A program made the position numbers and the translations under genes. The notes under the pieces are model-generated. The model saw only the letters and a list, made by a program, of their open reading frames with translations. It searched no databases and was not told the DNA's origin. This document shows positions 1 through 34,186 of a stretch of 34,186 bases of DNA, piece after piece. Position 1 is the first letter of the stretch, and each line of letters begins with the position of its first letter. Source of the DNA: Chiloscyllium plagiosum. Lineage: Eukaryota. Location of the stretch: the NCBI RefSeq assembly GCF_004010195.1, contig NC_057758.1, positions 3,906,365 to 3,940,550 of the forward strand. The letters are read 5' to 3'.

Positions 1-368
1 TGGATGCTGCCTGACCTGCTGTGCTGTTCCAGCAATAAAGTTTCAACTTTGATCTCCAGCATCTGCAGATCTCACTTTCTCCTCGAAGATTTCAACCTAC
101 TGCGAATCCTCTTACAAGGATGCCTTCCTTGAAGAAGCTCTCTGCCTCTCTCTACAAAGATTTCAGTGAGTCCCTCTCTCACTGCACACCCCAGGTCATC
201 TCCTCTTCCAACGCCCCTCCTCCAAGTCCCTCCTCCCTACCTTTTATCTTCTCCTGCTGAACACTCTCTGCTCATTCCTGAAGAAGGGCCTGTGCCCGAA
301 ACGTCGAATCTCCTGTTCCCTGGATGCTGCCTGACCTGCTGTGCTGTTCCAGCAATAAAGTTTCAACT
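1..368 (+). mobile_element. Penelope-like element terminal repeat (pLTR) / non-autonomous tandem unit of ~320 bp, truncated by the window start
   Basis: The 48-nt sequence TGGATGCTGCCTGACCTGCTGTGCTGTTCCAGCAATAAAGTTTCAACT occurs identically at 1-48 and 321-368. The unit contains a hammerhead core and an AATAAA. Related sequence recurs at ~8.1-8.3 kb and ~14.5 kb. Confidence 0.75.
274..309 (+). ncRNA. Minimal type I hammerhead ribozyme (PLE/retrozyme type)
   Basis: Stem I ATTC(274-277)/GAAT(306-309); core CTGAAGA (278-284) plus one extra A; stem II GGGC-CTGT-GCCC (286-297); GAAAC (298-302); GTC cleavage triplet (303-305); minimal palindromic helix III (ACGT). Confidence 0.75.
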
Positions 369-1815
369 GGTGAGAATCTTTACCTACTCGGCAGCCCCCG
401 GCCCTTTCTTTCTCTTGTTCCTCTGGAAAAATAAGACCTGTGATGCACTTCATTTTTACAATTTGCAGAGTCAAAAATACCCCTCTGTCCACGTTCATCA
501 CTCACTTCCCGCGCATTCCATTTCACATTCCACATTGAATTCGTGAATAGCACCGTGTAATGTGGCTAGTGGACGTTCAGAAGCGGACTGTTTGCTGGGC
601 ATGTTCGCCGCCATATATCTATTTACTTACCTACGAATTTCTTGTTTTATCTGATGTTTCTCTTCAGGTGCTGCCTTGCGAGGAACTGATGGCTTCTTAA
701 GTATGAACCTAAACACGTAGGCAATCTATGGGAAGTTACGTTCGAGTCCTATTGCAACAGAGTGTGCCATTTCAATTCAATAGAAGTCAATATTGATGGT
801 CGCGTAAATACATCTGATTAACTAATCTTCTTTCGGGCAGGGAAATGGATACGTGTATATGGCGATTCCAGATTTACGGGAATGTGGTTGACTCTGGGTA
901 TTTATAGCATGGACAATAAATGCTGGCCTAGCTAGCACTATCCACATTCTGTAAGTGATCACATTTTTAAAACCCTCTGTCAAAGTATTTTCTCGTCCTG
1001 AGAAAACCCAATGCACGTTAGAGTGTCTTGCGTCGCCAAAACGCCATGAGAGGAAGAGCAAGAATTTGGTGGATCCTTACTTCGATAATCTGCAGCCTCT
1101 GATGCTGTTTCCCCTGCTTCAGACATGAAAGTTCGAATGTATTCTGTTCTTGCATAAGTTTAAAATGGCAGAAACATTCCTCTTCTGTCTCAGTGTGTCC
1201 AGTTAACACTCTCATGAAAAAGTGCTTGAAAATATGCTTAAATCTTCTACATTTATATTTCATTCTGAAATATGAAGTAGAATCCACAAAATGTCTTCAG
1301 GATACATTCAGTCGACAATACAAAGCTAACACAGGAAGGGAGTAGCAGTTCTAGTCGTTATTTTACTTTTGGAACGATGATCTGCTGCAACATGCTTTTT
1401 ACTTGCTGGCAGTTACCTCTTTGATGCTGACATGGGCGTGAACTATGTCTGCCAGATAACCCGCAATGCTGTCTTTGCTCCATTTCTTCACGTTTGAGCC
1501 ATCCTCGCCTTCCATTTGTCATCACTTTCCTTACCAGCAGGTTCAATTCTCAAAGAATCGCTTCCCGCTAATCTGCTACAAGAAAAAGAAGTCCCTTCCC
1601 ATCAAGAGTCCAAAGGGACATGTCCCACACAATACCTGATCCATGCCTTTAATATTCCCATATCTCATTTGTATATTTTAAAAATATCAATATGAATCTC
1701 TTCATCAGCTTATTTTATATATTGTCTTACTAAATCTAAGCATTTCTTATATTCCTCTTCGTTTTTTCACTGTCCAAGGCTACAAGCATCCTTGGTGTTG
1801 TTTTATTTATACCTG

Positions 1816-1855
1816 AGAATAAGCAAATTTACTTTAGAATAAGCTAATTTACTTT
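1816..1855. repeat. 20-bp tandem duplication
   Basis: AGAATAAGC(A/T)AATTTACTTT occurs twice with one mismatch. Confidence 0.85.
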
Positions 1856-1863
1856 ATTTCATA

Positions 1864-2045
1864 CTCACAATGCAGTATCCACTTCACCGGGGAGACAAGC
1901 ACAGATTGTGTAACCATTTTGCAGAACACAGCTACTTAATCGCACGCAGCAACTGCAACTTTGTTTTCTCTCCTTCACGTGGCTGAGCATTTCCCAGATT
2001 TTTTTTAAATTTCAAATTAACACGTCTTGTAGTGTTTGATTGTTA
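1864..2045 (+). mobile_element. Highly decayed Penelope-like GIY-YIG endonuclease fragment plus terminal remnant
   Basis: With one frameshift it reads SQCSIHFTGET.HRLCNHFAEH, resembling the PLE endonuclease motif CSQCGLLYIGETKRRLGDRFAEH. Confidence 0.5.
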
Positions 2046-2221
2046 TTCAGTATATGTTACATAGGAAAATGCAGAAAAGAGAATGCCAGATTACCTGTTG
2101 TGATTCTGTAAGACACGGTTAAAATATTTGAAAACCATCGAACAGAACTAACTTGACTTCGATAAATTAAACAGCGTGAAAACATTGTGCTTAAAACAAG
2201 AAAGAGCTGTACTCTGTTAAC

Positions 2222-2445
2222 CGGCATTGGTTCAGCTGAGTTGGTTGGGTTGTTGGTTTACAACACAGTGTGATACCAACAACACAGATTCAATTCCCTC
2301 CCGAATTTGTGGTTACCATGAAAGTATCTCCTTCTCGACCTCTTTCCTCGACTGAGGTCTGTTGGCCCTCAGGTTAGATCACTACCAGTGGCTTCACTCG
2401 AATGAGGGAGCAGCCCATATGTTTTGGTAAGACTGTGTGGACAAA
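2222..2445 (+). mobile_element. Decayed tRNA-derived SINE (family not assigned)
   Basis: A-box-like (TCAGCTGAGTTGG) and B-box-like (GATTCAATTCC) head, followed by a body containing CCCTCAGGTTAGATCACTACCAG...AATGAGGGAGCAGCCC typical of an old shark SINE. Confidence 0.5.
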
Positions 2446-3058
2446 GCAACAACTCTATCAACGGCAGCAACCCCAACGACCATAATTCAGTTCCAGGTAT
2501 GTTTAGCAGCAAGTGCTCAGACAAATCTTACTCCATACTGAAAAATACCCAATTACTGTTACGGCCTATTTCCTGTCGCTTTCCAAATTCAGTGAGATTT
2601 CTTATCTTTCCCGTCATGAATATTGAACCAGGTTCATAGCAGGACAAAGTTCCAAACATTGCATTCAGATTTCTGCTCAAGAAATTACGTTCACCGCAGC
2701 TGCTGTTTGAATAAATTTATCATCTTACCGTTCTGTTCACAGTTAAAACTGTTGAAATATTACCTATTTCAAAGATGGTTCAAGCTTGGAGAGAGTGAAA
2801 AGACATGACGGGCACTGAGCATAATTGTGGAATTAATGTATAGGAGAATCAGGAAGATCAGCACCATCTACCATTTACAATACCATGTATAAACTGATCA
2901 CTTTCTGTTTTACATTTCCACTCCTCGCTTTCCAATAAAGCTTGAAAGCATCAGTCTGCATTTACAGCAAGCAGTTAATTGATCCGATGACTGGATATGG
3001 AAAGGGATCTCAAGTTAAGTACAGAAGACGTAATAGAATCAATGAGTGGATGAAATAC

Positions 3059-4157
3059 CATAGAACATGGAATGTTACAACGCAATACAGGCTATTTGGC
3101 ACTCGATGTTGCGCTGATTTGTGAAACCAATTTAAAGCCCGTCTAGCTAACATTATTCAATTTTCATACATATGTTTGTCCAATAACCATGTAAGTGTCC
3201 TTAAAGTTGGTAAGTCGATTACTGTTGCAGACAGAGCATTACACGACCCTACTACTATCTGAGTAAACAACTATGTCTGACCCATATCAATCACTCAAAA
3301 ATTTAAAGCTATGCCCCCTCGTGGTAGGCATCAATATCCGAGGAAAAAGACTCTCACTGACCAACCGATCTAACTCTCTGATTATCATATGTATTTTAAT
3401 TAAGTCATCTCAAAAACCTCTTCTTTCTTAACAAAAACAGCCTTAAGTCCTTCAGCGTTTCCTCATAAGTCCTTCCCTGCATACCAGGCAGCATCCGACT
3501 AAATCTCCTCTAGCTCTCAAACGCTTGCACATCGTTTCCTTCAATGTGGTGACCAGACCTGAGTACGCAATCCACAATATTCCAAGTGCAGCAGCATCAG
3601 AGATTTGAACAGTTGCATCATGAACTCGTGGCTCCGAAGCTCAATTCCTCTTTCAATAAAAATTAAAACACCAAATGCCGTCTAAACAACCCTCTCAACC
3701 TGAGTGTCAACTTTCAGTAACAGAGCACATGAGCAGCGAGATCTCTATGCTAATCCACACTGCCAATAAATATGCCATTAGCTCAGTACTCTGTATTCCT
3801 CTTTCTCCTTTCAAAGCGAACCACTTCACACGTTTCAGCATTGAACTCCATTTGCTGTCTCACAACCCAGCTCAGCAGCTTTTCTATGTCCCTCTGTAAC
3901 CTATAACATCCTTCAGCACGATACACAATTCTACCAACCTTGCTATCTTCCGCAAATTTACTAACTCATCCTTCTCCGCCCTCATCCAGCTAATTTCAAA
4001 AAATCACAAACAGCAGTGAGCCCAAAACTGATCATTGAGATGCACCATTAGTACGTGAACTCCAGGTTGAGCATTTCCGATTAATCAACACTATCTTCTT
4101 TCTTTCAACTAGCCAATTTATGATCTCGCCGCTAAATCACCCTCAATGCCATGCCTC
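3059..4157 (-). mobile_element. CR1-clade LINE, 5'-truncated (RT C-terminus, 3' UTR and tail)
   Basis: The minus strand carries degenerate GSVLGPLLF / SKFAED / LEYC-type RT motifs. A CATAGAACAT-type tail lies at ~3059. Multiple stops and frameshifts. Confidence 0.85.
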
Positions 4158-4461
4158 GGTGATGTATGGTCCAGTAAATGTATTGTAATTATCAATGTGG
4201 GATTTCTCCTGAGGAACAGATCTATGATTCCTAGTCTCCTTCGGAAACAAACGGTTGCTTTGGAAGATTTCATACCACTTCACTGCCAGTGGCAGTTTGG
4301 AAGTCTTAGCTATCCAGAAAACTCATAAACCTCAAAGAAAATGTAAAATCTCCACAGACTGACGATCACAACGGCTGCTTTCTCATTATATAGAGACGTT
4401 TTCCTGTTTTTGAACCTGAGGCTCAGAGAAGGATAGTCCTTAATGGTAGGATCAGCCAGTG

Positions 4462-4553
4462 CAAGAATAGCAACCGTACTTTTGTCATCACTGTATATCA
4501 TAAATGACAAGAATAGCAACCGTACTTTTGTCATCACTGTATATCATAAATGA
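4462..4553. repeat. Perfect 46-bp tandem duplication
   Basis: CAAGAATAGCAACCGTACTTTTGTCATCACTGTATATCATAAATGA occurs at 4462-4507 and 4508-4553. Confidence 0.95.
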
Positions 4554-4580
4554 TACACCTGGCTAAATGAACTAACCATA

Positions 4581-5275
4581 AGAGCATATGACCATAAGAT
4601 ATAGAAGTGGAAGTAAGGCCATTCCGCTCATCGAGTCGACTGCGTCATTCAATCATGACTGATGGGCATTTCAACGACACTAACCTGCACTCTCCCCATA
4701 GCCCTTAATTCCTTGTGAGATCAAGAATTTTTCAATCTCTGCCTTGAAGATGTTTAAATTCCCGGCGTCCAATTGCACTTCCTGGCAATAAATGCCACAG
4801 GCCCACAACTCTCTGGCTGTCGAAATGTTTCCTCATTTCCACGGCTGTGCCCAGAGGTCCTAGTAACCCCAACTACCGGCAACAAATTCCCAGCGTCTCC
4901 ACTTCCTTAGCCACGTAGCATCTTGTAAGTTTCTATTCGATCTCCCCTCAGACTTCACTACACTAAATACAACGCCAGGATGCTAAGCCGTTCATCGTAC
5001 GTTCAGCGGACCATTCTATGGATCATTTGTGTGAATCTCCACTGGACATGCTCTATTATTAGTATTTTTTTCCTGATGTGTAGGGCCTAGACTTGGACAC
5101 AGTATTGTTCATGGTGCCTAACTAGAGCTTTATAAAATCTCAGTAGCACATCGCTGCTTTTACATTCGAAAATCGTCTTGAAATAAACGACAGCATTCCA
5201 TTTGTTTTTTTTTATAACTTCGGATTCAACCAGCAAGTCAGCATTTTGAGAATCCTGGACTCGAACTCCCAAAAC
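4581..5275 (-). mobile_element. CR1-clade LINE 3' fragment
   Basis: Minus ORF 5087-5278 reads LGVRVQDS...DVLLRFYKALVRHHEQYCVQ (CR1 LY.ALVRPHLEYCVQFW motif). A CATAAGA-type tail lies at ~4590. Confidence 0.85.
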
Positions 5276-5686
5276 CAATACGCAAATGTAACACGACAGA
5301 AGATTTCGACCAAGGGATGCTCTTGCAGGACGAAGTGCTGATTTAACTCATCTCTGCGTTAATTACACTGCAGCCGCCAGACTAATGTGTATGGGACTTT
5401 GGATAACAGAATTGGAAGAAGGGATCCCCAGAATTTACAAAAATGTAGAAAGATCATCACAAGTCAATCTGTCCAGTAATGCACCACAAATAGGTTTATG
5501 AGCATAATTCATTTTAATATAAAATGGACGAATGTATTTCTCATTTGGTCTTAAATGTATGCATTAAGTATTATGTGCTGCTTTGATATTTTACTGATAA
5601 ACCTGTGACTCTCCCTTTCACGAACGAATTACTGTCTATTCTTGGATGTGTCAGCATCCTCCAGTGGACACCAACTGAAACTCTCA

Positions 5687-5986
5687 NNNNNNNNNNNNNN
5701 NNNNNNNNNNNNNNNNNNNNNNNNNNNNNNNNNNNNNNNNNNNNNNNNNNNNNNNNNNNNNNNNNNNNNNNNNNNNNNNNNNNNNNNNNNNNNNNNNNNN
5801 NNNNNNNNNNNNNNNNNNNNNNNNNNNNNNNNNNNNNNNNNNNNNNNNNNNNNNNNNNNNNNNNNNNNNNNNNNNNNNNNNNNNNNNNNNNNNNNNNNNN
5901 NNNNNNNNNNNNNNNNNNNNNNNNNNNNNNNNNNNNNNNNNNNNNNNNNNNNNNNNNNNNNNNNNNNNNNNNNNNNNNNNNNNNNN
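5687..5986. other. Assembly gap
   Basis: Run of N. Confidence 1.
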
Positions 5987-6061
5987 GCTTTGGATTTCAT
6001 GGCACAGAAATAATGGGCGGTATCGGAAAAGATCTCCGGAGATAATTGAATTAATTATTTG

Positions 6062-6107
6062 GCTTTCAACTAAGAAGCCAAATTGATTTGGCTTCTTAGT
6101 TGAAAGC
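6062..6107. repeat. Perfect inverted repeat (22-bp arms, 2-nt spacer)
   Basis: GCTTTCAACTAAGAAGCCAAAT-TG-ATTTGGCTTCTTAGTTGAAAGC. Confidence 0.95.
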
Positions 6108-7547
6108 AGAAGAGAACTTATCTAATAAAACTTTGAACATATAATCTGAGCGACACCTCGTAAATAAATGGCTCGCCAAATGCCCACGAAACTTGAAGTA
6201 CCAGAACAAAGTTGGAGTAACAGCTGCTGAGTAAATGTAAGTCAGAATTGTTGTTTGCCCTTCTGGAATAATTAATTGAGAGTGATCATGGAATCACCTT
6301 ATCTTTTAAATTACTCCATGCAACACCATATCGAATTGCGAAAGATCTGGCATGATTGGAATTGGCATCATAGAAACTGAACGGTTAATAGGCAGCATGA
6401 TTGACATAGCGAGTAAAGAAAACCGGTGCACATAATGTTTCATTTAGATATTCACAGGAATGACAAAATGTTTCATTAAAATTGAAACGTCCAGTATGAA
6501 GAATTACAGTAAAATAGATGAAGGCCTTCTTGCAATTACCAGTAAAATGAGGAGCGGATCCAGAAAAACAGGATTAGTTGCTCACTCAGATCTGACCACA
6601 ATTCTTTACCAAACAACATTATCTGCAGCTCAATGACTGTAGAGGACTAGTTCTTTTCCTCTCCTGTCTGTTTGTCTCCAAACCTCCTGCTCTCTTTTAA
6701 TCGCCATGCTAATTTGATTGTCAATCTATTGTCTTCCAGAAGCTGGAAAGTGTAAATTGTTGAAAACTCAATTCCTTCTACATTTCCGTTTCATCAAGTT
6801 TCCTATATGCAGTGCAACTTTCATGGAGCAGATAAAACAGATAAAATATGATTACTATTCAGGAAGTGGCCAAGTTTAATTTTGAAACAGCTGCATTCAA
6901 ATCCTCTTGTATTTGGAGTACGGGTAAACCGATTAATGTAGTCATAATGTCACTTGACTATTCATCCAGATTTAATGGCTGGCGTTCTGGGACATGGGAT
7001 TGGATGACAAAGTTGGAATTTTATAGAAATCTGGGATGAAAGCAAAAAATGACCTCACAGTGGCCATGTGGCAGTTGCCATTCGTCATCAAAATTCTTTT
7101 GGTCACTAATATCATTAGCAAACCTAATCTGGCATGCTTATATATTCTGGACAGCACGCGTCGAAACTGTTACCCGTGTGGACCTATGCTCAATCACACT
7201 TCGGCCGGCGTTTTTGTTTTAAGCGGGTATGCATATTCACAATATAAAAAACATGCAAATCAATGTATTTCCTTTCTTTGCATTCGTTCCAAACACATTT
7301 GCTTAATTTGATGCCATGTTTGAAGAGAAACGTTTCTATCTCCCCCTCAGATTCACTCGGTGTCTTTGTATTTGTTTATATCTGTTTCTCAGTCTCTTTG
7401 CTGCTGCATGCACTTCTCTGATTGAATGTTTAATCCAGTTCTTCGAAGTCATTGTGTTATATCGCCCTGTATTCACCTTCTTCTGAATGTCGTCTTTCCT
7501 CCACTTTATCTGTCCACAAGTCAAAACGTATCTGTCCGTATCTGTCA

Positions 7548-7761
7548 TTGCCAGATGTGGTGCACTTTGAAAATTTGCTGATTTTTGCCACTCATGGGAG
7601 GAACATTTACAGCATTTATTGGACTTGTTCGGTCGACGTCGCAAAGCAAGCTTTCTGGTGAACATGTACAAATGGCCTCACGGGAAGCGAAAACAAAAGT
7701 ATTTGGTGATTTTTATACAATGTCGACAAAAAAAGTATAACGGTTCCAAGATTTGAGTGGA
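7548..7761 (+). mobile_element. Decayed Ty3/gypsy LTR-retrotransposon reverse transcriptase fragment
   Basis: With frameshifts it reads LPDVVHFENLLIF.HSWEEHLQHLLDLFGRRRKASFLVNMYK ... QMASREAKTKVFGDFYTMSTKKV*RFQDLSG. This matches the gypsy RT segment after YxDD (YIDDLVIFSHSWEEHL..HL...F.RL....L.IN..K ... P.T.KEV.RFLGL.G). The catalytic DD is lost and there is an internal deletion. Confidence 0.7.
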
Positions 7762-8086
7762 GAACGGGAAAAATTTCTGGCTGTAACAGATGCTCCTTTT
7801 TTGTGTATTTTCGGCTTTCGAGATGATTTCCTCGAATTCCAGGTGCAGCCATTACTGCTTTCTATGCAGAAAAAAGAGAGAGTTTCCTCACAGCTCCCTC
7901 TTGACCGTCCCAGAACTAAAACTGCTCAGCTCAGCTGAAGAGCTGACCACTCCCCTTTCAGTATTCATGTCACTTCCAAACTATGACCACTTTGCTGTGA
8001 AGACTCATCTGTTTACACATCAACAGATGACCTCTTAATATTCTTTTCATCTATTTACCAAACCAGACTGATCGGAGCCCAGCGAA

Positions 8087-8311
8087 GGTGAAACTGAGGA
8101 CTGCAGATGCCGGACGTCAGAGTCTGGATTAGAGTAGTGCTGGAAACGCACAGCATGTTAAACAACATTAAAGGAGCAGGAATATCGACGGATGGGAAAA
8201 AGCCCTTCATCGGGAAGGACTTCTGGTTGAAGGGCGTTTGCCTGAAACTTCGATTTTCCAGCTCCTCGGATGCTGCCTGACCTTCTGTGCTTTTCCAGCA
8301 CCACTCTGATC
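8087..8311. mobile_element. Back-to-back inverted pair of Penelope-type terminal repeats, each with a decayed hammerhead
   Basis: The left arm (minus, ~8087-8215) and right arm (plus, ~8221-8311) are imperfect reverse complements. Both resemble 278-368 (GAAGGGC....GCCCGAAACGTCGA...GGATGCTGCCTGACCTGCTGTGCT.TTCCAGCA). Confidence 0.75.
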
Positions 8312-8414
8312 GGAACCCGGCCCGGTTTATTGCTGAAAAATGAATCAAGGACAGAGTCCCCGTAAGTCGAGGCACAGCGTTTAAAGCCTAACTTTGTGAC
8401 AGCCAACCTGATGC

Positions 8415-8655
8415 ACGATGTTTGGCATGATCTGCCTGTATTGCTCGCAAAGCAACCCTTTTCACTGTACCTCGGTACATGTGTTAGCAATCAATCCACC
8501 AATAGCTATAACGCTATATTCTGTATTCTGTTCTATTTCCCTGATGTAAGGTATGATTTGCTTGGTTTGCACGCAAAACATTGTCTTTCAATGGTATATC
8601 GGTTCATCTGACAATAATCAGTCACATTAAGACAATTGAAATCGAATCAAATTAA
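8415..8655 (+). mobile_element. Two tandem LINE 3'-end remnants (probably Rex1/Babar-type)
   Basis: Two diverged copies of ATGATCTGCCTGTATTGCTCGCAAA..CTTTTCACTGTACCTCGGTACATGTG.CAAT, each followed by AATCA-like tails. Confidence 0.45.
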
Positions 8656-9689
8656 ATTGAAACAAGTAAGAAGAGAAGGAGAATTAATGGCATTCACCTG
8701 TGCTTGTGAAACTAAACGGGACAGCTCTACATTTTTCGATTATCTCCTGAACTGAAGAACGAAGTTCCATGTCCTGCTCCAGAAACATATCAGCGGTTAT
8801 GACCTTGAAGTAAGCTTCACTTAAAACCGTTCCTCTTTGGACCTCCAAACGGAAAATGAATGGAACAGTTTCAACATTTCACATCTGCACTTGATAGATG
8901 GTTCAATGCATAATTGCACCCGCTTTGACACACGGTTCTAAGACGCGCTCACACTGCTTTAAAAACTGTCTTTCAAGTCTCGGTAGCAGCTACTGTTTTG
9001 GAGGCTTCGTTCGACCTGCAGACAAATGCATTCATAATGTACGAGATGCCTTCAGGGTTTCAAAATCGTATTATAGATGAAATCAAATTAACTTCACGTC
9101 AAACTGCCTTATAATTGTCACCCAAGTTGTGCAGACAGTGGTCTTGTGTTTCTTTCGGTTTTTCCACCTGCCTGATTGATCCTGATAAAGAGACAATATG
9201 ATGTCTAGTCTGGCCAATTTCTTAGACGGAGAACTGTGTACTGAAGGCTGCGAGGGATGTTTAACATGATTCCTAGAGTCACAAAGGACGGGAGGCCAGA
9301 TGTGATTTTTTTACCCTGAAAGACAGGCAGACAAACCTCATTATACTGAGTGTGTGTTTTTTTAGGTAAGCATGTGCTTACTATAATTGGAATATTTGGA
9401 GAATTTCCACTCCGTCGAAGTACATTTAGGCAAAGATCTTTGAAAGCTAAAGACTGTCAAATGTTTGCTAAAGGCGATTAATGTGTCCAATCAAGCAACC
9501 TTCTTCTTCACTCCATGCAGTGCTTCATACTGTCCAGGTCGACATTGAATTGATGTGCTTGGGTTAAGATGTGAGTTCTGGGAAACAAAGACGCTCTGCT
9601 GAAACAAACCTTATGTAGCGAAGTGCATAATTTTCAGAAGTGTTAAAAATTCACTATTAAATCCAATGATGTTCCTGACATTTTCTGTT

Positions 9690-9830
9690 ACCAGTGGTAT
9701 CCATCTCAATTTTCTAATAAAGGATTTATGGACTTGAAATGTTGAATTTGCTTTCGCTCCACAAAATTTTCCAGATATGCAGAGTTCCTCCAGCAAATTC
9801 TGCTTTCTTTCATCTCTCCACATCCCCAGT
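9690..9830 (+). mobile_element. Old Penelope-type terminal repeat remnant with eroded hammerhead
   Basis: TTCTAATAAAGG...GGACTTGAAATGTTGAA...CTCCACA...CCAGA...GAGTTCCTCCAGCAAATTCTG has the same layout as the other PLE termini in the window. Confidence 0.45.
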
Positions 9831-9995
9831 TCTTTGGTTGTTGCTGATTGGTAAGGTGAAATAAATGCAGCAGACACATAGGCATTTCCAACAAAATATT
9901 TCTTTTCAGCCAAATTTGATAAATCAGTCGACCCGTTCTGCCAAACTTAGCCAAAGTACAACGTTGCATTCCAGCGAGTACCACTGTTTTTCTAA

Positions 9996-10692
9996 GAGCC
10001 AAAAACGGATACCCCCACATTTTCATCAACAGATGCCTAAAGGAAAGACAACGGAATGAGGACATGCCACAACCCAAAGGACTAGCCACACTACCATACA
10101 TTAAAAACATTTCTGAACTGAGAGCCAGACTACTGCGACCACTCGGACTCATAAAAGCACATAAACAAAACGCCACTCTCAGACAATATCTCACCAGGAC
10201 GAAGGATCCGATACCCAGCATGAGGAAAACCAATATCGTATACTAAACCCCATGCAAGGACTGCAAAAAAACTCTGCATAGGACAAACAGGAAGACAGCT
10301 AATGATCCGCATCCATGAACACCAACTAGCCACGAAACGACATGACCAGCTATCCTTAGTAGCCACACACTCAGATGACAAGCAATATGAGTTCGACTGG
10401 GACAACACTACTATTATGGTCAAGCAAAAGAGAGAACAGCCAGGGAATTCCTAGAAGCATGGCACTCATCCACAGATTCAATCAATAAGCACATCGACCT
10501 GGACCCAATATACTGGCCACTGCAGCGGACAGCTGGAACTGACAACCGGAAGCAGCAGATACAAATCACTATAAATGCCGGAGGAAACATCATAGAAGCG
10601 CTTCACAGGAGGCTCCCAAGCACTGAGGATGCCACCTGGACAGGGAACGAAATGTCTGCAACACAAATTCCCAGCTCGACGAACAGAACCAC
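9996..10692 (+). mobile_element. Penelope-like element, 5'-truncated (RT-EN linker, GIY-YIG endonuclease, 3' terminal region); inactive
   Basis: Translates as KNGYPHIFINRCLK...LATLPYIKNISE...RLLRPLG...TNIVY*TPCKDC...CIGQTGRQLMIRIHEHQLATKRHDQLSLVATH...HE/YEFDWDNTTI...AREFLEAWHS...SINKHIDLDPIY. These are the GIY-YIG motifs of PLEs, with a premature TAA at 10244-10246. Confidence 0.92.
10620..10659 (+). ncRNA. Decayed hammerhead ribozyme in the Penelope 3' end
   Basis: GCA-CTGAGGA-(stem II, mismatched)-GAAAT-GTC-TGC. Stem I is GCA/TGC. GAAAC>GAAAT weakens helix III. Confidence 0.55.
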
Positions 10693-11721
10693 TATATTAT
10701 TCCATTCTCTCTGAAATTTTAATTTCAACATTCCAATTATTGGTACACAGACAGCGAACATAGCTGTTCCTCTGTTTACAGATAATGCAACATTGTCACT
10801 AAGATATATGGGCATGGTGCTGAATCGCTTCACGTTTTCTCCTAAACACAGTGTTTTATATATATCAGCCTGTTGCAATGTGGATTACCACTGAGCATTG
10901 CCCCTAATGAAGACATTCGTTTCCTGGACTGGCAGCAGTAAATGTGATCCATATAAGAAGAAATGGTGCGTCACCAGTTGACTTTATAAATTGCCTATTT
11001 TCACCGAACTGAGCACCGACGACAGCACTTTGTGGTTGAGTTTCTCAGGTGGATTCGACCGATGCCGCCGTTATTTGCTGTGCTGCGATACCCAAAGTGG
11101 CACAGCTGAGCCTCCGCCCTTATACAAACATCTTGCTTTTGAACATTGCAGGGAGTGCAAGAAAATTCAACAGGTCTCAATACAGACGGTGGCCATATTA
11201 TTTGTCTTGACAAGATTTCAATGTTCTTAACAAAGATTTGTTTTTCTCGCATTGGGTTTAGTATTTCTGAAAATCATTTTTCATCTTCTCTCACTTTTTT
11301 GTTCTCGTTTTACAAGCAGGCATCATTTCACGCGATGCACCGTGTACTCATAAACTTTGTTACGTCTGTCTGATCTTTATTTTGCCAATTTCTTTTGTCT
11401 TCTTCAAAATCTCCATAACATGTTCGAAGCGATGTGATAAATGTTGCTCACTTCTCGTTTCCCCACCAGCCGCTGTGTGTGTTGATACTACCTTTAGTTC
11501 AGATTGTGCTCGAGCTTCTGTCCGCAGTTTGCCTGAACCGCTGTTGATGTCTCTCCTACAATTGTGCAGTGGAGTCGGGCCTTTAGAATTCATTGATTCT
11601 CAATAATTCATTCAATACCAAGACGAATTATCTCATTGCAGGTGCCAGTTGTGCCTTAAGTGACTTCATCTATATGAAATAATGTTCTGATCAGTATTCA
11701 TTATGTACCAGAGTTTTTCTT

Positions 11722-12590
11722 TTGACAGTTGCAACTGGACCTCGTGGCTCCGAAACTCAATCCCTCTTACAATAAATCTAACACACTGTACACCATCTAA
11801 ACAACCCTATCAAACTGAGTAACAACGGTCAGGGATCTATGTTCATGGACGCCAAGATCTCTCTGCTCATCCATACTGCCAAAAATATTGCCAATTTGTC
11901 CGTACTCTGTATTCTTGTTACTCATTCCAACGTGAATCTCCTCACACGTGTTCGCATCAAACTCCATTTTCCACCTCCCAACACAACTCTGCAACTTACC
12001 AACGTCCCTCTGTAGCCTGCGACATCCTTTGCCACTGTCCAGAACTCCACCAGCCTTAGTATGATTCACAAATTTACTAACCCATCATTCTGTGCACAAT
12101 CCAGATGATTTATAAAAATGACAAGCAGCAGTAACTCCAAAACAGATCCTTGCGGTACACCACTATCAACTGAATTCCAGGATGCACGTTTCCCATGAGC
12201 CACAATCGTCGGACTTCTTTCAATTCGTCAATTTCTGATCTAAACCAGTAGATCTTCCTCATTCCCGTGCCTCTATATTTCCACAATAGCCTACGATATG
12301 AAACCTTAACAAACGGTTTATCGAAACATATACACCACACCCACCACTTTACCCTCATCAAACGGCTTTGCTACCTTCTCAAAGACCTCAATAAGGTTTG
12401 TGAGGCAAGACCCACCGTTCGTAAAACCGTGGTGTTGCTTTCTTGATGATTGTAAAAATTGTCTCTTACAATTTTTTCCAAAATTTAACCTACAAGAGAC
12501 GTACGGCTCACTGCTCAATAATTACCAAGGTTGTCTCTACACCACATGTTGAACAATGGGGCGACATTTCCTGTTATCCAGTCTTTTGGC
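11722..12590 (-). mobile_element. CR1-clade LINE RT fragment
   Basis: Minus ORFs contain QHHGFTNGGSCLTNLIEVFEKV...DEGKVVGVVYM, RLQRDVGKLQ...WKMEFDANTCE and EQRDLGVHEH, all canonical CR1 RT motifs. Confidence 0.92.
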
Positions 12591-12770
12591 ACGAGTTCAA
12601 AAAAGGTGGGGCATTTTTTTAACGTGAGACTAGAAGGTTTCAGAAAAGGATACGAAGGACAGCCTTCTTTTGTGTCTGAACACATCATAAACATGTGTGG
12701 AATCTGTCACCATACTAACATCGCCAAGCCCTCTGAGAAACTATGTTAACATTGTACTTTCTGCGAAGGT

Positions 12771-12854
12771 NNNNNNNNNNNNNNNNNNNNNNNNNNNNNN
12801 NNNNNNNNNNNNNNNNNNNNNNNNNNNNNNNNNNNNNNNNNNNNNNNNNNNNNN
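12771..12854. other. Assembly gap flanked by a 432-bp direct duplication
   Basis: Run of N; 12339-12770 is nearly identical to 12855-13286. Confidence 0.95.
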
Positions 12855-13108
12855 ACCCACCACTTTACCCTCATCAAACGGCTTGGCTACCTTCTCAAAG
12901 ACCTCAATAAGGTTTGTGAGGCAAGACCCACCGTTCGTAAAACCGTGGTGTTGCTTTCTTGATGATTGTAAAAATTGTCTCTTACAATATTTTCCAAAAT
13001 TTAACCTACAAGAGACGTACGGCTCACTGCTCAATAATTACCAAGGTTGTCTCTACACCACATGTTGAACAATGGGGCGACATTTCCCGTTATCCAGTCT
13101 TTTGGCAC
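12855..13108 (-). mobile_element. CR1 RT fragment (duplicate of 12339-12590)
   Basis: Same HGFTNGGSCLTNLIEVFE ORF as the copy before the gap. Confidence 0.85.
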
Positions 13109-14451
13109 TATTTCAAAAAAGGTGGGGCATTTTTTTAACGTGAGACTAGAAGGTTTCAGAAAAGTATACGAAGGACAGCCTTCTTTTGTGTCTGAACACA
13201 TCATAAACATGTGTGGAATCTGTCACCATACTAACATCGCCAAGCCCTCTGAGAAACTATGTTAACATTGTACTTTCTGCGAAGGTGATAATGTCTTTCT
13301 GAATAATTCACCTTCAAACCATGTTAGAAACCATCTTGGGAGGAGTAAGTGAGAATTTGTATGTAAAGTAAGACCAGTGCAGTGTTTTACTGAGATAAGA
13401 AAAACAGGGAAAGACAATATACATCTCAATGGCTGTGGAGTAAAAAACAAACTGTAGTGTTGTGTTTGTCTTTGAGCGCAACAAGGAGTTGAAAACTGCA
13501 AGGAATACATAGTGCAATGGACAATGAAACGACTCTATTTGACTGATAGTTTGACAGGCTGGGGAAACAGATATTTACAAATAATATTGCAATAGCTCAG
13601 GATAATAGAAGGTGCTTTGGAGCAATGGTCTGCATCTCAAATGTGATCACTGCTGTAATCTAATGACAGAGGTCGACAAAATATAAAACCACTGTGGTCA
13701 AACATTAACCTTCCCATTTTTAATTATAAAGGTAGTACATTTCAGTTGTTTGACCAGATTCGCTGTCTATACTCACCCTGAGTTACTAATGAAGGAGTGG
13801 GCTGAATTCTGAGGCCATCACATTAAGCCCCCGCTTCAAATAATCAGTTCCCAGCTCAGTAAACATTCTTTTTCCGGTCCTTCTGGAAAGTGATGGCGCG
13901 GAACATTCTGCTGTGAGGATTAATTGCAAATATTGTGTATGTTGATTTAAAAAAAACTGATATTTACAGAGCGCCGACCAAACATTCCAAACCATTTTAA
14001 AGAAATTCCTTGTCGACAATGTAGAATTGAACGTCATGCCTTGCACAGTACCATACTGTAGACAATCATATGACGATGACGAGAACACCAGTTTCACTCA
14101 TTTTGGTTCAGGAAGCACTGCACTGGGGTGAATTTCTCGGCTCCCGCTCTCCTTTCAGTTGTAGCCATTTGATTATTTGCAGCCTGAGAGGACAAGCAGG
14201 ACCTTTGGATTAATACATGAATGCGTTACCAGTAGCTTTAGATTTTGTATTGCAGCACTGAGAATAATATGATATTTTCAGAAATTTTGAGAAGCATGTT
14301 TTGCTGGTCTGATGTACGCTTCCGGATTATCTCAGAGAAGGCATATTTTCTGCAGCTAAAGACATTTTACAACTGTCAATAATGATGACTCTGCAAATTC
14401 TTCAGATAATCCAATATAATTTTCCTCTCTCAGGCCAAATCCCAGTTGGAG

Positions 14452-14560
14452 AATATGAGGATTGGAGATGTTGGAAACCCAGGTTCGAAAAGCACAGCAG
14501 GTCAGGCAACATCCAAGGAGGAGGAGGAGGGACGATGTTTTGTGCATAAGCCAATCATCA
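14452..14560 (-). mobile_element. Penelope-type terminal repeat remnant with eroded hammerhead
   Basis: The minus strand reads TGATGATTGGCTTATGCACAAAACATCG...CCTTGGATGTTGCCTGACCTGCTGTGCTTTTC, similar to 278-350. Confidence 0.65.
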
Positions 14561-14767
14561 ACGTCCCAATATCAAGGCTGTGGTTATGATCAATCATCTC
14601 AATTGGCTGGTTATGCCATTCAAATGCCTGAGCAGAATTTTGAAAGCCGACATCTGTCATCTGAGATGGCATTATCATGGCAAATCATAACCAGGAGTGC
14701 AGGAGAACGTGGTGAATGATATATTTTAAATGTATTCTGAAAACAAACACAATATTCCCGAATGTTC

Positions 14768-15427
14768 CAGCCCATATACTTCCAAACCCTTCCTATTCAT
14801 AGACTAATCCAGATGACTTTTAAATGTCATAAATGTGCCAGCTTCCACCAAGTCCCCTGGGAGCTCTTCCATACACGCCCACCCGCTGTGCGAAAAGGTT
14901 GTTCCTTAGTTCCTTTTATAACTTTCTCCTCCCACCCTGTACCAATGCCCTCTCGTTCTGGACTCCCCCAGAAAATATCTTAGCTATGTCGCTCTTGACT
15001 TTGTAAACATCTCCAAGATTACCGTCAGCCTTCAAAATTCCACGAAAACAACATCAAACTTTTCAACCTCTCCACATTGCTCAAATCCTGCAACCCTGGC
15101 AACATCCTTGTCAATATTTTCTGAAAGTTTTCAAGTTTCATAAATTCCTTCCAATGCAAGGGATTTCCGAATTTCACACAATATTCCAAATGTGGCTTAA
15201 ACAATGTCCTGTACAGCAGCAACATGACATCCCACGTCGTATACTCAATGCTGTATCCAATAAAGGAAAGCAAGCAAATCAGCTTCTTCATTATCCTCTC
15301 TATCTGTGACTCCCCTTTCAAGGAACTATGACCCTGCACTTCCAAGGTCTCTTTGTTCTGTAATCCTCTCCAGCACCTGACCATTAAGAGTATCAGTCCC
15401 GCTCTGATTAGCCTTTCTAAAATGCAA
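14768..15427 (-). mobile_element. CR1-clade LINE 3' fragment
   Basis: ORF 15025-15465 contains WDVMLLLYRTLFKPHLEYCVKF...LTRMLPGLQDLS. Confidence 0.9.
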
Positions 15428-15754
15428 ATAATCGGGAATGCAGAGAACAAAAATATTTTCAGCAAACTAGAATCCCCTGAACTGAATTTCTAATCGATAC
15501 TTATTACTTGATTGTACAGGATGATCGAAGGAAATGATTTGCAGACAGACTCATTCACCGACAGACCTCCCACTTCGTCTTCTGCATTTTCTCAAATTTG
15601 TCCTGTTTACAAGACCATTGTTTTTGTTTTTGTTTTGCTCCAATAATACAATACAAAATCTCACAAAAAGATAAATACTGCTTAAAGAACGTGCGAAAAA
15701 TAAACTCTCGCACTGAAAAAGACCCTCAAAGCAATGGAGCTGCTTTTATGGAGA

Positions 15755-16333
15755 CAGGCTTTGTACGTCCATGGTTAGTCCACATTTGGATTATAGTGCG
15801 CAGTTTTGTAGACCATTTCTCTGGAAGGATGCATTGGCTCTGATCCATGTTCAGAGGAGGTTCACAAGAATGGAACCAGAAATGTGCAGCTTATCATATG
15901 AGGAACGATTGAGGTCTCTGGTTATACACTCGATGGAGTTCAGAAGAATGAGGGTATATCTAACTGAAACATGCAAAACACTGCATGGTCTGAAAAGAGC
16001 AGATTTTGGAAGATGTTTCCATTAATTAGACAGACGACGACCCGATGACTCAATTTTAGAGTAACTGGAAAACGTTTTATAACAGAAGTAAGGAGAAACG
16101 TCTTTAACCAGAGACTGGTGAATCTATGGAATTCGTTGCCACAGAATGGTGTGGACGGCAGGTCACTGAGTATATTTAAGACGGATACAGTTAAGTTCTT
16201 CTGTGTTAAGGGGATCAAGTGTTTTCGGTGAAAGCGGGAGAATGGGCTGGATAAACCGATCAGCCATGTTCGAGTAGTGGAACAGACTCGATAAGGATAA
16301 AGGCATAATTTCTGCTAATATGTCTTATGGTCT
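15755..16333 (+). mobile_element. CR1-clade LINE 3' fragment
   Basis: MVSPHLDYSAQF...VQRRFTRM...LSYEERL...RRMR, then VNLWNSLP, then a TCTTATGGTCT tail. Confidence 0.9.
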
Positions 16334-16505
16334 TTTGATTCTCTTCCATTCTCCCATTGTAACCCCTTCAGAAAAACAATGGGTGGATGATGCTTTCGCT
16401 GATCGTTAACTTCCAAAGATCTAAGAACACCAATAACATGCAGCAACTGTAGAGATGTGAGGACTATGTGAAGATATTCTATTCCCTGTCAACACTGGTA
16501 TTTAA

Positions 16506-17434
16506 TTACAGTACAGTAAGACGATTAATCTGCTTGCAATTTAGGAAAGAGATCCCTGACCTGTCTGCCCTGTAGAAACACCAGCGTGATGATGCCACTG
16601 GAGAGAGGAAATTCACCTGCCCTGTGTGTAGAGAGCAAAGTCTGACAATGTTTCACTATTTTATGACACCATTGAGTTAATATTAGGTGGAAACCATCTG
16701 GCTACTTGGAGTATGGAAACATTTTCACTCAGTTCTCCAGTCTGCAGAAACATTGCATAATTCACACTGGGGGGATTTGGTTTTTTCTATATCCCTGCTC
16801 CGTTCCTGGAAAAAGGATTCTTTCAGTCATTAAAACAGCGGAAACGTGAGCACATTCACTAAAGAATACCGGAACTTCATCTTCCATAATTATAAACAAC
16901 ATCCAAGTTAAACAGTGCATTACAGGCTCTCAACCTCTAACAGCTCGAAAAAAAGTGCAGAAGTTACATGTTTACAGTACAGTAAGATTAATCTGCTTGC
17001 AATTTAGGAAAGAGATCCCTGACCTGTCTGCCCTGTAGAAACACCAGCGTGATGATGCCACTGGAGAGAGGAAATTCACCTGCCCTGTGTGCAGAGAGCA
17101 AAGTCTGTCAATGTTTCACTATTTTATGACACCATTGAGTTAATATTGGGTGGAAACCATCTGGCTACTTGGAGTATGGAAACATTTTCACTCAGTTCTC
17201 CAGTCTGCAGAAACATTGCATAATTCACACTGGGGGGATTTTGTTTTTTCTATATCCCTGCTCCGTTCCTGGAAAAAGGATTCTTTCAGTCATTAAAACA
17301 GCGGAAACGTGAGCAAATTCACTAAAGAATACAGGAACTTCATCTTCCATAATGATAAACAACATCCAAGTTAAACAGTGCATTACAGGCTCTCAACCTC
17401 TAACAGCTCGAAAAAAAGTGCAGAAGTTACATGT
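16506..17434. repeat. ~465-bp near-identical tandem duplication of non-TE-looking sequence
   Basis: 16506-16971 versus 16972-17434; about 7 substitutions and one 3-bp indel by eye. Confidence 0.93.
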
Positions 17435-18287
17435 GATCTGTGAAAACCTGGAGTAAACGATCCTGCTTATATTAAGCCCACATCGCAGAAAGATTTGTCC
17501 CGTGCAGTAATCTGTGCAAATTCGAGAGTTCATGAACGATTTGAATTCAGAATTAAGAGAATAACTAACTAACTATTATTTACAACTCCTTCCTCTAACT
17601 GATCTTTTACCTTCGCCTTATACAGTAGGAGTCTAATAAAACCATCACATTATAATTGACAAAACAATCAAGTTTTCAAAACAAGCCAGGTGTCGAATCT
17701 TGCATTTGGATATTCCTGTGTCTTATTTTCGTTTCTCAGGCATCATTTTTCACAGGTCACAGACTGATAAAGTTACCTTTAAGAGATCTATTTCTGAGCA
17801 ATCTCTGCAAGCTGGTGATATGGCTGTTCTCTTCCCAACTGCTCAAATTTCTCTTGTCTTATATTCCAAAAGCATCGGATTGTGTCATTGATTTTTAAGA
17901 TTGTCAATATACTAACTTCAAACTTGTCTGGAATGTGTTTCTTTCTGATGGATAAGTTCAACTGATTGACAAATTTCGAATCTTTTATTATCTCCAGGCA
18001 ACCAGCTACCCTGGTACAGTACACCCACATCTTCATAATAGAACATCGCCACATGCAAAATTGTTTGCCCGTAGCACATCATCCTCAATTGGAACTATAC
18101 TAGTTCTTATTTTCTTCCGTCACTAGCTCAAAACCACAAATGTTGTGGAAGGTTTTCATTCTCAGCCCAAAAGTAAACAAACTCTGCAAAAACCACTAGA
18201 TTTTCAAGATGCAGGAATGTTGGCATGAAAACAGCTATCATTTCCCAATACAACCAAAAATACTTTTCAGGAGCATTTAAACTGACA

Positions 18288-18870
18288 GGAGCAGAGAAAG
18301 CAGAAACAGGAATATGCCGTAGCCCCACTCCCCATTCATTATGTTTGTGGCTGATCTTCTGCCCCGATACCATATTCCCATTTTCTCTCAATACCCCGTG
18401 ATGCCTTTTATCTCTAAAACAATTATCTTTCTCCTTCCTGAATATATGCAGTGGCTTGAGTCCACAGCCTTCAGTGGTTAAGAATTCCACAGGTTGACCA
18501 ACGTCTGAGTGAAGAAAGTTCTCATGACCTCCGTTCAAAATGCCACAGCCCAAATCCTGAGTCCGTGATCTTTGGTTTGTAACTGCCTGACACGGACAAC
18601 ATCCTCCCTGCAACAAGTCTGTTCTTCAGCCGTTAGAATTGGAGACATTTTAATCAGCACCCCGGCCTCGAATTCTTCTCAATGCATCCCCAGATGAACC
18701 AGCCTCTTTTAATGTGACTGTTCTAACAGCCTCGAATCATCCAATCAATTTCCGTTGTACTCACTCCGCAGCAAGCACACCATCCGTTCGATAGCGATAC
18801 ACAAACTGCACAGAATCATCATTGTCTGGACTCACCAAGGCTGCTGCATCACTGTAGTATAGCAAAGAAC
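18288..18870 (-). mobile_element. CR1-clade LINE 3' fragment (old)
   Basis: Contains AGAATTCCACAGGTTGACC (reverse complement of the V.LWNS motif) and an eroded RPHLEY..QFW region at ~18790-18850. Confidence 0.75.
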
Positions 18871-18944
18871 AAATAAAATTATTCCAGAGAAAACACCCTA
18901 CGGTTCCCCAAGCCAAAACCAATCCAGATCCTCGATTTAAACCT

Positions 18945-20440
18945 GTCACCTATTTTCCTAGGATCTGTATCCCTTTGCTCCCGACCCATTCATGTATCTG
19001 TCTATATACTCATTAAACAATGTCATCGTACCGACCTCTGCCACCTCCACTAGCAACTTGCTCCATCCAGCCACCACGCTCTGTGTGATGAAAATTACAT
19101 GTGTATCTCCCTTGCGCTTTCCCCCCTCATTTTAAAATCGTAACCCTTATAATTGACTCCAGCACACTGGTTAAAATCTTGATACCAACTGTGTCGATAG
19201 CGCACATGTTTTTTCACACATCAATCAGGTCCCTCTCCATCTCTCTCATCAAAATAGTCCTAATTTACTCAACATATCTTCATCTCTCGCGCTCTTCATC
19301 CAAGGCAACATCATCCTGAACCTCCTCTGCAGCCTCTCCAAACTAACCACATCCATTTGGAAATGCTGTGATCAGAAATTTATGCGGTATTCTAAATGTG
19401 GAACCACGAATGTCTTGTACAACTTTAGCATGACCTCCCAACACTTGCACTCAATACACCATCCGATGAAGGGGGGCATGCCATTTGCTTCCTTGACCAC
19501 TCTAGTATCATAGAATCCCTTCAGTGAAGAAACAAGTCCTTTGGCCCAAGAGGTCCACACTGATCCTTCGAAGAGTAACACATCCACACACATTCCGCCA
19601 TTCTTCTCCTCCACCCTTAAGCTGTCTAATACACGTAACCTACATGAGGACTTTGGGCAATTTATCATTGTCAATTTACCTAACCTACACTTATTTAGAT
19701 TGTGGGAGGAAACCTGAGCACCCGCAGCAAACCCATGCAGACAAGGGGAGGATGTGCAAACCTCCCACAGACAGTTGTCTGAGGCTGGAGTAGAACCCAG
19801 GTCCCTAGCGCCATGAGACTGCAGTGCGAAGCACTGAGCCACTGTGCTGTCCTCTATCGATCTGCATTACCACCTTCAGGGTATAAAGTACCTTAACACC
19901 CAGATATTTCGGTGCATCAATTTTCACTAGGACTTTTCCATTTGACGTATTATTCAATCTTGAATTGGATCTTTCAAATTACATCACGTCACAGTTGTCC
20001 GGATTGAACTCCATCTGCTATATCTCCACCGAACTCTTCCATCTGTCTTTCTTCTGTTACGTTCCCTGACAGTCCCCTTCACGATCTTCCACTCCACTGA
20101 AGTAGTGTCAGCTGCAAACTTGCTAATCATATCACCTATAACTTCCTCCAGATCACTTTTCTGTACCACAGAGAATAGTAGTCCCAACACGGATCCCTGT
20201 GAAACATCACTGTTCACAGTTCTCCATTTTGAGAATCTACCTTCCACTATTTTCTGTATCCTGTTGCTTAGCCAGATCTCCACATATCCAGCCAGCACGC
20301 CCTGGAACCCATGCGACTTCAACTTCCTCCATTAATCTAACATGGCGACCCTTCTCAAATGACTCACTGAAGTCGATGTATATGACATCGACAGCCCTTC
20401 CCTCATCAATCAACCTTTTCACTTTCTCAAAAAAATCCCC
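18945..20440 (-). mobile_element. CR1-clade LINE RT fragment interrupted by a SINE
   Basis: Minus ORFs read IDEGRAVDVIYIDFSESFEK, VNSDVSQGSVLGLLF...ISKFAADT and VMLKLYKTFVVPHLEY. Confidence 0.9.
19505..19851 (-). mobile_element. HE1-like V-SINE inserted in CR1, with candidate TSD CTCTA
   Basis: The minus strand has a tRNA head (GCACAGTGGCTCAGTG...GACCTGGGTTCTACTCC), a V-domain (GTTTGCACATCCTCCCC..GTCTGC.TGGGTTT...GGTTTCCTCCCACA) and a CR1-like 3' end. CTCTA occurs at 19500-19504 and 19852-19856. Confidence 0.88.
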
Positions 20441-21120
20441 ACTCCTGAGCTCGAATCCGATTGCAGTAAATGTCAATGTATCATTTGCCTTGGGGATTGC
20501 TTGCTGCAGCTGCCCTGTTTCCCTGGACTGGTTTCCAAGGGTAGCAAGATTAATGGCATGTGAGTAGACTCAAGGAGACCTTGGCAGGCATGAAATGGAC
20601 AGATACACCGCAGCTCACTAAAACGCTGAGAAAGGTGCAGTGATTTGTTACTCATGAAGGTCTGAGAAGCGGCAGAATAAACGGAATGGTAAATTGTTAA
20701 AACTGGAGTATGGACAGAGAGACCTGGACTTTCATCGCATTAGTGATTTTTAAAAATCTGTAAAGGCCTGAGAATTTTTCAGTGATACTTACATTTTCCA
20801 AGTTTAAACATTTGGAAAATTACGTTGTATTTAAAATTTAATGTTGTGATTTTATTCAGGGAGCTATTCAGCTCTGTGAGTCCTCACATTCCCCCCTTTC
20901 AATCCTTGCTAGTTGCTTCTACCACCCAGTCCTTCTCTCTCTCTGTGCTTGTTTCTGTGCTTCGCTCTGTGTCTCACACTGTCCCCATGTCTGACATTCC
21001 GCTTACCGTAAACTATAACATGGTAATATTAAGGAAGACCATGCACCACATTAAGCATGCACTAGTTTGCTGTGTCCTGGAGCGTTTAGGATTTGCTGGT
21101 GGACAGCAAACAGGTTTACA

Positions 21121-22220
21121 TAAAACATAGAACATAAAACAATACAGCGCAGATCAGGGCCTTCGGCCCTCAATGTTATACCGACATGTGATGTAATCTA
21201 TGCTCATCCCCCCTATCATACCCAATCATCATCGATGTGCTTATCTAAGGCCTGTTTAAAACTTCAACATTTGGCTGAGTAAACTACATTGGCAGGCAGG
21301 GTATTCCACGGCCTGACCACTCTGAGTACAGAATCTGCTCTGACATCTGTCTGAAATCTATAACCTCTCAAATTGCAAGCTGACATCATTTGACTAGAAA
21401 AAAAAACTTTCACGGTCTACCCTATCTCATCCACTGATGATCTTGTATCTCTCTATCAAATCCCCTCTTACCCTTCTTCTTTCTAATGAGAACAGATGCA
21501 AGTCTCTCAGATATTTCTCATAAGACCTACCCCCAGATTAGGTAACATCCTGGTAAATCTCCTTAGCACCTTTTCCAATGCTTCCACATCCTTCCTGGAA
21601 TGGGGCGCCCAGAACCGTACACAATGATCCAAGTGAAGCCGCACGAGCGTTTTGGATAGTTTAAGCATGACATTACAGCTCCACATCTCAATCCCTCTCC
21701 CAATAAAGTCTGACACACCGTATGTCTTCTTGACAGCAGTCAATCTGGGTGGCAAATTTCAGGGATCTTTGTACATGGACTCCAAGATCCCTCTGCACAT
21801 CCACATTACCAAGAATCTTTCCATTGACCTAGTTTTCTGTCTTCTTGTTATTCTTCCAAGTGATTCACCTCACATTTAGCCGCATTGAACTTTATTTGCC
21901 AATTCTCAGCTCAGTTCTGCAGTTTATCCAAGTCCCCCTGCAACCTGCAAAATTCTTCCACACTGTCCACTACTCCACAGCCTTTAGTGTTATCTGCAAA
22001 CTTACTAATCCATCCACCTATGCCTGCGTCTAAGTCATTTATAAAAAATAACAAACAACATTGGTCCCAAAACAATTCTATGTCATACCCCACTAATACA
22101 TAGACTTCAGGCTGAATATTTCACATCAACTACAACTTGCTGCGTTTTTTCAAAATCCAGTTTCCAATCCAAACGGCTAAATCGCCCTGAGTCCCATGCC
22201 TCTGCATTTCCTCCAACTCA
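21121..22220 (-). mobile_element. CR1-clade LINE (RT C-terminus to 3' tail)
   Basis: FINDLDAGIGGWISKFADNTK...LQGDLDKL and TLVRLHLDHCVRFWAPH...RRFTRMLP; AACATAGAACAT tail at ~21125. Confidence 0.92.
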
Positions 22221-22650
22221 GTGGTTTATTTCCAGCTTTCTGAACTGGTACTCGTGGTGGTTTCTCGAAGCGTGTCTGTTAAAGCCACAGCGCCCTCAGT
22301 CCCATGCCTCTGCATTTCCTCCAGCTCAGTGGTTTCGATTAGATTAGATTACTTACAGTGTGGAAACAGGCCCTTCGGCCCAACAAGTCCACACCGCCCC
22401 ACCGAAGCGCAACCCACCCATACCCCTACATCTACCCCTTACCTAAAATTACGGGCAATTTAGCATGGCCAATTCACCTGACCTGCACATCTTTGGACTG
22501 TGGGAGGAAACCGACGCAGACACGGGGAGAATGTGAAAACTCCACACAGTCAGTCGCCTCAGGCGGGAATTGAACCCGGGTCTCTTATTTCCAGCTCTGT
22601 GAGCTGATACTCGTGGGTTTTTCTTGAAGCGTCTCTGTTAAAGCCACAGC
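22183..22650. repeat. 108-bp tandem duplication whose second copy is split by a SINE
   Basis: Copy 1 is 22183-22290. Copy 2 is 22291-22335 plus 22585-22650. Confidence 0.85.
22336..22584 (-). mobile_element. HE1-like V-SINE, relatively young, 5'-truncated
   Basis: B-box GGGTTCAATTCC, V-domain, 3' GGGCCGAAGGGCCTGTTTCCACACTGTAAG and an (AATCT)n tail. Confidence 0.9.
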
Positions 22651-23299
22651 TATTTACAGACACTGTCAATTATTTTGCCAAATGAAACAAGTGCAATGCC
22701 CCTACTTTCACTGACAAGACCCATGTTGGTTGGAAAATAAAGTATGAGGGCGACCGAAGAGGCTGTAACTTGCTGTGGACATGTTCACTTATTGGAAACG
22801 TAAATGTCAAATCGAATAGTGTGAACAGACATCCCTGTGCAGCAGCGATTTCCAAACGAACTCAGAGACAGATTAAAAGTCTCTTTCCTTGCTGAGTCCA
22901 AACTTCCAGACCCATAAAGGGGTATCCATGACAGATGGCAGTTTTCTGACTGGATATTATGAAGTTGCAAAATGAAAGTACTGAGTACAGTTCATCACGT
23001 CTAATCATAGCGTCTACGTTACAGAAAATGTCGTACGAATATTATTGAAAGAATTAGGAGATGGAGTATCACATGGTGAAATATGATTCATGCTTGGAGA
23101 AAGAATAGAGAAAAATTGAATGTTTCTGTTAAAAATAATGTGGAAGTATTAAACATTATTGCCCAGAAGGATTAATGTTGTCACAAATTTACATGACGGT
23201 GGAGGCAGCGTGGAGGTGCCAACAGATTGTATCAGGAACAGAAGGATGTCTTGTTAGGAATCTCTCTAGTTGAGATTTTCCCCACTTTTGAGTATCCTT

Positions 23300-24595
23300 T
23301 GAGAGAGTCTCGCTCTCGCAGTCTCTCTGTGACACTGTCTGCATGCAGTCACACTCATACGTGTGCATTATTACACACTCACCAACACCCACAGTCAAAC
23401 AATCTCACACATATTTTTCACGCACTCAGAGCACTCTCTCAGTCAAATACAAACAATGACAACCTCCCTTAAACTCTCTCCCTCTCTTTCTCGCTTTCTC
23501 ATACACATGCACGCATTTACGTACTGGCATTCTTAAACACACACATAGACACTGTCTCTCACGCACATAGACACTAAAAAAGCATCACCCACACACATTA
23601 TCCCTCAAACTTTGTCACACAGTCACATGCTCTCTGTCTCACACTCTGTCCCTCGCACTCACTCACGCACTTCCCCTCACACTTTCTCCCTCACACTTTG
23701 TTCTCGATGTGCCTCTCTTACTTGTTCAGAGACAAACTGAATTGCGCACAAACACACCGATACCATCACAGACACAATGCCTCCCTCGTAGAGAGTATGA
23801 CTCCCTCACAATCATTCAGAAATTGTCATCGACTCGCTGACTGCACCACAATCGCACCGAGTCCCTCTCAGATACACTGAATCTCTCACAGTTATGTTAC
23901 ACTGAATTCCTCACAATCATACTGACTCCCTCACAGTCACACTGATTCCCTCACAAGAACACCAACTCCTCGGAAAAGCACTGACACTCTCACAGGCACA
24001 CCGACATTACTGCAGATGCACTGACTCCCTCGCAGACAAACTGACTCCCTCAATGTCAATTCCTCACAAGCTCACTGATTCTGACACAGTCTCACTCCCT
24101 CACAATTTCACTGTTTCCTCACTGTCATAATGATTTTCTCGCTGTCACCCTGATTACGTCGCTCCCACTCTCATTCCCTCACAGTGTTGCCACTTCCACA
24201 CTGTCACACTCACTCCTCCACTGTTGCTCTCAGCCCCCACTGTCAAACTGGCTCCTTCGGTGTTGCACTCACTCACAGCCTTATTCACTCACACCGTCTC
24301 ACTGATTCCAACATTCTATGCTGAATCCCACACAGTCTTACTCACTCCGTCACTCTGCCTCCTCTACTGTCAGACATCCTCGCTCAATTTCACAGTCACT
24401 CCGTCATTCTCACTCACACTCTCACAGTATCACTCACTCCTTCAGTCTCAGTCACTCCCTCCATTTCGCACTGAATATCGCACTCTCCAGCTCAGTTCCT
24501 TCCAGGCATACTCTATCCGTCAATGTCTCACTCACTCCCACAGTTACAGCCGCTCGCTCACAGTCTCATTCGATCCCTCACTGTCACATCCACTC
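23300..24595. repeat. CA/CT-rich low-complexity tract and degenerate ~20-bp minisatellite
   Basis: Repeated CTCACAGTCACACTGACTCC-like units from ~23870 to 24590, with (CA)/(CT) microsatellite-like sequence upstream. Confidence 0.85.
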
Positions 24596-25316
24596 CCTAA
24601 ATTGGACCGAAAGCTCCAGGCATTCGTTTATTGGCAATTCAGCTTCCTTTTAAATGCAGAACATTTGAAGCAAATGTGTTTTTTTTTTGATAAAGTTATG
24701 TTTTCTGCATAAAACAAGGCGGAGACGAGGTAAATTCTGAGACAGATCCTGAACAAGGTTCCACAACTATTATTCAGTGGATGACCTGAAATGTCACGTT
24801 TTGTACATGTATGTCGCTTTGTCTGTTTGAAGCTTGAGAAGTAAGCAGGATCTACTGAAACGTCTAATTCTCTCAGAACAGTAACTTCAAATATATTCAG
24901 GAAGTTTTATCTTCGTCAATCGAAACTTGCACATTATTTCTAACAGAGTTCTACATATCCTGCTTCTGCATTTCAGACTATATCTTTGCAAGGCAGGAAT
25001 GTCTGAAATGAAAACACCATTTGTCACATTTGCCTTTCACGTGTGCTGTCAGATTTACACAACCAAACTGAAGTGTTCTCTGTTCCTTCACCCAGTTTAA
25101 ATCATTAATATTGAGTTTATATTGTCCCTTCTAATTCTAAAATCCAGAACCAGTTCACATCGCGCTGAGATTCATCTGTAGGAGGGTGAGAGACATACAA
25201 AAAGTAAGGCGCGTTTTAATCTGCAAACCAGGACGAGGAATTAGAAGGTGTCAGTCAACTATTTAAAGTTTGGTCACAGCAGCCATTTTATGGTAGCACA
25301 ACACTGATATCAGAGG

Positions 25317-25800
25317 AACATAGAAGATAGGAGCAGGAGGAGGCAATACGGCCTTTCCAACTGTCACCATTATTCATCATGTCCGTTACTTGTCTTCCAG
25401 CTCAATAGCTTGACCCTTCATTTCTCCCCATAACTTTTCAGCCCATTTGCACTAAGTGCTACATCTAACCGCCTCTTGAAAACATACACTGTTCTGGCAT
25501 CAAATACTTCCTGTGATAATGAATTCCAGAGGCCCATCATTATTTGGGTGACGAAATATCTCCTCATCTCGATCATAAATGTCTCACCTCGAATCCTCAG
25601 GCAGTAAACCCTGGATCTGGACATATGCACCATTAGGAACAGCCTCCGTTCATCTGCCCTGTCTAGTCATGTTAGAAACTTTATAAGACTTTATGATACC
25701 CTCCCTCACTCACTGAACTCCAGTGAAAGTAATCCTAACCTGACCCCAATCTCTCTACATACTTCATTCCAACGTGCCTTGAAACAGCCCGATAAACCGA
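25317..25800 (-). mobile_element. CR1-clade LINE 3' fragment
   Basis: ORF 25418-25633 reads LRIRGETFMIEMRRYFVTQ..GLWNSLSQEV...FKRRLD; AACATAGAAGATAGG tail. Confidence 0.85.
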
Positions 25801-26670
25801 GTCTCACTCATCTTATAAACAGGGAAAGGCAAGAAAGAATGTGGACTTGGGAGTCCTTGCTCAAGGCAGTTCAATGATGATAAACGAGAATGGTGGATGG
25901 ACAGCAAATATTCAATGGCAAGGCAGTAAAATGACACAAACACACGGTTGCATTATTTAAGGGTGGGATAGAATTGAAGTTTTGAGGCAATAATACAAAG
26001 CACTGGGATAGATATAAAAGTTTCTTGCTGTTTTTGGATGTAAGGCTAGAATCATCATTTAAATATCTAACAATGCTCTTAAACATATCAAGGCTAAAAT
26101 GAAGGAACAACGCCTTGAATTTCTGTACATGTGGGGATATCAGGTGAGGATGGCAGAATTTCTCACCAAAGGGCAGCATTGAGTCAGGTTCTCTTTTTTT
26201 GCAACTATCTGGGAATGATGATCTCTGTGTAGTTATCTCACCCAAAGCCTACTCTGTTCTGCGAGCAATGCCCGGTCACACTACCCCCTCTAATCCTCTG
26301 TGAATGGACCTTTGGCCTACCACATAACTAGTCCAATATCAATGGCCTCCTACTCCACCCCATCTCACTTGCCATAGCAACAGTCAGTTGTCCCACACAC
26401 GTTGTTCCCCTAGCAACGGTCTGTAACCCTACCGCTCTGTTCGCACAGCAGCATAATAGTCACATACAAAATCTGTTCCCTCAGAATTGGCCTGTGTAAC
26501 ATCTGTACTCTGTTCCTTATCAATGATCAATGGTTACACTCCCTTACTTTCCCCAAGGAAAGGTCAGTAGTCCAACCCGACTCGGTTCTCAGGCTATATA
26601 CCTGCAGACCCTTCCGATTCTGCTTAATGAGCAACAGAATGTGGCCTATTTTCAAATTTTTCCCAAGCAG

Positions 26671-26830
26671 NNNNNNNNNNNNNNNNNNNNNNNNNNNNNN
26701 NNNNNNNNNNNNNNNNNNNNNNNNNNNNNNNNNNNNNNNNNNNNNNNNNNNNNNNNNNNNNNNNNNNNNNNNNNNNNNNNNNNNNNNNNNNNNNNNNNNN
26801 NNNNNNNNNNNNNNNNNNNNNNNNNNNNNN
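26671..26830. other. Assembly gap
   Basis: Run of N. Confidence 1.
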
Positions 26831-27843
26831 ACTGCTGGATCCATCACCTTTCTATTCCTCTTGTGGTCATATATCCATTTCGATTGCCGAGCAACTCGCA
26901 ATTGTTGCACCGCTACTGTGATCCCACATGAACACCCAACGTCATCAGCTCCCTCTGTTATCCTTTGCAATGTTTATGCTCTCACTACCTTGCTTTCCTG
27001 TCGGCAATGGCCTGAGAATCTGTGCCTAATCTGTTCCAATAACAAAGGCCTGTGATCCATTCCTCATTTTATTCACCCAGCAATCGTCTGTGCACCTTTC
27101 CCCAACACTTTCTCCAAGCAACGGGCTTTGTGCACATAGCCACTCTGCCCCCCCAGCGAAGGACAGTGGTCGAACACCAATTATTTTCCCCTGGCAACGG
27201 AATGTGGGCCCATCCCACATTCTTCCAAAGATAACATCCGTCAGCCCCACCACCACAATGTTTCTCTGACAAGGGTTCATGATCCTACACCTGCTTTTCT
27301 TGCCCTAATAACTGGTTGCTGGACCACCACTGCACAGTTGCATTAAGAACAGGCTTTATCCACTTCTACATAATTTTCCCTCGGAACAGTGCATCCCGTT
27401 CTGTTCCCCAAACAACAGATTGCAAACATAAACGCATCCTGTTTCTCCAGCAACAGAAGCTAAGAGGGAGTTGAAGCTGGACAGGATTTGAAAGAGAGAG
27501 AATGGAGGAGGTACAGGGAGAGCAAGACGAAGAGACAGTGAATGAGAATGGGGGAGGGAGATACAGCGAACAGCAATTACAAAATAGGAGGTGCAGTGAG
27601 TACAAATGAGAGAAATTGTGAGAATGGGAGAAAGATATGAATGGAGGGGAACAGAGAGAAAGTTGAATTCTGCTGAGGCCAGGACGGGGTGTTTAACACA
27701 GAGGTGAAAGCAAGGACCGAATGACTTAAACAGAATTATTGTGTCCCATCCGGTTCCATCCGCTTCTCGGATGACAAGGACATGGGTTAGAATCTCCAGC
27801 TCAGCTTTTTCAAAGCAAAGACAAACTCTACTGCTTGACATGT

Positions 27844-27861
27844 TTTAATGAACGTTTTAAT
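27844..27861 (-). terminator. Candidate polyadenylation signals (2x ATTAAA) for the GPCR
   Basis: TTTAAT on + at 27844-27849 and 27856-27861, about 220 nt downstream of the stop codon. Confidence 0.4.
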
Positions 27862-28077
27862 CAGTTACGAGTTGGAAGTTATGGATACAGTCAGGTGAGA
27901 GCTGTGCCTTGTCAGGCTGGCTCCTGAGTTGAGAGAAACGCTGAGATATACCCCTATAATCACCTGTCAGAGGATAAGGATGGACAAACCAGTACCGTCC
28001 TCAGTCTATTACCATATTGACAAGCTGCTTCACTGCTGAAACATTGAATTGAAATATGAAAATCCTGAATTGATTGA

Positions 28078-28985
28078 TTAATGAGTGAATTGGATTGATT
28101 TATGAATTTGGATTAAGGGATACTTCAGCACATTCTTCAACTGCTGTCTGAACTTTTTCTGGGTCACAGCAGAAATCGCTGTGCTTGTGCAGCAACTGAG
28201 GAGCTGCAGCATGAAACCTAATTCCTGCACGAATGGATAGACAAACACAGACCTATACCCGAAATACCACATCCGGTTCCATATAGAATACACCATCAGC
28301 ATTGACCATAACAAGATGAAATTGCCCGAGATCAGAAACAGCAAAATTATGGATCTTTGTCGATTTCGCATTTCTGTGTCACACTGACCGTCCCCATTTG
28401 TGTGAGCACGCAGTCTCTTGCGGGCTCTGCTGGTCACTAAAATGTGTCTGACGGTGAAAATATTGAGTAGTACAATCAGGAGAAATGGAAGAGCCGAGTT
28501 TAGGACGTGATGAAGGAACTCGATTGCCGTCCAGACACGAGAGGATTGAACACTGCTTGTTATGTGACAAAACCAGGGGATGTTATCCAGATTATGTGTC
28601 CCTGCTAGCATGAAATACCAGAAAATGTTCTTTAAGCAGCTCAGCACAGTCACTGTTCCAAGAACCACAGCCGCTGTTTTCTCACTGCAGTATTTACTTT
28701 TCAGGTTCTGGGAACAAATGGCTACAAACCGATCAAAGGTGAAAGTGACTGTGAACCAGACAGAACAGTCAGTTGCTGCATAAAGCAGGACGACGTGGAT
28801 ATTACACACTTTGATGTACCACAGGAAAGTAAACTCTTCCCAGTAAACAATGGGAATGTGTCTCAATATCAGATCGAGGATAATGACCACTAGATCCGCC
28901 ACTGCCATGGCCCCCAGGTAACGACTGACACAGGGAAACAATCCACAATCTTTATGAAGCAGGATGAAGATTGTCACTCTGGTAA
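28078..28985 (-). CDS. gpr139-like: Class A GPCR, GPR139/GPR142-like family (elasmobranch-expanded); terminal coding exon from late TM1 to stop; possibly a young pseudogene
   Basis: Open ORF of ~300 aa with YLGAMAVADL (TM2), C..., YAATDCSVWFTVTFTFDRFVAIC (TM3, DRF), LKSKYCSEKTAAVV, ECL2 PWFC, LPFLLIVLLNIFTVRHIL (TM5), RSIILLFLISGNFILLW (TM6) and LQLLSCC...VTQKKFR (TM7/H8). A polypyrimidine tract lies upstream (28988-29010). The ORF-track start is GTG, not a true ATG. This is a family-level call, not an orthology call. Confidence 0.9.
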
Positions 28986-29619
28986 TTGTAAGGAAGGTAA
29001 AAAAAGAAAATATGCATCATCCTGGAGGTAAAGTTGTCAGTTGTATTGTGGACAGAGTCAGATTTCAAATGGCTCACTGTATTTAAAGATCTATTGAAAT
29101 TATTGGAGCTGTAATAACACAGCGCAATGTCTGAATTACTTTAGAAATGTGACGCAAATACAAGAATTCCTCCTTTCCCAAACATGGAGACGAACATTCA
29201 TAAGAACATTCATAAAGTTTCGAAGACACTGTCACACACTCTATCACTTGTAACTAAACAAAGGTTACTTCTTTACATTTCCTGACAGGAAAAGTGAAAA
29301 TCGTTCTTGAAACGTAAACACAGACAAAAAAGTTCACCCCATTAACTGCCTGAATGTACTTCGAAACAATGTGTCCTTCTCCCTGCAACGTGCTGTCTTT
29401 CTTGAGAATCATGTCTTTTGGTCAATTCACTGACTTTTGGCCAGTGACTAATACCATCAGTTGAAGAACGCTCCATAGATTGTTCCACTCCTTTTTACGT
29501 CCAACTGTTCTTCTCTCTCTTTGGGATTTCTCCCCAAATATCGTTGACTTTTAACCCCTTGGTTCTGGAAAAAAAAACTGACATTTTCCTCCGATGATCA
29601 GTTCACACGTCAGGGCACC

Positions 29620-29840
29620 AGACTGCATGGCTACTTCATAGAGCGTCTAAGTTCTACCCGCAAAAGTGAACCAGAGCTTCCAGCTGTCTTACACTTGCAC
29701 ACACGAACCTATTCCCCGTCCATCATCTTTCTCCGGCTTAGCCCAGTGCTTCAGCGAAGCTCACCATCATTTGGAAAAGAAATACCTCATATTCTGCTGA
29801 GAGAATTTGCAACACTCTGGACTCAATATCAAGTTCAAAT
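29620..29840 (+). mobile_element. Decayed Penelope-like GIY-YIG C-terminal fragment
   Basis: RLHGYFIERLSSTRKSEPELPAVLHL...GLAQCFSEAHHHLEKKYLIFC*ENLQHSGLNIKF resembles the PLE motif RL.DRF.EHL.S....P..PVA.HF...RKLEE..LI..L.TL.P.GLN. Confidence 0.7.
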
Positions 29841-29949
29841 TCACAAATAAGACTAATTGAAAGACAGGTGTCAGAGGGGTCCACTTGACTCGGGCGGAGC
29901 TGAATGCGAGAGAGCAGAGAGCAATTTAGAAGGATATGTGAAATAAAAT

Positions 29950-30735
29950 CTGACCTCGTGGATTTGTGTTCATTCCATATGCGTAGCACACTCTTTGCAA
30001 AACAATTGCGCCTCAGTTTCCATTTTACTCTTTCCACTCTAACCTTAAACTTTTGCCCACTCACCCTCGGTTCCCAATGCTGTGAAAAATGATGAGTGCA
30101 TTCAATCTATCCATGCCCCTCATGACCTGATACACTTCTATGAGGACCTCACACAGTCTCCAACAAAATATGGGAAAATATCCGAGTTTATCCAAACTCT
30201 GTCTACAAATGAGAGCGTTGAGTTCTGGCAATATCATTGCAAATTTCTTCTGCACTCTTTCCAGTTTAATAACATCATTTCGACAGCAAGGTGGCCCAAC
30301 CTGAACACTTATACTCCGAGTTCGGCCTCATTAACGTCTTTTTTTAGCTCGAACATAATTGTGCAACTTCTGTACTCAGTGCCCTGATCGATGAAGGCCA
30401 GTGTACCAAAGGCCATCCTCACTGTCCTACCGATCTGTGACTCCAATTTAAGAGAACTGTGAACCTGAACTCCATGGTCCCACTATTCTGGGACACTCCT
30501 TCAGGTCCGAACATTGACCATAAAATTCCTACCTTTATTTGAGGTGCCAAAACACAACACCTCACACTTATCTCCATGAAACTCCATTTTGCATTACTCG
30601 GCCCACTTCCCCAGCTGATCAAGATCCTGCTGTAATTTCTGATAACATTCCAAACTTTCTATGGTATCATCTTCTTTCGTTTCATCAGCAATTTACGAAT
30701 CATGCCTTGTCCATCCTCATTCAATCATGGATGTC
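29950..30735 (-). mobile_element. CR1-clade LINE 3' fragment
   Basis: KFKVRVERVK.KLRRNCF..SVLRIWNE, MQKKFAMILPEL...LIEVYQVMRGMDR and an eroded WQMEF region. Confidence 0.85.
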
Positions 30736-31423
30736 GATAAGAAATTTGAATGTGTGACATGAGAATGCGGTAGGAATAGGTACCAAACAGCAATCAGAAA
30801 CTCGAAATAAATCATCCTTGATCAGTTTGACAGAACATATCATGTCGAGTCACACAGGAAGCAGTACAGGGTGTTCAGCTGTTTGGAAGCCGTATCAATG
30901 ATTTAGCATAAATGCACTGTAACTATGTTAGGCGATGACGTTAAGGTAAACAGACAATTACATCATTCAGAGAAGGTGCAAGGTGTCCAAATGAATACTT
31001 GGAGGTGAAAACAACGGGTAAAAGTTTGGAAGATCGAATATAACATGACATATCCCATGTCATTTTATTTTCAGGACGAATGTGAGGCAGTATGTGAGTG
31101 AAAGGGAGAGAGATGGCAGCATTCGTGATACAGTGTGAACTGAAAGATTCACTCTTACCCATTCAGACTTCGGAAGTTTTGCTAAATCTGATGGACTGCT
31201 CTGTCATGTTCTCAGTTGTCCTATTTCTCTCAGTGGCAAGTGATGAGCAGGGGGAGGGGGGGTGTTCAAGCCCCGTATTAAGGACATGACGTCAATCTGA
31301 AAGGCTATTTTTTCCTTGCACGTGAAGGGAATAGCTGACTGCTTCCAAATGAAGAGGCTCTGGCTGTTTTTCGTACTGTGGGTATTCACCAACACGACGT
31401 GCCATGCATGGGCACATTGCAAC

Positions 31424-31703
31424 ATTAGATTCTATTAGATTAGATTAGATTAGATTAGATTCTCTACAGCGTGGAAACATGCCCTTCGTCCCAACAAGTC
31501 CACACTGACCTCCCCCCAACCCCCCGCCCCTCCAAGAGTCACCCACCAAGACCCATTTCCCTCTGACTGATGCACCTAATACTATGGACAATTTCGCATG
31601 GCCAATTGACCTGACCTGCACATCTTTGGACTGTGGGAGCAAAACGGAGCTGGAATAGAACTTGGGATCCTGGTGCTGTGAGACAGCAGTGATAATCACT
31701 GCG
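31424..31703 (-). mobile_element. HE1-like V-SINE with (AATCT)n tail
   Basis: ATTAG repeats at 31424-31460; GGCCAATTGACCTGACCTGCACATCTTTGGACTGTGGGAG as in the 22.4-kb copy; internal deletion. Confidence 0.85.
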
Positions 31704-31894
31704 AGATCCTTCATTCCTTCTACTTAACCGCGATGACATGTGGACCACGCAGTTCCATGTATATGTTCATGAGTACCGCTATACTGGGAAAACAAGCATA
31801 CACTGGGTAGTTCCCTGCTGAGAGAGAACGCATTGTATTCCCCTAATCCGCAATATATATCCTCCAACATTGAAGTAAGCATCATGGGAGATGA

Positions 31895-32394
31895 NNNNNN
31901 NNNNNNNNNNNNNNNNNNNNNNNNNNNNNNNNNNNNNNNNNNNNNNNNNNNNNNNNNNNNNNNNNNNNNNNNNNNNNNNNNNNNNNNNNNNNNNNNNNNN
32001 NNNNNNNNNNNNNNNNNNNNNNNNNNNNNNNNNNNNNNNNNNNNNNNNNNNNNNNNNNNNNNNNNNNNNNNNNNNNNNNNNNNNNNNNNNNNNNNNNNNN
32101 NNNNNNNNNNNNNNNNNNNNNNNNNNNNNNNNNNNNNNNNNNNNNNNNNNNNNNNNNNNNNNNNNNNNNNNNNNNNNNNNNNNNNNNNNNNNNNNNNNNN
32201 NNNNNNNNNNNNNNNNNNNNNNNNNNNNNNNNNNNNNNNNNNNNNNNNNNNNNNNNNNNNNNNNNNNNNNNNNNNNNNNNNNNNNNNNNNNNNNNNNNNN
32301 NNNNNNNNNNNNNNNNNNNNNNNNNNNNNNNNNNNNNNNNNNNNNNNNNNNNNNNNNNNNNNNNNNNNNNNNNNNNNNNNNNNNNNNNNNNNNN
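31895..32394. other. Assembly gap
   Basis: Run of N. Confidence 1.
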
Positions 32395-33371
32395 GTACTG
32401 CAAGAATCGGTTCTGGGACTGCTGTTCTTTGTGATTTTTTAAATGACTTGGATGATAAAGTGAAAGGGTGCCTTAGTAAGTTACACAATGTAACAAAGAT
32501 TGTTGGAGTTATACGTGGTGTGGAGGGCTGTTGTAAGTTGCAATTGGACATTGACAGGATGCAGAACTGGGCTGGTATATGACAGATGGAGTTCAACCTG
32601 GATACGTGTGAAGTGATTCATTTTGGAAGGTTGAATTTGAATGCAGAATGCAGGGTTAAAGTAAGGATTATTGGCAGTGTGGAGGAGGATAGGGGTCGTG
32701 TGGTCTATGTCATAGGACGCTCAAAGTTGTCACCCAAGTTGGTAAGGTTATTAAGATGTATGGTGTTTTCATTAGCCTGAGATTGAGTTTAAGAGCCGCA
32801 AGGTTATGCTGCAGCGCCAAAAAGCTCTGATGGGACTACACTTAGAATATTGTGTTCTGTTCCAGTCGCCTCATTACTGGAAAGACGTTGAAGCTTCGAA
32901 GAGGGTGCTGAGGAGATTTACCAAGATGCTGCCTAAACTGGAGAGGATGTCTTACAAAGTAAAGTTGAGAGAGCTAGGGCTTTTCTCCTTGGAACACTGA
33001 AGAATGGGACGTGACTTGATAGAGGTGTACAAGATGATGAGAGACATGGATAGAATGGGTAGTCAGAGACTTTTTCGCAGGGTGGAAATGGCTATCTCGA
33101 GCGGGCATAATTTTAAGGTGATTGGAAGAAGGTTTGGGGAGATGTCAGAGGTAGGTTCTTTACTCAGGGTGGTGGGTGCTTGGAATGCACTGCCAGCGGT
33201 AGTAGAGTTAGCTGCATTAGAGTTGTTTAAGTGACCATTGGATAGGCGCATAAATGATAGTACAATGAAGGATATGCCAGTTAGTCTGATCTTCGAGTAG
33301 GATAAAAGTTCGGCAGGAAGTCAAGGGTCGAAGGGTCTGAAATGTGCTGTACTGTTCTGTGTTTTATGTTT
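32395..33371 (+). mobile_element. CR1-clade LINE (RT C-terminus to 3' tail)
   Basis: VLQESVLGLLFF, FLNDLD, MEFNLDTCEVIH, ALMGLHLEYCVLF.SPH, RRFTKMLP, GRDLIEVYKMM and VVGAWNALP; TGTTCTGTGTTTTATG tail. Confidence 0.92.
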
Positions 33372-34186
33372 CACCCAGGCTGTGCATTCTTATCAATTGT
33401 TGAATGTGAGGGAGTGATGTATGTGAGATCAGGAAGCTAGGGAGGGCCGTTAGCCCAGATCTTCAAGTTATGTTGTTCATTGTTACATTCACGTGAATGC
33501 CATTACAGTATATGTAGTGTCCGACACCAGGCAGGCTCCGCCAAGTTCAGTTATTAACGTGATTCTTGACTTGTCATTTGCTGCTATTTTCTTCAGGTAC
33601 AATCTGTTGGGTGACCCTTATATTGATTAGATGTTTGCTGAATTGCATGAATTGGGTAAAAAAATAAGAGAACAACTATGATTATTCAACTGAACTATAA
33701 TCTCTGTAAACAATCAGGTCGATTCTATATTTATGGAACTATAATATAAACTCCTGTCAAGATTTTCCAACTCAGAAATAAAGAATGCACATTTTATTTT
33801 CTATTGAACAAAGAACATGGATGTAACTCTTTTGGCGATCAGAATTACACACACAATGTCAGGATTCAAAACAATGCATTGTCACTCCAACATTTTGAAA
33901 ATGGTTGGCTTCTGAATGAATACATGTTCAGGGTGAGCAAACAATTGAACAATCAAATTGAATTAGCGTTCTTATACATTTATAAATGACCAATCAGTTT
34001 AATTTCTCACTGAAATGTACAAGCTTCAGCTATTTGTCAGCGAATTAAAAATGGCTATAGTTCAACATGCTCTGTGAATATTAAACTAAATAAATGATTT
34101 GTGCAATCAAATTTTAGTGAACAATAATTTGAAAACGTTTAACTTTTAGAAAGAATTTGATTTAATTTGAAATGCAGACAGTGAAC

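What the first reader, a model, noticed from the sequence alone, without database searches (positions are those of the whole stretch)
1..368. Apparently intact hammerhead ribozyme in a ~320-bp tandem unit: candidate shark retrozyme / self-cleaving circRNA source
Seen: an identical 48-nt direct repeat with a 320-bp period (1-48, 321-368) and a complete minimal type I hammerhead at 274-309 (CUGAAGA, GGGC/GCCC stem II, GAAAC, GUC site at 303-305, AUUC/GAAU stem I). The unit has no credible ORF. Known: PLE pseudo-LTRs carry minimal hammerheads with a palindromic helix III that work as dimers, and tandem hammerhead-delimited units of a few hundred nt (metazoan non-LTR retrozymes) are processed into small circular RNAs. 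Inference: a second hammerhead should lie ~40 nt upstream of the window start. A read-through transcript could then pair the two ACGU helices, cleave twice and release a ~320-nt monomer or circle. The identical repeats suggest a recent family. I cannot tell whether this has been described in sharks.
Basis: partly seen in the sequence, partly recalled or inferred. Interest (0 to 1): 0.72.

Follow-up and report, generated by a model that had tools for sequence, protein, structure and literature searches.

The report
Gutted Penelope retroelement with minimal hammerhead
The small self-cutting RNA motif is real, but it sits in a jumping gene of the Penelope type that has lost almost all of its coding part, so this looks like an ordinary broken copy of a very abundant shark element and not a new circular-RNA element.

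Summary
The 48-nt identical repeat (1-48, 321-368) and the minimal type I hammerhead (274-309, cleavage after C305) are real and not chance. The claim 'no credible ORF' is wrong. Bases 120-206 encode 29 residues, 28 identical to the start of a named shark protein whose family is the N-terminus of Neptune-type Penelope-like (RT + GIY-YIG) ORFs. In public shark contigs, many copies leave the window's sequence at 206 and continue that ORF in frame; others enter at 206 from different upstream sequence. So the 320-bp 'period' is: terminal-repeat end, 36-nt tail, 5' UTR, 29 codons, a join with one shared base, then 3' UTR and hammerhead. It is a Penelope copy missing nearly all of its ORF. The runs show many different low-depth joins of this kind. 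I found no sign that this one has spread, though the listing is too cut to exclude it. The upstream hammerhead could not be checked (about 60% likely). Such motifs cleave weakly even as dimers in print, and a 2026 preprint already reports tandem-hammerhead retrozymes in one cartilaginous fish. Known kind, low interest.

The parts
1..48 (+). 3' end of the upstream pseudo-LTR, cut by the window edge
   Evidence: Identical to 321-368; contigs of the family run from it into 49+ (table 8, records 9 and 17)
49..84 (+). Optional ~36-nt 'tail' that follows the pseudo-LTR
   Evidence: Contigs leave at 83/84 into unrelated flanks: X1 135, X5 72, X18 29 and 19, agreement 0.33-0.41 (table 7); an older relative at 8158-8086 also aligns up to position 83; a 30-40 bp tail is described for PLEs (PMC8557442; 31 bp in PMC3846280)
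85..119 (+). 5' untranslated start of the element body
   Evidence: Lies between tail end and ATG at 120; covered continuously by family contigs (table 8). Label is inference.
120..206 (+). First 29 codons of a Neptune-type Penelope-like ORF (MPSLKKLSASLYKDFSESLSHCTPQVISS)
   Evidence: 28 of 29 residues identical to the start of P0002; that N-terminal family links to RT + CX2-5CxxC + GIY-YIG proteins; loose ends behind 206 continue the frame
206..207 (+). Join between ORF start and 3' end; T206 belongs to both parents (one shared base)
   Evidence: table 7: loose ends behind 206 (X1 51, X5 24 contigs) and before 206 (X1 136, X5 128, X18 3, X15 13)
120..260 (+). Chimeric 46-codon frame created by the join (29 PLE codons + 17 codons read from the 3' UTR, then TGA)
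   Evidence: no evidence of translation
207..273 (+). Pyrimidine-rich (79%) 3' untranslated stretch in front of the hammerhead
   Evidence: for composition; in the parent family it is preceded by a different sequence. That it follows the endonuclease end in this family is inferred, not shown.
274..309 (+). Minimal type I hammerhead: helix I 274-277/306-309, core 278-284 and 298-305, bulged A285, helix II 286-289/294-297, palindromic ACGU 301-304, predicted cut after C305
   Evidence: matches the min-HHR traits in PMC4209133
310..368 (+). Rest of the downstream pseudo-LTR; the insertion ends at 367/368 without a tail
   Evidence: X1 flank contigs start at 368 with 17 and 10 unmatched letters in front; X5 record 29 (355-490) runs from the element end into the flank with only 13-14 letters on the element side; X15 loose ends at 365

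Best explanation
A gutted copy of a very abundant Neptune-type Penelope-like retrotransposon. The parent is pseudo-LTR (with minimal hammerhead) - tail - 5' UTR - RT/GIY-YIG ORF - 3' UTR - pseudo-LTR. In this copy almost the whole ORF is missing: codon 29 is joined, with one shared base, to a point 68 nt in front of the downstream hammerhead. That shrinks the spacing of the two terminal repeats from kilobases to 320 nt. Shown: the two parental halves and the join. Inferred: the join arose during insertion, when the RT, having copied about 160 nt from the 3' end, jumped to the 5' part of a template (my estimate 60%), or by a later deletion in the genome (40%). The hammerhead is the inherited pseudo-LTR motif. 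It cannot close helix III alone, could in principle pair ACGU with a second copy, and most likely cleaves little or not at all here. The copy is one of many different low-depth by-products, not a self-propagating family.
For: 120-206 matches P0002 at 28/29 residues and starts 4 more proteins at 18-21/29. P0002 aligns to P0047 (E 2e-14), P0047 to P0028 over 362 columns (E 6e-54); P0028 has DKG, YxDD, C-x5-CxxC and a Pfam GIY-YIG hit above cutoff, and its nearest Atlas clusters carry RVT_1. P0005 holds the same N-terminal family and a PLE RT stretch in one chain. At 206, contigs leave into an in-frame continuation that reads ALKLFSHVLK (X1 consensus, read by eye), as in P0002/P0003 residues 30-39, and others enter from other sequence. 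Summed contig depth over 1-360 is 0.2-12.6 million against about 40-310 in the flank in X1 and X5 (the tool says this is no copy number). 14 of the 15 joints shown (of 92) link the 5' part to the 3' part at many different places, each at depth 30-565. Microhomology joins, internally deleted derivatives and tails are described for PLEs (PMC3846280 passages). Min-HHR single motifs showed no cleavage and dimers low cleavage (PMC4209133); 8 of 9 Xenopus dimer elements gave no cleavage (preprint).
Against: The upstream flank was not seen, so a longer tandem array to the left is not excluded. Table 8 shows only 32 of 69,281 records, and a short contig across the join would not have been listed, so low copy number of the join is not proven. 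The window's helix I is better paired (A308) than the family majority (U at 68% of X1 depth). No full-length DNA copy of the parent was retrieved (0 hits); the link from the N-terminus to RT/EN rests on a chain of protein relatives, the full-length one only about 31% identical to P0002 over 122 residues.
Confidence: 0.8

Rival explanations
1. One reading: a non-autonomous retrozyme family. Two hammerheads 320 nt apart pair their ACGU helices, cleave twice and release a monomer or circle that is reverse-transcribed in trans and spreads.
For: Motif is intact and beyond chance. Size fits the 150-450 bp range of metazoan retrozymes (PMC7229834) and the 363-bp mean given for one chondrichthyan. The dimeric fold is nested and geometrically possible. 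The preprint argues that retrozymes derive from PLE ends.
Against: Interior is ORF start plus 3' UTR. No listed contig bridges the join (32 of 69,281 shown). Circle fold -58.6 kcal/mol against shuffles -52.8 +/- 4.7, z -1.2, 25 of 200 as good, 49% paired. In a model with the upstream repeat assumed equal to the downstream one, the active dimer lies 15 kcal/mol above the ensemble and the inter-copy helix III has probability 0.0007 (no tertiary contacts, Mg2+ or proteins, and no positive control). Helix I is 4 bp with no loop 1.
Confidence: 0.08
2. Sub-case of the best explanation: a partial tandem whose upstream piece starts downstream of the hammerhead, so there is no second ribozyme at all and no double cleavage is possible.
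For: Of the 14 forward joints shown, 7 land at 262-275 (core kept) and 7 at 284-327 (core lost). Leaving out the 3 that start after 321, 4 of 11 lack the core.
Against: The largest cluster of starts is just in front of the hammerhead (7 of 11); only 15 of 92 joints are shown, so this is a rough figure.
Confidence: 0.35
3. The join at 206 is an assembly chimera of two repeat fragments.
For: The window has 4 N gaps and near-identical tandem duplications at 12339/12855 and 16506-17434. The best holder has 0.91 of 34 sampled words, about 3 missing, and about 3 would span the join; which words are missing is not shown.
Against: One shared base gives an assembler no overlap to join on (inference). 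Many natural joins of the same kind stand in the runs. X1's two flank contigs lack the element at 368, so X1 may simply lack this copy.
Confidence: 0.04

Closest known systems
Minimal hammerheads (min-HHR) in pseudo-LTRs of metazoan Penelope-like elements, including fish Xena, Poseidon and Neptune (Cervera and De la Pena 2014, PMC4209133; parts 1-2 of 4 read)
   Same: Type I, no closed helix III, palindromic 15.2-16.2, extra base between positions 9 and 10.1, G10.1-C11.1, 4-bp helix I; most copies are dispersed truncated elements.
   Different: Helix II is 4 bp, shorter than the 7-8 bp of Schistosoma motifs. Sharks are not named in the parts read. The repeats here are 320 nt apart because the ORF is lost.
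Endonuclease-bearing PLEs of the Neptune/Nematis type and their insertion anatomy: partial tandems, 30-40 bp tail, microhomology joins, internally deleted derivatives (Craig et al. 2021, PMC8557442; Arkhipova et al. 2013, PMC3846280; passages read)
   Same: Tail of about 36 nt, ORF start just behind the pseudo-LTR, relatives with DKG, YxDD, CX2-5CxxC linker and C-terminal GIY-YIG.
   Different: This copy keeps only 29 codons and encodes no RT or endonuclease.
Metazoan non-LTR retrozymes (Cervera and De la Pena 2020, PMC7229834, section 13 and passages; Li, Clavereau and Pollet 2026, bioRxiv 10.64898/2026.07.22.740005, parts 1-3 of 5)
   Same: Unit of a few hundred nt bounded by a type I hammerhead repeat; PLE origin as proposed in the preprint; reported there from one chondrichthyan genome, mean 363 bp.
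   Different: Minimal, not canonical, ribozyme; only 1.15 units seen; retains ORF start; modelled circle weakly self-paired; no shown amplification or RNA.

Membership tests
Metazoan PLE min-HHR | Conserved core CUGANGA ... GAAA ... UH with helices I and II | tested here: met
   one hit in the window, 0 of 300 and 0 of 20,000 shuffles
Metazoan PLE min-HHR | Extra base between 9 and 10.1, G10.1-C11.1, palindromic helix III without loop | tested here: met
   A285; G286-C297; ACGU 301-304
Metazoan PLE min-HHR | Self-cleavage as a dimer | not testable with these tools
   Only a secondary-structure model: possible but unfavourable
EN+ Penelope-like element, Neptune/Nematis type (as a derivative) | Sequence derived from an ORF with PLE RT, CX2-5CxxC linker and C-terminal GIY-YIG | tested here: met
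   Through relatives: window 28/29 to P0002; P0002-P0047-P0028 chain and P0005; P0028 motifs and Pfam GIY-YIG. Neptune versus Nematis not separated by a tree.
EN+ Penelope-like element, Neptune/Nematis type (as a derivative) | Pseudo-LTR direct repeat with optional 30-40 bp tail | tested here: met
   48-nt repeat; ends cluster at 83/84 and about 365; older copy ends at the same point
EN+ Penelope-like element (autonomous) | Intact RT-EN ORF in this copy | tested here: not met
   Frame stops at 258-260 after 46 codons
EN+ Penelope-like element | Target-site duplication around the insertion | not testable with these tools
   Left flank is outside the window; no genome held
Non-LTR retrozyme | At least two consecutive tandem units, each with a complete hammerhead | tested here: inconclusive
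   One complete motif and 1.15 periods in the window; upstream unseen
Non-LTR retrozyme | Canonical type I hammerhead with 6-bp helix I and loop 1-loop 2 contact (2020 description; the 2026 preprint also admits minimal motifs) | tested here: not met
   Helix I is 4 bp and no loop 1 is predicted
Non-LTR retrozyme | Highly self-paired circular monomer | tested here: not met
   z -1.2; 25 of 200 shuffles fold as well; 49% paired. No published retrozyme was folded as a control.
Non-LTR retrozyme | The unit itself is multi-copy | tested here: inconclusive
   No listed contig bridges 206, but 32 of 69,281 records are shown
Non-LTR retrozyme | Abundant linear and circular unit-length RNA | not testable with these tools
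   Contigs only; no holder on record as RNA

The most novel reading that the evidence does not exclude
This is a retrozyme caught at birth. Jumps of the Penelope RT keep making short hammerhead-to-hammerhead units of many lengths (the joints imply periods of about 135 to 320 nt). This unit has the better-paired helix I and keeps the element's 5' UTR and ATG; it is transcribed, cleaves as a dimer and yields a 320-nt circle carrying a 46-codon frame. The shark genome would then hold the whole series from autonomous PLE to circle-making retrozyme, and the PLE-to-retrozyme step could be tested directly.
Probability: 0.06. Interest if true: 0.6.

Novelty: new member of a known kind. Interest (0 to 1): 0.17.

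Why it matters
As it most likely stands it matters little: it is one broken copy of an abundant known class. Its use is as a caution and a test case. A 300-nt hammerhead-bounded 'period' in a shark genome can come from loss of the PLE ORF, and tandem-repeat pipelines may count such copies as retrozymes. If the novel reading held, it would show the step by which Penelope elements give rise to circular-RNA retrozymes, and whether minimal hammerheads cut in vivo, which the papers read leave open.

Tried and rejected
Pattern scans for parent copies found 0 loci in viral contigs, metagenome contigs (38, 43) and prokaryote genome contigs (39, 44); these collections hold little animal DNA, so the blanks say nothing. 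Rfam at E<=1 gave no hammerhead among 4 matches. Pfam found no family for P0002, P0005 or the window frames 133-543, 9923-10243 and 10391-10711 and no RT family for P0028; PDB sequence search gave 0 matches for P0028 and only ClpX and weak matches for P0005. Expression: no RNA holder listed. X15 and X18 are only guessed to be RNA and cover the repeat family, not this locus (0 depth at 381-600); not used for or against. Summed contig depth was not used as a copy number. The 0.91 word share is only a weak hint. Repeat identity as proof of youth was rejected; separately, 3,605 of 30,418 X1 contigs are 99% or more alike, so young relatives exist. Splicing as the cause of the join was considered: the donor side continues with GC and the acceptor side does not end in AG in the loose-end consensus, so it was rejected. 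Literature searches listed no paper on this shark family; the library lacks most subscription papers and Repbase/Dfam were not searchable, so the family may well be catalogued. Scan look-ups by sequence and near place were empty.

Full report
Observation. The repeat is as described: 1-48 and 321-368 are identical for exactly 48 nt. The hammerhead is also there: AUUC 274-277, CUGAAGA 278-284, an extra A at 285, GGGC/GCCC 286-297 with a CUGU loop, GAAAC 298-302, GUC 303-305, GAAU 306-309. Helices I and II are the minimum-energy fold of the short fragments. A strict descriptor finds only this site in the window, and 0 of 300 window shuffles and 0 of 20,000 shuffles of 1-368 give a hit. Helix III would be A301-U304 and C302-G303 with no loop, which one copy cannot close; ACGU is a palindrome that two copies can pair. 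These are the traits of the minimal hammerheads described in Penelope-like pseudo-LTRs (PMC4209133, parts 1-2 of 4 read). Only 1.15 periods are visible and no tandem array is called here.

The interior is not non-coding. An ATG at 120 opens a 46-codon frame. Searching it against longer proteins gave 1 hit among 39 candidates, P0002, named by its source as mucin-2-like from Hemiscyllium ocellatum. The first 29 codons match its start at 28 of 29 residues, and the match stops at 206. The first 165 residues of P0002 found 4 proteins among 845 candidates: itself, two named from Chiloscyllium punctatum and Rhincodon typus, and P0005. A full HMMER scan with P0003 gave 59 proteins at E<=0.001. P0002 aligns to P0047 (E 2e-14), and P0047 aligns to the 882-residue P0028 over 362 columns (E 6e-54). 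P0028 carries DKG, YxDD, a C-x5-CxxC linker and a Pfam GIY-YIG match above cutoff, and its nearest Atlas clusters carry RVT_1 in 39-77% of members. P0005 has the shark N-terminal region (57% to P0002 over 72 residues) and an RT stretch 46% identical to P0028 in one chain. The CX2-5CxxC linker marks the Neptune and Nematis clades (PMC8557442, passages), and the preprint names Neptune and Poseidon as the groups found in vertebrates. So 120-206 is the start of a Neptune-type ORF; no tree was built.

Public contigs show the join. No genome is held. Of 24 runs listed, 20 from 9 studies and 4 organism labels hold half or more of the sampled words; I laid 4 of them on 1-600 (contigs only). At 206, 51 contigs of X1 and 24 of X5 leave the window's sequence. 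The X1 consensus reads, by eye and in frame, ALKLFSHVLK, like residues 30-39 of P0002 and P0003. At the same place 136 (X1), 128 (X5), 3 (X18) and 13 (X15) contigs enter from a different upstream sequence. T206 fits both sides. The unit is therefore 5' end joined to 3' end with one shared base. Contigs also leave at 83/84 into unrelated flanks (X1 135, X5 72, X18 29 and 19) and at 365 (X15 15), which defines 49-84 as the optional tail of about 36 nt described for PLEs. An older inverted relative in the window aligns to the same end point (8158-8086). X1's two flank contigs begin at 368 with 17 and 10 unmatched letters, consistent with empty sister sites; one X5 contig (355-490, depth 13.8, 3 differences) runs from the element end into the flank but has too few letters on the element side to count as a formal bridge.

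Is the unit a family? Summed depth over the element is 0.2-12.6 million against about 40-310 in the flank (X1, X5), so the parent is very abundant; the tool warns this is no copy number. Table 5 shows 15 of 92 joints: 14 link the 5' part to the 3' part, with left ends at 77-89 (6), 147-155 (6), 186 and 206, right ends at 262-284 (8), 308-309 (2) and 316-327 (4), each at depth 30-565. Short head-to-tail units of many sizes are thus common by-products. No listed record bridges 206, but only 32 of 69,281 records are shown and a short bridging contig would be missed. This test is inconclusive; it gives no support for amplification. From the right ends, 7 of the 11 that start at or before 321 keep the core, so the unseen upstream hammerhead is roughly 60% likely.

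Would it cut and circularise? The 320-nt circle folds at -58.6 kcal/mol against -52.8 +/- 4.7 for 200 shuffles (z -1.2), unlike the highly self-paired circles described for retrozymes (PMC7229834, section 13); no published retrozyme was folded as a control. Two 49-nt strands give -14.3 kcal/mol for the active dimer against -19.5 for the best fold. In a 427-nt model that assumes the upstream repeat equals the downstream one, the active form is 15 kcal/mol above the ensemble. These models lack tertiary contacts, Mg2+ and proteins, so they only show that the fold is not favoured by pairing alone. In print, single min-HHRs did not cleave and dimers cleaved weakly, and 8 of 9 Xenopus dimer elements showed no product. 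In favour of activity, this copy has A308, which completes helix I, where 68% of X1 depth has U.

Mechanism. Shown: pseudo-LTR end, tail, 5' UTR, 29 codons, join, 3' stretch, hammerhead, pseudo-LTR end. Inferred: the RT copied about 160 nt from the 3' end and jumped to the 5' part of a template (60%), or a full-length insertion later lost its middle (40%). The clustering of other joints at fixed ends favours events at insertion; the window's right breakpoint lies outside those clusters, so deletion stays open. Microhomology joins and an internally deleted derivative are described in PMC3846280 (passages).

Comparison and novelty. It works like, and derives from, an endonuclease-bearing PLE with a minimal hammerhead, known from fish since 2014. 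It is not filed as a non-LTR retrozyme: two features were tested and not met, two were inconclusive and one was untestable. The 2026 preprint (parts 1-3 of 5 read; supplements not seen) reports non-LTR retrozymes in one chondrichthyan, mean 363 bp, and derives them from PLE ends; whether this family is among them may be in those supplements. Five searches listed no paper on this shark family. PMC6155905 was seen as passages only. Earlier scan notes, read after I had recorded my reading, reach similar conclusions for other loci; they are unchecked and are not counted as support. Verdict: real motif, ordinary broken element, interest 0.17; the 'retrozyme at birth' reading is about 6% likely.

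Noticed in passing
window 8086-8300: Head-to-head pair of older, related pseudo-LTR stubs (minus 8219-8086, plus 8229-8300; 72-83% identical to the unit) with decayed hammerhead cores; the inverted one includes the tail.
   Followed up: partly
window 14487-14526 (-): 40-nt stub of the same repeat end, without hammerhead.
   Followed up: partly
window 9923-10714 (+): Broken frames that look, from recall, like the C-terminal part of a Penelope/Poseidon-type ORF, with a loose hammerhead-like motif at 10623-10656. Pfam found nothing, tblastn with P0028 found nothing and the strict descriptor did not hit it.
   Followed up: partly
tables 5 and 5c (window 274-309): Recurrent joints 307/308 to 274/275 in X1 and X5 (depth 79-193; orientation not shown) and joints landing at 308-309, within 3 nt of the predicted cut site. 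They could be 34-36 nt hammerhead duplications or copies that begin at a cleaved RNA end.
   Followed up: no
table 5 (window 147-155): A second cluster of left ends about 100 nt past the pseudo-LTR (6 of 15 joints shown), with a depth drop at the same place; the 155 to 308 joint stands in X1, X5 and X18.
   Followed up: no
window 369-600: The flank appears as 2 variant contigs in X1 and at least 4 in X5, up to about 10% different from the window, so it may be a low-copy duplicated segment.
   Followed up: no
window 28078-29016 (-): Uninterrupted 312-codon frame with a 7tm_1 (rhodopsin-family GPCR) match, E 3e-15.
   Followed up: partly
window 6062-6107: Perfect 22-bp inverted repeat with a 2-nt centre near the N gap at 5687-5986; Rfam mir-3119 score 34.6 is far below the gathering score of 80.
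   Followed up: no
window 12339-13154, 16506-17434, 4462-4553: Near-identical tandem duplications (98%, 97-99%, 100%), the first straddling an N gap; possible assembly artefacts.
   Followed up: no
window 23660-24600: Degenerate minisatellite with a period of about 20 nt.
   Followed up: no
proteins P0002, P0004, P0005: Public gene models contain this PLE N-terminus: one is named mucin-2-like, one is fused behind an acid phosphatase domain, one in front of a ClpX segment. Likely annotation errors or exonised repeats.
   Followed up: partly
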